Part shown: positions 1 to 64,000 of the stretch, piece by piece | Numbering within the stretch: the first letter of the stretch is position 1 | How the letters are laid out: every line of letters begins with the position of its first letter | From: an uncultured Thermoleophilia bacterium | GTDB taxonomy: Bacteria; Actinomycetota; Thermoleophilia; UBA2241 | Assembly (NCBI GenBank): GCA_963702475.1 | Contig: CAVPCT010000005.1 | Location: 608,001-672,000 of the forward strand | Reading direction: 5' to 3' | Length of the DNA: 64,000 bases | Notes under the pieces: generated by a model | Seen by the model: the letters and a program-made list of their open reading frames with translations, nothing else | Database searches by the model: none | Told to the model about the DNA's origin: nothing | Translations under genes and position numbers: made by a program

Positions 1-370
1 GGCAGCGTCGGGGCGCACATCGGCGCTGCCCACCACGAGGTCGAACAGCACTGCCCCGCAGACCAGCGGCACGCGCGCGGGACCCACCTGCACGCCCCGT
101 CCGTGCGCCTCCAGCCAGCGCATCACGCCGCTGCAGGCGTCCAGGCCGAAGGCGCTGCCGCCGCCGAGCACCACGGCGTGGATGCGCTGCGACGGCGTTC
201 ACGGGGTCCAGCAGGTCGGTCTCACGGGTGCCCGGCGCCGACCCGCGCACGTCCACCCCCGCGACCGCCCCTTCGCCGTCGCAGAGCACGACGGTGCAGC
301 CTGTCGCGGCCTCCTCGTCGGTCCAGTGACCGACCGCAAGGCCGGCGACGTCGGTGAGCGTGCCGTTCAT
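1..370 (-). CDS. P1/S58 (DmpA-like) peptidase, N-terminal part, runs off the window; one frameshift near 190
   Basis: Manual translation from ATG 370: MNGTLTDVAGLAVGHWTD...TGCTVVL...GVDVRGSAPGTRETDLLDP, then IHAVVLGGGSAFGLDA; typical P1 peptidase motifs. Confidence 0.85.
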   Translation of the reverse strand, partial: MNGTLTDVAGLAVGHWTDEEAATGCTVVLCDGEGAVAGVDVRGSAPGTRETDLLDPVNAVAAHPRRGARRRQRLRPGRLQRRDALAGGARTGRAGGSRARAAGLRGSAVRPRGGQRRCAPRRC

Positions 371-462
371 CGGCCCTCCTGCAAAGTCGACGGATCGGGT
401 AGACAATACAGCAGCCGCCCCGGCGGTCGCCGGGGCGGCTCAGCGCTGAGGGGAGGGGATCC

Positions 463-1677
463 GTGTCCGGACACGCCGAGGCTCTGTTCCAGATCTTCCT
501 CGCCTTCATGGCGGCGCGCCTGCTCGGCCACCTGTTCCAGCGCTTCAGGCTGCCGGCAGTCGTCGGCGAGCTGCTGGCCGGCGCCCTGCTCGGCCCGTAC
601 CTGCTCAACGTGCTGCACTCCAGTGAGGTGCTCGACGCCCTGGCCGAGCTGGGCGTGATCATGCTCCTCTTCATGGCCGGCCTGGAGACGCACATCGAGG
701 AGCTGGTGGCCACACGCGCTGCGGCCATCAAGGTGGCCGTGCTGGGCGCCGCCCTGCCGTTCATCGGCGGCGCCCTGGTCGGTCTGCTGTTCGGCTGGAG
801 CTCGAGCTCGGCGCTCTTCATGGCCACCGCGCTCACCGCGACCTCGGTGGGCATCACCGTGCGCGTGGTCCGCGAGCTCGGGTTCCACGAGCGCCGCGCC
901 ATGCGCATCATCCTCGCCGCGGCGGTGCTCGACGACGTGCTCGGACTCATCGTGCTCGTCGTCGTGAGCGGGATGGCGCTGGGGCAGCTGAACGTGTTCA
1001 ACCTCGTCCTGCTCATCGTCGAGGCCATCGCCTATGTCGGCCTCTTCGGCTTCTTCGGCCCCAAGCTCGTCGTGCGCCTGCGCGAGTGGCTCACCGGCAT
1101 GAAAGTCGCCACCCTGTTCGAGGTCGGCGTCATCCTCACCCTCGCCCTCTCCCTGCTCGCCGACTACATCGGCCTGGCGGCCATCGTCGGCGCCTTCATC
1201 GCCGGCCTCACCATGTCGGAGTTGCGTCAGCACACCGGGATCGTCAAGCGCTTCGAGCCCCTGGCCTGGTTCTTCACGCCCTTCTTCTTCGTGCTCATGG
1301 GGACGTACCTGGACTTCGCCGCCTTCGCCCAGCCACTGGTGCTGCTCGCCGTGGTCGTGTTCACCGCGCTCGCCATCGTGACCAAGTACGTCGGGGGCGT
1401 CGTGGGAGCACGCAAGGAGGGGCGGATCACGGCGCGGGAGGTCGGCGCCGGCATGGTGCCGCGCGGCGAGGTCGGCATCGTGGTGGCCGCCTACGCGCTC
1501 GCCGCCGGCGCCGTGAACGACGACGTCTACGCCGCCATGCTGGGCATGGTGCTGGCCACGACCATCCTGGCGCCGTTCATCATCAAGTGGGTGTTCAGGC
1601 GGAAGCCGGGTGACGCGTGCGGCGGCGACGCGACCTGCGACCTCGACCACGCCGCCGCCGTCACGGCGCGGGACTGA
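463..1677 (+). CDS. Cation:proton antiporter (CPA2/NapA-KefB family)
   Basis: 404 aa multi-TM protein; LLFMAGLET, ATSVGITVRV, AAVLDD and GMVPRGEVG motifs; GGGAGG RBS. Confidence 0.92.
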   Translation: MSGHAEALFQIFLAFMAARLLGHLFQRFRLPAVVGELLAGALLGPYLLNVLHSSEVLDALAELGVIMLLFMAGLETHIEELVATRAAAIKVAVLGAALPFIGGALVGLLFGWSSSSALFMATALTATSVGITVRVVRELGFHERRAMRIILAAAVLDDVLGLIVLVVVSGMALGQLNVFNLVLLIVEAIAYVGLFGFFGPKLVVRLREWLTGMKVATLFEVGVILTLALSLLADYIGLAAIVGAFIAGLTMSELRQHTGIVKRFEPLAWFFTPFFFVLMGTYLDFAAFAQPLVLLAVVVFTALAIVTKYVGGVVGARKEGRITAREVGAGMVPRGEVGIVVAAYALAAGAVNDDVYAAMLGMVLATTILAPFIIKWVFRRKPGDACGGDATCDLDHAAAVTARD

Positions 1678-1682
1678 CCTGG

Positions 1683-1775
1683 CGCGGGCTCTGACGGTCC
1701 AGGAGCGACCCCACGCGGGCGCTGACGGTCCGGGAGCGACCCGGCGCGGGCGCGAACGGCGCCGGCACGAGCACC
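1683..1775. repeat. 31-bp tandem repeat, about 3 degenerate copies, between convergent genes
   Basis: Units start at 1683, 1714, 1745: cgcgggctctgacggtccaggagcgacccca / cgcgggcgctgacggtccgggagcgacccgg / diverged third copy. Confidence 0.75.
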
Positions 1776-1780
1776 CTGCG

Positions 1781-2320
1781 CTAGCGGAGACGGCTCACGC
1801 CGGCGAGCGCGTGCTGGAACGCGGCCTCGGCGGCCTCGTCCACGACCGCGAACATGACGTGGCGCAGCGCCGTGCGCCGGTGCTGCTTGAGGTACGCCAC
1901 GGTCTCGGTGATCATGATGCTCGAGCACTGCTGCAGCGGGTAGCCGCAGGCCCCGGTGCCGAAAGCCGGCAGCGCGATCGACCGGGCGTGACAGCGCCCG
2001 GCGGCGGCGAGCGCCGCGCGCGTGGCCTTGGCGATCAGGACGCCGTCGGTCTGCGGCGCACCCTCCGTGAGGGCGACGTGGATGACCCAGCGGGCGATGA
2101 GGTCGTGTCCGGTGGTGACGACGGCCTCGCCCACTTCGATGGGGCCTTGCAGCATGGCCTCGATCTCGATGGCCTCGCCGCCCGCGGCCTTGACCGCGGC
2201 GCCCACGCCATGGTCCATCTCCAGCCGGGTGGAGGACAGCGTGGCGATGGCGTCCACCTCGAGCTCCGTGATGTCGCTGGACGCAACCTCGAGCCTGGTC
2301 TTGCCGACAGACGTCTTCAT
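1781..2320 (-). CDS. Macro-domain (Appr-1-p processing family) protein
   Basis: MKTSVGKTRLEVASSDITELEVDAI...GEAVVTTGHDLIARWVIH...SIALPAFGTGACGYP; start placed at ATG 2320 behind GGAGG. Confidence 0.85.
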   Translation of the reverse strand: MKTSVGKTRLEVASSDITELEVDAIATLSSTRLEMDHGVGAAVKAAGGEAIEIEAMLQGPIEVGEAVVTTGHDLIARWVIHVALTEGAPQTDGVLIAKATRAALAAAGRCHARSIALPAFGTGACGYPLQQCSSIMITETVAYLKQHRRTALRHVMFAVVDEAAEAAFQHALAGVSRLR

Positions 2321-2370
2321 GGCCCTCCACAACCCCGGAAGCAAGAACTGGGACAGAGGGGAGTATACCT

Positions 2371-2412
2371 GCTCGCGGCCCGGGGCTCGCGGCCCGGGGC
2401 TCGCGACCCGGG
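2371..2412. repeat. 14-bp tandem repeat x3 in a divergent promoter region
   Basis: gctcgcggcccggg twice, then gctcgcgacccggg; flanked by -10-like TATACT (minus, 2362-2367) and TAGAAT (plus, 2432-2437). Confidence 0.85.
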
Positions 2413-2483
2413 ACCCGCCGCCGCCCTGCGGTAGAATCGCCCGCGGAGGGGGTGCGGCCATCACCGGCACGACGCTGATCTGG

Positions 2484-3452
2484 ATGGGCGGCGGTTTCGT
2501 CATGGCCGCCAGCTGGGGCCTGGTCTCGGTGGTCAACAAGCGTCTGCTCGACGACGTCCACCCAGTTCCGCTGAACGTGCTGGTCCGGTTCGTCGCCGTT
2601 GCGGGCCTGGTGCTGGCCACGGTGCCGCTGACGGTCTTGGACGTGTGGCCGTACGGCTTCGGCATCGATCTCGAGAGCCTGCTGCTCATCGCAGCCTCCG
2701 CCTGTGTCACGTGGATCGTCGGGTTCACGGCCTACACGTACGCGCTCCGCGCCGGCCGCGTGGGCGTGGTGACGCCACTCACCAGCACGGACCCGCTGTG
2801 GACGGCGCTGTTCTCGTTCGCCCTGGCCGGCGTCGCGCTGCAGCTCTCCACGCTGGCCGGCATGGCGGTGACCCTCGTGGGTGTGGTGCTGCTCTCGCGC
2901 TGGCTCGGCGACACCGCCATGGCGAGCGGCGCGCCGGACGAGATGGCGGCGCCGGTGGGGAGCGCGGGCCCGGCGCCGGCGGCGGCCGGCTCCGCTCCGT
3001 CGACAGCCGCGGTCGTCCTGCCGGCGCTGCTGGCCGCGGCCACCTGGGGCCTCTCCCCGGTGCTCGTGCAGCTCGCTGTGGAGGCCTACGGCGAGCCGAG
3101 CGCGTTCATGATGATCGAGAGCCAGCTGATCGGCGGTCTCGCGCTCGGCGCGTGGGTGCTGTGGCGGCGCGCCCCGCTGTTCACGCGCCGCCTGGACGGG
3201 CCCGCGCGCCGCCGGGTGGTCTGGCTCCTGCTGGCCTCCGGCGCGCTCGAGGTCGTCTTCAGCGTGCTGTTCTACCTCGTGATCGACGAGCTCGGCGCCG
3301 TCCTTGCCATGCTGCTCGCCGCCACGGCTCCGGTGTTCGGCGTGATCGCGGGGGTCACGCTGCTCAAGGAGCGGCTCACGGCGCGGCTCGGGCTCGCCAT
3401 CGCGCTGACCATCGGCGGGGTGTTCATCGCCGTCGGGGCGCGGCTGGCGTAA
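2484..3452 (+). CDS. DMT/EamA family transporter
   Basis: Two EamA-like hydrophobic repeats (VGVVTPLTSTDPLW; LLAATAPVFGVIAGVTLLKERL); start approximate. Confidence 0.85.
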   Translation: MGGGFVMAASWGLVSVVNKRLLDDVHPVPLNVLVRFVAVAGLVLATVPLTVLDVWPYGFGIDLESLLLIAASACVTWIVGFTAYTYALRAGRVGVVTPLTSTDPLWTALFSFALAGVALQLSTLAGMAVTLVGVVLLSRWLGDTAMASGAPDEMAAPVGSAGPAPAAAGSAPSTAAVVLPALLAAATWGLSPVLVQLAVEAYGEPSAFMMIESQLIGGLALGAWVLWRRAPLFTRRLDGPARRRVVWLLLASGALEVVFSVLFYLVIDELGAVLAMLLAATAPVFGVIAGVTLLKERLTARLGLAIALTIGGVFIAVGARLA

Positions 3453-3488
3453 GGCCGGGAGGCCTTGCTGCGCCGGCCGCGGCGGCTC

Positions 3489-4763
3489 TCACTGCCGGCC
3501 CGCCCCCTCTGCCGCCGCGGCCTGCCGCGCCTCCTCCATCGCCACGCGCCCGGCTGAGCGCTGCCGCACCGGGTCCAGGCGCAGGGTGACGATAGCCGCC
3601 GCGAACGCGAACCCGCAGCCGATGAAGAACGGCACCTGGTAGCCGACGTAGTTGAGGACCATGCCCGCGGCCACCGGCACGACGATGGCGGTGGCGTGCA
3701 GCAGGGTGACGCCCATGGCCAGGCTCGGAGCGATGTCCGCAGGCACGGCGATCTTGCGCAGGTACGTGGCCGCGCCGATGGCCGAGAACGGCGCGATGAA
3801 GCTGTAGATCACGTAGAAGACGCAGGCGAGCCACACGTTGCCCATGAGCGCGTACCCGGCGAGCGCGACGATGTAGGCCACGTTGATGGCCGACAGCGTG
3901 GAGCGCTCGCCGTGGCGATCGATCATGCGCCCGGCCCACGGCGAGAACAGCATCGCCACCACGGTCGAGATGATGACCACCAGCGACACGGCCGAGACCC
4001 CCATGCCGAAGCGGCTCACCAGCACCCACAGGCCGAACGAGAAGAAGAGCTGCTGGCGGGCGCCGTCGAGCACGTTGAGCACGTAGTAGTACCGGTAGTC
4101 GCGTCGCACCACGATCCGCTGGCGCGGCAGCTGGGCCGCGATGAGCTTGCCCTCGTGCAGGTGCGGAAAGCCGACGATGGCGACCGCACCGAGCAGCGCG
4201 ATGACGCCGCACGCCACGTACACCTCGTGGTAGAGGTCGGGCCACTGCAGGAAGAGGAGCAGCACGACGGCGGTGCCCACGAGCGCCCCCGCCTGCGCGA
4301 TGCCTGCCATGGTGCCCAGGATGCGGCCACTGTGCGCCTCCTCCGAGAGACTCATGCCCAGCGCGACCTGCGTCTGCAGGACGGTGTGGAACCCGAGGCT
4401 CCCCAGCACCACCCAGGGGAGGACGGTCGAGAAGCTCGTCGCCAGCGCGTACCCGGCCGTCCCGACGGCGAGCACGACGAGGGCCAGCGCCGTGAGACGC
4501 TGCTGCGACATGCGGTACAGCAGCGCCGTGACGAAGATGAGCAGGAGCCCGGGTATCTCGCGGATCGCCGTGATGTAGCCGAACTGCGGACCGCTGAAGT
4601 GCAGGACGTCGGCGAAGTAGTTGGTGGTGACGGCGCTGCTCGTGTACATCGAGAGGCCGAACGCCAGCGACATGGCAGCCAGCATGAGGTAGCCGCGACC
4701 AGGGGGCGTGCGCCAGGTCGCGGGCAGGCGGCGTCCGTGCTCGATCGCGCGCATTGGGTTCAC
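3489..4763 (-). CDS. MFS transporter
   Basis: 424 aa, about 12 TM segments, AGRMIDRHGER loop motif. Confidence 0.88.
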   Translation of the reverse strand: MNPMRAIEHGRRLPATWRTPPGRGYLMLAAMSLAFGLSMYTSSAVTTNYFADVLHFSGPQFGYITAIREIPGLLLIFVTALLYRMSQQRLTALALVVLAVGTAGYALATSFSTVLPWVVLGSLGFHTVLQTQVALGMSLSEEAHSGRILGTMAGIAQAGALVGTAVVLLLFLQWPDLYHEVYVACGVIALLGAVAIVGFPHLHEGKLIAAQLPRQRIVVRRDYRYYYVLNVLDGARQQLFFSFGLWVLVSRFGMGVSAVSLVVIISTVVAMLFSPWAGRMIDRHGERSTLSAINVAYIVALAGYALMGNVWLACVFYVIYSFIAPFSAIGAATYLRKIAVPADIAPSLAMGVTLLHATAIVVPVAAGMVLNYVGYQVPFFIGCGFAFAAAIVTLRLDPVRQRSAGRVAMEEARQAAAAEGAGRQ

Positions 4764-4783
4764 GTTCCGGGCTCCTTCGCAGA

Positions 4784-4827
4784 CGCGAAAGGGGCGGCGG
4801 CCCTGCCGGGCCGCCGCCCCTTTCGCG
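4784..4827. terminator. Perfect 20-bp-stem hairpin just after sdhB
   Basis: cgcgaaaggggcggcggccc-TGCC-gggccgccgcccctttcgcg immediately 3' of the sdhB stop. Confidence 0.75.
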
Positions 4828-4830
4828 GCC

Positions 4831-5557
4831 TCACTTCGTCTTGCCGAACAGCCTCCGGCGCACGGCCGCCATCTTGAGCCACTGGATGCCCTCCGTCGGG
4901 TTCAGCTCCTTCGGGCAGGCCTCCACGCAGTTGGTGATCGTGTGGCAGCGGTAGGCGCCACGCTCGTTGTCCCACATCGGCATGCGATCCTTGACGGCCT
5001 CGTCGCGCGAGTCCACCTCGAAGCGGTACGCCTTGAGCAACGCGGCCGGGCCCAGGTAGTTGTCCTCGGTCCACACCGACGGGCAGCTGCTGTAGCAGGC
5101 CCCGCACAGGATGCAGTCGATCGGCATGTTCATCTTGAGCCGGTCCTTGGGCGACTGCAGGATCTCGCGCTCGGGCTCCTTGCGAGTGGCGGATGAGCCA
5201 CGGCTTGACGTACTCGTACTTGGCGAAGAAGTCGGTCATGTCGCAGACCAGGTCCTTCACCAGCGGCAGGTGCGGCAGCGGCTCCACGGTGATCACGTCG
5301 GCGTGCACGTGCAGCACGTTGGTCTGGCAGGCCAGGCGGTAGCGCCCGTTGATGTACATGGCGCACGAGCCGCACACGGCGGCGCGGCAGCAGTAGCGGA
5401 ACGAGAGCGTGCCGTCGAGGTGCTCCTGGATGTGGAAGAGCGACTCCAGCACGGTGATGTGCGACTCGTACGGCACCACGAAGTCGTCGTACCGCGCGAC
5501 CTTGGGGTCGTCCTTGGCGGGGTCGAAGCGCTTGATATGCAGTTTGACCTCGGGCAT
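4831..5557 (-). CDS. sdhB: Succinate dehydrogenase/fumarate reductase Fe-S subunit (frameshift near 5185)
   Basis: SFRYCCRAAVCGSCAMYING...LAC in one frame; CILCGACYSSCP and CHTITNCVEACP in the next; ATG overlaps the sdhA stop. Confidence 0.92.
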
Positions 5558-7263
5558 CAGTAGACACGCTCCTGTGGCTCGAAGAACCCGAGCGTGACCG
5601 GCCGGTAGGTGAGCACCGGTCCTTCGGGGCGGTAGCTGGCCATGGTGTGCCTCAGCCAGTGCTCGTCGTCGCGCGTGGGGAAGTCGGTGCGCGCGTGCGC
5701 GCCGCGCGACTCGGTGCGCGCGATGGCGCCCTGGGCCACGCACAGCGTGAGGTCGAGCATGCCCTCCAGCTCCAGGGTGCGCATCATGTCCAGGTTGAAG
5801 ATGCCGCCGGCGTTGCGCAGGCCGAGACGGGTGCAACGCTCCTTGAGCTTGAGCAGGCGCTCCAGGCCCTCGCGCATGGTGCGCTCGTCGCGGAACACGC
5901 CGTAGTGCTCCTTCATCGTCGTGGTCATGATCTCGCGGATGTCGTACGGGTCCTCGCCGTCCTTGCCGCGGGAGGCGAGGCTCGCGATGCGCGTCTCGAC
6001 GGCGGCCACCGCCTCGGCCGCGGCGAGCGACGGGTCGGGGCCGGACTCGCCGCCGAGCAGGTCCGCGGCCACGGCCGCGCCGGCGCGGCGGCCGAACACG
6101 ATGGTCTCGAGCAGCGAGTTGCCGCCGAGCCGGTTGGCGCCGTGCACGCTCACGCAGGCGCACTCGCCGGCGGCGTACAGGCCCTTCATCGGCGTGCGTC
6201 CGTCGACGTCGCAGTCGATGCCGCCCATCGAGTAGTGCTGGCTGGGCACGATGGGCACCGGCTCCTCCACCGGGTCGACGCCCTCGAAGTGGATGGCCAG
6301 GTCGCGGATGCCGGGCAGGCGCTCCTTGATGCGCTCGGCGCCGAGGTGCCGCAGGTCCAGGTACACGTAGCCCTGGCCGTCGATGCCGCGGCCCTCGTTG
6401 ATCTCGGTCTGGATGGAGCGCGCCGTGATGTCGCGCGGGGCGAGCTCCATGGCCTTGGGTGCGTAGCGCGCCATGAAGCGCTCGCCGTCGTTGTTGATGA
6501 GGTAGGCGCCCTCGCCGCGGGCCCCCTCGCTCATGAGGATGTTGGTGGTGAGCAGGCCCGTGGGGTGGATCTGCACGAACTCCATGTCCTCCATGGGCAC
6601 GCCGGCGTAGTAGCAGATCGCCCCGCCCCAGCCGGTGCTGATGATGGCGTTGGTGCTGTTGCTGTAGAGGCGGCCGGCGCCGCCGGTGGCCATGACCACG
6701 GCGTCGGCCGTGAAGGCGTGGAAGCCGCCGTTGATCATGTCGTAGACGGTGACGCCGCGGCACACGCCGTCCTGCACGATGAGGCTGGTGACGAAGACCT
6801 CCACGTACATCTTCACCTGGCGCTCGTAGGCGCGCTCCACGAGGCAGTGCAGCAGGTAGTGGCCGGTCTTGTCGGCGCCGTAGCAGGTCCTTGGAAAGCC
6901 GGCGCCGCCGAACGGCCGCTGGGCGATGCGCCCGTCGTCGAAGCGGCTGAACGGGCAGCCCCAGTGGTCCATCTCGAAGATGACCCCCGGCGCGTCCTTG
7001 GTCATCTGCATCACGGCGTCCTGGTCGGCCAGGTAGTCCGAGCCCTTGATGGTGTCGAAGCCGTGCTTCTCGGGGGTGTCGTCGTGGCCCTCGGGGTGGT
7101 TGGCCAGCGCGGCGTTGATGCCGCCCTGCGCCGCGCCGGAGTGGCTGCGCCCGGGGTGGACCTGGCTGATGATGGCGACGTCCAGGCCGTCGGCCTTGGC
7201 CTCGACGGCGGCGCGGCACCCCGCGAGCCCGCCGCCGACGACGATGAGCTGGTGGTGTGGCAT
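5557..7263 (-). CDS. sdhA: Succinate dehydrogenase/fumarate reductase flavoprotein subunit
   Basis: GGGLAG, RSHSGAAQGG (FAD His), EFVQIHPT, SEGARGEG, HGANRLGGNSL, ESRGAH. Confidence 0.96.
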   Translation of the reverse strand: MPHHQLIVVGGGLAGCRAAVEAKADGLDVAIISQVHPGRSHSGAAQGGINAALANHPEGHDDTPEKHGFDTIKGSDYLADQDAVMQMTKDAPGVIFEMDHWGCPFSRFDDGRIAQRPFGGAGFPRTCYGADKTGHYLLHCLVERAYERQVKMYVEVFVTSLIVQDGVCRGVTVYDMINGGFHAFTADAVVMATGGAGRLYSNSTNAIISTGWGGAICYYAGVPMEDMEFVQIHPTGLLTTNILMSEGARGEGAYLINNDGERFMARYAPKAMELAPRDITARSIQTEINEGRGIDGQGYVYLDLRHLGAERIKERLPGIRDLAIHFEGVDPVEEPVPIVPSQHYSMGGIDCDVDGRTPMKGLYAAGECACVSVHGANRLGGNSLLETIVFGRRAGAAVAADLLGGESGPDPSLAAAEAVAAVETRIASLASRGKDGEDPYDIREIMTTTMKEHYGVFRDERTMREGLERLLKLKERCTRLGLRNAGGIFNLDMMRTLELEGMLDLTLCVAQGAIARTESRGAHARTDFPTRDDEHWLRHTMASYRPEGPVLTYRPVTLGFFEPQERVY

Positions 7264-7275
7264 TCCTTGCTCCCC

Positions 7276-7644
7276 TCAGCTCACCCAGACCCAGAGGGCC
7301 CAGATCCCGAAGATGACGGCGGCGATGCCGACGACCCAGAGCACGACGTCGAAGGCCTTGCGGCCGCCCGAGCTGCTGAGGCCCCAGTCGAGCACGACCA
7401 TGCGCAGGCCGTTCAGCCCGTGGTAGACGACGGCGAGCAGCAGCACGATGTCGTTGATCAGCACGCGCCGGCCGGCCAGCCGCTCGCCGATGTTGTCGAA
7501 GCTCAGCTCGCCGATGGCCACGTAGTGCGTGAGCACCAGGTGGATCAGGATGGTGACGATGACGAGCACCGCGGTGACGCGCTGGCCCAGCCAGGGCCAC
7601 ATGCCGCCGCGGGCCTTGTCCAGGGCTTCCGTTCTCATTGCCAT
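7276..7644 (-). CDS. sdhD: Succinate dehydrogenase hydrophobic anchor subunit
   Basis: WLGQRVTAV, 3 TM, YHGLNGLRMVVLDW heme-His motif; position in the operon. Confidence 0.88.
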   Translation of the reverse strand: MAMRTEALDKARGGMWPWLGQRVTAVLVIVTILIHLVLTHYVAIGELSFDNIGERLAGRRVLINDIVLLLAVVYHGLNGLRMVVLDWGLSSSGGRKAFDVVLWVVGIAAVIFGIWALWVWVS

Positions 7645-7654
7645 GTCGGCCCCC

Positions 7655-8043
7655 TCAGCCCAGGATGAACGACGAGGCCTTGGCGGCGAACAGCGCAAGC
7701 GTGAGCGCCGCCACGAGCATGCACACCCAGAAGATGGCCTTGTGCCGGTGCACGCCGACGCCGAGGTCCATGAGGATGATGCGCACGCCGTTCAGGGCGT
7801 GGTAGAGCACCGCCGCCACGAGCATGAGGTCGAGGAAGACCAGCAGGGGCTTGTCGAAGAACTCGAACAGGTTGTCGATGGCCTCCGGGCCGCCGATGCG
7901 GCCCTGCGAGATCACCCACACGTGGACGAACAGGTAGAAGACCAGCACCAGGCCGCTGATGCGGAAGAGCATCCAGGCCCACATGCCCTGCCCTTCCACA
8001 ACCCGGCCCCGACGTTGGCCTGCTCGCGCTCCTTGACGGCCAA
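7655..8043 (-). CDS. sdhC: Succinate dehydrogenase cytochrome b556 subunit (frameshift near 7990)
   Basis: GMWAWMLFRISGL...YLFVHV...LYHALNGVRIILMD; TTG start after GGAGGTG RBS inferred. Confidence 0.85.
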
Positions 8044-8333
8044 GACAGGCACCTCCCCGGCTTCTCTCTCGTGACGGCGCTCGCGCGCGCGGCACTGCAC
8101 TCTCGCGTGATGCGCTCACGCGCGGGCGCACGCACGCCGGCTGCGCTCTGCGCCTTGTGCACTCACGCCTTCTGCACTCACGCGCGACCGGCTCACGCTC
8201 ACGCTCACGCGTGACTGGCTCGCGTGTGACTGCGTGCTGACTAGTTGTGGGATTCGTCCCCCCGCGCGCGAGTCCTAGCGGACCGCGGGGGGCCGGCCGC
8301 CCGGCCCCTGCACGAGGCCGGCCGGTCCGAAGA

Positions 8334-8363
8334 ATGATATCGGCATACCAAAAGTGATGACAA
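8334..8363 (-). promoter_or_regulatory. Putative sigma-A promoter for the sdh operon
   Basis: Minus strand TTGTCA-N18-TATCAT in an AT-rich patch; spacer contains TTGGTATGCCGA, loosely like GntR/FadR boxes. Confidence 0.5.
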
Positions 8364-8536
8364 GGAGCCGGGATGGCCAAAGCCGGGCGCGGGAGGGCTC
8401 CACTTGCGCGGCCAGGTGCTGCTCGCAAGGCACTCGCCTTGATACTCCGCCATGACCCGCGGCGGGACATCCTGCTACTCGTGGCCTCAAAGAGGATACT
8501 GTTGCAGAAGGCCCCCACACACACAGGATCGCGAAC

Positions 8537-10249
8537 CTAGAGCAGGTACGAGTACTTGCGCAGTTCCGCGGACAACGCCTCGCTGGCGGCGGCCATTTCG
8601 GACTCGCCTACGGCAGCCTCGAGAGCTGCGACCAAGCCCGCTATCCGAGATGCCTGCGCGTCATCGAGAAACGGCATCACCTTCTGCCGCGCCTGCTGGA
8701 GAAGGAGCAGCACCTGCGGATCGCGAGTCGTGCTTGAAACCTCGGTACGCTGGACTTCTTGACTCTCGATGGTCTGATCAACGCGCTGGGCTATTTCCAC
8801 CAACTGCCGCTTGTCCTGGGTAACGCCGGTCGTGACTTCTTCTTGGAGTATCACCTGGCGCGTGACGTTGTCGATGAGCGTTACGTAGACGATGCCGTCC
8901 ATCTTGTACTCGTAGGTCAGGTCAAGCGACGCCTCGCCGCGAGGACGAGGAGTAATCGGAACGTTCCAGCTGCACAGCTCGATGATGTCGGGGTCGTCCA
9001 GCCCGGCAACCGGGTCGCCTTCGAGGATGTCGACCTTCACAACCTCCTGAAGATCGACCGCCGGTACGTACGTCTCGGTGCGCTTGGCGGGCAACTTGTG
9101 ATTGCGGGGGATGATCTCGCTGAATTCGAGGGTGCCCGGCACCCGGCCAATGACGGTCGTTCCTAGAGCATGCTCGGTGGACACAAGGAAGTCCGCGGAT
9201 TCAAGTTCCCCGCTCATGATGGCCGCCGCAATCGCAGCACCTTCGGCAATCGCCGTCATGGGATCGATGTTGGGAGCAGGGTCCATGTTGAGCAACTCAC
9301 AGATGAACTGGCGAACCGCTGGAATCTTGCACGTCCCACCGACGAGCAGGAGGGTATCGACGTCCGACGCCTGACGCTTGCCGTCGGCAAGGGTGCGTTC
9401 GATGGGGCCGCGCACTCTGTCAACGAGAGCCCGCGTCTCTTCGTCGAAGATCCGTCGCGTCACGTGCCGGTACTCTCCCCCAGGCATCGCCACGTTCGTT
9501 TCTTCAGCAGCGGAGAGCTTGATCTTAGCCTTCTCACACTCGATCTTCAGCGCACCCACATCGACGGGCGACCACGACTCAACGCCCGAAGATGCCGCGC
9601 GGAGCTTGTTGAACAGGATCCGGTCGAAGTCCAGCCCGCCGCATTCGATGACGCCGCTCGACGACTGCTCATGGAAGACCTGGTCCATCGACTCGAGAAG
9701 AGTGACATCCAGGGTCCCCCCGCCCCAGTCAACCACGAGTACGGTCTTGTCGCCCGGGGTCTCGTAGCCATGCGCCATGGCGGCTGCCGTCGGTTCGTTG
9801 ATGAGCGTCAGCACCTGGATCCCACCCATGCCTGCGCAGATCTTCGTCCGGGCACGCGCGAGGCCACGACTGTTCGCGGGGACGGTGATGACCGCCTGCG
9901 CGACCTCAGATCCGCCCCACATCGTCGGCGCTGTTCGGAGGTGGCCGAAGATGAGCGCCGCCACCTCTTCCACGAGGTAGGCCTGGCCGCCCACCTCGAC
10001 GACCTCTTCACCCTTGAACAGCCGTTTGATCGCCTCGATCTTGTTGTCGTGCCGCATCTTGGCCGCGAAGCCGAAAAGGGGCTCATTGTCCCGACCCACC
10101 GCGAACACCGTAGGCATGATGTTCTGATAGCCGAAAGTCTCCCACTCTCCTGAGGGCGGCTGATCGATCTGCAGGACGCTGACGTCACCGGCGGCGAACT
10201 GGGCCACCACCGAGTTGGTCGTGCCGAAATCGATTCCAAAGGAACTCAT
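8537..10249 (-). CDS. Hsp70-family protein, divergent (not canonical DnaK)
   Basis: GIDFGTTNS, INEPTAAA, VVDWGGGTLDVT, LLVGGTCKIP; SBD-beta-like segment IIPRNHKLPAKRTETY...VKVDILEG; 570 aa. Confidence 0.93.
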   Translation of the reverse strand: MSSFGIDFGTTNSVVAQFAAGDVSVLQIDQPPSGEWETFGYQNIMPTVFAVGRDNEPLFGFAAKMRHDNKIEAIKRLFKGEEVVEVGGQAYLVEEVAALIFGHLRTAPTMWGGSEVAQAVITVPANSRGLARARTKICAGMGGIQVLTLINEPTAAAMAHGYETPGDKTVLVVDWGGGTLDVTLLESMDQVFHEQSSSGVIECGGLDFDRILFNKLRAASSGVESWSPVDVGALKIECEKAKIKLSAAEETNVAMPGGEYRHVTRRIFDEETRALVDRVRGPIERTLADGKRQASDVDTLLLVGGTCKIPAVRQFICELLNMDPAPNIDPMTAIAEGAAIAAAIMSGELESADFLVSTEHALGTTVIGRVPGTLEFSEIIPRNHKLPAKRTETYVPAVDLQEVVKVDILEGDPVAGLDDPDIIELCSWNVPITPRPRGEASLDLTYEYKMDGIVYVTLIDNVTRQVILQEEVTTGVTQDKRQLVEIAQRVDQTIESQEVQRTEVSSTTRDPQVLLLLQQARQKVMPFLDDAQASRIAGLVAALEAAVGESEMAAASEALSAELRKYSYLL

Positions 10250-10828
10250 GTCACCTCCTCCTCGACCGGAGCCTCGGCGTCGCTGGACTCGTCGACTCCC
10301 TCTTGCCCGGGTGTCGCAGACGGCGCTGCTCGCTGAGGCGACTGCCGAGCCTCGTCCGGGTGTGCGTCGCGCGTCTCGGCCACGGCTTCAGACTGCCTTA
10401 CTGCGTTCGAGTCCACGGCTCTCGCCTGCCCCTGCTTGATGACTCGGCTGCTGATGGCGTCGATATACGCCGGGACCAAGATCTCCAGGCGGTCTCCGGT
10501 GCCGTCGACGACTTCGAAGGCCTCGGGCTGCGAAGCATCCTGGAACCTCACCATGCCGGCCTGCTCAATCCACTCCGCCACAAGCCGGCGCAGAGTCTCG
10601 ACGTCCTCAGTCCGCGAGAGCGCCACATCGAGTTGCGCTAGTTGCACAAGGTGCATGGTGAGATCCTGGACGGCCGCGACGACCGTCTTCCGCAGGCCTT
10701 CGAGGCCTCTACGGAACGCGACGTGCCCGGATCCCGACGACCAGTGCGACCTCAACCCTATCGAGCTTCCGGTCGACCGTGTCGAGCAGCCGGATGATCT
10801 CGTCAAGGCGCTCTCTCTCTTTCCTCAT
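10246..10828 (-). CDS. GrpE-like protein (frameshift near 10715-10745)
   Basis: N-terminal coiled coil MRKERERLDEIIRLLDTVDRKLDRVE, helical middle, C-terminal AFEVVDG...EILVPAYIDAISSRVIKQGQARAV resembling the GrpE beta domain; ATGA overlaps on both sides. Confidence 0.55.
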
Positions 10829-11244
10829 TGCGGATCAGCCTTTCCTAGAGGGAACAGCACGGACACATCGATGCGTTCTGCGCTCAAGTGAACGAGAGCA
10901 TCGACCGCTTCGTCGAGCGCTCTCGCGCGGATCTCCTCCAGTTCCTCACTTGTCGGCCTTGCCGTACTCCTTGCCAACGGGACGGCCGGAATCTCAAGCC
11001 CCCCCATCTCGGCAAACAGCGCCCGGTCAGCGGGCACGCGGTAGTGATCGACGGCCGACCCCGGATCGTCAATCGCCTGTTCGATCGCGTGAAGAGCCCA
11101 CGTGACATCTTCGATGCCGTAGAGAGCGTCGGGGTCGCGCTTCACGCGCCTGAGCACTGCCCCGGCTGCCTTCCGCGCGGCGTCGCGCGAGGCCCCGTAG
11201 TCGATGCCAAGAATGAAATAGGGGTTGCGGCGCTCGTCATCCAT
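10825..11244 (-). CDS. J-domain-like protein lacking the HPD motif
   Basis: RNPYFILGIDYGASRDAARKAAGAVLRRVKRDPD matches J-domain helices I-II (PYxxLGv...As...kkA); RDPD at the HPD position. Confidence 0.6.
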   Translation of the reverse strand: MDDERRNPYFILGIDYGASRDAARKAAGAVLRRVKRDPDALYGIEDVTWALHAIEQAIDDPGSAVDHYRVPADRALFAEMGGLEIPAVPLARSTARPTSEELEEIRARALDEAVDALVHLSAERIDVSVLFPLGKADPQ

Positions 11245-11250
11245 CGGCTG

Positions 11251-14093
11251 TCACCTCGAAAGGGCCATGAGCAGGTAGTACAGACGCTCGCTTTCCGATC
11301 GCAGGTCACGCAACGCATCGGCAAGCTCTTCGTCGCCAAGGTGCGGTGTGATTTTGTCGAGAATCTTGCAGGTGTCGGTGCAGAACCGCATGACCGGGTT
11401 CGTCGCCACGAGCACGGCGGCGCGATTCACGCTATACCCGTGGCCGACACTGGCGATCTGCTGCCCGATGCGGTTGTAGAAGCCGAACGCCTCGCGAAGC
11501 TCTGAGTCGCGATACCTGCCTACCACCGCCGCCATCTCGGCGAATCCGATGCTCAGCATGGCCTGCGCGTACTCGCGTTCGTCCGCCGGAAGGGAGGCCA
11601 GTTCGCTCTTGGCGTAGATCAGCATGTCGAGGAACTTGTCTTTGGGTTCCCCTCCGTCCTCAGTGACGCTCTCCGCAACGCCCGCCACCACGAGTCCGAC
11701 CAACGGAATCCTCTCCCCCGCGTCCATCGGCATGTCGGCCTCAATGACGTCGATGCCGAGCATGCGGCCCACGTCTCGGCCGGGGTCTTTGTGAGCCCCG
11801 TCATGAGGGCGCCCACCAATCCATCCCGCTCTTCGATCAACCACCTCGCGTCGGAGTTCCCCCGCAAGGCGGCTGCAAGGGCAACAATGAACGTATCGAT
11901 CCCCTTGGCCCTCGCCCCGTAGACCCTGGCCTCCACCGAACCAGGTGCGGAGACGATGAGGCTGTCGTTCCGACGAAGCCATTCAGCGTCGACGGAGGCC
12001 ATCAATCGCAGGGGGCTGCGGAACGGATCGCAGTCCCACCGGACCGGCCACGCCCACCAGTGCGTGCACCAAATCCTCGGGCATGTCCGCCTCGGGGTCC
12101 GTCGTCGAACTCGCTGGCGCTGAACCCACAGTCACGGCCCGAAGCGACGGCGACCACGCAAAGCTCAGGGGAGGGAGACTCAGCACCAGTCGGGCGAGAT
12201 GGTGAGCCCCGGCAGCGGGGTCCTCACCTCCAGAGACGACACCAATGTTGGCTTGTAGAGCCGACGAGTGCTCGTTGTCGATGGCTTGCTCAAGGGCTTG
12301 AATCGCAGCCTCGTCGCGTCCAACTTGCCACTGTACCGCCGCCATCAAGTTCAGCGCTTCATCCTGGTGGCTTCGGCGCGGGACATCGAAAGACACTGCT
12401 TGGCAAGGGCCAGTGTCTTCTCCCACTCCCACGCGTAGAGGTGGTCTTGCCTCGTAAGCTTGGGGAACTCCAGGAACTCGGGCCCTGCTTCTATCAGAGC
12501 CGGCCTTCGCGTGACAGCGGTCGCACAGCGCGAAGGACGGGAAACGCGTACAGACAAGAGCGCCGGTGTCGCCGGCTCCAAGCTGTCGGCTTGGACGCAG
12601 GCGGCGAGCGCGTTGAGCTTGTCGTGCTGTTCTGGGTTCATGCCGGGGACCGTTACTGGTCGGACTCGGGTCTCAGAGGCCGATGTTGTGCGCGAAAGCC
12701 GGCCGCGTACCAGGACGACTGCAGTTCAAGGTCGGCCGTGACTTCGGGGACGCCCTGCGGCCACGCATGGCGTGTCGCGTGGCGCTTGAAACCATGGTGT
12801 TGAGCACTCTTAGCCGTGCTCGAAAGCCTAGCTTGAAACGTGCGCGTAGCGCCACATGAATGGTGCCGACGACGCCGGGAGAGCCTGGTCAATCAGGTCA
12901 TCAAGCACAGACATCGGCAGAGTAGCAAGGAAGTCGGGAGCCGCCTTGGTGAGGTCCGAGCAACGACCGCCGAATGTCGCGAGAAGCTCGAACGCGGGTC
13001 TGGGACCTCAAGATCATCCGGGAAACGGAGGGGACCCTGTGATGCCGATCTCGCCATCTCCGACGCTGCCAACCTGGCACTGGTAGCCTGCGGAGTGAGG
13101 CTAGACCGCGGTCAATGAAACGAGCAGCGCCACGAGCGGCCAGGTGCGTGACGAGTCGCGCGGCCAAGTCAGTGGCCCAAGGAGAACGTGCTGGACTAGG
13201 GCCACGGCCGGGTTGGCTTCGCAGCACCCTCCAGCGCCTCTGCCACTCGCTGCGCAGCGCTCGTTTCGACAGAGTGGTCCAGCAACGCAGCACCACCACA
13301 AGCTTGACCGGATACCCGGAGGGGAGCATCGTCATGACGATGAGCGCTGCCTCCCGTGGCACTGGAGCGTGCAGCAATGACGCGTACCAATGCGCGCGGA
13401 GTCACTCAGCGGGATCTGCGCGAGGAGATCCTCACGGGAGCACCGAAGCACGTCCGCGACCGTGAGACGGAACTGGCCGTGGCCTGGTTGATCTCAGAGC
13501 GCTACGGAGGCGCTCGCGGTCAGTCTGCACCTTCGATCACACGCCGTGAACGAGCGACCATGCCCGCGTGCCGCTGCGGCCTCGTGCGAGGGCCTCGACG
13601 ATCGTGAGGACGTTCCACCTCGACGCCTCGACTACGTGGAGCGTGAGCGTCGTCGTTGTGGCAACAACGATGGCGGCTTCTTGGTGAACCCTCTTCGGAC
13701 TTGATAGACACTCCCTAGCTGCCCTCGAGGCTGGGACCTGGGGAGAGAGAGCGTGGCCCTGCACTCGGTGCACACTGCGCCGACGGACGGCCAAGCACCG
13801 CAAGACCAGCAGAAGGGAGGCAACGGCAGGTCAATGGCGGAAGTCGCATCCGGCACACCGACCGCGCTGGGCAACTTGGCCGTTGAGGGCGCAGAAGACT
13901 CTCTCGTCGGGACTTGCGCAACCACCCACTCGCGCAAACCCTCATAGGCCCACTTCAGGTGCCCCTGTGCGTCATAGTCGATGACGTGCGTCGGCGATAT
14001 AGGTCCGTGACCCTCAAGGAAGTACTGCCGGTTCTCGTAGCGAATGGTCTTGCCGACCCACGCGGTACTGGGTCCGAACGTCGCGAGAAGCAT
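11251..14093 (-). CDS. Large (about 945 aa) Zn-ribbon plus TPR-containing protein, rebuilt across many frameshifts
   Basis: ATG 14093 behind GGAGGGG; CWSC...CTEC near 13.8 kb; TPR-like QDEALNLMAAVQWQVGRDEAAIQALEQAI near 12280-12367; helical C-terminus ends 6 nt before the J-like gene; could be more than one gene. Confidence 0.5.
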
Positions 14094-14339
14094 CGCCCCT
14101 CCGGGTCGACACCGTGGAGGGATTATCGACATCGAGAGGGCCGCCCTTGATGCGCGGCGAGACAATGCACGCGTGAGCCGGGGAGTCGTCCGAAAGGTCG
14201 GCGCAGGGACACGTCCGCCGGCTCGAGCTGGCAGCTGGGCTTCGACTACCCACCACACTCTCCTCAAGTCAGTCGCCCCAGGGAACGTCATGGGTTCCTC
14301 TACTCGATTCAGTAACAACGGAAGATGAATCCTCAGGTC

Positions 14340-15909
14340 GGAGCAGCGCTCGCCGTGCACGTCGAACTTCTGGCCGTCGTCCTGGAGCAGGCCGGAGAGC
14401 TGCTCCCACTTCTTGTCGCAGCCGGAGAAGCCCACCTTGTCGGCGAGCTCTCGTGATGGGTCCGCGTGACATCTCGTACGCAGTTCCTGGATGGTCTGCG
14501 CCGCCGAGGCCTGGTCGACGACCTGCTCCTCGAGCTCCTCGAGCTCCTCGTCGGGCAGCTCGTCGAGGTCTTCGAGGTCCTCGATGTCGAGCTCGGGGGC
14601 GACGGCGCCGGTGGCGAGCAGCACGTCGGCCTGCTCGGCCGTCACCTGGGCGCCGCGGCGCAGCAGCTTCTCCTCCTCGAGCTTGGCCTCGAGGCGCTTG
14701 CGGCGGCGCTTCAGCGACTGGTAGATCGCCTCGGGCGAGGAGGCGAGGCGGCGCTGCAGGGTGGTGAGCGCGAAGCCGACGGCGATGCGCCGGCGCCCCT
14801 GGCCCTGCTCGTTGGCGAGCCGGTCGGCGCGGTTCATCTCCTCGCGCACGTAGGTCGGTGAACTCGTTGTAGAGGTACGCCTCGTCGGCGGAAAGCGCGT
14901 ACTTGACGGCGTAGGCGCGGCGCTCGGGGAACAGCGGCCGCCCGTCAATGTGGCGCAGCTGCTCCTTGGAGAGGCGGCGCATCATGTCGCGGGCGCCGGC
15001 CTCCTTGCTGTGCCCCTCTTGCCGCGCACCTTGCCGGCGAAGCGGTCGTAGTCGAGCAGCGCCATGAAGAGGTCGAAGTCCTCGGGCTTGCCGCTGTGCG
15101 GCGTCGCTGTCATCAGCAGCAAGTGGCGCGTCACCTCGCCGAGGCGCATGCCGAGCTTGTAGCGCTTGGTCTCCTTGACCTCGTTGCCGAAGTAGTGCGC
15201 CGACATCTTGTGGGCCTCGTCGCAGATCACGAGGTCCCAGTCGCTCTGGCTGAGCTTGGCGAGCAGCTCCTCGTTACGCGAGAGGTGGTCGAGGCGGGCG
15301 ATGAGCAGGTCCTTCTCGAGGAAGGGGTTGCCGGCGTACGAGGCGTCGATCATCTGCCGCGTGACGATCTCGAAGGGGAGGTGGAACTTCTCGCGCAGCT
15401 CGTCCTGCCACTGGTCGACCAGCATGCCCGGGCAGACGATGAGGCACGCGCTTGGCGTCGCCGCGCACCATGAGCTCCTTGATGAGCAGGCCGGCCATGA
15501 TGGTCTTGCCGGCGCCGGGGTCGTCGGCGAGCAGGAAGTGCAGTGGCTGGCGGGAGAGCATCTCCTCGTAGACCGCCGAGATCTGGTGCGGCAGCGGCAT
15601 CACGTTGGAGGTGCTGACCGCGAGCAGCGGGTCAAAGAGGTAGGCGAGCTGGATGCGGCGCGCCTCGCTGACGAGGCGGAAGAGCGCGCCGTCGGCGGTG
15701 AGGGACCAGGCCTTGCCGGGCAGCCTCGACCTCAAACCGCGACTCGGCGTCCCGGTAGAGGACCTCCTCGCCGACGCGGCCCGCGTCATCGCGGTAGGTG
15801 AGCGTAAGCGCGGCGGTGCCGTGCCACTGCCGGCGACGACGGTCACCGCCTGGCCCGCGACCACCCCGGTCACGCGCGCGCCAGGCGTGAGGTCCTCGAG
15901 ACGTGCCAT
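14340..15909 (-). pseudogene. SNF2-family helicase (defence-island type, usually DUF3883-bearing), truncated before the C-terminal helicase domain
   Basis: [21 protein letters not shown] (Walker A), [37 protein letters not shown]; similarity stops at DVHGER; several frameshifts. Confidence 0.8.
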
Positions 15910-16129
15910 GCGGAGAGGCCCCTCTCGTCAGCTCGTCAGAATGCCGGGCTCGGCTCCCCTCAGGCCCGGCGAGCTCAGACCGAACACACCTGCCGGGACT
16001 CTAGCAGTTGAGGGTGACGGATGGCAGGGCCGACTCAAGTCTCAACCCGGAGCCGTGCGGCCGTTTACATTGCGTCGGCAGCTCTGGACGACAGCGCCGG
16101 CCGGGGCAGCCACAATGCGTCCAATGCCC

Positions 16130-17605
16130 ATGGACGTGCTGCTCGACACGAACATCCTGATCCCGGCGGAGCCAACCTCGCCGAGTGACATCGGAGCCGA
16201 CGACACCCTGTGGTGGCGGAGCTCTTGCGCCTCATAGGAGACCGGGGGCAAGGTGCTGATCCACCCGGATGCCTTTCGGGAGAGTCGAGCACGATACCGA
16301 CCCTGGGCGGCGCGAGCTACGACGCGCATTTCTCGCGAAGTATCCACGGCTCACGTCACCTCCTGAGCTTGACGGCACAGCTCGCCGACCGCTTCGGCTC
16401 TCCAAATCCCGGATCGCACGACGCCGTCGACCTACGCCTCCTGGAGGCGCTGAGGGCGCGGTCTCGCCGACATATTGGTCACGGATGACACAGCATTGCG
16501 CCGGCGAGCCAGAGCCATCGACCTCGGGGACTCCGTGCTCACTTCATCAGAGGCGCTGGAACTCATGCGTCGTCTGTACGAACCGCTGGTCATGGCGCCG
16601 CCTGCGATTAGGCATCTCACGTGCGATCAACTCGATGTCGGCCGATCCCATCCTCGACTCACTCAGCCGCGACTACGACGGGTTCGACGACTGGCTCGCC
16701 AGAGCCGCGCTCATGCGCCGTGATGCGTGGGTGGTCGTCGATGAGAGGCGGCATCTACGCGGGCCTTGGCAATCATCAATGAGGAGATCCAGGGCGAGCA
16801 TGGGCTGCTCGGCAAGCTCCTCAAGATCTGTACGTTCAAAGTGGCTGACGTCCACCGCGGAAGCCGGTACGGAGAGCTCCTCCTGAAGCCGATCCTTGAT
16901 CACGCCTTCGCGCACGGCTACGACACGGTGTTTGTCGAAGCGAAGCCAGACAACGAAGAGTTGTTTTCCTTCCTCGACACCTTCGGCTTCCATGACACGC
17001 GGCCGATTCAAGAACGGCACTGACCCCGTGTTCGCAAAGACGCTCCGCGTCCCCGATGACGGGGCATCTGGTCTGAACGACCTCGAGTTTCACATCGCAT
17101 TCGGTCCGCCGACGCTCAGATGGGTCGGCGTGCCCGCGTTCATCGTCCCGATCCAACCTCGGTTTCACAGCCGCCTCTTCCCCGAGGCGGAACGCCAGCT
17201 CACGCTGTCGCCTGCTGCGGAACCTCACGCAAACGGGATCCGCAAGGCGTACCTGTCGAAAGCTGCGTCGCGCCAACTGACGCCCGGGGTCCGTGTCTGT
17301 ACTTCTACCGGTCTCAGAGCCAGGAGGTGACAGTGGTGGGTGTCGTCGAGGATGTCCATGTTCTGTCCGATGCACCGTCTATCGTCCGTGCAGCAGGAAA
17401 GAGGACGCTGTTCGCATATGAGGACATCGAGAAGCGCTCGCAGCGAAAGGTACCGACGTCCTCGTGATCGGCTTCCGCCAGGCCCGAGTCCTCGACGAAC
17501 CGATCTCATACGGCGAACTCCAGAGAGGTGGCGTTCTCAAGGGTCCGCCGCAGACCGTCACGTCCATCGAATCGGAGGCAGCGGCATGGCTGGCGCAAGA
17601 GCGCA
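16130..17605 (+). CDS. PIN domain-GNAT acetyltransferase-(EVE/PUA-like) fusion, frameshifted
   Basis: VLLDTNILI...D..LL...ILVTDD (PIN); DPILDSLSRDYDGFDDWL, KICTFKVADVHRGSRYGELLLK (GNAT); IVPIQPRFHSRLFPE, IRKAYLS...LYFYRS...VGVVEDV, GPPQTVTSI. Confidence 0.8.
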
Positions 17606-18010
17606 CGACTGTAGTCTTGCTCCCCATCAAGCCGCAGTACGCACGCCCGATCATGGACGGCACGAAAGGCGTCGAGTTCCGCAAGACGTCCTTCGCGCGT
17701 AGCCCCACCCACGTACTCGTGTACGCGAGCAGCCCCGTGAAGAGCATGCTCGGCTACTTCGAGGTCGATGACATCGTCGTCGACTCTCGTCGAGGCGCTG
17801 TGGGCCAGATACGCGGACGTCGGCGGCATCACCGAAGACGACTTCCGCGAGTACTACGCCGGCCACGAGCGCGGAGTGGCTCTCGGCGTCGGCCACGTGC
17901 ACGCCTTCGCGGACCCCCTGCCGCTCGCAGCCCTCGGGCTCACCGCCCCGCCGCAGAGCTTCATGTACATCGGCCGCCGCGTGCTGAACGACCTGCAGGA
18001 GGCACCGTGG
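17606..18010 (+). CDS. ASCH domain protein (reads in frame with the upstream gene as given; frameshift near 17785)
   Basis: VLLPIKPQYARPIMDGTKGVEFRK...VLVYASSPVKSMLGYFEV...LW...GGITEDDFREYY...PPQSFMYI. Confidence 0.85.
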
Positions 18011-18639
18011 AGCAACGCGATCACCGCGGCCGAGCTCAAGGCCATCCGCGAGAAGGCCGGTCCTCACGTCGAGGACGCCGACTGGCAGACATCTGAAGAC
18101 CTCAAGCGGAAGTTCGCCGAGGCCCGGACCCGGCGAGACCCGATGTACCTCACGAGGAGCGAGTTCTTCGAGGTCGCCCACTGGAAGCTCATCGGCCAGT
18201 ACGGACGGGCAGCCCGTCACCTCGAGAAGAACACCGCCGCCGCAGATCGAGCGCGTGACGCGCGCACGCCTTCGCCTTCAGCGCGACCCCGACGATCCCG
18301 ACCTCGAGCTGGACGTGCGCCTGCAGATCCTCCGCGTGCTGCCCGGAGTCGGCATGGGCGTCGCCTCGGCCATCCTCGCCCTCTGCTCCCCCGAGAGACT
18401 ACGCGCCCATCGACTTCCGCGTCTGGCGGCAGCTGTTCGGCGAGGACCTGGCGATGTTCGAACTGCGCCGAATACCGCCGCACATGGCGCGCCTCCGCGA
18501 GCTTGTCGCCGAGCTCGGCGACATCGACCCGGAGGGCGGCTGGACGGTGCAGCTGGTCGACTACTACTGCTGGGAGCGGGACAAGGGCGAGGGCGACGTG
18601 ACGCTGCGAGCCGGCCATCGGCGGCGCCGACCCGACTAG
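18007..18639 (+). CDS. HhH-GPD-like DNA glycosylase-fold protein, frameshifted
   Basis: LTRSEFFEVAHWK, HhH motif LRVLPGVGMGVASAILAL followed by YAPIDFRVWRQL, and WTVQLVDYYCW; AGGAGG RBS before GTG 18007. Confidence 0.65.
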
Positions 18640-18782
18640 CCCCCAACGTAAACCACCTCTGCATTGCGTCATCCTGTTCCGCCATGCTCGGCACCCCTAC
18701 GCTGGGCTTGCCCGGCGAAGGCGTCGCGGTGGCGAGTTTCTGACGATACGCCGCACATCGCCGTGAATCACTCTGGACTACC

Positions 18783-18806
18783 GTTGGTTGACATATGTCA
18801 ACCAAC
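18783..18806. promoter_or_regulatory. Perfect 24-bp palindrome over the -35 box; likely TA autoregulatory operator
   Basis: GTTGGTTGACAT|ATGTCAACCAAC; TTGACA (18788) N17 CAGACT, then AAGGAGG RBS. Confidence 0.75.
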
Positions 18807-18829
18807 TGGGCAGACTGGTGAAGGAGGCT

Positions 18830-19117
18830 GTGAGCTTGGCGCGGGGCAGACACCCGAACAAGCATGTCGAGGCCGCTGTCAGGTACGCAGAGAGCAGGAG
18901 CTGGAGAGTCGTGCCGGCAGGAAGAGTGCACACGCGTGGGGAGTGCTCTGCTGTCTCGCACAACAACCCCGACTGCCGTTGCGGCGAGTTCTGCAGGCTG
19001 AGCGTGGCCTCGACGCCTCGAAGCCCCGAGAACCACGCGGACATGATCCGGCGACGCGTGGATGATTGTATCGGTCCGGCGGAGCAGGAGGGTGCTTTCG
19101 ACGATGAACGACTATGA
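18830..19117 (+). CDS. HicA-like toxin candidate with a Cys-rich insert
   Basis: RHPNKHVEAAVRYAESRSWRV...H...DCRCGEFC.LSV.STPRSPENHA; recognised small-protein family, HicA fold inferred. Confidence 0.6.
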   Translation: MSLARGRHPNKHVEAAVRYAESRSWRVVPAGRVHTRGECSAVSHNNPDCRCGEFCRLSVASTPRSPENHADMIRRRVDDCIGPAEQEGAFDDERL

Positions 19118-19633
19118 GTTCACCCTCCGCTTTGTGCTGGGCCGTCTCCCCGAGACGGACATGGACCTCAGTCGTCGATGCGCTCTACGGGCAAGGTTGC
19201 GACGATGCCCTCATGGATCGGCCGGCCCGGCCGGCTCGGTCTGGACTTCACTCGCAGTGCGGAGTCGGCGCGGGCAGCGGTCCTGAGCGCAATCTCCGAT
19301 GTTCGCAGGGCCGTCCCCGGAGCCGCGCTGGTCGAGGTGACCCCCGACTTGGTCGGCGTAGCGGACCTGGCGTTCATGTTCTCCTGCTCCCGCCAGAACA
19401 TGTGGAAGCTGATCATGGGCAACTGCTCCACAGCTCCTGCCCCCGCCCACGAAGGCAAGTCCTCGCTCTGGCATCTCGGACCACTCCTCCGCTGGCTCGC
19501 ACGCGAGAAGCGGTACTCCGTGGACCCCCGTCTGCTCGACCTGGCCGACGCGACCATGGCCGTCAACCTCGCGCTGGACTCCATCCGCGCGGACCCGGAC
19601 ACCGAACGGGAGCTGCGGAGTCTCGTCGTGTAG
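19104..19633 (+). CDS. HicB-like/AlpA-type HTH DNA-binding antitoxin candidate (frameshifts near 19170-19215)
   Basis: MNDYEFTLRF...DALYGQGCDDAL..IGRPGRLGLDFTRSA...DLVGVADLAFMFSCSRQNMWKL...LWHL. Confidence 0.65.
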
Positions 19634-19812
19634 GGGGTGCTGCCTTTCCACCGGACGTGCACTGATCGCGCGGCCTGGCACACTTGACCCTGTCCGTGAG
19701 TCCGCCGGTCTTGGCCTGTCATCGGCGCGCCGTCTCCCGGCGGCCGGTCCCAGCGCTTTCGGCGCCGCGGCGCGGCAGCTACACTGGCCGCCGGGCCGAA
19801 GTGGAGGACCGG

Positions 19813-20326
19813 ATGCACAAGTCCATCGTCATCGTGGCGGCGCTCGCCGCCGCCCTGCTGCTGGCCGTCGCCTGCGGAAGCGGGAGCGACGGCACGCCGG
19901 CGCCGCAGGCACGGCCGGCGTCGGCGACACCGTGAGCGTCGCCGGAGGCTCCTCCAGCTCGAGATCACGCTCGAGGAGACCAGACGGCTGCCGGCGAGAC
20001 GGTCGGCGGCACGGAGGTCCGGCCGGCCCTGTTCGGGGTCAAGCTCGCCGTCAGGAACCTGACGGGGTCGTTCTACGACGACGCGATCTCACTCTGCGCC
20101 GTGCTCACCGACACGAGCGGCCGCACCCACAACGTCGCGTGGGAGCTCGTCGACGAGAGCGACGAGGAGTTCCGCGACGTGCTCGAGGGCGTCCGCATCC
20201 CGGCGGGCGGCGAGCGGACCGGCTGGGTCTACTTCGCGCTCGCGCCCGAGGCGCGAACCGTCAACGCTGCGCTTCACCGCCGAGGCCGGCTTCGGTCCCG
20301 AGACCGGGGTGTGGTCGCTGGAGTGA
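19813..20326 (+). CDS. DUF4352-like lipoprotein, frameshifted
   Basis: Lipobox LAVAC; FGVKLAVRNL...IPAGGERTGWVYF beta-sandwich pattern. Confidence 0.55.
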
Positions 20327-20340
20327 GACGGGCGCGCCGA

Positions 20341-20676
20341 TCACGGCGCGACGAGCCGTGCCGAACCGCGCGAGCACGGCCGCCGTCAGCTCCGCGGGCA
20401 GCGCGCACGCCAACTCCGCACCGCGCGCCCGCCAGTCCAGGCTCTTCACCTGGTCGGAGAGGACGACGCCGTCGACCGGCAGCGCCTCCGGGACTGCGAC
20501 CTCGAATGGGTATCCCTTCACCCTGCTCGTCAGTGGACAGAGCAGCGCGAGCCCGACCTGCCGTTGTACGCCGCCGGCGAGACGACGAGCCAGGGCCGGC
20601 GGCCTGACTGCTCGTGTCCCGCCACCTCCGGCGTGGCCAGCCAGACGACGTCGCCGCGTTCGGGCACGTACCCCAC
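20341..20676 (-). CDS. mazF: MazF/PemK endoribonuclease toxin (frameshifts)
   Basis: YVPERGDVVWL...GHEQSGRRP.LVVSPAAYN...CPLTSRVKGYPFEV...LSDQVKSLDWRAR. Confidence 0.85.
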
Positions 20677-20677
20677 C

Positions 20678-20920
20678 TCACCAGACCTCGCTGCCGGCCG
20701 CCTGGCCGGCGTCGGTCTCTGCGTGCAGGTTGCCAGGCGTCACGCCTGCCAGCAGGTCCGCCAGCGTCGGTGCCGGGGCGAGGCAGGCTCGAGCCACGAG
20801 CTTGCCGTCGCAGACCCGCAGGTCGACCGCCGAATCCACCACCAGTCCCATCTCCTCCGCAAAGACCTTCGGGATCCTGACCGCGAGGCTGTTGCCCCAG
20901 CGCTGGACCTTGGTTCTCAT
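20678..20920 (-). CDS. mazE: MazE/AbrB-type antitoxin
   Basis: MRTKVQRWGNSLAVRIP...TLADLLAGVTPGNLHAETD...GSEVW. Confidence 0.9.
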   Translation of the reverse strand: MRTKVQRWGNSLAVRIPKVFAEEMGLVVDSAVDLRVCDGKLVARACLAPAPTLADLLAGVTPGNLHAETDAGQAAGSEVW

Positions 20921-20928
20921 ATGACATC

Positions 20929-20963
20929 CTCCCGTTGTCTCGACATTGAGGATACAACGGGAG
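20929..20963. promoter_or_regulatory. Inverted repeat upstream of mazE, probable operator
   Basis: ctcccgttgt-N15-acaacgggag next to the mazE start. Confidence 0.55.
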
Positions 20964-21092
20964 TCCGAGAGCACTGAAACGATGGTAGGGGCGACCTGCT
21001 CCCCGGCGGGAGAGTGACAATGGCGGGCACGACGCCGGCGGTGCGGTCGACGTTGCAGTCGACTCCCTGCGCCTCTGCGGGAGGAGGAGGCC

Positions 21093-21330
21093 GTGAAGTA
21101 CATCATCGCCGTGATCCAGCCCGACAAGCTCGGGGACGTGCTCGAGCAGCTGGAGGAACGGGAGGTCCACGTGGTCACCGTTTCGGACATGATGGGACGC
21201 GAGCGGCAGCGGGCGTCGCCGAGATCTACCGCGGTCACGTGGAGCCGGCGCTCGGGGCCTTCATCCTGGACCTCGAGCAGTGCCCGCGCATCCGCACCGG
21301 TGAGACAGCGAGCGTGGCGATCGGGCAGCG
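21093..21330 (+). pseudogene. P-II nitrogen regulator remnant with an internal deletion
   Basis: MKYIIAVIQPDKL...GR.RQ.GVAEIYRG joins directly to the C-terminal FILDLEQC.RIRTGE; middle missing; AGGAGG RBS. Confidence 0.7.
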
Positions 21331-21514
21331 GAGCGCAGCCGGCCGAGTGGCCGGAGCCTCGAGCGACCGGCCGGGGTCGCCTCGAACGACGAGGCGACCC
21401 CGGCCGGTCTAGCTGGCCATGAGCGCACGCGGCCACGCGGCTCACTGGCATGCGGCCGCCAGTTGACACCGCGGCGCCACACCGGAAGAGTCGGCAGGCC
21501 ATGAGGAGCCGCCC

Positions 21515-22489
21515 GTGATCACCGTCGTCCTGAGCCTGACCGCCGCCGTCGGCTGGGCGTTCCACGACTTCCTCGTCCAGCCGGTGACGCGCAAGGCAGG
21601 CGCGTTCACGGCGATGTTCTGGGTGCTGGCCGCCAGCACGGTCATCCTGATGGCGTTCTCCCTGGCGCTCGGCGGCGTGCCCTCGGGCGGCGCCGAGTGG
21701 AGGGCCGTGGGCATCGCCGCCGTGGGCGGCGTGCTGTACGTGGTGGCCGTAGCCGTGCTGCTGCACGGCCTGCAGGTCGGCAACCTCTCGGTGGTCACGC
21801 CGCTCTGCTCGCTGATGGGCGGCGTGACGGCGCTCGCCGCCGTCCTGCTGGGCGAGCGCGTGGGCACGCTCAGCGCCGTGGCGCTGCCCCTGGCCGTGGC
21901 GGGCGTGCTGCTCACGTCCATCGTGACGCCCGAGGAAGAGGCCGTGGAAGAAGTGGCGCGGACCGGGCGGGCCGGTGGTGCCGAGCCGGCGCAGGGCGAG
22001 CCGGCCGCGGGCGGGGCGGCGGCGAGCACGTCGGCTGAAGCGGCGCCCGGCGCAGCCGGCGCGCCGCGCCGGCTCCGCGCGACCGCCGGCGCCGGCTGGG
22101 GCCTGCTGGCCGCCGTGCTGTTCGGCGCGACCTTCCTCATCTACGGCTACGCCGACGGCATCCCGGCCGTGTCGGCGGCGGCGTGGGGCCGGCTCACCGG
22201 CATGGCCGTGTTCCTGCCGTTCGCGCTGCTGCGGGTGCCGCTCAGGATGCAGCCGCGGCTGTACGTGAGCACCACCGTCGCGGCCTGCCTGGACAGCGTG
22301 GCGTACACGGCCATCGCCGCGGCGCTGGTGATCGGCCCGATCTCGGTGGCCTCGGTGCTCAGCGCGCAGTTCGCCACCATCGCGCTCCTGCTCGGCGTCG
22401 TCGTGCGGCACGAGCGGCTCGCCAAGCACCAGATCGCCGGGCTGGTCTGCACGATCACCGCAGTCACGCTGTTCGCCTTCGCCGCCTGA
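21515..22489 (+). CDS. DMT/EamA family transporter
   Basis: GLQVGNLSVVTPL; ALVIGPISVASVLSAQF...RHERL; Ala/Gly-rich central linker. Confidence 0.87.
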   Translation: MITVVLSLTAAVGWAFHDFLVQPVTRKAGAFTAMFWVLAASTVILMAFSLALGGVPSGGAEWRAVGIAAVGGVLYVVAVAVLLHGLQVGNLSVVTPLCSLMGGVTALAAVLLGERVGTLSAVALPLAVAGVLLTSIVTPEEEAVEEVARTGRAGGAEPAQGEPAAGGAAASTSAEAAPGAAGAPRRLRATAGAGWGLLAAVLFGATFLIYGYADGIPAVSAAAWGRLTGMAVFLPFALLRVPLRMQPRLYVSTTVAACLDSVAYTAIAAALVIGPISVASVLSAQFATIALLLGVVVRHERLAKHQIAGLVCTITAVTLFAFAA

Positions 22490-22573
22490 CGGGCCCCGCG
22501 CCCGCGTCCGGCCCGGCCCGAGGGGCGGCGGCGCGGTCGCCCCGCATCCGCCGCCGCCCGTGCGGTCCACGCG

Positions 22574-24079
22574 CTACTTCACCTTGCTGATGTCGATGTT
22601 GAGCTGCTTGACCTCGGTGAGCTCGTCGAAGCACCAGTCGCTCAGCTCGCGGCCCAGCCCGCTCTTCTTGACGCCGCCGAACGGCGAGAGCTGGTCCCAG
22701 CAGTTGTTGGTCTCGTTGATGAGCACCGTGCCGCACTCGATGCCCTCGCCGAGCAGGAAGGCGGTGCGCAGGCTGCTGGTGAACGCCGCACCCTGCAACC
22801 CGTACGGGGTCTCGTTGGCGATGCGCAGGCACTCGTCCAGGTCCTTGAAGGTCATGATGGGCGCGACCGGACCGAAGGTCTCGTCGCGCGCCATGAGGAA
22901 GTCCGAGGTGACGCCGTCCACCACCGTCACGTCCGCGTACATGCCGTCGATGCTCCCGCCCATGAGGAACGCGCCGCCGCGCTCGCGGGCGTCGTCGAGG
23001 TGCGCCTTGACCTTGGCGACGTTGCCGAAGTTGTTGAGCGGGCCCATGTCGGTGCCCTCGTCCAGCGGGTTGCCGACCTTGACCCGGGCGGCCCGCGCCA
23101 GCAGCTTCTCCACGTACTCGTCGTGCACGGCCTCGTGGACGAGGATGCGCTCCGAGGCCGTGCACACCTGTCCGGCCAGGTAGAAGCAGCCGGTGATGGT
23201 CGCCTCCACGGCCTCCTCGATGTTGGCGTCGTCCATGACCACCAACGGTCCGTTGCCGCCGAGCTCCAGCATCAGCCGCTTGATGCCGGCGATGCGCGTG
23301 AGGCGCTCGCCGGTCACGGTCTCGCCGGTGAAGTGGATGGCGCTCGTGCCGGGGTTGCTCACGAGCTCCTCGCCCACCACCGGTCCGGGGCCCGTGACCA
23401 CGTTGACGGCGCCGGCCGGGAACCCGGCCTCCTCGCAGATCTCGGCGAGCATGAGGGCGCTGAACGGAGTCGTGCTCGCCGGCTTGAGCACGATGGCGTT
23501 GCCGGCCGCCAGCGCGTGCGTGAGGGCGATGTTGGGGATGTCGTGCGGCCAGTTCCAGGGGGAGATGATGCCGACCACGCCCATCGGCTGGCGGATGACG
23601 AGGATGCGCTTGTTCAGCGTGTCTTCCTGGATGGACGGGTTGATCCGGCCGCGGTACCGCTTGATGCCCTCGGCCGCCTCCATGAAGTGCGGGGCCGAGT
23701 AGTCCTCGATCTCGCTGCGCGCCTCGGTGATGGTCTTGCCGCACTCGCGGCAGAGCACGCGCGCGTCGTGCTCGAGGCGCCGGAAGGCGATCTCGCCGGC
23801 CTTGTGCAAGAGGCCGGCGCGCGCCGGTATGGAGAGCGCGGCCATCTCCTTCTGGGCCTTCTTCGCCGCCGCGATGGCCCGGCGCACGTCCTCCTCGGCG
23901 CCCTTGGGTACCGAGCCGATGAGGCTGCCGTCGCCCGGCGACCAGACGTCGGCTCTCTCGCCGCTCGCCGACTCGACCCACTCCCCGCCGACGTACATCT
24001 TGTAGTCCATCGGCGGGTCGGCGGGCGCCGGGTACGGCGTCGGATACGGCCCCGTGACCCTCGCGGTATCTGTCGCCAT
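22574..24079 (-). CDS. NAD(P)-dependent aldehyde dehydrogenase
   Basis: ISPWNWP, KPAS, FTGE, LELGGNGP, AGQVCTA (catalytic Cys), ETFGPV, PFGGVKKSGLGRE. Confidence 0.95.
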   Translation of the reverse strand: MATDTARVTGPYPTPYPAPADPPMDYKMYVGGEWVESASGERADVWSPGDGSLIGSVPKGAEEDVRRAIAAAKKAQKEMAALSIPARAGLLHKAGEIAFRRLEHDARVLCRECGKTITEARSEIEDYSAPHFMEAAEGIKRYRGRINPSIQEDTLNKRILVIRQPMGVVGIISPWNWPHDIPNIALTHALAAGNAIVLKPASTTPFSALMLAEICEEAGFPAGAVNVVTGPGPVVGEELVSNPGTSAIHFTGETVTGERLTRIAGIKRLMLELGGNGPLVVMDDANIEEAVEATITGCFYLAGQVCTASERILVHEAVHDEYVEKLLARAARVKVGNPLDEGTDMGPLNNFGNVAKVKAHLDDARERGGAFLMGGSIDGMYADVTVVDGVTSDFLMARDETFGPVAPIMTFKDLDECLRIANETPYGLQGAAFTSSLRTAFLLGEGIECGTVLINETNNCWDQLSPFGGVKKSGLGRELSDWCFDELTEVKQLNIDISKVK

Positions 24080-24148
24080 GCGTCCCGTCTCCTTCGTCTC
24101 GCGGGTCCGGACACCCGGTCGGGCGCCGGTCGGCCGCGGCGCCGTGCG

Positions 24149-24916
24149 TCACGCTCGGGCGCCGCTCGCCAGTCCTTCGCTCAGGGCGGCGCGCCTGCAC
24201 GCGTCGCACAGGTCGTACTGCTCCTTGGGCAGACCGCCCCGCGCCGCCGTCACGGCGAGCTGGGCGGTCGTCATCAGCGGCGCCCCGCAGCCGGCGCACG
24301 GGACCATCTCCAGCGTGCGTCCCCACACCGTGCGCGTGGTCGCCGTCTCCTCCATCGGGATGCACGCGGTCGGGCACGCGGCGACGCAGGAGCCGCAGCC
24401 CACGCAGCCGAGGGCCGCTGCCTGGCCGAAGGGCGCCCCAACGCGCTTGTGGTCGCCGCGGCCGAGCACCGAGAGCGCGTGGTACCCGAGCATCGCGCAG
24501 GTGCGCACGCAGAGCTCGCAGAGGACGCAGCCCGGCATGGGCGCGTCCGTCACCGGCGGGAACAGCGGCCGGGTCACGCCGAGTCGTTCCGCCAGCAGGC
24601 GCAGCGCCGGCGCGTCGGGCGCGTACGGCAGCAGCAGCTGGAGGTTCATGGCGCGGTGGCGGCGGATGAGCGCGGACTCCGTGACCACCTCCAGCCCCTC
24701 TGACACCGGGTAGTCGCACGAGGTGGTGAGCGCCGGCTCGGCTTCGCCCGGCCGGCGCACCTCCGTCAGACACAAGCGGCACGCCGCGGTGGGCGCGACG
24801 GCCGGGTGGTGGCAGAGGCCGGGCACGTCGCGGCCGGCGGCGCGCGCGACCTCCAGGAGGCTCGCGCCCTCCGCCGCGGTCACCGCGGACCCGTCGATGG
24901 TGAGTCTCACGTCCAT
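24149..24916 (-). CDS. 2Fe-2S/4Fe-4S subunit (HydA N-terminal/HoxU/WorA-like, no catalytic domain)
   Basis: PGLCHH...ACRLCL...TSC; CVLCELCVRTC; CVGCGSCVAACP; C-terminal CxxC...CxxC. Confidence 0.85.
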   Translation of the reverse strand: MDVRLTIDGSAVTAAEGASLLEVARAAGRDVPGLCHHPAVAPTAACRLCLTEVRRPGEAEPALTTSCDYPVSEGLEVVTESALIRRHRAMNLQLLLPYAPDAPALRLLAERLGVTRPLFPPVTDAPMPGCVLCELCVRTCAMLGYHALSVLGRGDHKRVGAPFGQAAALGCVGCGSCVAACPTACIPMEETATTRTVWGRTLEMVPCAGCGAPLMTTAQLAVTAARGGLPKEQYDLCDACRRAALSEGLASGARA

Positions 24917-24926
24917 GGCGTCCCCC

Positions 24927-26780
24927 TCACCTCACGACCACGGCGTCCTGCCGGCACACGTCCCTGCACAGACCGCACTTGATGCAGAGCTCCTGGGCGA
25001 TCGTGTGCGGCAGCTTCTTCTCCCCCGTGATGGCCGCCTGCGGGCAGCTCGTGGCGCACAGCGTGCAGCCGTTGCAGCGCTCCTCATCGATGGTGAACGT
25101 GATGAGCGCGGCGCACACCCCCGCCGGGCAGCGACTCTCGTCCACGTGCGCGAGGTACTCGTCGCGGAAGTGCCGCAGGGTCGAGAGCACCGGGTTGACC
25201 GCCGTCGTGCCCAGCGCGCACAGCGACGTCGTCCGGACCGTCTCGGCGAGGTCCTCTATCAGCGAGACGCTCTCGCGCGTCCCCCGCCCCTCGCAGATGT
25301 CCACGAGCAGCCCGTGCAGGCGGATGAGCCCCTCCCTGCACGAGGTGCAGTTGCCGCACGACTCGGAGGCCAGGAAGCGCACGAAGTGACGGGCCACGTC
25401 CACCATGCACGCGTCCTCGTCCATCACCACCATGCCGCCGGACCCCATCATGGAGCCCTCCGCCACGAGCGTGTCGAAGTCGACCGGCACGTCGAGCCGC
25501 TCCACCGGCAGGCAACCCCCCGAAGGACCGCCGGTCTGCACCGCCTTGAACGCCTTGCCGCCGGGGATGCCGCCGCCGATGCCGAACACGATCTCCCGCA
25601 GCGTCGTGCCCATCGGGACCTCGATGAGCCCGGTGTTGTTCACCTTGCCGACCAGCGAGAAGATCTTGGTGCCCGCCGACCCGGCCGTACCGAGGCCGCG
25701 GTACCGGTCGCCGCCGCCCAGGACGATGTGCGGGACGTTGGCCCACGTCTCCACGTTGTTGACGGTGGTGGGCCTGCCCCACAGGCCGCGCTGCGACGGG
25801 TGGACGAGCCGCCGCCGGGGGACGCCGCGGCGGCCCTCCAGCGACGCCATCATGGCGGTCTCCTCGCCGCACACGAACGCCCCGCCGCCACGCTTGATGC
25901 GCACGTCGAACGACAGGCCGCTGCCGAGGATGTCCTCGCCCAGCAGGCCGGACTCGCGCGCCTGCTCGATGGCGACGCCGAGGTGTTCCACGGCGAGCGG
26001 GTACTCCTGCCGCACGTACACGTACCCCTGGCTCGCGCCGATGGCGTAGGCCCCGATGAGCATGCCCTCCAGCACGCTGTGCGGGTTGCCCTCGAGCACG
26101 GAGCGGTCCATGAAGGCGCCGGGGTCGCCCTCGTCGGCGTTGCACACCACGTACCGCAGGTCGCCGGGCGCGTCGCGGCACGACTCCCACTTGCGCCCCG
26201 TGGGGAAGCCGGCGCCGCCACGCCCTCGCAGCCCCGAGCGCTTGACCTCCTCGAGCACCGCCTCGGGGCCTGTCTCGAACGCCCGGACGAGGGCGGCGTA
26301 GGCCCCGAGCGCGATGGCGTCGTCGATGGCGGTGGGGTCGAGGCGGCCGTTGTCGCGCAGGACGAGGCGCCGCTGGCCGGCGTAGAAGGGGATGCCGGCC
26401 TCGGTGCGGTGCCGCTCGCCGCTGACCGGGTCGACGTACAGCAGGCGCTCCACGACGCCGCCGCCGAGCACGGTGGTCGTGACGATCTCGGCGGCGTCCT
26501 TGGGGCGAACGCGCTGGTAGAGGACACCCTCGGGCGAGACCAGCACCAGCGGCCCGCGCTCGCAGAAGCCGTGGCAGCCGGTGGCCCGCAGCGTGACCTC
26601 GCGGCCCGCGCCGCGGGCCGCGAGGTCGGCACGGAGGGCCTCGTGCACCTGCATGGCGCCCTGCGCCCGGCAACCGGTGCCGCCGCACACGGCGACGCCC
26701 GGGCCCGCCGGGACGGCGTCGGCGAGACGACGACGGTGTCGCTCGAGCGCGGCGGCGTCGGCGAAGCGCACCGCCGTCAC
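24927..26780 (-). CDS. NADH-binding flavoprotein, HydB/NuoF-like
   Basis: CGGTGC...GCHGFCERGP; GRGGAGFPTG; CNADEGDPGAFMDR; AFVCGEET; GGPSGG; ESCGNCTSCREG; C-terminal 2x4Fe-4S. Confidence 0.93.
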   Translation of the reverse strand: MTAVRFADAAALERHRRRLADAVPAGPGVAVCGGTGCRAQGAMQVHEALRADLAARGAGREVTLRATGCHGFCERGPLVLVSPEGVLYQRVRPKDAAEIVTTTVLGGGVVERLLYVDPVSGERHRTEAGIPFYAGQRRLVLRDNGRLDPTAIDDAIALGAYAALVRAFETGPEAVLEEVKRSGLRGRGGAGFPTGRKWESCRDAPGDLRYVVCNADEGDPGAFMDRSVLEGNPHSVLEGMLIGAYAIGASQGYVYVRQEYPLAVEHLGVAIEQARESGLLGEDILGSGLSFDVRIKRGGGAFVCGEETAMMASLEGRRGVPRRRLVHPSQRGLWGRPTTVNNVETWANVPHIVLGGGDRYRGLGTAGSAGTKIFSLVGKVNNTGLIEVPMGTTLREIVFGIGGGIPGGKAFKAVQTGGPSGGCLPVERLDVPVDFDTLVAEGSMMGSGGMVVMDEDACMVDVARHFVRFLASESCGNCTSCREGLIRLHGLLVDICEGRGTRESVSLIEDLAETVRTTSLCALGTTAVNPVLSTLRHFRDEYLAHVDESRCPAGVCAALITFTIDEERCNGCTLCATSCPQAAITGEKKLPHTIAQELCIKCGLCRDVCRQDAVVVR

Positions 26781-27430
26781 TCGGCGTCCTCCGCGGCCCC
26801 GCCGAGCACCCGGGCGACGAGGCGCGAGACCTTCTGCGGCGTCGCGTGCCCGTGGTACTCGCCGTCGAGGATGACCAGCGGCCCCAAGGCGCAGGCGCCC
26901 ACGCAGTTGACCTCCTCGACGGTCAGGGACAGGTCGGCCGCCGTGTCGCCGGGGGCGACCCCCGTGTCGCGCTCGAGCTGCTCGAGCAGCCGCACTGCAC
27001 CGCGCACGTGGCAGGCGGTGCCCATGCACACCGTGCACGTGTGCTCGCCGCGCGGCTCCATGTGGAAGCCATGGTAGAAGCTGGCCACGCCGTACACCTG
27101 CGTGCGCGGCAGGCCCAGGTGCTGCGCCGCCTGCCGCAGGGCTGGCTCCGGCAAGTACCGGAACTCGGCCTGGATGTCGTGCAGCACGTCCACCAGGCCG
27201 CCCGGATCGCCGCGCGGGTACGCACGCAGCAGCGCGGCGACTCGGCGCGCGTCCGAGAGTGGCGGCTCCGCCGTCGGACCCGCGTCCGCGGGCGACGCGC
27301 CGGCCGCCCGGTCCGCCCCGTCTGGCGGAAGACCGGCCGGACCCGCGTCACGCGACGGCTCGCCGGCCGGCGCGGCGGGCGGAGGCGGTGCCTGCGCCGC
27401 CCGCCGCGCCGGCCTGTCCCTCTCCGTCAT
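26777..27430 (-). CDS. HydC/NuoE-like 2Fe-2S subunit
   Basis: VYGVASFY, VCMGTACHVRGA, VNCVGACALGP. Confidence 0.92.
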   Translation of the reverse strand: MTERDRPARRAAQAPPPPAAPAGEPSRDAGPAGLPPDGADRAAGASPADAGPTAEPPLSDARRVAALLRAYPRGDPGGLVDVLHDIQAEFRYLPEPALRQAAQHLGLPRTQVYGVASFYHGFHMEPRGEHTCTVCMGTACHVRGAVRLLEQLERDTGVAPGDTAADLSLTVEEVNCVGACALGPLVILDGEYHGHATPQKVSRLVARVLGGAAEDAE

Positions 27431-27434
27431 CGCC

Positions 27435-29303
27435 TCACAGCCTCGCCAGGTCGGCCTCGAGCCCCAGCTCTGCCGCCTTCGCAGGCGTCAGGTCGCCGCG
27501 CTCGTCCCACCCCCTGAAGGCGTAGTACGGCGGCAGCATCTCGCCGAGGTGCACCACGTAGCCCTTGCCGGGCCCGTCGGGGAGCGGCTCCTCGAGCATG
27601 CGCGGCGGCAGGGTGTCCTCGGACGCCGCCACGCCGGCGCGGCGGTTGAACAGCACCTCCAGGTTGAAGATCCGCGCGCCGATGCGCAGCAGGCCCTGGT
27701 GGCCGCCCATGTCCATGCCGGTGGCGGCCTCGATGAGATCGCGCAGCTGGTTCTCGTCCATGCCCAGGTAGAACATGAAGTTGCAGAGGCCGCCGGAGTC
27801 GATCAGCCGGAACCAGTCCTGCAGCTCCGCGACGAGCTCGGGCTGGTCCTCCCAGCTCAGCGGGTCGAGCGGCTGCTCCCAGCCGCGATCCTTCATCAGG
27901 TTCCAGTGCGTCACCGAGTAGATGGAGACGTCCTGCGCCTCGCCGCGGATGTGACAGCCGCCGCGCGGCTCGGTCGCGTACGCCAGGCCCATGCTCTGGA
28001 TGGCGCGCGGGTCGTAGCTCGCGAACTCCTGCTTCTTCGCGCTCATGGAATACTCCGGGTGGCCATAGTGCTCGGCCAGGCGGTAGCTGCCCTCGGCGAG
28101 CAGGTCGCCGAACCCCTCGCGCCTCGCCGTCATCTGCGTGAGCTTCACCATCGCCTCGGCGTCGCCGAACGGAAGCGCGAAGCCGATGTCCTCCCTGGGG
28201 ATGAGCCCGAGCTCGTACAGCTCCATGGCGCAGGCGATGGTGGCGCCCATGGTGATGGTGTCGATGCCCTCGCGGTTGCAGATGAAGTTGGCCTGCGTCA
28301 CCGCCTCCAGGTCGTTGGTGTAGCAGCTCGACCCCAGCATACCGATGGTCTCGTACTCGGGACCGGCGCCCACCGCGTAGTCGCCGCCGCTCGCCTTGGA
28401 GATGCGGCCGCAGGCCACCGGACAGGCGGGACAACCCATGCCCATGCGCTTGCGCACCGACTGCACCTCGGCGAGGCGTTCGCCGGAGATGTCCTCGTGG
28501 AAGTCGTTGGTGCCGAAGCGGAAGTTCTTGGTGGGCAGCCCGCCGTAGGAGTTGACCAACTCGAGCACGCCGGGGGTGCCGTGCTTGTGGAAGTGGTCGA
28601 TGTACGGGTCGGTGAGGGACTCGTAGCTGGCCCGCGTGGTCTCGAGGAAGCGCGCCTTGTCGGCGATCTTCACGCCGCCGGTGCCGCGCACGGCGATGGC
28701 CTTGAGCTTCTTGGAGCCCATCACCGCGCCCACGCCGGAACGGCCGGCGGCGCGGCCCAGGTCGTTGATGACGCACGCGTAGCGCACGAGCCTCTCCCCC
28801 GCCGGCCCGATGCAACTCACCTTGGCGTCGGGGGCGGTGGCGGCGATCACGGCGTGCTCGGTCTCCTCGGTGTCGAGGCCCCACACGCCGGCGGCGTCGC
28901 GGACGCTGACGGCGCCGTCGTCGATGTACACGTACACCGGCTTCTTCGCCGCGCCCTCGACGACGACCATGTCGTAGCCGGCGAACTTGATGGCCTGCGC
29001 GAACTCACCGGCGGCGTTGGAGTTGGCGATGCCGCCGGTGAGCGGCGACTTGGTCACGAGCATGTACCTGTTGCCCGCCGGCCCCCCGGTGCCCGTGAGC
29101 GGGCCGGTGGCGAAGAACAGCTTGTTGGCGGGGTCGAGGGCGTCGATCGCCGGGTCGACCTCGTCGTACAGGTACCTGGCGCCCAGGCCGAGGCCGCCGA
29201 TGTACTGCTCGGCCACGCTGCGCTCGAGGTCCTCGACGGAGGACGTGCCCGCGGTGAGGTCGATCCTGAGGACCTTGCCGGTCCAGCCGGTCCATGCGGT
29301 CAT
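27435..29303 (-). CDS. Aldehyde:ferredoxin oxidoreductase-family W/Mo enzyme (AOR1)
   Basis: KSPLTG, AAGRSGVGAVMGSKKLKAI, CPACPVAC, GPEYET, DTITMG, RGGCH, DSGGLC. Confidence 0.93.
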   Translation of the reverse strand: MTAWTGWTGKVLRIDLTAGTSSVEDLERSVAEQYIGGLGLGARYLYDEVDPAIDALDPANKLFFATGPLTGTGGPAGNRYMLVTKSPLTGGIANSNAAGEFAQAIKFAGYDMVVVEGAAKKPVYVYIDDGAVSVRDAAGVWGLDTEETEHAVIAATAPDAKVSCIGPAGERLVRYACVINDLGRAAGRSGVGAVMGSKKLKAIAVRGTGGVKIADKARFLETTRASYESLTDPYIDHFHKHGTPGVLELVNSYGGLPTKNFRFGTNDFHEDISGERLAEVQSVRKRMGMGCPACPVACGRISKASGGDYAVGAGPEYETIGMLGSSCYTNDLEAVTQANFICNREGIDTITMGATIACAMELYELGLIPREDIGFALPFGDAEAMVKLTQMTARREGFGDLLAEGSYRLAEHYGHPEYSMSAKKQEFASYDPRAIQSMGLAYATEPRGGCHIRGEAQDVSIYSVTHWNLMKDRGWEQPLDPLSWEDQPELVAELQDWFRLIDSGGLCNFMFYLGMDENQLRDLIEAATGMDMGGHQGLLRIGARIFNLEVLFNRRAGVAASEDTLPPRMLEEPLPDGPGKGYVVHLGEMLPPYYAFRGWDERGDLTPAKAAELGLEADLARL

Positions 29304-29305
29304 CG

Positions 29306-29794
29306 TCACTCCCCCTCCCGGTAGGAGCCGGCCAGCTGCGCCGCGAGCCTGTCGCGCTTCTCGATCTCCGGCTGCTCCACCTCGGCGAAGCGTAGCGCCC
29401 CGCGCGGGCAGAACTGCGCGCACAGGGGGTCGCCGCCGCACAGGTCGCACTTCTCGGCACGGCCCCGCGGCCCGATGTGCATGGCCCCGAACGGGCACGC
29501 CATCACGCACATCCTGCACCCGACGCACTTCTGCTCGTCCACGAGCACCACACGGGCGCCGGTGTCCGCGAGCGTGGTCTTGCTGATGGCGCCGGACGGG
29601 CAGATGCGCTGGCACCAGGCGTCCTCGCACTGCGAGCACACCACCGGCACCGCCAGCTCCTCGTGCAGGAACACCGTGGTGTGGATGCGCGCCTTGCGCG
29701 GGTTGAACTCGTCGTGATGCTGGAAGGAACACATGAACTCGCAGGTGTGACACCCCGTACACCTGCCGATGTCGATGGTGAGGGCCTTGTTCAC
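29306..29794 (-). CDS. 4x4Fe-4S ferredoxin-like small subunit
   Basis: CTGCHTCEFMC, CSQCEDAWCQRICP, CVGCRMCVMACP, KCDLC...C..FCP. Confidence 0.92.
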   Translation of the reverse strand: MNKALTIDIGRCTGCHTCEFMCSFQHHDEFNPRKARIHTTVFLHEELAVPVVCSQCEDAWCQRICPSGAISKTTLADTGARVVLVDEQKCVGCRMCVMACPFGAMHIGPRGRAEKCDLCGGDPLCAQFCPRGALRFAEVEQPEIEKRDRLAAQLAGSYREGE

Positions 29795-29859
29795 CGGCGG
29801 GGCCTCCTCTCTCGTTTCGCGATCACCGTTGACTCCTCTCACTCACTCTACGTCCCGCG

Positions 29860-30156
29860 CTACCCGCCGTACACGGGCGGGAACACGGAGACCACGTCGC
29901 CGTCCCGAAGAGCCGTGGAGAGCCCGTCCAGGAACAGGATGTTGCGGCCGTTGACCAGCACGGTGAGCCGCTCGCGCAGCTCGCCGGGTCCGGCGAACAA
30001 GGCGCGGCGGCGGCCCTCCGTGTCGCAGAGGCCGCCGAGCAGGCCGGCCACGTCAGTGGCCGGCCTGCTCGGCGGCCTGACCTCCTTGCCGAACACCTGC
30101 GCCAGGTCGGCGAAGAACTTCACCGTCACCGCGGCGGAGGTAGTGTCGTCGGTCAC
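29860..30156 (-). CDS. MoaD/ThiS/SAMP ubiquitin-like sulfur carrier
   Basis: VKFFADL...VLVNGRNI...LRDGDVVSVFPPVYGG, C-terminal GG. Confidence 0.88.
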   Translation of the reverse strand: MTDDTTSAAVTVKFFADLAQVFGKEVRPPSRPATDVAGLLGGLCDTEGRRRALFAGPGELRERLTVLVNGRNILFLDGLSTALRDGDVVSVFPPVYGG

Positions 30157-30192
30157 CGCTGCCCTCCCGTCACCGCCGCCCGCCTTTCACGC

Positions 30193-30492
30193 TCAGCCGC
30201 CGTACAGTTGCGGGAAGACCGAGATCACGTCGCCGCCCGCGAGGGAGGCGTCCAGGCCTCCGAGCGCGTCGACGTGGTGACCGTTCACCAGCAGCGTGAG
30301 GTCGCCGCGCAGCGCACCGCGCTCGTCGTGCACGGCGCGCTCGCGCCCGGGCGACGTGCACAGCCCGTCGAGCAGCGCGCGCACGCTGTGCGCGCGCTCC
30401 AGCGGCACCGCCAGCTCGTCGCCGCCGAACGCGTCGCGCATGGTGGCGAAGAAGCTGACGGTGACTTGGTCGCGGCTCGCGCAGCCGCTCAT
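30193..30492 (-). CDS. MoaD/ThiS/SAMP ubiquitin-like sulfur carrier (second copy)
   Basis: VSFFATMR...LLVNGHHV...GDVISVFPQLYGG; ATG overlaps the AOR2 stop. Confidence 0.88.
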   Translation of the reverse strand: MSGCASRDQVTVSFFATMRDAFGGDELAVPLERAHSVRALLDGLCTSPGRERAVHDERGALRGDLTLLVNGHHVDALGGLDASLAGGDVISVFPQLYGG

Positions 30493-32654
30493 CGCTCCAC
30501 CTGCTCCCCCGGCGCTCCCGGCGCCACGGCGACCGCCGCCTCCGCCTCGTCCGCCGCCCACGGCGCCTTGTTGCCGCCGGGGTTGTCCCTGCCGACCAGC
30601 TTGGGCCACACGTAGCCCAGCGTGGAGGCCTTGGCGATCCCCGCCCGGCGTGCCTGTTCGTCGGCGCACGCCGGCAGGATCCCGAGGACGGCGAGGTCGT
30701 CTGCCACGTCGTCCAGGCCGAAGTCGCGCAGCGTCTCGCCGTACGGGATGCCCGTCGCCCTGTCCCAGCCGCGCAGCCAGTAGTACTCGTCCTTCATGGC
30801 CTCGAGATCCTCGCGGCTCGTGAACGACCTGCCCTTGAACGTGCCCTGGGAGACGAGCTTGTCGAACTCCTTCTCGGGGATGGTGTCGTGCTCGCGGCGC
30901 CGGCCCCACTTGCACTCCAGGGCGCGCTCCAGGGTCCTCAGCTGCAGCGAGGCCCACAGGAGGTCGTCGGCGGTCACCGGCTTGCCGAGCCCGGCCGAGA
31001 TGGCCGCCGACATGTGTCCGGGGGTCGCATCCAGGTACAGCCACTTGAGGTGCTGCTTGCAGGTGCCCGCCATGTCGGCCATGCCGACGGTGCGGCCCAT
31101 GTCGTGCACGATCATGGCCTTGCCGTCGATCGCGTCGAAGTCGGCCGCCCGGGGCTCGCCCGACACGTACCTGGCGGTCTCCGCGTCGAACTCGGCGGCC
31201 TCGTGCCGCTGCTCGTCGGTCCAGCCCGGGTACTCCGCCGACACGCTCATGATGTCGAAGTCCTGCATGTTCAGGTCGGAGATGCAGTCGGACCGCCGAC
31301 CGACTGCGTAGGCCAGCGCCATCGACTTGACGCGCGGATTGATGCCGTACATCGGGTTGTTGTTGACCTGCATGGCGTACTCGTAGGTGCTCACGCCCCC
31401 GCGCGGTCCCGGCGCCGTGTGCGCGTCCAGGTGCTTCGCCGCAGCCAGCAGCCCGTTCGCGAAGACGTCACCAACGCCCTCGCGGTGAATGATCCTCTTC
31501 GTCAGCTCGACCTGCGAGTCCACGTCGCCCCAGGCCAGGGGCACGCCGTCCAGGTTGCCGTCGTCGATGATCCCCATGTCCTTCAGCACCAGGAGCCACT
31601 GCAACGCGTTCGACACCGACGTCTCGTCGATGCCCATCTCCTGGCACAGCTTGACCAGCTTGATGCCGCGCAGCAGGTCCTGACGCAGCTCGCCCGACGA
31701 CTGCGTGTACAGCTCGCACGACATCGAGGCGCTGCCCACGCCCGGCACGAAGTACGTCTCCATGCAGTGCACCGGACAGCCCATGCAGCCGGTGCGCTTG
31801 ATGCCGTACTCCGTCCAGAACTCGTCGAACGCCTGGTCCCGGTGCGGGTCCCAGTCGGCGATCGGGCCCTCGTGGCCGTCGCCGCCGCACTCGATGCCGG
31901 AGCGGCCGTACGACGCCTCGCACCAGCTGGTGCCGACCGTCGAGTACTCGCCGTACATCTCGGAGCCGCGGATGGCTGTATGCGCCTCCAGACAGGCGGT
32001 CATGAGGGCATCTGGATCCGCCACCTGGACCGCCTGCGTGCCGCGCACGGCGATCGCCTTCACGTTCTTCGAGCCCATCACCGCGCCCATGCCGGTGCGC
32101 GCCGCGGCGTGGCAGGTGCCCTGGTGCAGGTCGGCCCAGGTGACCAGGTTCTCGCCGGCCGGCCCGATGCTGATGACCTTGACGTTCGGATTGTCGAGCT
32201 CATCGAGGACGGCCTGCTGTGTGTCGTAGGTGGCCTTGCCCAACAGCGCCGTGGCGTCGCGCAGCTCCACGTGCTCGTTGTGGACGTACACGTATACGGG
32301 CCTCTCGGAGCGGCCGTGCAGCACCAGGTGGTCGTAGCCCGCGTACTTGAGCTCCGCCGCCCAGTAGCCGCCCATGTTCGAGTCGCCGAGCAGGTTCGTC
32401 ACCGGCGACTTGGCCATGACGTCCAGACGGCTGCAGCCTGGGTACGAGGTGGCGCCCAGCGGCCCGACGCCCATGCAGAGCACGTTCTCGGGGCCGAGAG
32501 CTTCCGCTCCCGAGGGTACGAGCTCGTACATCAGGGCGGCGTTGATGGCGCGGCCGCCGAGAAAGCGGTCGGAGTACGCCCTCGTCGGCTGCGTGCGGGT
32601 CTCCCCCGTCGTGAGGTCGACGTGGAGGATCTTGCCTGCGTTCAGGAACGGCAT
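30489..32654 (-). CDS. AOR-family W/Mo oxidoreductase (AOR2, divergent subfamily)
   Basis: KSPVT, AAARTGMGAVMGSKNVKAI, GCMGCPVHC, no EYE motif (MSCELY instead), DMAGTCK; 721 aa. Confidence 0.9.
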   Translation of the reverse strand: MPFLNAGKILHVDLTTGETRTQPTRAYSDRFLGGRAINAALMYELVPSGAEALGPENVLCMGVGPLGATSYPGCSRLDVMAKSPVTNLLGDSNMGGYWAAELKYAGYDHLVLHGRSERPVYVYVHNEHVELRDATALLGKATYDTQQAVLDELDNPNVKVISIGPAGENLVTWADLHQGTCHAAARTGMGAVMGSKNVKAIAVRGTQAVQVADPDALMTACLEAHTAIRGSEMYGEYSTVGTSWCEASYGRSGIECGGDGHEGPIADWDPHRDQAFDEFWTEYGIKRTGCMGCPVHCMETYFVPGVGSASMSCELYTQSSGELRQDLLRGIKLVKLCQEMGIDETSVSNALQWLLVLKDMGIIDDGNLDGVPLAWGDVDSQVELTKRIIHREGVGDVFANGLLAAAKHLDAHTAPGPRGGVSTYEYAMQVNNNPMYGINPRVKSMALAYAVGRRSDCISDLNMQDFDIMSVSAEYPGWTDEQRHEAAEFDAETARYVSGEPRAADFDAIDGKAMIVHDMGRTVGMADMAGTCKQHLKWLYLDATPGHMSAAISAGLGKPVTADDLLWASLQLRTLERALECKWGRRREHDTIPEKEFDKLVSQGTFKGRSFTSREDLEAMKDEYYWLRGWDRATGIPYGETLRDFGLDDVADDLAVLGILPACADEQARRAGIAKASTLGYVWPKLVGRDNPGGNKAPWAADEAEAAVAVAPGAPGEQVER

Positions 32655-32680
32655 GCTCGCTCCCTCCTCTCGGTCGGGGC

Positions 32681-33172
32681 TCAGGCCTCGGTCACGTTCT
32701 GGAGATGCTCGAGGTACTTCTCGAGCCCGGTCCGCTTGCGGTGCATGCCCTCCTCGACCACGTCACCGAAGGTCAGGGCCTCCTTGGCGCAGACCTTGAC
32801 GCAGTACGGATCGCCGTCGCAGAGGGTGCACTTCTCGCACACGCCGGTGACCGGGTCAACGGCGGGCGCCCCGAACGGGCAGACGTACACGCACGTGTGA
32901 CAGCCCAGGCACCGCTCCTTGGCGACGACGATGGCGCCGGTCTCCTCGTTGCGCGAAAGCGCCTCGGCCGGGCACATCTTCACGCACAGGGGATCGGCGC
33001 ACTGCCGGCAGAGGACGGGGATGGTGGTGGTGACCCCTTCCTTCTGTGTCTTGACCACGTGGATCCGGGCGCGCGCCGGATTGCACTCACCGAAGTTGTG
33101 CAGGGAGCAGGCGATCTCGCACGACCTGCAGCCGGTGCACTTCTCTATATCGACCGTCACGACTCCGTACAT
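32681..33172 (-). CDS. 4x4Fe-4S ferredoxin-like small subunit
   Basis: CTGCRSCEIAC, CRQCADPLCVKMCP, CLGCHTCVYVCP, KCTLCDGDPYCVKVC. Confidence 0.92.
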   Translation of the reverse strand: MYGVVTVDIEKCTGCRSCEIACSLHNFGECNPARARIHVVKTQKEGVTTTIPVLCRQCADPLCVKMCPAEALSRNEETGAIVVAKERCLGCHTCVYVCPFGAPAVDPVTGVCEKCTLCDGDPYCVKVCAKEALTFGDVVEEGMHRKRTGLEKYLEHLQNVTEA

Positions 33173-33266
33173 GTGGAGGACTCTCCTTCCCTCGGCTCAC
33201 ACTGACCTGGCGCGGGCGGCCCCAGCCTGAGGGCCGGCCGCGCGGTGCGTCACGGGCGGCCCCGTC

Positions 33267-35072
33267 TCAAGGGCGGCCACCTCCTCCCGACGGCGGGCCG
33301 TCCCACGACAGCGAGAGCTCCGCCAGCTTGCCGGCGGTGGGCACGCCGCGTTCGTCCCAGCCCCTGCAGCGGTAGTACTCCTCGAGCATCGGCTCGAGGT
33401 CGACGACGTGGCCGGCGCAGGGACCCGCGGCGACCGGCTCGTGCAGCAGGCGCGCCGGCAACGTGTCGTCGGCGCGCGTGAACCCGGCGCTCAGGTTGAA
33501 GAGCCGCTCCGCGTTCCAGATGCGCTCCCCGGCGAGCAGGAGCTCGTCGGTCTCGACGGGCTCGCCGCGCATGGCGCCGAGCAGGCGCGCGAACGACGCC
33601 GGCGCCACGGCGAACGCCGCGAACTTGCAGCCCACGAGCGAGTCGAGCGCGGCGTTGAGGTCCTGCAAGGCGATCACCGGCGGCGCCTTGCCGCCCGTGG
33701 CGAACCGGTCCAGCCGCTCCGGCACGCCGACGATCTCGTACCCGAGCGTGTTGGCGCGCGTGTGGCAGCCACCGCGGTTGGAGGTGGCGAAGGCGAGGCC
33801 CTGGCCGGTCATGCCGCGCGGGTCGAAGGCCGGCAGCTCGAGACCCTTGACGCTCATGGACAGCTCGGGCATGCCGCGGCCGGCGGCGAGGCTGCGCGAG
33901 CCGCCGGCGAGCTCCTCGCCGAGCCCGCGGCCCTCCACGGTGTCGGCGATGAGCGGCAGCAGACACCCGGCGTCGCCGAACCGCGGCCCGCCGGGCAGAA
34001 GACCGAGGTCGGTGAGCTCCATGGCACAGGCGATCGTGGAGCCCATGGTGATGGCGTCCAGGCCGGCGTCGTTGCAGGCGTGATTGGCGGCGACGATCGC
34101 CTCCAGGTCGCCGATCCCACAGGCCGCCCCCAGCGCCCAGATGTTCTCGTACTCGGGGCCGCGGCCGCGACCCGACGCGCTCTCGAGGTCTCGCGCGCAG
34201 CCCACGGGGCAGCCGGCGCACGCGGTGCTCCTGCCCCCCGACGACGAGTGCAGGGACTCGCCGCTGATGGCCGCCGCCAGCTCGAAGCGGCTGTCGCGGA
34301 AGTTGCGCGTCGGCAGCACACCGGACCGGTCGAGAAGATGCACCAGGACGCTGGTGCCGAACCGCGGAAGCTGCTGTCCCGTGGCGGGGTTGGCGCGCAC
34401 GAGGTCCGCGACCTCACGGACGGCGGCCGCGAACCCCTCGGGGTCGGCGGGCGGCAGGAGGCTCGCCGGCGACGGCGCCACGACGATGCCCTTGAGTCGC
34501 TTGGCGCCCATCACGGCCCCCAGGCCGCCACGGCCCACCTGGCGGCCGCGGTCGTTGACGATGCTGGCGAACAGCACGCCGCGCTCGCCGGCACGGCCGA
34601 TCACGGCGGCCTCGCAGCGGCCGTGGAGCGACCGGAGACGCGCCAGCGCAGCCGGCGCATCCAGGCCCCACAGCTCGCCCGCGGGCCGCAGCCTCGCGCC
34701 GGCGTCGTCCACCAGCACGTACGACGGCTCGTCGCAGGCGCCGTCCACGACCAGGTAGTCGAGCCCGCAGCGGCGCAGGGCGATGCCCAGCCCGCCGCCC
34801 GAGTTGCCGTCGAACGCGGTCCCGGTCAGCGGCGACCGCGCGCTGATGCTGTAGCGCCCGGTCGCCGGCGCGGCGCTCCCTGTCAAGGGGCCCGGCGCCA
34901 CGATCAGCGGACTCCGCGGCGACAGCGGATCGACCTCGAACACGCGCCGCTGCAGCAGCAGGTGCACGCCGAGCCCGCGCCCGCCCACGTAGGCGCGGGC
35001 AGTCTCGGGCGGCTGCTCTTCGTGCTCCGCCCGGCCGGTCAGAAGGTCGACGTGCAGCCCGGTCAGCGGCAC
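33267..35072 (-). CDS. AOR-family W/Mo oxidoreductase (AOR3)
   Basis: RSPLTG, GRGGLGAVMGAKRLK, CAGCPVGC, GPEYEN, TSNRGGCH, DSLVGCKF; start approximate. Confidence 0.9.
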   Translation of the reverse strand: MPLTGLHVDLLTGRAEHEEQPPETARAYVGGRGLGVHLLLQRRVFEVDPLSPRSPLIVAPGPLTGSAAPATGRYSISARSPLTGTAFDGNSGGGLGIALRRCGLDYLVVDGACDEPSYVLVDDAGARLRPAGELWGLDAPAALARLRSLHGRCEAAVIGRAGERGVLFASIVNDRGRQVGRGGLGAVMGAKRLKGIVVAPSPASLLPPADPEGFAAAVREVADLVRANPATGQQLPRFGTSVLVHLLDRSGVLPTRNFRDSRFELAAAISGESLHSSSGGRSTACAGCPVGCARDLESASGRGRGPEYENIWALGAACGIGDLEAIVAANHACNDAGLDAITMGSTIACAMELTDLGLLPGGPRFGDAGCLLPLIADTVEGRGLGEELAGGSRSLAAGRGMPELSMSVKGLELPAFDPRGMTGQGLAFATSNRGGCHTRANTLGYEIVGVPERLDRFATGGKAPPVIALQDLNAALDSLVGCKFAAFAVAPASFARLLGAMRGEPVETDELLLAGERIWNAERLFNLSAGFTRADDTLPARLLHEPVAAGPCAGHVVDLEPMLEEYYRCRGWDERGVPTAGKLAELSLSWDGPPSGGGGRP

Positions 35073-35100
35073 GCCGGAGTGGCGCCGGCGCGACCCCGGT

Positions 35101-35619
35101 CTACTCGCCGGCGCCTGCACGCTCCACCTCCTGTGCCACGCGAGCCGCGGGACGATGTGAGGACTCCTCGATCGCGGCGTCGCGACGCCTGCGCCGGGAG
35201 CCCTCGTCCGCGTACACGTAGCGGAGTGCGCCCTGTTCGCAGACCCCGACGCACTCGGGCGCGCCCCCACAGTAGTCGCACTTCGTGCTCACACGCGCAA
35301 CGTCGTCGTAGTGCGCGTGCCCGAACGGGCACGCGACGTTGCAGGCGCGGCACCCGATGCACAGCCGCTCGTCGATGACCACTCTGGCGCCCTGCACGTC
35401 CTGGCGACAGGCCTTCGTCGGGCAGGCGCGCGCGCACGACGGCGTCTCGCAGTGGTGGCAGGTGAGGGGCGCGCAGAAGCCGTCGTCCGCGCGCCACACC
35501 TTGATGTGCGCCCGCTCCGCTGCGACGACGACCCCTGTGTGGGCCAGCGAGCAGGCCACGACGCAGAGCCCGCAGCCGTCGCACAGACGCTGGTCGACGA
35601 GGATGACCTTGCCGTTCAC
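35101..35619 (-). CDS. 4x4Fe-4S ferredoxin-like subunit
   Basis: CDGCGLCVVAC, CHHCETPSCARACP, CIGCRACNVACP, KCDYC; GTG overlaps the NrfD stop. Confidence 0.9.
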   Translation of the reverse strand: MNGKVILVDQRLCDGCGLCVVACSLAHTGVVVAAERAHIKVWRADDGFCAPLTCHHCETPSCARACPTKACRQDVQGARVVIDERLCIGCRACNVACPFGHAHYDDVARVSTKCDYCGGAPECVGVCEQGALRYVYADEGSRRRRRDAAIEESSHRPAARVAQEVERAGAGE

Positions 35620-36662
35620 TCCGCTACCCCGGTGGGTATCCGCCCGCCCGCCGCGGAGACCGGGCGGTCGGCGCGCCAGCGCGCGAACCTGTACAGCGGC
35701 GGCGCCTCGGTGATGCCGACTGCCAGGACGCCGCAGCGCAGCACGAAGCCGCCGGCCAGTACGCTCAGCGCCGCGACCACAGCGACGGCCTCGGAGTCCA
35801 GGCCCAGGTTGACGAGCACGAGGACGAACGGCAAGCGAGAGAGCCAGGCCCACGATGCCGCCCCAGAACCCGGCACGCCAGCCGCCGGTGAGCCACAGCT
35901 TCACTGAGAGCAGGGCGGCCGGCCCACCGTGTCGCAGGCGCCACACGTAGACCGCGAGCAGCGCGGCCTCCGCGACGAGGACGAACGGCTCCGCCTGTCC
36001 AGGCCGCGCACGAGCTCGCGGGCGGATCCCGCATCGCCGGCCGCAGCGCCATACATCAGGGCGCCCAGCACGACCGCCATCGACCCCGTCGAGAGAGCGG
36101 AGGCCAGGAAGAGCCACGGCAGGACCGCCGACCTCCACGCCGGGACGTACTTCATCGACTGCAGCAGGATCCCGGTGTACACGGCGGTCCCCAGCGCGGT
36201 CACGACCGTGACCGCCTGGAGGGCGCGCCACAGCGACGGCGCGCGGCCCGGCCAGTCCGGAAGAAGGACGGACACGCCGGCCACCACGGCCCCGAGCACG
36301 ATGAAGGCAAGAAGGATGGAGAACCCCCGCGCCATCCACGACGTGCGCGGGTTGAAGCCCGCGCTCCAGCAGCGCCACCGGTTCCTGCCCAGGTGGAACA
36401 CGAGGAGCGCGGCACCCAGCGCAGTCGCGAACGGTCCCCACAGGATGAACAGCTGGGACCAGTCCCACGCCCACCCGTCGATGGGCGCGGCGTACGACGG
36501 GCCGAGCTCCAGTCCGAGCCAGCCGGCCCCCGTTGCCGCGACAAAGGCGCCGGCCCCGAGGCCGCCGAGGTACAGGTAGCCGGCGATGAGCAGCTCCCAG
36601 GCTCTCTGCGGCTCGCCTGCGCGGGGAGAAACGACGACGCGCGCCAGGAGCTCTGGGGACAT
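35616..36662 (-). CDS. NrfD/PsrC-type membrane anchor (frameshifts near 35850 and 36000)
   Basis: AWELLIAGYLYLGGLGAG, LLVFHLGR, FNPRTSWMARG, YTGILL, LPWLFLASALSTG, FWGGIV, GGFVLR. Confidence 0.85.
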
Positions 36663-36699
36663 GCGTGCACGCAGGTCGTGCAGGTCGAGCGTCGGGGCG

Positions 36700-38016
36700 T
36701 CAGCGGACAAGCGGGACCTCCCGGCCGGCGGCGGACGAACGGGCCCGCGGCAGCCGCGGAGCGGTCGCCGCAGCGGCCGCGCGGACGTTCCGCGCGAGCA
36801 CGCCCTCCAGACGCCGCGTGCGATCCGCCCCGCGGACGAGCTCGTCCGCGCCGACCGGCCGGCCCAGTGCCGCGGAGAGGGCCGCGGCGAAGCCGTCCGG
36901 GCCGAGCGGGTCGTCCTCGGCGCCGGCGAGACGGTAGCAGGCGCCGACCAGGGAGGCGACCGCCGCGGCGACGCCCCGCTCCGCGCCGGCCGCCGCGGCC
37001 GTCCACGCGCCCGTGCGGCGCGTCGTCGCGACCGCCTCGCGCGCGCCGACGTCTCCGCGCCCCGACTCCTCCGTCGTCGACCAGGCGTCCACGCCCGCCT
37101 GCTCACACCGCCGGGCGAGCTCGAACCACAGCCCGGCGTCGCGGCGTCGCAGCTCCGGCCACAGTGCGGTGCGCGCCTCGCGCGGCAGCACCGCGCCGCC
37201 GCGCCCGGGCACCTCGTACGAGTCCCGGCAGGACACCGGGCAGCCGGCGCAGCCGGCGCGCCGGCGCCGCCAGGCCCGCGGCAGGTCCGGCGCCTCAGGC
37301 GCGTGCACGCGCCTGCCGTACGCCGAGGTCCTCACCGCCTCGTGTGCGGCCAGGGCGACATCCAGAAAGGCCGCGGGGTCCGCGAGCCGGACCCCTCTCG
37401 TCCCGCGCACCACCACGGCCCGGCAATTCATCGCGCCGAACGCGGCGCCGGACCCGGGGTCGCCCTCCGCCAGGCCCACGTCGCCGTGCAGGGTCGCGCA
37501 GGCCTCCTGCTGCTCGCCGGCGGGGCCGGCAGAGATCACCTGCGCGTCCGGACTGTCCAACTGCGCGCGCATGAGGTCCTCGGCCTCGCCACATGAGGCG
37601 CCCCAGACCTCCCGGGCGGGGCGCAGCTCGACCGTCTCGTTGCGCACGCAGAGGTAGACGGGCCGGTCGGCACGGCCCTCAAGCACCACCGCGTCCCAGC
37701 CGGCCTGCCTGAGCTCGGCCGCCCAGCCTCCGGGCACGCGGGCGCTGCCGACGGCTGCGGACGCCGGCGACGTCCACAGCACGTGGGCGTCCCCGCACCC
37801 GGGGTAGAAGCTCCCGGCCAGAGCGCCGGCCGCGAGGCAACAGGCGACGCCGCCCGAGCGGGCCTTCCCGCGCGCGGCGTCTGACTCGAAGAGCAGGCCT
37901 ACGCAGAGGCCGTGGCCGCCCACGTACTCGCGCCCGTACCGCTCAGTGGGCACGGCGTGCCACCGGCCCGTCGTGAGATCCACACGCAGGACGCTGCCGC
38001 CGTACAGGTACGTCAC
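36700..38016 (-). CDS. Degenerate, shortened AOR-family protein (AOR4, about 438 aa)
   Basis: YGGSVLRVDLTTG, GGWAAELRQAGWDAVVLEGRADRPVYL, AGPAGE, CAGCPVSC; pterin-binding motifs eroded. Confidence 0.75.
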   Translation of the reverse strand: MTYLYGGSVLRVDLTTGRWHAVPTERYGREYVGGHGLCVGLLFESDAARGKARSGGVACCLAAGALAGSFYPGCGDAHVLWTSPASAAVGSARVPGGWAAELRQAGWDAVVLEGRADRPVYLCVRNETVELRPAREVWGASCGEAEDLMRAQLDSPDAQVISAGPAGEQQEACATLHGDVGLAEGDPGSGAAFGAMNCRAVVVRGTRGVRLADPAAFLDVALAAHEAVRTSAYGRRVHAPEAPDLPRAWRRRRAGCAGCPVSCRDSYEVPGRGGAVLPREARTALWPELRRRDAGLWFELARRCEQAGVDAWSTTEESGRGDVGAREAVATTRRTGAWTAAAAGAERGVAAAVASLVGACYRLAGAEDDPLGPDGFAAALSAALGRPVGADELVRGADRTRRLEGVLARNVRAAAAATAPRLPRARSSAAGREVPLVR

Positions 38017-38564
38017 GCCGGCCGGCCGTTGCCACGCGTCATCGCGCCGTTCCCGTGCGTCACACCGCCGGCGGCCACTGAGGGTGCGGTCACGAGCTCG
38101 AGGTACGCCTCGAGGGCGGCACGCTTGCGGCGCGGGCCCTCCTCGTCGTCGTCCGCGAACGTCAGGGCGCGCTCGGCACAGACCTTGACGCACAGGGGAT
38201 CGCCGTCGCAGAGCGTGCACTTCTGCGCTGTCCCGAGTCTCCGGTCGACGGCCGGCGCACCCACCGGGCAGACCTCGACGCACGTGCGGCAGCCGATGCA
38301 CGAACCCTCGTCAACGACCACCACGCCTCGCGCGCCGTCTCGCCGGAGAGCCTCCGCGGGACACAGGGTCACGCACAGCGCGTCCTCGCACTGCCGGCAG
38401 GTGACGGGGACCGCGCGCACCGCCCCGTCGTCGCGCAGGCGAGCGACGGAGATATGCGCGCGTGACGGGTCGCACTCCCGATGATGGCGCAGCGAACAGG
38501 CCATCTCGCAGCAGCCACACCCCGTGCAGCGCTCGGCATCGACGACCAGGCGTCCGCCAGGCAC
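38013..38564 (-). CDS. 4x4Fe-4S ferredoxin-like small subunit
   Basis: CTGCGCCEMAC, CRQCEDALCVTLCP, CIGCRTCVEVCP, KCTLCDGDPLCVKVC; start uncertain. Confidence 0.88.
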   Translation of the reverse strand: MPGGRLVVDAERCTGCGCCEMACSLRHHRECDPSRAHISVARLRDDGAVRAVPVTCRQCEDALCVTLCPAEALRRDGARGVVVVDEGSCIGCRTCVEVCPVGAPAVDRRLGTAQKCTLCDGDPLCVKVCAERALTFADDDEEGPRRKRAALEAYLELVTAPSVAAGGVTHGNGAMTRGNGRPA

Positions 38565-38714
38565 CCGCTCGAACAGACCGTCGGGGCCTGCGACCGTCTG
38601 CCGTCCCACGTTCGATGCTGTCCTGACGATCGGTCCACCTCTCGCCCAGGCGACACGCACCGCACATGCCGCGCCCGCCGTCGCAGGCGATCGAAGCGAC
38701 GTGGCGGGACTTAT

Positions 38715-38783
38715 CCAACCGGTTGGCACACAGCCTAGACTCTACGCGGCGGTGAGGCAACGTGGATTCATCCAACCGGTGGG
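38715..38783. promoter_or_regulatory. Two palindromic operator sites, probably for the adjacent TetR
   Basis: CCAACCGGTTGG (38715-38726) and CCAACCGGTGGG (38772-38783), both preceded by AT, between the divergent AOR operon and tetR. Confidence 0.7.
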
Positions 38784-38830
38784 TTACGTGGTACGCTACC
38801 GGCGGCCGCAGGTGACGAGCGAGGGGCGAC

Positions 38831-39502
38831 GTGGCGGACGGACACGCGAGCGACCGGCTGTGCGCTCAGACGAACGAGGGCGCGGGCGACGCGGACCTCC
38901 ACGTGACCCACCCCACGGCGCGACGCATGATCAAGGCCGCGCGCACCATCCTCGCCCGCGACGGCTTCGCCGCCCTCACCCTCGAGGCGGTGGCGGCGGA
39001 GGCCGGCGTGAACAAGGCCTCCACACGCTACTACTTCGGCAACAAGGAGGGCCTCATCAACGCGACCATGGCCGAGATCGTCCTCGACGAGTGCGCCGAC
39101 CACAGGCCGCCCGACGCGCCGCTGGCGCCCGATGAGCGCGTGGACGCCATCATCGAGAACGTGCGGGCCATCGCCCTCGACCCCGACTCGTTCACGGGGT
39201 TCTTCGAGCTGCTGCCCCAGGCCACCAAGAGCGAGGCCATCAAGGGTCACTTCGTGCGGCTGTACGAGACCTGGTTCGACTCCAACGTCGACTGGCTCGA
39301 CCTCCGCGACCGCGAAGCGCCCCCAGAAGCACAGCGCGGGCTCGCCATGGTCCTGTCGGCGATCATCGACGGCATGGCCGTGCAGGAGACCATCTTCGGC
39401 GACGAGTACGAGCCCGAGGCCGCGCTGAGCGTGCTCAGGAGCATCCTCAGCGAGGTCGTTCCCCGCATGCAGGATCCGGAGGAGGCAGGCCGGCGTGGAT
39501 GA
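38831..39502 (+). CDS. TetR/AcrR family regulator
   Basis: IKAARTILARDGFAALTLEAVAAEAGVNKASTRYYFGNKEGL HTH. Confidence 0.93.
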   Translation: MADGHASDRLCAQTNEGAGDADLHVTHPTARRMIKAARTILARDGFAALTLEAVAAEAGVNKASTRYYFGNKEGLINATMAEIVLDECADHRPPDAPLAPDERVDAIIENVRAIALDPDSFTGFFELLPQATKSEAIKGHFVRLYETWFDSNVDWLDLRDREAPPEAQRGLAMVLSAIIDGMAVQETIFGDEYEPEAALSVLRSILSEVVPRMQDPEEAGRRG

Positions 39503-39593
39503 GATGATCGCCTACGGCGGCCTCAAGTGCCACGACTGCCCCACGCCCCGGGCGGCGGACGACGCCGCGCGCGAGGAGATCGCCGCGCACTAG
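39495..39593 (+). pseudogene. DUF3795-like N-terminal remnant
   Basis: MIAYGGLKCHDCP...DDAAREEIAAH-stop resembles IAYCGLxCxxCP...; truncated after about 32 codons. Confidence 0.4.
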
Positions 39594-39657
39594 GCGGCGG
39601 CCGGCCGGAGCCGCGACTCCGGCCGGCCGCCGCCGATCCGACCGGCGCCGTGCCTCG

Positions 39658-40710
39658 TCAGTCCATATAGGCGTTGAGCGGGTACGTCCTGTACTCGGCG
39701 ATCGGCTGCTTCTCCGTGGTGACGAACCCCGGCTCGGCCTCGACCAGCGAGGGCAGCCGGTTCACGATGCTGGCGCACGTGTACTCCACCGTGGCCGGCT
39801 CCTTGATGCTGCAGTGCGTGTCCGGCTCGCCAAGGATGTCCCAGTCACAGCGGTCGGTCTCGCCGGGCGCGTACACCTTGCCGATGCAGTGGGTCACGAT
39901 GACCGGGCCCTGGAACGTCTCCGTAGTGACGCAGGCGTCCATGCCGGTCGCCACGCCCTTCTTGACCGTCTCGCCGAGCGTGCTGGAGAAGAGGTCCTCG
40001 TCGTGGAACGTGGGCGCCAGCTCCTGCGTCTGCGACTTGATGGTCCAGCCCAGGCGAGAGACGAGCCACTCGTTCGAGTTCCACACGTAGGCGGGCAGTG
40101 CCTCGGCCTCGGCGATCTCCGTCTGGAACGCCTCGGGCGTCAGGCCGGCGCCGTGGACCTTGGCCAGGGCGATGCCGTAGTCCTCCACGTTGTAGCTGAT
40201 CCAGCCCTCCATCTTGTCGATGCGGTGGTGAGCCCCCGCCATCACCACGAGGAGGTTGCCCCACCACACGTCCTGGTCGCCGCAGCCGCACAGGGAGCAC
40301 CCGTGCTCCTTGGCCACCTTGTCCAGGCGGTTGGTGATGGCCGGCGACGTGGTCCACGGGTAGAAGGCCTCCTCGCAGGTGGAGATGGCGTTCACCCCGT
40401 GGCGAGCGGCGCGATCGAAGTGCTCCTCCATGTCGGTCATGAGGCTGGCGATGGCGATGATGGTGGCGTCGGCGTCACACTCGTCGAACACGGCCTCGGC
40501 GTCGCTGCGCACCGGCACGTTGAGCTTGATGCCGAGGCCGGCGACCTCGCCGGCGTCCTTGCCGACCAGCGCGGGATCGGTGTCGATGGCCCCGACGATG
40601 TCGGCGCCCTTCTCGTAGAGGTAGCGGAGGAAGATGCCGCCCATCTTGCCGCACCCGTACTGGATCACACGCAGGCGCGGCGGCAGGCCGGAGCTGGTCT
40701 TGCGTGACAT
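39658..40710 (-). CDS. DapB-like NAD(P)-dependent amine dehydrogenase (2,4-diaminopentanoate dehydrogenase-like family)
   Basis: VIQYGCGKMG Rossmann motif, GKDAGEVAG, NAISTCEEAFYPW, LDKVAKEHG, TCASIVNRLPSLVEAEPGF. Confidence 0.8.
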   Translation of the reverse strand: MSRKTSSGLPPRLRVIQYGCGKMGGIFLRYLYEKGADIVGAIDTDPALVGKDAGEVAGLGIKLNVPVRSDAEAVFDECDADATIIAIASLMTDMEEHFDRAARHGVNAISTCEEAFYPWTTSPAITNRLDKVAKEHGCSLCGCGDQDVWWGNLLVVMAGAHHRIDKMEGWISYNVEDYGIALAKVHGAGLTPEAFQTEIAEAEALPAYVWNSNEWLVSRLGWTIKSQTQELAPTFHDEDLFSSTLGETVKKGVATGMDACVTTETFQGPVIVTHCIGKVYAPGETDRCDWDILGEPDTHCSIKEPATVEYTCASIVNRLPSLVEAEPGFVTTEKQPIAEYRTYPLNAYMD

Positions 40711-41283
40711 GAGGACCCCCTTGCTCGCAGTCAAACCGGCGGGAAGGCCGGCCGTGACCCCCGGTGCCCGCTCGCCCTGCGCGCCCCGGGCTCAGTTCGG
40801 CGTGCGCTCACCCCCCTCCGGCCTCGGCGGCCTTCGCAGGACGGCGCCGCGCTCTCAGCGCCCCGGAAGGGGCGCACGCGTACCGCGTGCGCCGGCGCCG
40901 GGCACCGGAACAGGCTCCCGGCCGGGCGGCCGGGTCCACGGATGCCGCTGATGTCGTCGTGACCGGCACGGACCCCTCCGGAACGCGGCAGACAGACGGT
41001 GGTGCAGCAGAGATGATCCAGGTGGCACGCTATGCCCGGCGCGGACTGCGGGCAACGGCTGCAGGCCGACGCGTGGACCAAACCTGCGACGGCGGGCGCG
41101 CCGTCATGGCAGCCTGGCAGACGGCGGGGTGTCCGGCGCGGCGAGGTGGTCGCCCGTGCGGTGCGACCCTCGGAGCAGCACCGCCGCGCCGTCGCCTTCA
41201 GCGACGACAGGCCTGCGCCGATGATACGGTTGTGGCCGCCCCGCCTGCGGCCGGCGGCCGGGGCGCACCACCCGACGCCGGAG

Positions 41284-42799
41284 ATGAGCATGAGCCCAGA
41301 GCAGACCGCGTTCGACCCCCAGCGCTGTACGCTGACCGTCCCCAACGATCTCGCCTACCTGCCGATGATCCAGGGTTTCGTGCGCGCCTTCGCCGCCGAG
41401 GCCGGGTTCCCGGCGCGCGAGGTCGGGCGATTCGACCTGCTCATGGAGGAGGCCGCGACCAACGTCATCCACGGCGCCTTCGCGGAGGACGAGAAGGCCA
41501 CCTTCGACATCTCCTGCGAACGCGTCCCCGCCGGCGTCGCAGATCACCGTCCACGACGAGGGTCTGCCCTACGACCCGTCGCTCACGCCCGAGTACGACC
41601 CGAGCGCGGACCTGCACGCCCAGACCGGCCGCGGCCTGGGCAGCTTCCTGATGCAGAAGATGGCCGACACCGTGGAGTTCCACAACCTCGGCAGCCGCGG
41701 CAAGGAGACGGTCTTCATCAAGTACCTGGAGTCGAGGGCCGTCACTGACGCGCCGCCGGCGGAGGAGCCGCCGGAGGAGGCGCCGGAGCACGTACCCCCG
41801 GCCGAGCGCGTCGAGATCGGCGTCGGGCCGCTCGTGACGGACCAGGCGATCGAGGTGTGCCGCTGCATCTACGACGCCTACCGCTACACCTACGTCAACG
41901 AGCACATGTACTACCCGGACCGCGTCGTCGCCCTCAACCAGAGCGGCGACATGGTGTCGGCGGTGGCATCGACGAGCGACGGTGAGGTGGCGGGGCACGC
42001 GGCGCTCGTCTTTCCCGAGGACACGCACGAGGTGGCCGACATGGCCGTGGCCGCGGTCAAGGCCAAGTTCCGCGGCCAGTCCATCGCCCGGCGGCTGGGC
42101 GAGTGGCTGGAGGACGAGGCACGGGCGCGCGGCCTGCACGGCCTGTTCATCGAGGAGGTGACCGTGCACACCTACACGCAGAAGTTCTGCCACCGCCTGG
42201 GGTTCACCGACACCGGCTTTCTGCTCGCCTACTCGCCGGCCACCACGAAGTTCGAGGGCATCACGGGTACGGCCGACGCGCGCCGCTCGGTGATCGTCGG
42301 CTTCAAGTACCTCGCCCCGCCCGAGCCGGCGGTCATCAACGCGCCCGGCAGGCACAGGGACGTCATCGCCGGCATCTACGAGCGCCTCGGCGCGCCGGTG
42401 TCGTTCGCCCGCGTCGTCAAGGCGGCGCAGCACGGCCTGCCGGAGCTGAACGTGAGCGTCAACACCAGGCGCTCCGTGGCCACCATCCGCATCCCCACCT
42501 ACGGACGCGACCTCGCAGGACGCCTTCGCGCCGAGGTCGTCCGCCTGCTTCGCGAGAACGTCAGCGTCATCAACGTCTTCCTCGATCTCAGCGCGCGCGG
42601 CACCGGCAGGGTGGCCGACGCGCTCGAGGAGGTGGGGTTCATCTTCAGCGGCGTGCTCCCCGGAGGCCGGTCCGGCGACTGGCTGATCATGCAGTTCTTC
42701 AACGGCGTGGTCGTCGACTACGACGCCATCCAGGTCGAGGATCCCACGACGGCCGAGCTCCTGGCGTACATCCGCGCGAACGACCCGCTCGCCAGGTAG
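41284..42799 (+). CDS. RsbW-like HATPase fused to a GNAT domain (frameshift near 41540)
   Basis: EEAATNVIHGA, HDEGLPYDP, GRGLGSFLMQKMAD; GNAT part VAGHAAL...AAVKAKFRGQSIA. Confidence 0.8.
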
Positions 42800-42821
42800 G
42801 GAACGGGCCCGGCCGGCCACC

Positions 42822-44205
42822 ATGAAGGAGTCGCTCGACATCGCCATCGAGCTGGTGAAGAGCATGGCGGTGGTCATCGTCGTGGCCTACCTCTTCACGC
42901 GCACGAAGACCTACCACGAGGTGATGGACCGCCGCCTCGGCTGGAAGGGCCGCCTGCTGCTGATCCTGGTCTTCGGCGCCTTCTCCGTGTGGGGCACGCT
43001 GGCGGGCGTCGAGATCCTCGGCGGCATCGCCAACACCCGCGACCTGGGGGCCGCCCTGGGCGGGCTGCTGGGCGGCCCTGTCGTCGGTCTCGGCGCCGGC
43101 CTCATCGGCGCCGTGCAGCGCCTCTCCATGGGCGGCTTCGTCGCCGTGCCGTCGGCGCTCGGCGCCGTGGCCGCCGGCCTCGCCGGCGGCGCCGTCTACC
43201 TCATCTTCAAGCGCCGCGTGGCTCCGATCTGGGCGGCCGTCGCCCTGGCCCTCTTCACCGAGACCGTCCTCATGGTCCTCAACCTGGCCATCGCCAGGCC
43301 GTTCGACGAGGTGCTGGCGCTGGTCCGCGAGGTCATGCCGGCCATGTACCTGGTCAACGCCATCGGCATGGGCCTGTTCGTCTACATGGTCAGGAACGAG
43401 GAGAAGGAGCGGCGGACGGCCGCCCAGAAGGAGCGCATGGAGGGCGAGCTCACCGTGGCGCGCGACATCCAGCGGGGCATCGTGCCCAGCATCTTCCCGC
43501 CGTTCCCGGAGCGCGAGGAGTTCGACCTGCACGCCTCACTGGAGTCGGCGCGCGAGGTGGGTGGCGACCTCTACGACTTCTTCCTGCTGGACGAGCACCA
43601 CCTGTGCCTGGCCATCGGCGACGTCTCCGGCAAGGGCGTGCCGGCGTCGCTGTTCATGGCCGTGACCATCACCCTTCTGCGCGCCGAGGGGCACCGGGCC
43701 GGCGCGCCCGACGAAGGCCTGGCGCGCCTCAACAGCGCCCTGTGTCGCGGCAACGACTCGGCGATGTTCGTCACCCTGTTCTTCGGCATCTGCGACCTGC
43801 GCACCGGCGAGCTGGAGTACGCCTGCGGCGGGCACCCGCCGCCGTACGTCGTGCGCGCCGACGGACGTGTGCACGAGCTGCCGCAGGCGCACGGCGTCGG
43901 CCTGGGCGTGTCGGAGCGGGTGCGCTACGAGACGCTCACGGCGAGGCTGGAGCCCGGCGACGCGCTGCTCGTGTACACCGACGGCGTCACCGAGGCGATG
44001 TCGTTCGAGGGCGACATGTTCGGCCCCGAACGCATCGAGGAGGTGCTGGCGCGCGGCGGCGGGCGTCCTGGACGCCGGCGCGCTGCTCGAGAGCGTGCGC
44101 GACGCCGTGTGGGACTTCGCCGCCGGCGCCGAGCAGTACGACGACCTGACGCTGCTCGCGTTCCGCCGCTCTCTCCCGCCGGCCGCCCCCGCCGCTCAGG
44201 CGTAG
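42822..44205 (+). CDS. 5TM LytS/YhcK sensor fused to a SpoIIE/PP2C phosphatase (frameshift near 44060)
   Basis: ANTRDLG...GGLLGGPVVG; AREVGGDLYDF, IGDVSGKG, YTDGVTEA, QYDDLTLL in the shifted frame. Confidence 0.88.
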
Positions 44206-44525
44206 AGGCCGAGCGCCTCCTCGCGCGTCTCCACGATCTCGAACAGCTCGGAGAACCCGGAGATCTCGAACACGTCGGCCACGAACGGCTTCATGCCACA
44301 CAGCACGATGCGGCCGTCGTTCTTCTCGAGGAACTTGAGGACGGCCAGGAAGACGCGAAGGCCGGCGCTCGAGACGTACTCGTTGTCGTCGAAGTCGGCC
44401 ACGAGCTTGCGCGCCCCGCCGTCCAGCAGCCCGTCGATCTCCGCCTCAACGTCCTTGGCGCTGGTCGTGTCGACCCTCGCCGGCAGCCTGACGACGCTCA
44501 CGTCGCCGACGACTTCCACATCCAT
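44196..44525 (-). CDS. STAS anti-sigma factor antagonist
   Basis: RVDTTS...EYVSSAGLRVFL...VFEISGF. Confidence 0.92.
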   Translation of the reverse strand: MDVEVVGDVSVVRLPARVDTTSAKDVEAEIDGLLDGGARKLVADFDDNEYVSSAGLRVFLAVLKFLEKNDGRIVLCGMKPFVADVFEISGFSELFEIVETREEALGLYA

Positions 44526-44567
44526 GCCATCACCCTCCTGTGCCCCGCACGGTGCCGCGCACCGCGA

Positions 44568-45071
44568 CTATCCCTGTTTCTCGTACGGGTTCGCCGGCAG
44601 GTGGAACTCCCACTCGCGGATCCCGAGGTCTTCCAGCACTCTCGCCCTCAGCTTCAACAGGAAGTAGCCGAGACGCTCACGCTCCCTCCTCGTGAGGGTC
44701 GAGAAGATGCGCCTCTCGGTCTCGCTGTCCTGCGAACGCGCCAGAACGTCTCTGCCCTCGTCGGTGAGGGTCACCTCGACCTTGGACCTCCCCGTGCCCT
44801 TGTGCCGTGCGACCAGACCGGCCTTCTCCATCCGCTTGAGCAGCTCCGTGACCGAGTGCAGCTCCCTGAACAGCTCGCGCGCGATCTGCACCGGAGCCAC
44901 CCGGCCGCCGTTCTTCTCGATGATGAAGAGGACGGCCCTGCGTTCGTTCGTGATGTCGAACCGTGCGTAGTCCCTCTCGCGTGCCCTTGCCAGCGCGTCC
45001 GAGGTCTGCGCGCTCAGCACCCAGAGATAGAAGAACTCCTCCAGCTCACGCTGCCTGTCCTCATCCTCCAT
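44568..45071 (-). CDS. MarR family regulator
   Basis: IARELFRELHSVTELLKRMEKAGLVAR...VTLTDEG winged HTH. Confidence 0.88.
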   Translation of the reverse strand: MEDEDRQRELEEFFYLWVLSAQTSDALARARERDYARFDITNERRAVLFIIEKNGGRVAPVQIARELFRELHSVTELLKRMEKAGLVARHKGTGRSKVEVTLTDEGRDVLARSQDSETERRIFSTLTRRERERLGYFLLKLRARVLEDLGIREWEFHLPANPYEKQG

Positions 45072-45251
45072 GTCAGTCAGACTCCGATCCTGGGCGGCCG
45101 CGCCCCGTTCCCACGACGGTGAGCCCCAGGCCCACCGGCACCGTCCACGCCCGGGGTGTCGCGCTCGGCTGCCGGCATGGACACCCCGTATCTTCCGTGA
45201 AGCGGGTCACGTGCGGCAAGCGCCGCGCCCCGCGAGGCCTTCGCACCCCGC

Positions 45252-47204
45252 TCACAGGCGACCACCGCCGTCCAGGAACCTGAAGGCGACCATGGTGATG
45301 TCGTCCGACTGTTCCACACCGGCGGCGTGGTCGCGCAGGGCCGCGTGCAGGGCATCCAGGATGGCGCTGCAGCTGGCCGGCGCGCCCAGCGCCAGCTCGT
45401 TCGCGATACGCTCCTCGGTGAACACCTCGTCGGCCGCGTTCATCGCCTCGCTCACGCCGTCCGTGTACAAGAAGAGGGCATCCCCGGGATCGAGCGTGAG
45501 CTCGGCCTCGGCGAAGACCATGCCGGCCCGCGCCCCGAGGGCGATGCCCCGTGTCCGCGGCAGCTGTTCCACGACGCCGTCGCGCCGGATCACGAACGGG
45601 CGGTTGTGACCGGCGCTCGCGTAGCGCACCTCGCCGGTCCTCAGGTCCACGACCGCGAGGAACATGGTCACGAACATGCTGGTGTCGTTGTCGGTGGAGA
45701 GCTCGTCGTTGAGGCTGCCGAGGATCTGTGACGGACCGCCGCCCAGCCGCAAGTACGAGCGCAGGAACGAGCGTCCGACGGCCATCATCAGAGCCGCCGG
45801 CATGCCCTTGCCGGAGACGTCGGCGATGGCGAGCGCCAGGTGATCCTCGTCGAGCAGGAAGAAGTCGTAGAAGTCGCCGCCCACCTCCCGCGCCGGCTCG
45901 AGCAGGGCGAAGAGCTCCATGTCGTGACGCTGCGGGTAGGGCGGGAACGTGCGCGGCACCAGGCTCATCTGGATGCTGGCGGCGATGCGCAGCTCGCTCT
46001 CGATACGCTCACGCTCCGCCGTGGTCACGCGCAGCTCCTCGATGCGCTCCTTGAGGTCGTCGCGCATCTGCCCGAACGAGGTCGTGAGGCGGGCGACCTC
46101 GTCGCGCCCCTTGGCCTCCGGCAGGGGCGCGTCGAGGTCGCCCTGCGCCAGGGTCTGCGTGGCCAGGTCGAGGGCGTTGAGGGGCCGTGTGATCGTCCGC
46201 GCCACGAGGAGGGCGATCACGAGCAGCGCCGCCAGCCCGATGAGGTCGATGGCCCAGGAGAGCCGGTTGAGCTCGATGACGGCGCCGTTCACCTCGCTCT
46301 CGGCGTACACGATGCCGAGAGCCCAGCCGGTGGAGGGTATCGGCGTGTACGCCAGGTACGACCGGCCGCTCGGCTCAAGCTGGTCGAGTCCGTCGAACAC
46401 CACGTAGCCGGTCTCACCCGACGTCATGTCCCGCCCGATACGGCGCAGCCGCGGGTCGTCGCGCGCCGCTGCCACGCTGAAGATCGACTCGTTCATGATG
46501 AAGGCGTTGTCCGGGTGGGCGATGAAGGTGCCGTTCTGGCTGAGCAGGAACGCGTAGCCGGTCTCCCCGAGATCCAGGCTCTGCAGGAGGTGTGAGAGCC
46601 ACATGAGCGAGACGTCGCCGGTGACGACGGCAGACACCGGCGCCGGGTCATCGCCTAGGTGCACGGGGACGGCGTACGTGGCGGTGAGCATGTCGGCCCC
46701 GTCCTCGTCGTAGTACGGCTCCGTCCACTGCGGCGCGCGCGTCTGGTAGGGGAGCTGGTACCAGTCCCCCACCTCGTAGGCGCGGCCGTCCTTGCCCAGG
46801 TCCTTCACCGCGACCGTGTCGCCGTCCATGTACGCGTACGGGGCGACGCGGCCGAACGCCTCGGGGTCGTACGCGACGGCCGACCCGACCAGCTCATCGT
46901 TGCGCAGCACGGTCCGCTGGAGCATCGCAGCCGCCTCGTCGGGCTCGGGCTCCAGGTCCTCCACGAGCAGGGCGGTACCTTGCACGACCTTCTCCACAGC
47001 GCCCTCCACCGCCTCGATGCGGCCGGCGGTGGCCTGCAGCGCCAGGGTGATGATGCTGCGCTGCTGCGAGAGAAGAAGGTCGCGCGCCTGCATGAAGGTG
47101 AAGTAGCTGACGACGGCCAGCACCAGCCCGGCGCCGAGCACGAAGAGCAGCGCGAGGCGCCGCCCGATGCTCAGCTTACGGAGCAACCCGCGCCTCCGCT
47201 GCAA
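45252..47204 (-). CDS. Cache-HAMP-SpoIIE (PP2C) phosphatase
   Basis: TM, WYQLP...WTEPYYD (dCache), ITRPL...DEVARL (HAMP), EVGGDFYDF, ADVSGKG, YTDGVSEA, QSDDITMV. Confidence 0.92.
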   Translation of the reverse strand: MQRRRGLLRKLSIGRRLALLFVLGAGLVLAVVSYFTFMQARDLLLSQQRSIITLALQATAGRIEAVEGAVEKVVQGTALLVEDLEPEPDEAAAMLQRTVLRNDELVGSAVAYDPEAFGRVAPYAYMDGDTVAVKDLGKDGRAYEVGDWYQLPYQTRAPQWTEPYYDEDGADMLTATYAVPVHLGDDPAPVSAVVTGDVSLMWLSHLLQSLDLGETGYAFLLSQNGTFIAHPDNAFIMNESIFSVAAARDDPRLRRIGRDMTSGETGYVVFDGLDQLEPSGRSYLAYTPIPSTGWALGIVYAESEVNGAVIELNRLSWAIDLIGLAALLVIALLVARTITRPLNALDLATQTLAQGDLDAPLPEAKGRDEVARLTTSFGQMRDDLKERIEELRVTTAERERIESELRIAASIQMSLVPRTFPPYPQRHDMELFALLEPAREVGGDFYDFFLLDEDHLALAIADVSGKGMPAALMMAVGRSFLRSYLRLGGGPSQILGSLNDELSTDNDTSMFVTMFLAVVDLRTGEVRYASAGHNRPFVIRRDGVVEQLPRTRGIALGARAGMVFAEAELTLDPGDALFLYTDGVSEAMNAADEVFTEERIANELALGAPASCSAILDALHAALRDHAAGVEQSDDITMVAFRFLDGGGRL

Positions 47205-48192
47205 CGAACGCGTCGTAGGTCGGGCCCGTGCGTATCTGTCCCTCGCCGATCATGATCGCCTTGGTCCGTTCGTAGTCCACGCGCGCGAGCCTGCCAGGCT
47301 GCCAGGAGTCGTTCTCACCGGGAAAGACGGACGCGAGCACGTGGTCCAGCATCCAGCTCTGGTGTACGCGGTTGGTGGGGACGTGCGCCTCCGCCGTCTT
47401 GCGCATGACGATGTCCAGCGCCTCGTCAGGGTGGTCGCGACAGTACGCCCACCCCTCCATGGTCGCCGCCGCAAAGTCGGCGCACAGCTCCGGCGACTCT
47501 GCCTGGGTGGAGGCCAGCGTGTACACGCCGTCCTCGGGAAAGCCGAGACCGTACTCACGCATGGCGAAGACCTCGAGCTCGTCCGGGTCGACGCCCGCCA
47601 TGAGGATGGTGTGGTACTCGTTGTACTCCATGGCGCTGCACGCGTCGGCGCCGCCGCGCAGGAACAGGTTGACCGTGTAGTACTGCGGCAGCAGACGCGG
47701 GTGCACGCCTGCGGCGCTGAAGAACGCGTCGTACGCTGCGCGGAAGCTCATGCCCCACAATGTGACGCGCGAGGCGTTCAGGTCGGCGCGTTCGTCCACC
47801 TCGTCGCGCCAGGCCACGAGCAGGAGGTTCGAGCGGTTGACGACCTGGCAGACGTCCACGAGGGGGTCGCCGTAAGGGTCGGCACTGAGAGCGCCGCTCA
47901 GGAACGCCAGAGCGAAGTCGGCTCTGCCCTCGCGCAACTCGACGAGGGAGTCGATGTCGGGGCCGCCCGGGATCACGGTCGCGTCGAGGCCGTGCGCCGC
48001 GTAGATGCCCTTCTCCGCAGCCACGTAGTAGCCGGCGAACTGCGCCTGTGGCTTCCAGTGCAGCACGAGCCTGACGGGCCGCTGGTCCACGGCGCCCCGC
48101 GCCTCGTGGGTGCCCGGCCACAGGACCACAGTCGCCATCGCCGCCACAGCGACGGCCAGGACCGCCAGAACGCTGAGGGCGCGTCGCCTCAC
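47176..48192 (-). CDS. NMT1/THI5-like extracellular solute-binding protein
   Basis: Signal peptide, LHWKPQAQFAGYYVAAEKGIY, MEYNEY, ATMEGWAYCRDHPDEA. Confidence 0.88.
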   Translation of the reverse strand: MRRRALSVLAVLAVAVAAMATVVLWPGTHEARGAVDQRPVRLVLHWKPQAQFAGYYVAAEKGIYAAHGLDATVIPGGPDIDSLVELREGRADFALAFLSGALSADPYGDPLVDVCQVVNRSNLLLVAWRDEVDERADLNASRVTLWGMSFRAAYDAFFSAAGVHPRLLPQYYTVNLFLRGGADACSAMEYNEYHTILMAGVDPDELEVFAMREYGLGFPEDGVYTLASTQAESPELCADFAAATMEGWAYCRDHPDEALDIVMRKTAEAHVPTNRVHQSWMLDHVLASVFPGENDSWQPGRLARVDYERTKAIMIGEGQIRTGPTYDAFVAAEARVAP

Positions 48193-48627
48193 TGCCTGTG
48201 GATGACGAGGCGCAGCACGTTGCGCGCCCCGTCGCGGTGGTAGGCGACCTCGTCCATCACACGGCGCACAAGGAAGATGCCCAGACCGCCGACCGCGCGC
48301 TCCTCCACCGCCGCGCGCAGGTCGGGCTCATCGACGGCGAGCGGGTCGAACGGCACGCCCTCGTCGACGAGCTCGACGACGAAGCTCTTCTCACCCGGGC
48401 AGATGCGCACCAGCAGCTCCCCGGGCGGGACCTCGTAGGCGTACAGACAGATGTTGACGACGGCCTCTTCCACGGCGAGCTCGAGCTGCATGAGCCGCCT
48501 GGGGTGCAGACCCCAGTCGCCGGCGTGGCCGGCGATGAAGTCCGATGACCGCGGGCGTCTGCTCGACGTCCGCCACGAAGACCTGCTCCAGGAAGCCGTC
48601 GTCACGGGCCGGCGCATCGTGTGCCAC
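48189..48627 (-). CDS. RsbW-like anti-sigma/Ser kinase (frameshift near 48545)
   Basis: LELAVEEAVVNICLYAY, DEGVPFDPL, GGLGIFLVRRVMDEV. Confidence 0.87.
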
Positions 48628-48882
48628 TGCCCACCTCCCCTGAAGACGCCGCGCGCGTGCCCCCTGCGGCGCCGCTCCCGCCGCGGCCGAGTCCGCGGCC
48701 TGTTCGTGCACTCCGCTATCGTATCGGTCGCGAAACCGCCATGGATGAGCCCGCGGCCCCCGCCTGCGCGGGACGGCAGGGAACGGACGCCAGCGTCCGC
48801 GCCGCAACAGCCGGTCCCGTACGCGGGCGCGCGTGGGCGGCGCCGGCGGCGCCGCCCACGCGCGGAGGCTGTCAGGCCTGTC

Positions 48883-51552
<2,670 letters not shown>

Positions 51553-51599
51553 TGAGCGGTGCTCCTTCGGCGCCCCACTCGATGAGTCGGCTGTGTCGC

Positions 51600-52031
51600 T
51601 CATTCGTCGCCTCCCCCCGTCTGGATCTCGATCTTGCGGGCGCCCTCGCGCTCACTCAGCGTGAGCCGGACCTCGAGCACTCCCGCCTCGTAGGTGGCGG
51701 TGGACACGTCGGGGTCCACGTCCACCAGCAGCCGCACGCGGCGCTCGAAGGTGCCGTAGTCCATCTCGACCTGCTGGTACACACGTCCCTCCCGGGTGGG
51801 GAACGCCCGCTCGCCTCGCACCACGATCTCGCGACGGTCCACCAGCAGATCGATGTCGTCCAGAGCCATACCCGGCAGCTCGAAGCGGACGACGATCTCG
51901 CGCGTTCCCTCCTCGAAGAACGCGTCTGCGGCGGGGTTGAAGCCGCGGCCGGCGTAGGGCTGCCGGGCCGCGAGGGCGCACGACTCGTTGAAGGCGCGCA
52001 GCACCTCGTTGTGCATCTTCTCGAAATCCAC
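51600..52031 (-). CDS. Hsp20/alpha-crystallin small heat shock protein
   Basis: PAADAFFE, ELPGM, VRGER, EMDYGTFERRVRL, ATYEAGVLEV; start approximate. Confidence 0.88.
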   Translation of the reverse strand: MDFEKMHNEVLRAFNESCALAARQPYAGRGFNPAADAFFEEGTREIVVRFELPGMALDDIDLLVDRREIVVRGERAFPTREGRVYQQVEMDYGTFERRVRLLVDVDPDVSTATYEAGVLEVRLTLSEREGARKIEIQTGGGDE

Positions 52032-52295
52032 GGGGTGACTCCTTGCCCAGGCCCCGGAGGGGCGGCGCGGCCGCGGCGCCGGGACACGTTCCTGATACTC
52101 CACGCACACCTACCCATTGGGAGCGCGCGCCTAACGACGACGCCGGGAGGAGGCCGCCCGCGAGGCGAGACGTACCACCGGCTTCGCATAGTCTCAGCCT
52201 TTACCTCAGCCTTAGAGCCATCCCACGCTCGTTCGGGCGTCCCGCCCGCCACGTCCGCGTTCCGGCACGTGCATCCGTCGCCCGCCGGCGGTACC

Positions 52296-54197
52296 ATGCA
52301 CGCCGTGCAGCTGGCCTTCACCACCGTCGACGATCTCCACGCGCTGCTCGAGCAGGCGGGCGAAGCTCTCGACTACCGGGAGGTGTGGCCGCACCTCTTC
52401 CCCGTCTCCAACTGCCCGCCTGAGCTCATGCACAGGCTCGTCGCCGACATCGTCCGCGAGGACGAGCGATTCTCGTGGGAGAGCGACGTGCATGTCGGTC
52501 TCGCGGCGTGGCGGGCGCGGCGCCGCGACCTCGCCGACGTCGCCTTCACCGTGGTCGACCTCGAGACCACGGGGGCCACGCCCGGCTTCTCCAAGATCAC
52601 CGAGATCGGGGCGGTGCGCATCGAGGGCGGCCGCGAGATCGGCACGTTCTCGGCCCTGGTCAACCCCGGTGTGCCCATCCCCGAGATGATCACCGGCATC
52701 ACCGGCATCGACGATTCCACGGTCGCCGACGCGCCGCCCATCGACGAGGTGCTGCCCCGGTTCGTCGACTTCGCCGCCCACTCCGTGCTGGTGGCGCACA
52801 ACGCCCCGTTCGACCTCGGCTTCCTGGACTACGAGCTGGGGCGCACGGAGCGCCGCACGTTCCCGCGCCCGGCGCTCGACACGCTGCGTCTGGCGCGAAA
52901 GCTCTGCCCGCAGCAACGCTGCTCGCTCAGCGCGCTGGCGTACCGCTTCAACACCAGGGTCAAGCCGGTCCATCGCGCCCTGCAGGACGCGCAGGCCACC
53001 GGCGAGCTCCTGCTCCTCTTCCTCTCCCGGCTGGAGGAGCAGGGTATGAGCACGCTGGAGGAGGTCGCGCGCTTCTGCGAGCCGGGGTCGCGGCGCAACT
53101 ACCACAAGATCACCCTCACCGAGTCGCTCCCCAACGTCCCCGGCGTCTACATCATGCGCGACCAGAATGGCGTCGCTCTGTACATCGGCAAGGCCGAGAA
53201 CCTCAAGCGGCGCGCACGCGACCACTTTCTGCAGCGTCAGGCCTACCGCGCCCGCCAGGCCCTGGAGCTGCTCGATAGGTTCGAGGTGGTCGAGACCGGC
53301 TCCGAGTTCGGCGCCCTCCTGCTCGAGCAGCGCCTCATCCACAAGCACCGGCCGGCGTTCAACTCGCATGGCACCCGGGTCGCCGGCTACTCCTACGTCA
53401 AGCTCAGCGCCGAGGAGTATCCGCGCCTGTACGCCACGCCGAACCTGCGCGACGACGGCTCGTACTACGCCGGGCCGTTCCGCAAGGCCGGCGTGGCCCG
53501 GCGCCTTGTGGAGGCCATCCACGGCGTGTACCCGCTGCGCACGTGCGCGCACCTGCCCGGCGCACGCGCCGCCGCCCGCCCGTGCCAACGGGCGCACACC
53601 GGCGCGTGCCTCGCGCCCTGCGCGCGCCCCCTCAACGGCGACTACGCCGACGCGGTAGCAGAGGTCCGGCGCGTGCTCGACGGGCACGGTGAGGCCGTCG
53701 ACGAGCGCCTGCAGCAGCGCCAGGCGGGCATGGTGCAGGCCCTGGCGTTCGAGCAGGCCGCGCGCCTGCAGCGCCAAAGAGAAGCGCTCGAGCGCTCCGT
53801 GCGCGGCATCCGCCGCCTGCGCGCCGCCCAGGCGCACGACGCCGTCATCGTGCAACCGGCGCGGCGGCGCGGCTGGGCGGCCCTGTGGGGCGTGCGCGGC
53901 GGCCGCATCGCCGTCGAGCGCGAAGTGGGCCGCACGGCCTTCGACCTCGAAGCGGCCGCCGCCTTCCTCGCCGAGCTGGCGGCGGCCCCGCCCCCGGCGC
54001 AGCCAGTGGCGGCGGGCGACGTCGACGAGCTCCTGCTCGTACACTCGTGGCTCACGAGCAACCGCGAGTCGGTGCACGTGCTCGACGCGAGCGACCTCGC
54101 GGCCGGCCGCCGCGGCGCCGGCGAGCTCGCTCCGGCGCTCCTGGAGCGCCTCCGCCTCTGCGCCGGCGCCGGCCCGGCCGCCACGGCCGGCGCCTGA
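52296..54197 (+). CDS. DEDD (DnaQ-like) exonuclease fused to a GIY-YIG/UvrC-like domain
   Basis: VVDLETTG, VAHNAPFD, HRALQDA; PGVYIM...LYIGKAENLKRR; Cys cluster CQRAHTGACLAPC; UVR motif FEQAARL. Confidence 0.92.
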   Translation: MHAVQLAFTTVDDLHALLEQAGEALDYREVWPHLFPVSNCPPELMHRLVADIVREDERFSWESDVHVGLAAWRARRRDLADVAFTVVDLETTGATPGFSKITEIGAVRIEGGREIGTFSALVNPGVPIPEMITGITGIDDSTVADAPPIDEVLPRFVDFAAHSVLVAHNAPFDLGFLDYELGRTERRTFPRPALDTLRLARKLCPQQRCSLSALAYRFNTRVKPVHRALQDAQATGELLLLFLSRLEEQGMSTLEEVARFCEPGSRRNYHKITLTESLPNVPGVYIMRDQNGVALYIGKAENLKRRARDHFLQRQAYRARQALELLDRFEVVETGSEFGALLLEQRLIHKHRPAFNSHGTRVAGYSYVKLSAEEYPRLYATPNLRDDGSYYAGPFRKAGVARRLVEAIHGVYPLRTCAHLPGARAAARPCQRAHTGACLAPCARPLNGDYADAVAEVRRVLDGHGEAVDERLQQRQAGMVQALAFEQAARLQRQREALERSVRGIRRLRAAQAHDAVIVQPARRRGWAALWGVRGGRIAVEREVGRTAFDLEAAAAFLAELAAAPPPAQPVAAGDVDELLLVHSWLTSNRESVHVLDASDLAAGRRGAGELAPALLERLRLCAGAGPAATAGA

Positions 54198-54201
54198 GGA
54201 C

Positions 54202-56049
54202 CTACTCCTCGAGCGCGCGTCCGCGGCCGCGGCGCAGGAGCATCACGGTCGCCACAGCCATGACCAGCACGGCGACCGCGACACCCACGTACACGCCGGT
54301 CCCCACGCCCCCCTCGCTCCGCGGCTTGGGGGCGGGCTTGGGACGCAGGTTCAGGTACGTGTCGATGTTGTCGTTGACGAAGGCGACGGGACCCGACTCC
54401 GGCGGCGCCTGGGTCCAGCCCGCCCACTTGACGATGTTGTAGGCCTCGAGCTGCTGCTCGTAGTCGGTCACGATCAGCGGCGCCTCGCGGTAGAAGATCT
54501 CCGACATGCGGTCTACCAGCGGCTTGCGCGCGGCCGGGTCGATGGCCTCGGCCTGCTGCCGGTACAGGCGGTCGTACTCCTCGTTGGACCAGCAGGCGTC
54601 GTTCCAGCCGCCGATCTGGGCGGTGGTGAACACGTTGAGGATGTAGTCCGGGTCCACATACTCGCCCCAGCCCCAGATGTACAGGTCGTAGTCGGGCGCG
54701 TAGATGCCGTCGCGCTCGTTGTAGAGGGCGTCGCTGATGGCCCCGGAGTCGAGCGTGCGGAAGTCGATGCTCAGGCCGAGGCTCGACAACCACCCCGTCA
54801 CAAGCTTGCCGGTGCTCTGACTGGAAGCGTCGTCGGCGCGAGCCCACAGGCGCAGCACGATGGGCTCTCCCTCTTTGTCCAGCCGTACCCCGCCCATGAG
54901 CGGGTACCCCGCCTCCTCGAGCAGCCGGGAGGCCTTGAGCAGGTCGAAGCCTATCTGCTGGTCGGCGGGTGGATGCCAGGAGTAGGTGGGCACGTCGGGG
55001 GTGATGAGGCTCTGGCCCGGCAGGGCGTAGCCTCCATAGGAGAGCTCCACGATCTTCTGCTTGTCCACCGCCCAGGCGAGGGCCTGCCGGAACTTCGGGT
55101 CGCGCAGCACAGGGTTCCCGAGGCTGTCGGGGCTGTCGTAGCAGTTGAAGGCGATATCGTTGAAGTAGCGCAGGTCGGCGGCGTTGACGTGCAGATCGGG
55201 GGCCGTCTGCAGGGAGCGGAACTGGGCCACGGGGATGCCCTGCGCGTAGTCGAGGGCCCCGCTGCGCAGGTCCTGGGTCATGGTGTCGGCGTTCTGGTAC
55301 ACCTGGATCACGAGCTCGTCGATGTGAGGCTTGCCGTTGACCCAGTAGTCGGGGTTCTTGACCAGCTTGATGTGCTGGCCCTTCTTCGCCTCGACCGTCT
55401 GGAACGGCCCGGTGCCGATGATGGGCGGCTTGACGACGAAGTCGGTGCCGGCACGCTCGCCGGGGACCCTGCCCCAGATGTGCTGGGGGAGGATGGGCAC
55501 CCACAGGCGCAGCATGTTGGCCTTGGGTCTGGCGCAGCGCAGCTCCACCGTCTCGGCGTCGACGACCACCGCCCGTTCGATGCCGTTGGTGTAGCTGGTG
55601 AACGCGGTGAGGTCGTTGTCGATGATGTAATTGAACGTGAAGGCCACGTCGCCGGCGGTGAAGGGCACGCCGTCCTGCCAGGTCACGCCGCGCCGCAGGT
55701 GGAAGGTCCAGGTCTTGCCGTCGGGGGTGACCTCCCAGCTGGTGGCCAGCTCCGGTCGCGGCGAGAGATCGGTGTCGTACCCCACGAGGAAGTCGTAGTT
55801 GAGGTGGAAGATCTCGTAGGACGTGCCGCTCCAGCCGAGGAAGGGGTTGAGGTTGTCGGCGTCCGCGGTGGTGCCGAAGTGCGCCGTGAGCGGCTGCGCC
55901 GACGGCGACGGGCTCACGGAGGCGGCCGCGCCGGCGGGGCCGAAGGCGACGCCGGCGCACACGACCACGAGCAGCGTCGCGACGACGAGCGGCGCCGCCG
56001 GCGCGCGCAGGCCGCGGCGCGCCGCTGCCCACACGGTCGCCAGGTGCAT
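54202..56049 (-). CDS. Family 5 (peptide/nickel) ABC substrate-binding protein with a C-terminal TM anchor
   Basis: DNLNPF, LATSWEVTPDGKTWTFHLR, WQDGVPFTAGDV, IGTGPF; C-terminal TM plus RRGRGR. Confidence 0.9.
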   Translation of the reverse strand: MHLATVWAAARRGLRAPAAPLVVATLLVVVCAGVAFGPAGAAASVSPSPSAQPLTAHFGTTADADNLNPFLGWSGTSYEIFHLNYDFLVGYDTDLSPRPELATSWEVTPDGKTWTFHLRRGVTWQDGVPFTAGDVAFTFNYIIDNDLTAFTSYTNGIERAVVVDAETVELRCARPKANMLRLWVPILPQHIWGRVPGERAGTDFVVKPPIIGTGPFQTVEAKKGQHIKLVKNPDYWVNGKPHIDELVIQVYQNADTMTQDLRSGALDYAQGIPVAQFRSLQTAPDLHVNAADLRYFNDIAFNCYDSPDSLGNPVLRDPKFRQALAWAVDKQKIVELSYGGYALPGQSLITPDVPTYSWHPPADQQIGFDLLKASRLLEEAGYPLMGGVRLDKEGEPIVLRLWARADDASSQSTGKLVTGWLSSLGLSIDFRTLDSGAISDALYNERDGIYAPDYDLYIWGWGEYVDPDYILNVFTTAQIGGWNDACWSNEEYDRLYRQQAEAIDPAARKPLVDRMSEIFYREAPLIVTDYEQQLEAYNIVKWAGWTQAPPESGPVAFVNDNIDTYLNLRPKPAPKPRSEGGVGTGVYVGVAVAVLVMAVATVMLLRRGRGRALEE

Positions 56050-56139
56050 GGTCCCCCCTCCGGATGACGAGGTCCCCGCGGCACGCCGCCCCCGGCGCCG
56101 CCGCAGTGCACGAATGGTACAACCGACGGCGACCCCTGC

Positions 56140-57120
56140 CTAGGAGACGGCCGGAGGATCCATGGCCAGGCCTCCGGTCAACGCGGCGGCCGCTTCCTCG
56201 CGCTCCACCTCCTCCTCCCACACCGGCACGATGTGGAAGTGGAGGCTCGGAAGCTCCGAGGAGAGGTCCTCCTCCATGTGGCGGCCGAGCGTGTGCACGT
56301 GCTCCACCGTCTTGTCGCCGTCGAAGCCCAGCTCGATCTCGACGTACCGGCGGTTGCCGCTCTGGCGGGTGAACACGATGCCCACCTCGTCGTAGTCCGC
56401 GTAGTGGTGTGCCAGCACCCTGGTGATGGCCAGCTGCTCCTTCTCGGAGAGCGGCAGGTCCATGAGGGCGCGGAAGTTGTGACGCACAAGCTCCTGGCCG
56501 ACGTACAGCATGTAGAGGGCCATCACCAAGGCGATCACCGGGTCGATGCGGTCGCCGATCGCGGGCTGTCCCCAGGACACGAGCAGCGACCCCAGCACGA
56601 ACGCCATCAGTACGCCGCCGTCGGTGCACATGCCGATGAAGTAGTCCGCCTTGTAGGCGATGAGCAGCGGCGAGGGGTCGGCCGTGCGCTTCATGAGGCG
56701 GCGGGACAGCGTGAACAGCAGGGTGCCGGTCGCGAACGTGGCGACCACGGGGACGAGGCCGGTGAGATAGCCCACCTCAGGTGCTTCGATGAGCCGCTCG
56801 ATGGAGTCGTAGAGGACGAACAGGCCGGAGGGCACGTAGAGGGCGCCGCAGAGGAAGGCGGAGAAGTTCTCCAGCTTGCCGGCGCCGTACGGGTGCGTGT
56901 ACACGTTCTCGCGGAGCACCTGGCGTATGGCGTACACCGCGAAGGCGTTGATGACGAGCGCGATGCCCGATTGCGCGGCCAGAGCGATCAGCGCCGCGGA
57001 ACCGGCGATGATGGCGCTCGCGACGGTGAGCACCACGAGCGGTACCTCGATGATCAGGCCCAGCTTCAGCAGCCTGTACAGCCGACGAGACTCGGTGTCG
57101 TCGTGATGCGCGTGTCTCAC
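56140..57120 (-). CDS. Cation diffusion facilitator (CDF) family transporter
   Basis: HPYGAGKLEN, IDPVIAL, LMDLPL, C-terminal TRQSG..YVEIEL...VEHVH domain; His-rich N-terminus. Confidence 0.85.
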   Translation of the reverse strand: MRHAHHDDTESRRLYRLLKLGLIIEVPLVVLTVASAIIAGSAALIALAAQSGIALVINAFAVYAIRQVLRENVYTHPYGAGKLENFSAFLCGALYVPSGLFVLYDSIERLIEAPEVGYLTGLVPVVATFATGTLLFTLSRRLMKRTADPSPLLIAYKADYFIGMCTDGGVLMAFVLGSLLVSWGQPAIGDRIDPVIALVMALYMLYVGQELVRHNFRALMDLPLSEKEQLAITRVLAHHYADYDEVGIVFTRQSGNRRYVEIELGFDGDKTVEHVHTLGRHMEEDLSSELPSLHFHIVPVWEEEVEREEAAAALTGGLAMDPPAVS

Positions 57121-57279
57121 GGTCCCTCCCCGTCCACACCGGTTCCTCGGGCCCCAGCTGGACTGTCCTCTGACCCTGTATCGGGCGGCGATGCGGATTC
57201 CTTGTGCACTCAGGCGCCCGTTGCCTCCGGCTCGCGGCCGGGTAGGACGTGACTGACGACGACAGGAAGGCAGGCGACT

Positions 57280-58029
57280 GTGCAGCCACTCATCTCGACC
57301 GGCCGCTTCGATGCGGTGATCTTCGACCTGGACGGCGTGGTGACGCAGACGTCGGCCGTCCACGCCGCCGCGTGGAAGCGCCTCTTCGACACGTACCTTG
57401 AAGCGAGGGCCGGGGCGACCGGCGAACCGTTCATGCCGTTCGACCTCGAAGGCGACTACCGCCTGTACGTCGACGGCAAGCCGCGCTACGACGGTGTGCG
57501 CGACTTCCTCGCCTCCCGCGGCATGGAGCTGCCGCAGGGCGACCCGTCCGACGCGCCCGGCACGGAGACCGTGTGCGGGCTCGGCAACCGCAAGGACGAG
57601 CTCTTCGTGGCCGAGGTCAGGGAGCACGGCGTGAAGACGTACCCGTCCACGATCGCCCTCATCGGCGCGCTCCACGAGGCGAGGCTCGGCGTGGGCCTGA
57701 TGTCGTCCAGCCGCAACACCGTGATGGTGCTGGAGGCCACGGGGACGGCCGGCCTGTTCGACCAGCGCGTGGACGGCCTCGTGTCGGACCAGCTCGGCCT
57801 GGCCGGCAAGCCCGACCCGGCCGCGTACCTGGAGACGGCGCGGCGGCTGGGCGTCGAGCCGGCCCGCGCCGTCGTCGTCGAGGACGCGCTCTCTGGCGTC
57901 GAGGCTGGACGCCGCGGCGGGTTCGGCCTGGTCATCGGCGTGGACAGGCTGGACCAGGCCGAGGCACTGCGCGAGCACGGCGCCGACGTGGTGGTGGACG
58001 ACCTCGCAGAGGTGACGGTCGGGGCCTGA
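57280..58029 (+). CDS. HAD hydrolase, beta-phosphoglucomutase family
   Basis: IFDLDGVVT, DGKPRYDGVR, SSSRN, GKPDPA, VVEDALSGV. Confidence 0.92.
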   Translation: MQPLISTGRFDAVIFDLDGVVTQTSAVHAAAWKRLFDTYLEARAGATGEPFMPFDLEGDYRLYVDGKPRYDGVRDFLASRGMELPQGDPSDAPGTETVCGLGNRKDELFVAEVREHGVKTYPSTIALIGALHEARLGVGLMSSSRNTVMVLEATGTAGLFDQRVDGLVSDQLGLAGKPDPAAYLETARRLGVEPARAVVVEDALSGVEAGRRGGFGLVIGVDRLDQAEALREHGADVVVDDLAEVTVGA

Positions 58030-58078
58030 CGCCGCGCGTGCCGCACGGCGTCAGGCCCCTCCGCCCCGGACGGACCGG

Positions 58079-59963
58079 TCAGACCGGCGCCGTCAGACCT
58101 CCTCCGAGCCGCGGGCGGCGCCGCACGAGCACCAGGACCACGATGCCGGCGACCACGGCCGCCGCCACGCCGATCCCCACGTACAGGGCGGTGTTGCTGC
58201 CTCCGCCGCTCTCGGCGGTCGTCTCGGCCACCTTGGGTTGGATGCGTGAGGAAGTTGGCGTAGCCACCGTTGCCGAACGGCGGGACGAGCGTGTTGCCGT
58301 TCGGGTCCGGGATGGCGATGTAGCCCTCCCACTCCGCCGTGTTGTAGGCCTCGAAGTCGGGCCGGTAGTCGGTGACGATGTAGGGCGACTGCTCGTAGAG
58401 GATCTGCTGCATGCGGTCGATGTACTCCTTGCGCTTGACCGGGTCCAGTTCCGCGCTCTGCTTCACGTACAGATCCTCGTACTCCGGGTCGGTCCAGTAG
58501 CTGTCGCTCCAGTTGCCGATCTGGGACTCCGTGAAGTAGCTCAGCATCGAGCCGGGGTCGAAGTCGAGGTACCAGCCCCAGATGAACATGTCGTAGTCGG
58601 GCGTGAGTACGCCGTCCTCCTCGGCCAGGATGGTGCTCGAGAGGGTCGGTGAGTCCATGACCTCGAGCTTGACGTCGATGCCCACATCCCTGAACCAGCC
58701 GACGATGAGCTTGGCCAGCTGCTGCTCCTGCGTCTCCTCGGATCGCGCGATCAGGCGCAGCTCGATGGGCTTGCCGTCGTACTCACGCACCCCGTCGCCG
58801 TCCGCATCCGTGTAGCCGGCGGCGTCGAGGAGCTGCTTCGCCTTCTCGGGGTCGTACGTGTACTTCACGTCGGCCGGCGGCTCCCAGTGCCAGTCCGGGT
58901 CCTTGTAGAAGTTCGGCGGGATGATCGTCGTGCCGGGCGTGGTTGTGCCCATGAAGACGAGGTCGGCGGCCTTCTGCAGGTCCACGGCGTAGTTCAGCGC
59001 CTGCCGGAACTTCACGTCCCTCAGCGCCGGGTGGCCCTTGCTCGGCCCCTCGTAGCAGTTGAAGGCCAGCTGGTCGAAACCGTCGGCGGCGATGACGCGC
59101 GCGGTGATACCCGGCTGGTCCTCGAGCTGCTTGACCTGCATCGGGACGAGATCGGAAGCTCCGTCGATGCCGCCGGCCTTGATGTCCTGCAGCATGGTGT
59201 CGCCGTTCGTGTAGTACGTGAAGTAGAGCTCGTCGATCTTGGGCTTGGGCCCCCACCAGGTGGGGTTGGCCACGTACTTCACGTAGTTGTTCTTCTTCCA
59301 CTCCACGCACTGGAAGGGGCCGGAGCCCACGTAGGGCGGGTCGTTGGGGTAGCCCTGCGCCGCGTCCTTCGGGGAGATCTTCGACCAGATGTGCTCGGGC
59401 AGGATCGGCAGCCAGTGGCGGATCATGTCCGGCTTCGGTTTGGAGCAGGTGAACTGCACCGTGTAGTCGTCGAGCGCGGTGGCCTCCTCGATGAGGCGGG
59501 TGTAGGAAGTGAAGTTCGCCATGTCGTTCTTGATGACGTAGTTGTAGGTGAAGGCGATGTCCTTCGCCGTCAGCGGAACGCCGTCGGACCACTTCGCGTT
59601 CTGCCTGATGGTGAACGTCCAGGTGAGCCCGTCGTCGCTCACCGTCCAGTCGGTGGCGAGGCCGGTGGACTCCTCGCCCTTCATCGGCGAGAGCGTCTTG
59701 GGGTCGTACCCCACGAGCGAGTCGTAGGTGAGGTACCAGGCCTCGAACGCCGGCGACTCGAACCCGATGAACGGGTTCAGGTTGTCCGGCTGTCTGGTCC
59801 AGCCGACCTTGTAGACGACCTTGTCCCCGCCCGGCGAGGCACTCGCGGCCGGCGAGGCGCTCTCGCCGGCCGCGAGTGCCGTACCGATGCCCCAGGCGAG
59901 TCCGCAGAGCAGCGCGGCGGCGGTGAGCAGAAGCAGGAGCGGGCGACGTCGTGTGGCGGTCAT
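58079..59963 (-). CDS. Family 5 ABC substrate-binding protein with a C-terminal TM anchor (frameshift near 58245)
   Basis: DNLNPF, LATDWTVSDDGLTWTF, WSDGVPLTAKDI, VGSGPF; tail LYVGIGVAAAVVAGIVVLVLVRRR. Confidence 0.9.
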
Positions 59964-60264
59964 GTGGGATCCCCCCATTCTCCGTGGTCGGCAGGCTGTG
60001 TGCCGGTGCGTATCGCTGCGCCCCCGTGCAGCGATGCGGTCCCATTCTCTCAGGCGGAGGACGACGTTCAAGGGGGCGAGGCGGCGCCGGCCGCCCGAAG
60101 CGGCCGGCGCCGGTACACGTCGAGCCGGTGCGAGAAGCGACGCGCCGCGAGTCCGCGATGTTCGCCCGCGGCGGGTCAGGGCCTTCCTGCCCCTCGTTGC
60201 CGGGCGATGCGGTCCGGCCGACGAGCCGGGCCGGCGGCCCCGTGGCAGGATCTTCCGTCCGACG

Positions 60265-60293
60265 TTTACACGAACATATGTTCGTGCTACAGT
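60265..60293 (+). promoter_or_regulatory. SOS promoter with a Gram-positive LexA box
   Basis: TTTACA-N17-TACAGT with the perfect box CGAACATATGTTCG (60271-60284) in the spacer. Confidence 0.9.
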
Positions 60294-60340
60294 CGGGGTC
60301 CTCGTTCAGACCCTCACCGACCCTTCAGCAGGAGCAGTCC

Positions 60341-60772
60341 ATGGCAGGCGGCGGAGCCACCCCCGAAGACAGGCCAAGGACCGGCGCCGGCGGCGCCCGC
60401 CGCGAGGGCGCCACCGAGGCCGGCGGAGGCGGCGCCGGGGCGAGCGATCGGCCGGTCGGCGGCGCAGGCGGCGCGCCTGCGCCCGAGGGCGCGTCCGCGC
60501 CCGGCCGCGCGCGGCGCCAGGGTCCCTCCCTCCCCGCCCCCGTCGCCGTCGGCTGGAACGAGCGGCAGCGACGTCCCGTCAGCTTCGTGTGGCGCCGACG
60601 CCGCTACCGGGTCGAGCGCGTGCTCGAGACCTGGGTCCTCGAGACCGGCTGGTGGAAGGACGACGGCCACGTCAGCCGCGCGTACTGGCGGGTGCGCGCC
60701 GAGGGCCGCGTGTTCGACCTCCGTTACGACCGCCTCAGCAAGGCGTGGGCGCTGGAGCAGGCGCTCAACTGA
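60341..60772 (+). CDS. DUF6504-like small protein
   Basis: PVSFVWRRRRYRVERVLETWVLETGWW...YWRV...VFDLRYD...WAL; GGAG RBS. Confidence 0.7.
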   Translation: MAGGGATPEDRPRTGAGGARREGATEAGGGGAGASDRPVGGAGGAPAPEGASAPGRARRQGPSLPAPVAVGWNERQRRPVSFVWRRRRYRVERVLETWVLETGWWKDDGHVSRAYWRVRAEGRVFDLRYDRLSKAWALEQALN

Positions 60773-60783
60773 GCGCGGCCGCC

Positions 60784-63700
60784 GTGAGCTTCGTCCACCT
60801 GCACACGCACAGCACCTTCTCGTTCGGCGACGGCGCCTGCCGCATCCCCGAGATGGCCGCGCGCGCCGCCGAGCTGGGCATGCCGGCCCTTGCGGTCACC
60901 GACCACGAGGGCCTGTACGGCGCCGTGCGTTTCTACCAGGCCTGCAAGGCCGCCGGCGTCAAGCCCATCATCGGAGTCGAGCTCACCGTCGAGCCGGCCG
61001 TCGGCCCCGGCGGCCGCCCCTGGGAGCCCGATCTCGATCATGAGCCCGGCGCCGCCCGTGGCCGGTGTGGCGAGGCACGAGAGATGATGCGAGACGGGGT
61101 GACGCGCCCGACGTCCGCAGCCGCAGGCGCGCAGGGCGGACAGGGGGTTGAGGGAGAGCAGCCGCCGCAGGCGGGCTACCGTGCGGGGCGGCGTAGCGTC
61201 ACCGCACATTCTGCAGGGCCGCCGAAGGCGAGCCCGAAAGGAGCGGAGCGCCCTCCCGATGCCCCCTGCCCGCCCGGAGCGCCGTCAGGGTACGGAGCGC
61301 CGAACGGGCACACGCCGCCCTTCGCCGCGCTCCCGTCCCTCGCCCCCGACGGCCACATCCGGCACCTCTCGGCGGCGGCTACGGTGCCGCCCGCCGCCGC
61401 GAACGCCTCCGGCGCCGGCGGCCACCACCTCGTGCTCCTGGCCAAGGACTACGCCGGCTGGAGCAACCTGTGCCGCATCATCAGCGCCGCGCACCTGGAG
61501 CATCCGGGCGAGCCTCCGCTAGCCAGGCTCGCCACCCTCGCCGAGCACAGCGGCCACCTCGTCGCGCTCAGCGCCTGCCGCCGCGGCGAGGTCTGGTCGC
61601 GGCTGCTCGCCGGCGACGCGGCCGGCGCCCGCGCCGCGGCCTCCGTGCTTCGCGGCATCTTCGGCCGAGAGCTCTTCATCGAGCTGCAGCACGAGCTGCT
61701 GCCCGACTCCGGCGCGAGTCTCCGCGCCCTCGACCTGCTTGCCCACGAGCTGCGCCTGCCCACGGTGGCCACCAACGACGTGCACTACACCGTCAAACAG
61801 GACGCCGGGCTGCACGACGTGCTCGCCGCCGAGGCCGCCAACCAGCCGCTGCCCAACCCGCTGGGGCGCAAGAACGCCGAGCTCTACCTCAAGAGCCCGG
61901 CGCAGATGCGCCGCCTCTTCCAGCGCTACCCGGAGGCGTACGCCAACGCCGGCCGCATCGCCGCGCGCTGCAACCTCGACCTCGGACTCGGCCGGCTCCT
62001 CTTCCCCGCCTACCCGCTGCCGCCCGGCGAGACGGCCTTCTCTCTGCTCTGGAAGCGCTGCTTCGCGGGCGCCGCCGAGCGCTACACGCCGCTCACCGCC
62101 GAGGTCACCGCGCGCCTCGAACGCGAGCTCAAGGTGGTCGAGGAGCTCGGTTTCGCCGAGTACTTCCTCGCCGTGCATGACATCGTCGGGTTCGCGCGCA
62201 GCCGCGGCATCTACTACTCCGGCCGCGGCTCAGCCGGCAACAGCATCGTCAGCTACGTGCTGCGCGTCACCGACGCCGACCCCATCGCCAACGAGCTGCT
62301 CTTCGAGCGCTTCCTCAACCCTGCCCGCAGCGAGATGCCCGACGTGGACATCGACTTCTGCTCCGCCCGCCGCGACGAGGTCATCCAGTACATCTACGAG
62401 CGCTTCGGCCACGACAAGGTCGCCATGGTCGCCACCGTCAACACGGTGCGCGCGCCCTCCGCCGTGCGCATCGTCAGCCGCGCCTTCGGCTTCACTCCCG
62501 ACGAGATCAACGCCCTGTCCAAGCGGGTGCCCTGGGGCAGCGCGGCCAAGCTCGGGGAGATGCTGGAGGAGCGCCCCGAGCTCGCCGACCACGAGTTCCG
62601 CCACCCGCACTTCCGCCGCCTCGTGAGCGTAGCCGAGCGCCTCTCCGGCTTCCCGGCGCACCTCGGCACCCATCTCGGCGGGTTCATCCTCTCGCGCGAC
62701 CCGCTCACCGACCGCGTGCCGCTGCAGTGGGCCGCCAAGGGCGTCGTGGTGGCCCAGTTCGACAAGGACGACGTCGAGACGCTGGGCCTCGTCAAGATGG
62801 ACATCCTCGCCCTCAAGATGCACTCCGCCATCGCCGAGGCGGTGCGACGCATCGAGGCGCGCACCGGCGAGCAGGTCAGCGCCTGGGAGCTGCCGCGCGA
62901 CGACCCCAAGGTGTACGAGCTCATCCGCTCGGCACGCACCGTGGGTCTCTTCCAGCTGGAGAGCTCGGGACAGCGCAACCTGGCCACACGTCTCCAGGAG
63001 CGCGACTTCGAAGACGTCATCGCCGCCATCTCGCTGTTCCGCCCGGGACCGCTGCAGGCCGAGATGATCGCGCCATTCATCAGGCGGCGGCACGGCCGCG
63101 ACCCGGTCGCCGTGCCGCACCCGGCCATGGAGCGCATCCTGCGCCGCACCTACGGAGTCATCGTCTACCAGGAGCAGGTCATCGAGGTGGCGGCCGCGGT
63201 GGCCGGGTTCAGCCTCTCCGAGGGCGACATGCTCAGGCGGGCCATGACCCACGAGCGGTCCCTGGAGGAGATGGACGAGATCGGCCGCACCTTCGTCGCC
63301 AAGGCCATGGCGCGCGGCGTGGCACAGGACGTGGCCGAGGAGGTCTTCCGCCAGCTGCGCGGCTTCGCCGCCTACGGCTTCAACAAGGCGCATGCGGCCT
63401 GCTTCGCCATCGTCTGCAATGCCTCGGCGTGGCTCAAGGCGCACTACCCGGCCGAGTTCTACTGTGGCATCCTCAACAACCAGCCCATGGGCTTCTACTC
63501 GCCGCGCGTGGTGCTCAACGACGCGCGGCGCTTCGGCCTCAAGGTGCTGCCGCTCGACGTGAACCGCAGCGGCGAGTGGTTCGAGGTGGAGCGAGGCGGG
63601 CGGGCGCTGCGGGTGGGGCTCGCCTACGTCAAAGAGATGAGCGCCGCGGCGCGGCAGGCGATCGTAGAAGCACGCGGCGACGGGACAGCCGCTGCCGGGC

Positions 63701-64000
63701 AGGAGAGGGTCTCAGGGGGGCGCTCCGCTCCTTCCGGACTGCCTTACGGCGGTCCTGCAGAGCCCCCTTCGACCCTCTCCTGCCCTTCCGCGACCGTCCC
63801 GGAAGCCGCGCTCACGAGCCCGCTCGTCGACGCGGCTTGCGGACCCGGCCGGGCGGGCGCGCCTTCGGCCGGCCCGCCCGGCGAGAGCCTGGCCGCGGTG
63901 GCGGAGGGGCCGCCGCGGCCGTACACCTCGCTCACGGACTTCATAGCGCGCACGCGCGTGGGTCGCGAGATCGCCGAGAACCTGGTACGCCTCGGCGCCT
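60784..64000 (+). CDS. dnaE2: Error-prone DNA polymerase III alpha, runs off the window
   Basis: Open frame from GTG 60784 to the end: HLHTHS, AVTDHEGLYG, ATNDVHY, GRGSAGNS, MPDVDIDF, YGFNKAHA, NNQPMGFYSP; LexA box upstream. Confidence 0.9.
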   Translation, partial: MSFVHLHTHSTFSFGDGACRIPEMAARAAELGMPALAVTDHEGLYGAVRFYQACKAAGVKPIIGVELTVEPAVGPGGRPWEPDLDHEPGAARGRCGEAREMMRDGVTRPTSAAAGAQGGQGVEGEQPPQAGYRAGRRSVTAHSAGPPKASPKGAERPPDAPCPPGAPSGYGAPNGHTPPFAALPSLAPDGHIRHLSAAATVPPAAANASGAGGHHLVLLAKDYAGWSNLCRIISAAHLEHPGEPPLARLATLAEHSGHLVALSACRRGEVWSRLLAGDAAGARAAASVLRGIFGRELFIELQHELLPDSGASLRALDLLAHELRLPTVATNDVHYTVKQDAGLHDVLAAEAANQPLPNPLGRKNAELYLKSPAQMRRLFQRYPEAYANAGRIAARCNLDLGLGRLLFPAYPLPPGETAFSLLWKRCFAGAAERYTPLTAEVTARLERELKVVEELGFAEYFLAVHDIVGFARSRGIYYSGRGSAGNSIVSYVLRVTDADPIANELLFERFLNPARSEMPDVDIDFCSARRDEVIQYIYERFGHDKVAMVATVNTVRAPSAVRIVSRAFGFTPDEINALSKRVPWGSAAKLGEMLEERPELADHEFRHPHFRRLVSVAERLSGFPAHLGTHLGGFILSRDPLTDRVPLQWAAKGVVVAQFDKDDVETLGLVKMDILALKMHSAIAEAVRRIEARTGEQVSAWELPRDDPKVYELIRSARTVGLFQLESSGQRNLATRLQERDFEDVIAAISLFRPGPLQAEMIAPFIRRRHGRDPVAVPHPAMERILRRTYGVIVYQEQVIEVAAAVAGFSLSEGDMLRRAMTHERSLEEMDEIGRTFVAKAMARGVAQDVAEEVFRQLRGFAAYGFNKAHAACFAIVCNASAWLKAHYPAEFYCGILNNQPMGFYSPRVVLNDARRFGLKVLPLDVNRSGEWFEVERGGRALRVGLAYVKEMSAAARQAIVEARGDGTAAAGQERVSGGRSAPSGLPYGGPAEPPSTLSCPSATVPEAALTSPLVDAACGPGRAGAPSAGPPGESLAAVAEGPPRPYTSLTDFIARTRVGREIAENLVRLGA
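61134..61275. repeat. Palindromic element copy 1, in frame inside dnaE2
   Basis: Ends gggcggacaggggg / ccccctgcccgccc (13/14 inverted match); core 61211-61257 matches the reverse complement of 63715-63760. Confidence 0.7.
63697..63785. repeat. Palindromic element copy 2 (inverted), in frame inside dnaE2
   Basis: Perfect 15-bp terminal inverted repeat gggcaggagagggtc / gaccctctcctgccc. Confidence 0.75.

Follow-up and report, generated by a model that had tools for sequence, protein, structure and literature searches.

A probable HscC-type Hsp70 cassette with J-fold, GrpE-fold, and Zn-ribbon/TPR-like partners in an uncultured Thermoleophilia bacterium

Does a set of four co-oriented genes that includes an Hsp70 represent a heat-shock operon, a defense system, or a dedicated chaperone machine? 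The question arises from a locus of an uncultured Thermoleophilia bacterium, which was analyzed within a window of 64,000 nucleotides, i.e., the whole stretch of DNA under study (GenBank assembly GCA_963702475.1, contig CAVPCT010000005.1, positions 608,001 to 672,000). We consider it probable, at roughly 0.6, that the genes specify a horizontally acquired, self-contained Hsp70 machine of the HscC type, composed of the Hsp70, a GrpE-fold factor, a J-fold protein lacking the HPD motif, and a Zn-ribbon/TPR-like scaffold. This reading draws on folds, conserved residues, co-occurrence, and fusions, from which we infer all binding steps and the target. No description of the four-part cassette was found in print.

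Organization and state of the locus

The four cassette genes are located on the minus strand in the order large scaffold, J-like, GrpE-like, Hsp70. The cassette and the surrounding island comprise the following features.

8537..10249, minus strand: Hsp70 of putative HscC type, 570 aa, intact (Pfam HSP70, E 4e-74)
10246..10828, minus strand: gene of the predicted GrpE-fold nucleotide exchange factor, about two frameshifts (frames and junctions)
10825..11244, minus strand: predicted J-fold co-chaperone-like protein, 139 aa, intact (AF2 model, VIA, Foldseek)
11251..14093, minus strand: large scaffold gene, at least seven frameshifts (tblastn with P0122, three-frame reading)
12085..12440, minus strand: best-conserved scaffold region, a helical (TPR-like) core (66-92% identity to P0122 residues 576-694)
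13737..13808, minus strand: Zn-ribbon (CxxC...CxxC) of the scaffold (by reading; Pfam DZR_2 E 0.0036, below cut-off)
14985..15599, minus strand: SNF2-type helicase fragment, outside the cassette proper (Pfam SNF2-rel_dom, 1.2e-10)
16745..17020, plus strand: GNAT fragment, found among the island neighbors
20264..20739, minus strand: MazF split over two frames (Pfam PemK_toxin in two overlapping frames)
About 20795..20908, minus strand: MazE antitoxin; like MazF, it lies at the island's far end (Pfam MazE_antitoxin, 1.4e-7)

The compact arrangement described in an earlier sequence-only reading is real: ATGA overlaps join the J-like stop to the GrpE-like ATG (10825-10828) and the GrpE-like stop to the Hsp70 ATG (10246-10249), and a 6-nt gap separates the stop codon of the large gene (11251-11253) from the J-like start. 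The large gene starts at 14093, and its alignment with the intact homologue P0122 (975 aa) begins at residue 1. Among the neighbors named in that reading, the SNF2 fragment, the GNAT fragment, and the MazEF toxin-antitoxin pair were recovered, but no PIN domain was detected at E ≤ 0.01 among the ORFs scanned.

The large gene had been taken for one open frame of about 945 aa, which does not hold. Ungapped tblastn with P0122 revealed repeated frame switches, at least five in number, and an extra frame excursion near 13670-13480 brings the total to at least seven frameshifts. For the GrpE-like gene, the start (ATG at 10828) and the ATGA junctions stand, but the frame changes about twice near 10745-10715; the Hsp70 and J-like genes are free of frameshifts. 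Overall, this copy carries about nine frameshifts, which are local: the 14 coding-like stop-to-stop frames of at least 500 aa outside the island (33 kb in total) are unbroken. The broken or badly assembled state of this copy had escaped the sequence-only reading.

The local copy is either decaying or lies within a badly assembled stretch, and with about nine frameshifts no part of it therefore need function in this organism. It is quite conceivable, if not our preferred explanation, that errors in the consensus of a long-read metagenome assembly gave rise to the frameshifts, the island being variable among strains, and that living cells have an intact, active cassette. The host genome is a nine-contig bin (93.8% complete, 6.5% contamination), at least one shift represents the loss of a G from a GGG run, and all larger island genes except that of the Hsp70 are broken, which fits assembly errors; the unbroken long core frames of this window (33 kb) and at least one shift outside any homopolymer do not.

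The Hsp70 and its predicted partners

The Hsp70 matches Pfam HSP70 (PF00012) over residues 74-564 and Geobacillus DnaK 2v7y in phmmer (1.8e-64). It comprises a full nucleotide-binding domain, a D-F-F-V linker, a substrate-binding beta domain, a lid, and a conserved C-terminal tail (...RKYSYLL), and 119 of 120 relatives among the matches listed are 560-575 aa long. The scores reached 256 and 255 bits against the DnaK equivalogs (TIGR02350 / NF001413; cut-offs of 822 and 648) and 220 bits against NCBIfam HscA (cut-off of 620). The catalytic residues D8, T11, K70, E171, D194, and T199 (DnaK numbering) are kept in all 31 family members. The position of DnaK R167, which according to the alignment is kept by E. 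coli DnaK, HscA, and HscC, is replaced in all 31. Judged from its indels and length, the protein is of the HscC type. This type was not recognized in the sequence-only reading.

The AF2 model of the J-like protein (pLDDT 87.4) bears out the proposed J-domain fold. The VIA comparison yielded the J domain of CbpA (Z 8.1, rmsd 2.9, 69 residues), all top rows shown were J or J-like domains, including 2guz_B of the Tim16/Pam16 type (Z 6.8), and a Foldseek search also supports the fold. At the sequence level, neither Pfam DnaJ (J domain, PF00226) nor DjlC, the latter in profile searches, was matched, and a profile search against PDB sequences gave sub-threshold J-domain matches in 6 of 13 rows (E 0.13-0.64). 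The protein lacks a G/F region and a Zn-finger client domain. None of 64 relatives carries HPD between helices II and III, and all 64 have R69 and P71. Helix IV is followed by a Y-R-V-P-A-D-P segment that does not vary, residues 99-124 form a long C-terminal helix, and helix II is positively charged (median net charge +5). Taken at the level of the alignments, the absence of HPD (0/64) and the replacement of R167 (31/31) represent a correlated loss.

The C-terminal part of the exchange factor shares 39-46% identity with intact homologues from three metagenome loci (L016, L017, and L020), and the GrpE assignment was upheld with the homologue from L016. Its AF2 model (pLDDT 86) retrieved GrpE at all of Foldseek ranks 1-10 of the PDB (best E 1.7e-3, probability 0.99), and VIA matched 3a6m_B (Z 6.8, 141 aligned residues, rmsd 32.0) and 1dkg_B (Z 5.2, 100 aligned residues, rmsd 5.0). 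With a TM of about 0.33 and Z of 5-7, these fold scores are moderate, and the model displays the predicted GrpE plan of a long N-terminal helix, a helical bundle, and a C-terminal beta domain. No Pfam/NCBIfam match to GrpE (PF01025) was obtained for the window fragment or five homologues, and no GrpE was found with the profile among PDB sequences.

The scaffold consists of a small N-terminal domain, the Zn ribbon, and a helical/TPR-like body. Its core (12085..12440) can be aligned with the L013 and L017 scaffolds, and the Zn-ribbon cysteine pairs align across those of L016, L017, L018, and L020. Matches to Pfam TPR (E 0.007-0.04) and double-Zn-ribbon models are weak, with no domain above cut-off; the atlas neighbors are TPR and DZR-TPR clusters (0.84-0.90, best 0.90).

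Conservation and origin of the cassette

Relatives of the J-like protein and the exchange factor of the window were found by tblastn adjacent to family Hsp70 genes in eight and five metagenome loci, respectively. In a profile scan of the window and 12 family loci, the scaffold was present in 10 of 13, the J-like protein in 10 of 13, and the exchange factor in 8. Most misses fall at contig ends, and none of 76 other Hsp70 loci matched the same profiles. Because some of the scanned loci also served to build these profiles, only the tblastn and alignment searches are independent detections. The expectation of a conserved arrangement was borne out for the partnership with the Zn-ribbon/TPR protein but not for gene order: the J-like gene follows the Hsp70 gene in L010 and L012, and in L013, L014, and L015 a single protein joins the J-like domain and the scaffold core. 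The linkage of Hsp70 and scaffold is, as far as these gene neighborhoods indicate, obligate, and because of the fusions the scaffold can be argued to be a targeting subunit rather than a client. The exchange factor may be dispensable in the family, since it was undetected in L010, L014, and L018, where the upstream sequence is present.

In agreement with the sequence-only reading, codon third positions are more A/T-rich than in the flanks, with a GC3 of 0.72-0.78 in the four cassette genes versus 0.92-0.98 in most core genes of the window; the GC content is 0.61-0.65 versus about 0.70-0.75. The cassette is absent from all 40 relatives and from each of the 400 further genomes sampled from the phylum. 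Together, the GC3 shift and this absence support the proposal that the four-gene set was horizontally acquired.

A reading of the locus as a second, ordinary DnaK-DnaJ-GrpE heat-shock operon serving general proteostasis is very improbable. The same three functional classes are present, and dnaK paralogues are common in many Actinobacteria, Chloroflexi, and Acidobacteria according to PMC11019930. However, the Hsp70 is about 31-33% identical to the DnaK-type gene of the same genome, scores far below the NCBIfam DnaK cut-offs, and belongs to a family that, in a tree of 25 rows, forms its own clade (100/99) separate from DnaK. Neither Pfam DnaJ nor Pfam GrpE matches the helpers, HPD, G/F region, and Zn-finger client domain are missing, and the scaffold linkage appears obligate. 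An assignment as DnaK/DnaJ/GrpE was rejected on these grounds.

A possible role in conflict

A defense role of the cassette is only hinted at, namely by RNase A-like toxin or trypsin-like neighbor genes in a few loci. If the cassette were an anti-phage or abortive system, invaders would be sensed by the Zn-ribbon/TPR protein and the Hsp70 would serve as a STAND-like NTP switch, with damage caused by variable co-encoded effectors or by sequestering of phage proteins; we regard this as rather unlikely. Hsp70-like NTPases have been proposed as switches in conflict systems by Aravind's group. The low-GC island with its SNF2 and GNAT fragments and MazEF, and the patchy distribution (absence from the 40 relatives and 400 phylum genomes), would suit such a role. 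The same applies to genes in other loci, i.e., an RNase A-like CdiA-CT gene directly after the Hsp70 gene in L016 (Pfam, 4.4e-6), its homologue by eye in L019, a trypsin-like peptidase gene that follows in L010, a PD-(D/E)XK gene adjoining the cassette in L015, and vWA, PP2C, and kinase genes adjoining it in L016 and L017. On the other hand, the core has no effector domain and no effector gene adjoins it in this window, the neighbors in L018 and L013 are ordinary or uninformative, searches of plasmid, phage, and viral-contig collections did not recover the J-like gene, and only about 12 loci were covered. Moreover, PADLOC-DB 2.0.0 gave no system match for the window proteins and intact homologues, and its only hit was a weak, spurious "Cyclase" match (2.8e-4) to the L016 scaffold. 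No core protein matched a PADLOC model, which excludes the cassette as a PADLOC system and agrees with the sequence-only reading, in which no named system was recognized.

A printed precedent for the combination of Hsp70, GrpE, and DnaJ or TPR modules had been missed by the sequence-only reading, but the GTPase system to which it belongs is absent here. According to Kaur et al. 2020 (PMC7159879), about 14% of the DO-GTPase/GAP1-N2 systems, which are predicted conflict systems, carry an Hsp70, GrpE, and an FNIII-DnaJ/TPR fusion, mainly in actinobacteria and firmicutes, and vWA, PP2C, and kinase genes represent a further theme. Membership of the cassette in these systems is scarcely credible, even though it shares the three chaperone functions plus TPR and, in L016 and L017, adjoins vWA, PP2C, and kinase genes. 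The defining components were not found: DO-GTPase1 (PF19975) and GAP1-M (PF20014) are unmatched in the whole 93.8%-complete genome, DO-GTPase2 (PF19993) gave only a sub-cut-off match of 23 positions on contig C6, the family-locus ORFs scanned contained no GTPase/GAP1 Pfam match, six neighbor ORFs checked in L016, L017, and L019 had no P-loop, and FNIII was not matched. The Hsp70 theme of Kaur et al. was ruled against on these results.

Proposed mechanism

In the HscC-type machine that we prefer, the Hsp70 would be ATPase competent, as suggested by the catalytic residues, and the exchange factor would be private and translationally coupled via the ATGA overlaps. Scaffold and J-like protein together might represent a split "class C J-protein," in which the scaffold would select the target or place, and the J-like domain would dock on the Hsp70 via its basic helix II and couple target binding to ATP hydrolysis. 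This coupling would run through a contact that stands in for the canonical HPD-R167 pair, and the substitution would keep the machine insulated from housekeeping DnaJ/DnaK. The exchange factor would then reset the Hsp70 cycle, and the conserved Hsp70 tail (RKYSYLL) may bind the TPR part, much as EEVD tails dock on TPR domains in eukaryotes. HPD-less J-like proteins such as Tim16/Pam16 are regulators of Hsp70 and not stimulators, and with Tim16 among the fold matches this weakens a stimulatory role of the J-like protein.

Comparison with known Hsp70 systems

As in the DnaK-DnaJ-GrpE system, Hsp70, J-fold, and GrpE-fold proteins are encoded together, and the catalytic residues and the basic face of helix II are conserved. 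The cassette differs in the lack of HPD and R167, in its D-F-F-V linker in place of VLLL, in helpers that escape the Pfam DnaJ and GrpE models, and in a seemingly obligate scaffold partner. The J fold without HPD and the match to 2guz_B resemble Tim16/Pam16. For its activity, Pam16 pairs with a J protein that bears HPD, whereas no such partner is encoded in the cassette.

Among the systems closest to the cassette is E. coli HscC with DjlB and DjlC. Five of the indel and length features that define HscC are common to the cassette Hsp70: the short, specialized Hsp70 (550-580 aa; 570 aa here), the deletion of DnaK 76-101 and the loss of the D211 loop, both seen as the same alignment gaps, the lack of a GrpE-signature loop, and, in the substrate-binding domain, a loop L1,2 that is longer by 5-6 aa. 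Mayer (2021) gives the HscC-type features as 550-580 aa, 76-101 and D211-loop deletions, no GrpE-signature loop, and a 4-8 aa L1,2 insertion. Both systems have private J partners in a non-canonical triad and helical-repeat proteins nearby (Sel1-repeat YbeQ and YbeT at the hscC locus), but DjlB and DjlC read HPE, whereas the cassette J-like protein lacks any H-P-[DE]. HscC is only 28% identical to the cassette Hsp70, has kept the R167 that is replaced in the cassette family, and is placed outside the clade of the family and L022/L024 (100/100), on a long branch of unresolved position in the unrooted 25-row tree. Furthermore, HscC is considered to work without a nucleotide exchange factor according to Mayer (2021), whereas the cassette carries, as judged from gene context, a coupled GrpE-fold gene, and the K55-E267 salt bridge is kept in all 31 members of its Hsp70 family.

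Locus and gene junctions

The source genome is a bin of 4.3 Mb (9 contigs, 93.8% complete, 6.5% contamination), and the GC content, which is generally ~0.70 to 0.75, drops to 0.61 to 0.65 between ~8.5 and 19.5 kb of the window. The cassette and the toxin-antitoxin genes near it are as follows.

14093..8537, minus: cassette of four co-oriented genes (scaffold, J-like protein, exchange factor, Hsp70)
11244..10825, minus: J-like gene, 139 aa, open frame
10249..8537, minus: Hsp70 gene, 570 aa, open frame
20264-20739, minus: MazF/PemK toxin gene, split between two overlapping frames
~20795-20908, minus: MazE-like segment, adjoining the MazF/PemK gene

The gene junctions proposed in an earlier sequence-only reading were borne out: the J-like stop overlaps the following ATG in an ATGA at 10825-10828, the Hsp70 ATG, preceded by GGAGG, overlaps the exchange-factor stop at 10246-10249, and 6 nt separate the scaffold-gene stop from the J-like start. 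The A/T-richer third codon positions noticed at the same time are equally real, with a GC3 of 0.72 to 0.78 in the cassette genes versus 0.92 to 0.98 for the majority of the window's core genes. Of the SNF2, PIN-GNAT, and toxin-antitoxin neighbors named there, a SNF2 fragment, a GNAT fragment, and MazEF were found, but both the SNF2 and the MazF genes are in pieces. Genes for the flavoprotein, Fe-S subunit, and cytochrome b subunit of a succinate dehydrogenase/fumarate reductase (4760-8524, minus) abut the Hsp70 stop, and the island boundary on this side is located a few bases from the Hsp70 gene. At the island borders, neither a tRNA nor a convincing pair of flanking direct repeats was seen.

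All four genes and their junctions stand, but two of the four are broken by frameshifts. The intact scaffold homologue P0122 (975 aa) is encoded on a 13-kb metagenome contig that also carries a 92%-identical Hsp70. The scaffold gene of the window aligns with it from residue 1 at 14093 down to the stop at 11251 and requires at least seven frame changes, which contradicts the single frame of ~945 aa assumed before. The shift near 12365 is a GGG run minus one G, and near 11790 one base is lost at a site without a homopolymer. In the exchange-factor gene (start ATG at 10828), ~2 frame changes near 10745-10715 restore the family-invariant V-R-[ED]-P segment. Since 14 long coding-like frames in the rest of the window, which add up to 33 kb, are without breaks, those of the island are local and not general to the assembly. 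They reflect either decay or a locally poor consensus, and the window's own copy is a poor specimen of the cassette.

Classification and distribution of the Hsp70

The Hsp70 matches Pfam HSP70 at 4e-74 and lies far under the NCBIfam cut-offs for both DnaK and HscA. The best 120 relatives listed in the protein collection share 46 to 92% identity with it, have a length of 560 to 575 aa in 119 cases, and bear generic names only ("Hsp70 family protein"), some of them in Demequina, Isoptericola, Lentzea, and Acidobacteria records. In an alignment of 31 family members to E. coli DnaK, HscA, and HscC, residues D8, T11, K70, E171, D194, and T199 (DnaK numbering) as well as the K55-E267 salt bridge were retained in all 31; the interdomain linker reads D-F-F-V, and the C terminus is a conserved ...RKYSYLL. 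R167, present in all three E. coli proteins, is substituted throughout the family (A in 19, T in 9, V in 2, and G in 1). Like HscC, the family Hsp70s have a deletion of DnaK residues 76-101, lack the D211 loop and the GrpE-signature loop, and carry an insertion of 5 to 6 aa in loop L1,2; the accessible text of Mayer's review gives these shared indels as the defining features of HscC-type proteins. In a 25-row tree, the family forms a 100/99 clade with the pair of metagenome loci L022 and L024 as sister, and E. coli HscC stands outside this clade on a long branch without resolved placement. On these sequence features, the protein of the window is read as a putative divergent HscC-type Hsp70. 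An insertion of ~10 aa in lobe I of the nucleotide-binding domain (PP-x-x-W-x-x-x-G-[FY], residues 29-42, ~10165-10124), with invariant W36 and G40, is specific to the family and not found in DnaK, HscA, and HscC.

In 40 relatives, nothing closer than the ordinary DnaK-type gene was found, with at most 37% identity, and none of 400 further genomes sampled from the phylum gave an Hsp70 match at 1e-100. This absence and the GC3 shift support horizontal acquisition, as proposed earlier, and the private Hsp70 machine proposed with it is supported as well. The sole match in a genome-contig search was one distant Devosiaceae Hsp70; plasmids contained no Hsp70 match at 1e-60, and neither the J-like protein nor its profile matched the plasmid, phage, and viral-contig collections.

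Partner proteins

Neither the J-like protein nor the exchange factor matched any Pfam, NCBIfam, or PADLOC model. The J-like family comprises 234 representatives, and the AlphaFold model of the window protein (64 sequences, pLDDT 87.4) has helices at residues 8-12, 20-36, 44-59, and 61-68; a long helix at 99-124 stands apart from these. Its best fold match is the J domain of CbpA (Z 8.1, rmsd 2.9 over 69 residues), the DnaK-bound J domain of DnaJ (5nro_B) gave Z 6.6, and every fold match shown is a J or J-like domain, in agreement with the original suggestion for this small protein. Helix II keeps its basic character (median net charge +5). The HPD motif of J domains is regarded as essential, and its aspartate reportedly has R167 of the Hsp70 as its partner. 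HPD occurs in 0 of 64 J-like proteins, the loop at that place being variable, and R69 and P71 are invariant within a Y-R-V-P-A-D-P segment past helix IV. The loss of HPD in the J-like protein and of R167 in the Hsp70 is taken as evidence for a putative rewired, private pair. The HPD-less domain also occurs fused to Septum_form/Mycobact_memb, DUF2510, DUF4333 plus LRV, a solute-binding domain, and TPR plus a Zn ribbon (proteins P0250, P0285, P0333, P0355, and P0381); because of these envelope-type and other modules, the domain family is wider than the cassette. Genuine J domains likewise occur in fusion with varied modules.

The exchange-factor family has 221 members at E <= 1e-3, none of them named. 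The AlphaFold model of the homologue from metagenome locus L016 (45-sequence alignment, pLDDT 86) consists of a long N-terminal helix, two more helices, and, at the C terminus, a small beta domain. Each of the 10 top-ranked Foldseek matches in the PDB is a GrpE (best E 1.7e-3, probability 0.99), and VIA-align gave Z 6.8 with 3a6m_B (141 aligned residues, rmsd 32.0) and Z 5.2 with 1dkg_B (100 aligned residues, rmsd 5.0). The scores are middling, the match covers the whole chain, and the family among the matches is consistent; the modeled homologue agrees with the GrpE-like fold first suggested.

The scaffold homologues P0122 and those of L016, L017, L018, and L020 have in common a CxxC...CxxC ribbon at the N terminus, a stretch rich in beta structure, and a long helical body, and no enzymatic domain was found in them. 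TPR matches in the helical core are sub-threshold only; Atlas neighbors are TPR and double-Zn-ribbon/TPR clusters (best score 0.90) and, for residues 1-260, unnamed clusters only (0.84).

Conservation of the cassette

Of the window proteins used as tblastn queries, the J-like protein had matches in 8 metagenome loci and the exchange factor had matches in 5, all adjoining a family Hsp70. A profile scan covered the window and 12 family loci, with 76 other Hsp70 loci for comparison; it is not independent of the family loci, because the profiles were built partly from them. None of the 76 other loci matched.

Cassette partners detected by profile scan
Scaffold: 10/13 loci; missing in L012, L019, and L023 (little or no flank)
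J-like protein: 10/13 loci; missing in L011, L019, and L023
Exchange factor: 8/13 loci; missing in L010, L014, and L018 (upstream DNA present) and in L019 and L023 (no upstream DNA)

In the sister clade, small ORFs upstream of the Hsp70s of L022 and L024 reached hhalign probabilities of 5% and 0.1%, which does not support a relationship to the exchange factor or to the J-like protein.

Gene order, a question raised by the sequence-only reading, is conserved in part. The order scaffold, J-like, exchange factor, Hsp70 of the window recurs in L016, L017, and L020, but the J-like gene follows the Hsp70 in L010 and L012. L014 and two loci of 47% GC lineages, L013 and L015, encode the J-like domain as a fusion with the scaffold core. 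L016 also has a 202-aa ORF with a DxSxS motif and no Pfam match directly upstream of the scaffold gene and, 5.5 kb downstream of the cassette, a second, different Hsp70 (16200-17915, 572 aa, Pfam 1.2e-96) on a very long tree branch.

Possible function

The safest reading of the cassette is a private Hsp70 remodeling machine, in which the scaffold and the J-like subunit form a predicted targeting factor. That it serves instead as a conflict or defense system has about one chance in four. The island context, with the SNF2 and GNAT fragments and MazEF beside the cassette, points in this direction, as do several neighborhoods elsewhere: a trypsin-like peptidase gene after the Hsp70 in L010, a PD-(D/E)XK gene beside the cassette in L015, and genes for vWA, PP2C phosphatase, and Ser/Thr kinase proteins (a TerY-P-like triad) flanking it in L016 and L017.

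L016:356-3274, minus; L016:4716-5321; L017:6302-9158: vWA/PP2C/kinase genes
L016:10767-11327 and L019:1604-2203: ~190-aa genes that come directly after the family Hsp70

For the L016 product of the latter pair, Pfam gives a match to the bacterial CdiA-CT RNase A domain (4.4e-6), and the L019 gene is homologous to it as judged by eye only; both are possible effectors of some cassette versions. Against a conflict role stand the metabolic neighbors in L018 and the cassette core, which no defense model matched. The scaffold N terminus showed no relationship to the neighboring kinase, PP2C, and vWA proteins.

A more far-reaching and rather improbable proposal is that the cassette represents the minimal core of widespread, undescribed Hsp70-driven immune or conflict switches. 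The Zn-ribbon/TPR scaffold would act as the sensor, and the HPD-less J-like adaptor would link it to an insulated HscC-type Hsp70 that has a GrpE of its own. ATP-driven remodeling would then arm trans-encoded effectors, e.g., RNase A-like toxins and trypsin-like peptidases, or alternatively trap a protein of the invader. If the conflict reading were true, Hsp70 would join the NTPase switches of prokaryotic immunity.

Comparison with known systems

The accessible text of Kaur et al. 2020 (PMC7159879) reports Hsp70, GrpE, and FNIII proteins fused to DnaJ/TPR in ~14% of DO-GTPase/GAP1-N2 neighborhoods; two of its supplementary files, which are without neighborhood tables, have no HSP70, GrpE, or DnaJ entries. 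Since neither this genome nor the scanned family loci contain the GTPase and GAP1 families that define these systems, the cassette is not among them, but the two may share ancestry of parts. The Hsp70-like domains of CoCoNuT systems (PMC11090510) are unrelated: their ATPase motifs are degenerate, and McrB/McrC homologues are either fused to them or encoded alongside.

The nearest studied system is the E. coli hscC locus, which comprises hscC, djlC, djlB, and two genes for Sel1-repeat proteins. In place of HPD its J proteins have HPE, whereas those of the cassette lack HPD, and in the accessible sources it has no exchange factor, whereas the cassette carries its own GrpE-fold factor. A cassette of scaffold, HPD-less J, GrpE-like protein, and Hsp70 is not described in the accessible parts of the literature searched, and J-protein surveys that, according to their available text, require an InterPro DnaJ hit plus HPD would miss the J-like family. 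As far as their accessible passages go, reviews divide bacterial Hsp70s into DnaK, HscA, and HscC, the latter two needing no exchange factor; one of them calls further DnaK derivatives "dark matter," and a 2026 review regards bacterial DnaK derivatives as largely unexplored. Against this scheme, the cassette presents a putative HscC-type Hsp70 accompanied by a private GrpE-fold factor and by an HPD-less J-fold partner. This combination and the double loss of HPD and R167 are of interest to chaperone specialists, the joint loss of the motif and its contact arginine being a natural experiment in the rewiring and insulation of J-domain signaling.

Follow-up and report, generated by a model that had tools for sequence, protein, structure and literature searches.

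A catalogued PIN-GNAT-EVE/ASCH candidate and an Ogg2-like helix-hairpin-helix gene lie end to end, without conserved linkage, in a Thermoleophilia genome

Introduction

Operons in which a (PIN)-GNAT-EVE protein is encoded together with an ASCH protein were called uncharacterised by Bell, Wolf and Koonin in 2020, who proposed toxin-antitoxin or defence roles for them, attributed an earlier source to Iyer et al. 2013, and noted the proximity of the operons to the COG1743-DUF499-SWI2/SNF2 system (PMC7641849). The main text of that paper contains no occurrence of HhH or helix-hairpin-helix. Payne et al. 2024 present 145 untested PDCs, with M11 unnamed in the main text (10.1101/2024.01.29.577857). 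In the literature searched, the term PDC-M11 occurs in annotation use only, and there is neither a test of PDC-M11 nor a description of the three-gene arrangement reported here (Iyer et al. 2013 and the supplements of Bell et al., which may bear on this, lie outside that scope).

The Dag enzymes are anti-phage HhH glycosylases, of which Dag1 is bifunctional and has an essential lysine, K118 (Getz et al., bioRxiv 10.1101/2025.10.29.685425). In the Brig3-BapA system, the ASCH-fold protein BapA, a two-barrel glucosyl hydrolase, serves the glycosylase Brig3, which has a UDG fold, and cooperation between the two has been shown (PMC13160076). The END nucleases carry an iEndoIII/Ogg-like sensor domain and function in modified-DNA defence (PMC12191111).

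Here we describe a locus within a stretch of 64,000 nucleotides (hereafter the window) from an uncultured Thermoleophilia bacterium (GCA_963702475.1, contig CAVPCT010000005.1, positions 608,001 to 672,000). The initial annotation of this locus, made from the sequence alone, had proposed that PIN-GNAT-EVE, ASCH and HhH glycosylase-like genes form a single module acting on modified nucleic acids.

Results

Three overlapping genes interrupted by frameshifts

In a three-frame translation of positions 16090-18720, the PIN, GNAT, ASCH and HhH motifs are all present on the + strand at the claimed site, spread over many frame pieces. The pieces correspond to three co-oriented, overlapping genes, each of which is interrupted by single-base frameshifts. 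Each gene has intact relatives in the same genus (tblastn, 2.9e-80 for gene 1, 2.5e-42 for gene 2 and 6e-56 for gene 3), and therefore these are not chance frames. The tight co-oriented run of PIN, GNAT, EVE-like, ASCH and HhH regions that was noted initially is confirmed by motifs, Pfam, PADLOC and these intact relatives.

The source assembly (G000; other genomes, loci and proteins are given working labels beginning with G, L and P) consists of 4.3 Mb in 9 contigs and is 93.8% complete. Within the same genus, genome G005 carries an intact 491-aa PIN-GNAT-EVE protein (P0002) and an ASCH gene (P0003), with 71% DNA identity over 1209 bases, and the HhH gene is intact in G007 (P0001) and G023 (P0004). 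As read in the window, the frame of gene 1 continues into the ASCH gene, and that of the ASCH gene continues into the HhH gene. In G005, a separate ASCH start is located within the end of gene 1. At the corresponding point of the alignment, the closest HhH gene (locus L043; 82% nucleotide identity, compared to 74% for G007) begins in a stop/start overlap. Because these relatives have their own starts there, we resolve genes 1, 2 and 3 as separate, and on the alignments both read-throughs are best explained by errors of one base where the genes overlap.

Genes 1 and 2 correspond to PDC-M11

Gene 1 (16124..17614, + strand, approximately 490 aa, starting at 16124 or 16130) encodes a PIN-GNAT-EVE protein that is frameshifted as assembled. 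Its PIN motifs are LLDTN at 16139 and VTDD near 16472, its GNAT domain spans 16757-17020 (Pfam Acetyltransf_1, E 3e-5) and includes an RxxRYG motif, and an EVE-like domain occupies the C-terminal part (approximately 17100-17614). The acidic residues equivalent to D8, E53, D102 and D122 of the PIN domain are all found in the window pieces, and among 95 homologs they are retained in 95, 94 (as Glu or Asp), 95 and 94 sequences, respectively. Pfam detects GNAT in 87 of these homologs, EVE in 28 and PIN_3 in 15. The predicted model of gene 1 (pLDDT 92.9) is matched by Foldseek to ZmASCH, which has the PUA/EVE/ASCH fold, and to GNATs; no PIN structure is among the matches listed.

Gene 2 (17586..18010, + strand, approximately 140 aa) overlaps the end of gene 1 and encodes an ASCH protein, and its DNA aligns with the ASCH region of G005. 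A K-x-x-E-x-R motif is present in the window (KGVEFR) and in all 27 of the ASCH copies examined. The preceding residue is Ser in most copies and Pro in the window, G005, G585 and G019. The spacing of this motif equals that of the catalytic K21, E24 and R26 in the ac4C deacetylase EOLA1 (10.64898/2026.08.01.741249, in part), and the gene 2 motif thus appears to be of a hydrolase (deacetylase) type.

A PADLOC scan of 11 window pieces from genes 1 and 2 gave matches to PDC-M11A or PDC-M11B for eight, with best E values per piece from the 3.6e-27 range to 1e-7, whereas three N-terminal pieces of 26-35 aa were without a PDC-M11 match. The two pieces of gene 2 match PDC-M11B with E values of 2.6e-20 and 8.5e-16. 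Among the intact proteins of G005, P0002 matches the PDC-M11A profile PDLC04421 at E 9e-157, and P0003 matches PDC-M11B at E 3e-40. Judged by these profiles, genes 1 and 2 are the PADLOC candidate PDC-M11, an already catalogued candidate anti-phage pair, and the link originally drawn to PIN-GNAT-EVE/ASCH operons is upheld. The two genes fit both profiles in the same order and with the same overlap, and the pair adjoins an Hma-type SWI2/SNF2 helicase, a proximity that Bell et al. describe (PMC7641849). The locus differs from those operons in that it has neither an AAA_17 gene nor a second ASCH gene, and the HhH gene comes next.

No relatives of P0002 were found in viral contigs. One PDC-M11A copy (L110:5115-5594, G280) is cut to the PIN domain and the extreme C-terminus, with the ASCH gene still next to it. 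QueC-like genes are located near PDC-M11 on two rhizobial plasmids (L093 and L099).

Gene 3 represents a large unnamed family with a predicted glycosylase fold

Gene 3 (18007..18639, + strand, approximately 195 aa) encodes an Ogg2-like HhH glycosylase-fold protein. It has a probable GTG start at 18007 that overlaps the ASCH stop, and its true end is probably near 18600, ahead of the as-read stop at 18639. The HhH motif, LPGVGMGVAS, is located near 18340 and the sequence PIDFRVW near 18405. A word search yielded 74 homologs of P0001, and a 48-sequence profile of the family retrieved 3170 representatives at E ≤ 0.001 and 1247 at E ≤ 1e-10. There is no model above cut-off for this family in Pfam, NCBIfam or PADLOC, and in the Atlas it falls in unnamed clusters, for which the nearest named lead is PF21790, OGG-like (score 0.89, 10% of members). 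Some members are fused to the small domains DUF7225 or DUF6508.

The AlphaFold model of the G007 ortholog P0001 (pLDDT 94.7) predicts an all-helical, two-lobed structure with a helix-hairpin-helix, consistent with the HhH-GPD superfamily fold. By structure alignment (VIA-align), the best match is the Thermotoga Ogg protein Tm1821, with 163 aligned residues, an rmsd of 3.7 and a Z of 10.8, which is below the caution level of about 13 that applies to helical folds in this tool; nearly all of the top 21 rows fall within the HhH-GPD superfamily or fold. The next matches are EndoIII, MagIII, OGG1 and Mag1 with Z of about 7. Foldseek returned no match to the HhH model at E ≤ 0.001, with MjOgg ranking first at E 0.02, and single-sequence PDB searches gave nothing significant. 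The family profile aligns to MjOgg at E 3e-4, which places the catalytic Asp opposite the Asp of the MjOgg sequence AIIDRH. The glycosylase fold that had been suspected for the HhH gene is supported by this model of the ortholog.

The catalytic Asp after the hairpin is present in the window (IDFRVW) and in 93 of 99 family members, which also conserve W63 (91), K64 (93), R71 (93), D186 (75) and W190 (70). At the position of the hairpin Lys, 87 of the 99 carry Pro (47) or Gly (40), and Lys is not among the four commonest residues. Gene 3 in the window has Gly there, together with the W-K-L and DxxxW sequences, and the position aligns with a residue that varies (K, Q or S) among Ogg entries. Thus, the hairpin motif and catalytic Asp expected from the initial annotation are present, and the Lys of bifunctional enzymes is absent. 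With the Asp kept and the hairpin Lys missing, gene 3 is probably glycosylase-like and monofunctional rather than a member of Ogg2. The Ogg2 8-oxoguanine glycosylase/lyases (MjOgg, 3KNT/3FHF; Tm1821, 3N0U) nevertheless provide its best profile and structure matches, with the HhH, the Asp and the C-terminal helix aligned; the differences are an identity of 13-16%, the replacement of the hairpin Lys by Gly or Pro, and a patchy and mobile distribution.

A degenerate HhH subclade, which lacks DxxxW and has an altered Asp motif, is present in G023 and in six of seven genomes of a sister genus (L115, L116, L118-L121 and L004). HhH alignment revealed no relative in viral contigs, and the queries P0001 and P0081 had no match among plasmids; the more distant query P0200 matched two plasmid records. 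Weak matches among phages comprise four records, which represent two haloarchaeal pleomorphic viruses. A distant HhH-family match with 29% identity (E 2e-5) is located in pleomorphic viruses 3 and 4 of Haloarcula hispanica (KX344510.1:10957-11448 and KY264020.1:4110-4601). An HhH-profile match at positions 4693-5193 of the window (E 0.009) was rejected as a shadow frame over succinate dehydrogenase.

Gene 3 and PDC-M11 are not linked in the other loci surveyed

The initial annotation had named in advance a lack of linkage between the HhH gene and PIN-GNAT/ASCH genes elsewhere as an observation that would count against a shared module, and a neighbourhood survey conducted from both sides found no such linkage. 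From the HhH side, PDC-M11 is present in 0 of 54 loci (0 of 43 plus 0 of 11), a set that is small relative to the 3170 representatives and whose members are not independent, since L010 and L012 are identical and L066-L070 and L050/L052 are near-duplicates. The 43 loci derive from 44 that were searched with P0002 and P0003, of which L014 failed the family profile and was dropped; 32 of them have at least 500 bases upstream, which is enough to show an abutting ASCH gene. For the eleven further loci the flanks extend up to 1.5 kb, and many of all the HhH contigs are short. A weak ASCH match in L055 (E 0.042, 43 aa) was rejected because it lies on the opposite strand inside another gene.

From the PDC-M11 side, the gene 3 family is present in 0 of 28 loci (0 of 24 plus 0 of 4). 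The 24 comprise G005, 16 of 22 plasmid matches and seven genome regions, and the best family-profile E value among them is 0.065, compared to 5e-19 for the window control. Scanning genome contigs with one protein as the query yielded only three loci. Among 53 other genomes of the genus, a close HhH gene occurs in three and a PDC-M11A-like gene in four. The corresponding counts are 13 (HhH family) and eight (PDC-M11A) among 300 other genomes of the class, where G007 and G514 each have both, located on separate contigs, and five and four (PDC-M11) among 400 other genomes of the phylum, where no genome has both.

Behind the closest PDC-M11 copies lies either an unrelated gene on the opposite strand (G005) or Fic (G585). 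The closest HhH copies follow other genes through a like overlap, namely a YFGD-motif gene in L043 and a nuclease-like gene in G007, L013, L041 and L044, and thus the gene to which the HhH gene is attached upstream varies while the type of stop/start overlap stays the same. Other glycosylase-like genes lie within approximately 2 kb of PDC-M11 in three of the 28 loci: DUF6308 (L095), UDG (L097) and a fragment without a database match that we take to be HhH-like (L131). None of the three is directly behind the ASCH gene, and the two that were tested by hhalign against the gene 3 family profile gave a probability below 1%. In sum, across the loci surveyed gene 3 has no conserved linkage with PDC-M11, and the arrangement in the window is not a new three-part system.

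Neighbourhoods of the HhH family

Neighbours of the HhH loci include Nmad3, an EVE-REase, Mrr-IrrE, an OLD nuclease, an integrase/AlpA element and IS21. Many loci instead have housekeeping neighbours such as Mur ligases, UvrA, RuvA and methyltransferases, and a role in repair therefore fits as well as one in defence. A mobile or defence-island context is seen for the window, G007, L013/L044, L050/L052, L061 and L072, against many other loci with ordinary neighbours. The EVE-REase fusion near an HhH gene is located at L050:3029-4123, and another HhH gene is near what is presumably a PUA-like gene (L054:3-365).

A recurrent gene string (L003:934-3360 in G007; also L013, L041, L044 and L043) consists of a nuclease-like 174-aa gene, the HhH gene, a YFGD-motif gene and a GIY-YIG-like gene. 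The nuclease-like, YFGD and GIY-YIG-like labels are our own assumptions, as these genes have no Pfam or PADLOC match, and we take the YFGD-motif gene, which lacks a Pfam match, to be methyltransferase-like. Nmad3 is upstream of the string in L013 and L044, the YFGD gene is on opposite sides of the HhH gene in two clades, and protein P0225 fuses the nuclease-like gene to the HhH gene. As a candidate module, this string is stronger than the arrangement in the window.

A low-GC island with other candidate defence genes

The GC content is 0.63-0.68 over approximately 8-20 kb of the window, compared to approximately 0.70-0.75 in most of the window. Divergent from gene 1 is the truncated N-terminal half of an HmaA-type SNF2 helicase (14346..15909, − strand), which matches only positions 1-512 of the 1176 in PDLC00659. 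Neither the other half of this gene nor DUF1156 (PF06634) was found in G000 at its completeness of 93.8%. Downstream of gene 3, a PDC-M06A/B pair (18788..19633, + strand; E 7e-28 and 2e-47) represents a separate candidate system, which we presume to be HicAB-like. It is followed, at approximately 20260-20900 on the − strand, by a PemK/MazF-like gene and, upstream of this, a MazE-like frame, which together resemble a MazEF pair.

A divergent Hsp70 gene set is located at 8537-12641 on the − strand. The Hsp70 protein has 570 aa (Pfam, E 4e-74), and upstream of its gene are co-oriented genes of 186, 139 and 243 aa and then further broken frames. These partner genes have no Pfam or PADLOC match; the 139-aa product is presumably J-domain-like. 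The set has the look of a conflict cassette built around Hsp70. A search of 15800-19800 revealed no consensus for a promoter or terminator, flanking or att-like repeats were not conspicuous, and there is no tRNA in the window. The best reading of the island is a stack of separately acquired defence cassettes in a variable region of low GC content.

Discussion

We consider it likely that the locus comprises two independent defence cassettes that abut within a variable island of low GC content, namely PDC-M11 and a stand-alone, mobile Ogg2-like glycosylase. This reading is based on the PADLOC assignment of genes 1 and 2, the lack of linkage (0 of 54 HhH loci and 0 of 28 PDC-M11 loci), the differing neighbours of the closest copies, the low GC content and other defence genes of the island, and the precedent of the Dag enzymes. 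Gene 3 is then a separately mobile passenger behind PDC-M11 in the source genome. The proposal that the three genes form one module does not hold, given these counts and the different contigs on which the class genomes with both genes carry them. The general theme of modified-base defence seems, in our analysis, to have been right.

The frameshifts can be attributed to sequencing or to decay. Gene decay is deletion-biased, whereas the frame-changing gaps relative to intact relatives comprise 23 insertions and eight deletions, many of them in short repeats. Moreover, there is one new stop in 802 aligned codons, and the change rate at third codon positions (0.31-0.57) exceeds that at second positions (0.13-0.23). 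Because insertions outnumber deletions, new stops are this rare and third-position changes dominate, we think it quite likely that the frameshifts reflect unpolished long-read error in a strain-variable island. Decay of the island, with real frameshifts and all three genes as pseudogenes, would fit the truncation of the adjoining HmaA helicase and the finding that, with rpoB and gyrA intact in G000, long coding-like frames place the 16-20 kb bin in the lowest percentile among 1073 bins of the genome; on balance we judge it unlikely. One-base insertions are also the dominant error in this region, which bears on the single open frame, as read, from the ASCH gene into the HhH N-terminus. A true fusion of a PUA-type sensor with a glycosylase effector could produce such a frame, and the gene 3 family does fuse to other small domains. 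However, an ASCH stretch is present in 0 of 221 HhH homologs (best E 0.019) and the HhH gene of L043 begins with its own start where the two align, making a fusion very improbable. Among longer proteins there was no ASCH fusion, in a weak test that gave one match (P0225) among 8000 scored candidates.

A rare but real three-gene unit, in which the ASCH (or GNAT) activity turns a phage base modification into a glycosylase substrate, in the manner of BapA acting for Brig3, and PIN-GNAT-EVE is a toxin held in reserve, would explain the start/stop overlap in the window and the hydrolase-type motif kept in the ASCH protein. It has a parallel in Brig3-BapA, where a glycosylase gene overlaps an ASCH-fold gene in a defence island, but the double barrel of BapA and the UDG fold of Brig3 are unlike gene 2 and gene 3 (PMC13160076, in part). 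The glycosylase-like genes near PDC-M11 in three of 28 loci also point towards such a unit, but they belong to different families, and the pair itself is absent from all other loci surveyed, making the unit improbable. A more credible possibility, although we still rate it below the defence role, is that gene 3 is an accessory repair glycosylase for 8-oxoG or an alkylated base, or that it senses DNA lesions with weak catalysis, as the iEndoIII domain does in the END nucleases (PMC12191111, in part), with the nuclease partner absent here. The closest solved folds are those of repair enzymes, the hairpin Lys is missing, a degenerate subclade exists, and the fusion P0225 resembles the END arrangement in joining a nuclease-like gene to an Ogg-like domain. 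Gene 3, however, is stand-alone, keeps the Asp and has no PLD or NucS nuclease attached. Its active-site-like set is also conserved, with the Asp, W63, K64 and R71 each kept in 91-93 of 99 members, and its patchy spread (5 of 400 phylum genomes) and presence in islands and small elements are unlike those of housekeeping glycosylases.

Under the favoured reading of two independent cassettes, the activities that follow are ones we infer. PDC-M11 would be a toxin-antitoxin-like pair. During infection, gene 1 would bind modified nucleic acid through its EVE domain, acetylate a target (RNA or a nucleobase) through the fused GNAT and cleave RNA through the PIN domain, so that the cell is arrested. 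The ASCH protein would remove or sense the acyl mark and restrain the toxin. These details are tentative, and we hold them with somewhat less than even confidence. Gene 3 most plausibly would work like the Dag enzymes. It resembles them as a small stand-alone HhH-superfamily protein that is apparently mobile and, at some loci, near defence genes, and its C-terminal DxxxW is spaced like D184 and W188 of Dag1. In contrast, Dag1 requires K118 whereas the gene 3 family lacks the hairpin Lys (10.1101/2025.10.29.685425, in part). In a Dag-like process, gene 3 would flip out and excise a non-canonical guanine from incoming phage DNA, and the abasic sites left behind would go to other nucleases; the case for such excision seems to us evenly balanced. 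Gene 3 would have been appended behind the ASCH gene through the stop/start overlap, as its relatives have been behind other genes. As a counterpoint to full independence, gene 3 abuts the ASCH gene with an apparent ribosome-binding site inside it, and co-expression of the two is therefore likely in the source genome.

The EOLA1-type spacing in the ASCH protein provides a concrete writer/eraser hypothesis for PDC-M11, a common candidate system. The gene 3 family is large, unnamed and a testable oddity, in that the Asp is kept, the hairpin Lys is lost, and WKL and Arg are conserved, and it may thus join the increasing number of glycosylases in defence. It is a long shot that the family constitutes undescribed, widespread Lys-less Ogg2-like anti-phage glycosylases, with the W-K-L/Arg set replacing the hairpin Lys, that are newly coupled here to PDC-M11, such that the ASCH protein deacylates a modified base of the phage and thereby unmasks the glycosylase substrate, and the PIN-GNAT-EVE toxin serves as back-up. 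If true, this coupling would be an HhH-fold counterpart of BapA-Brig3.
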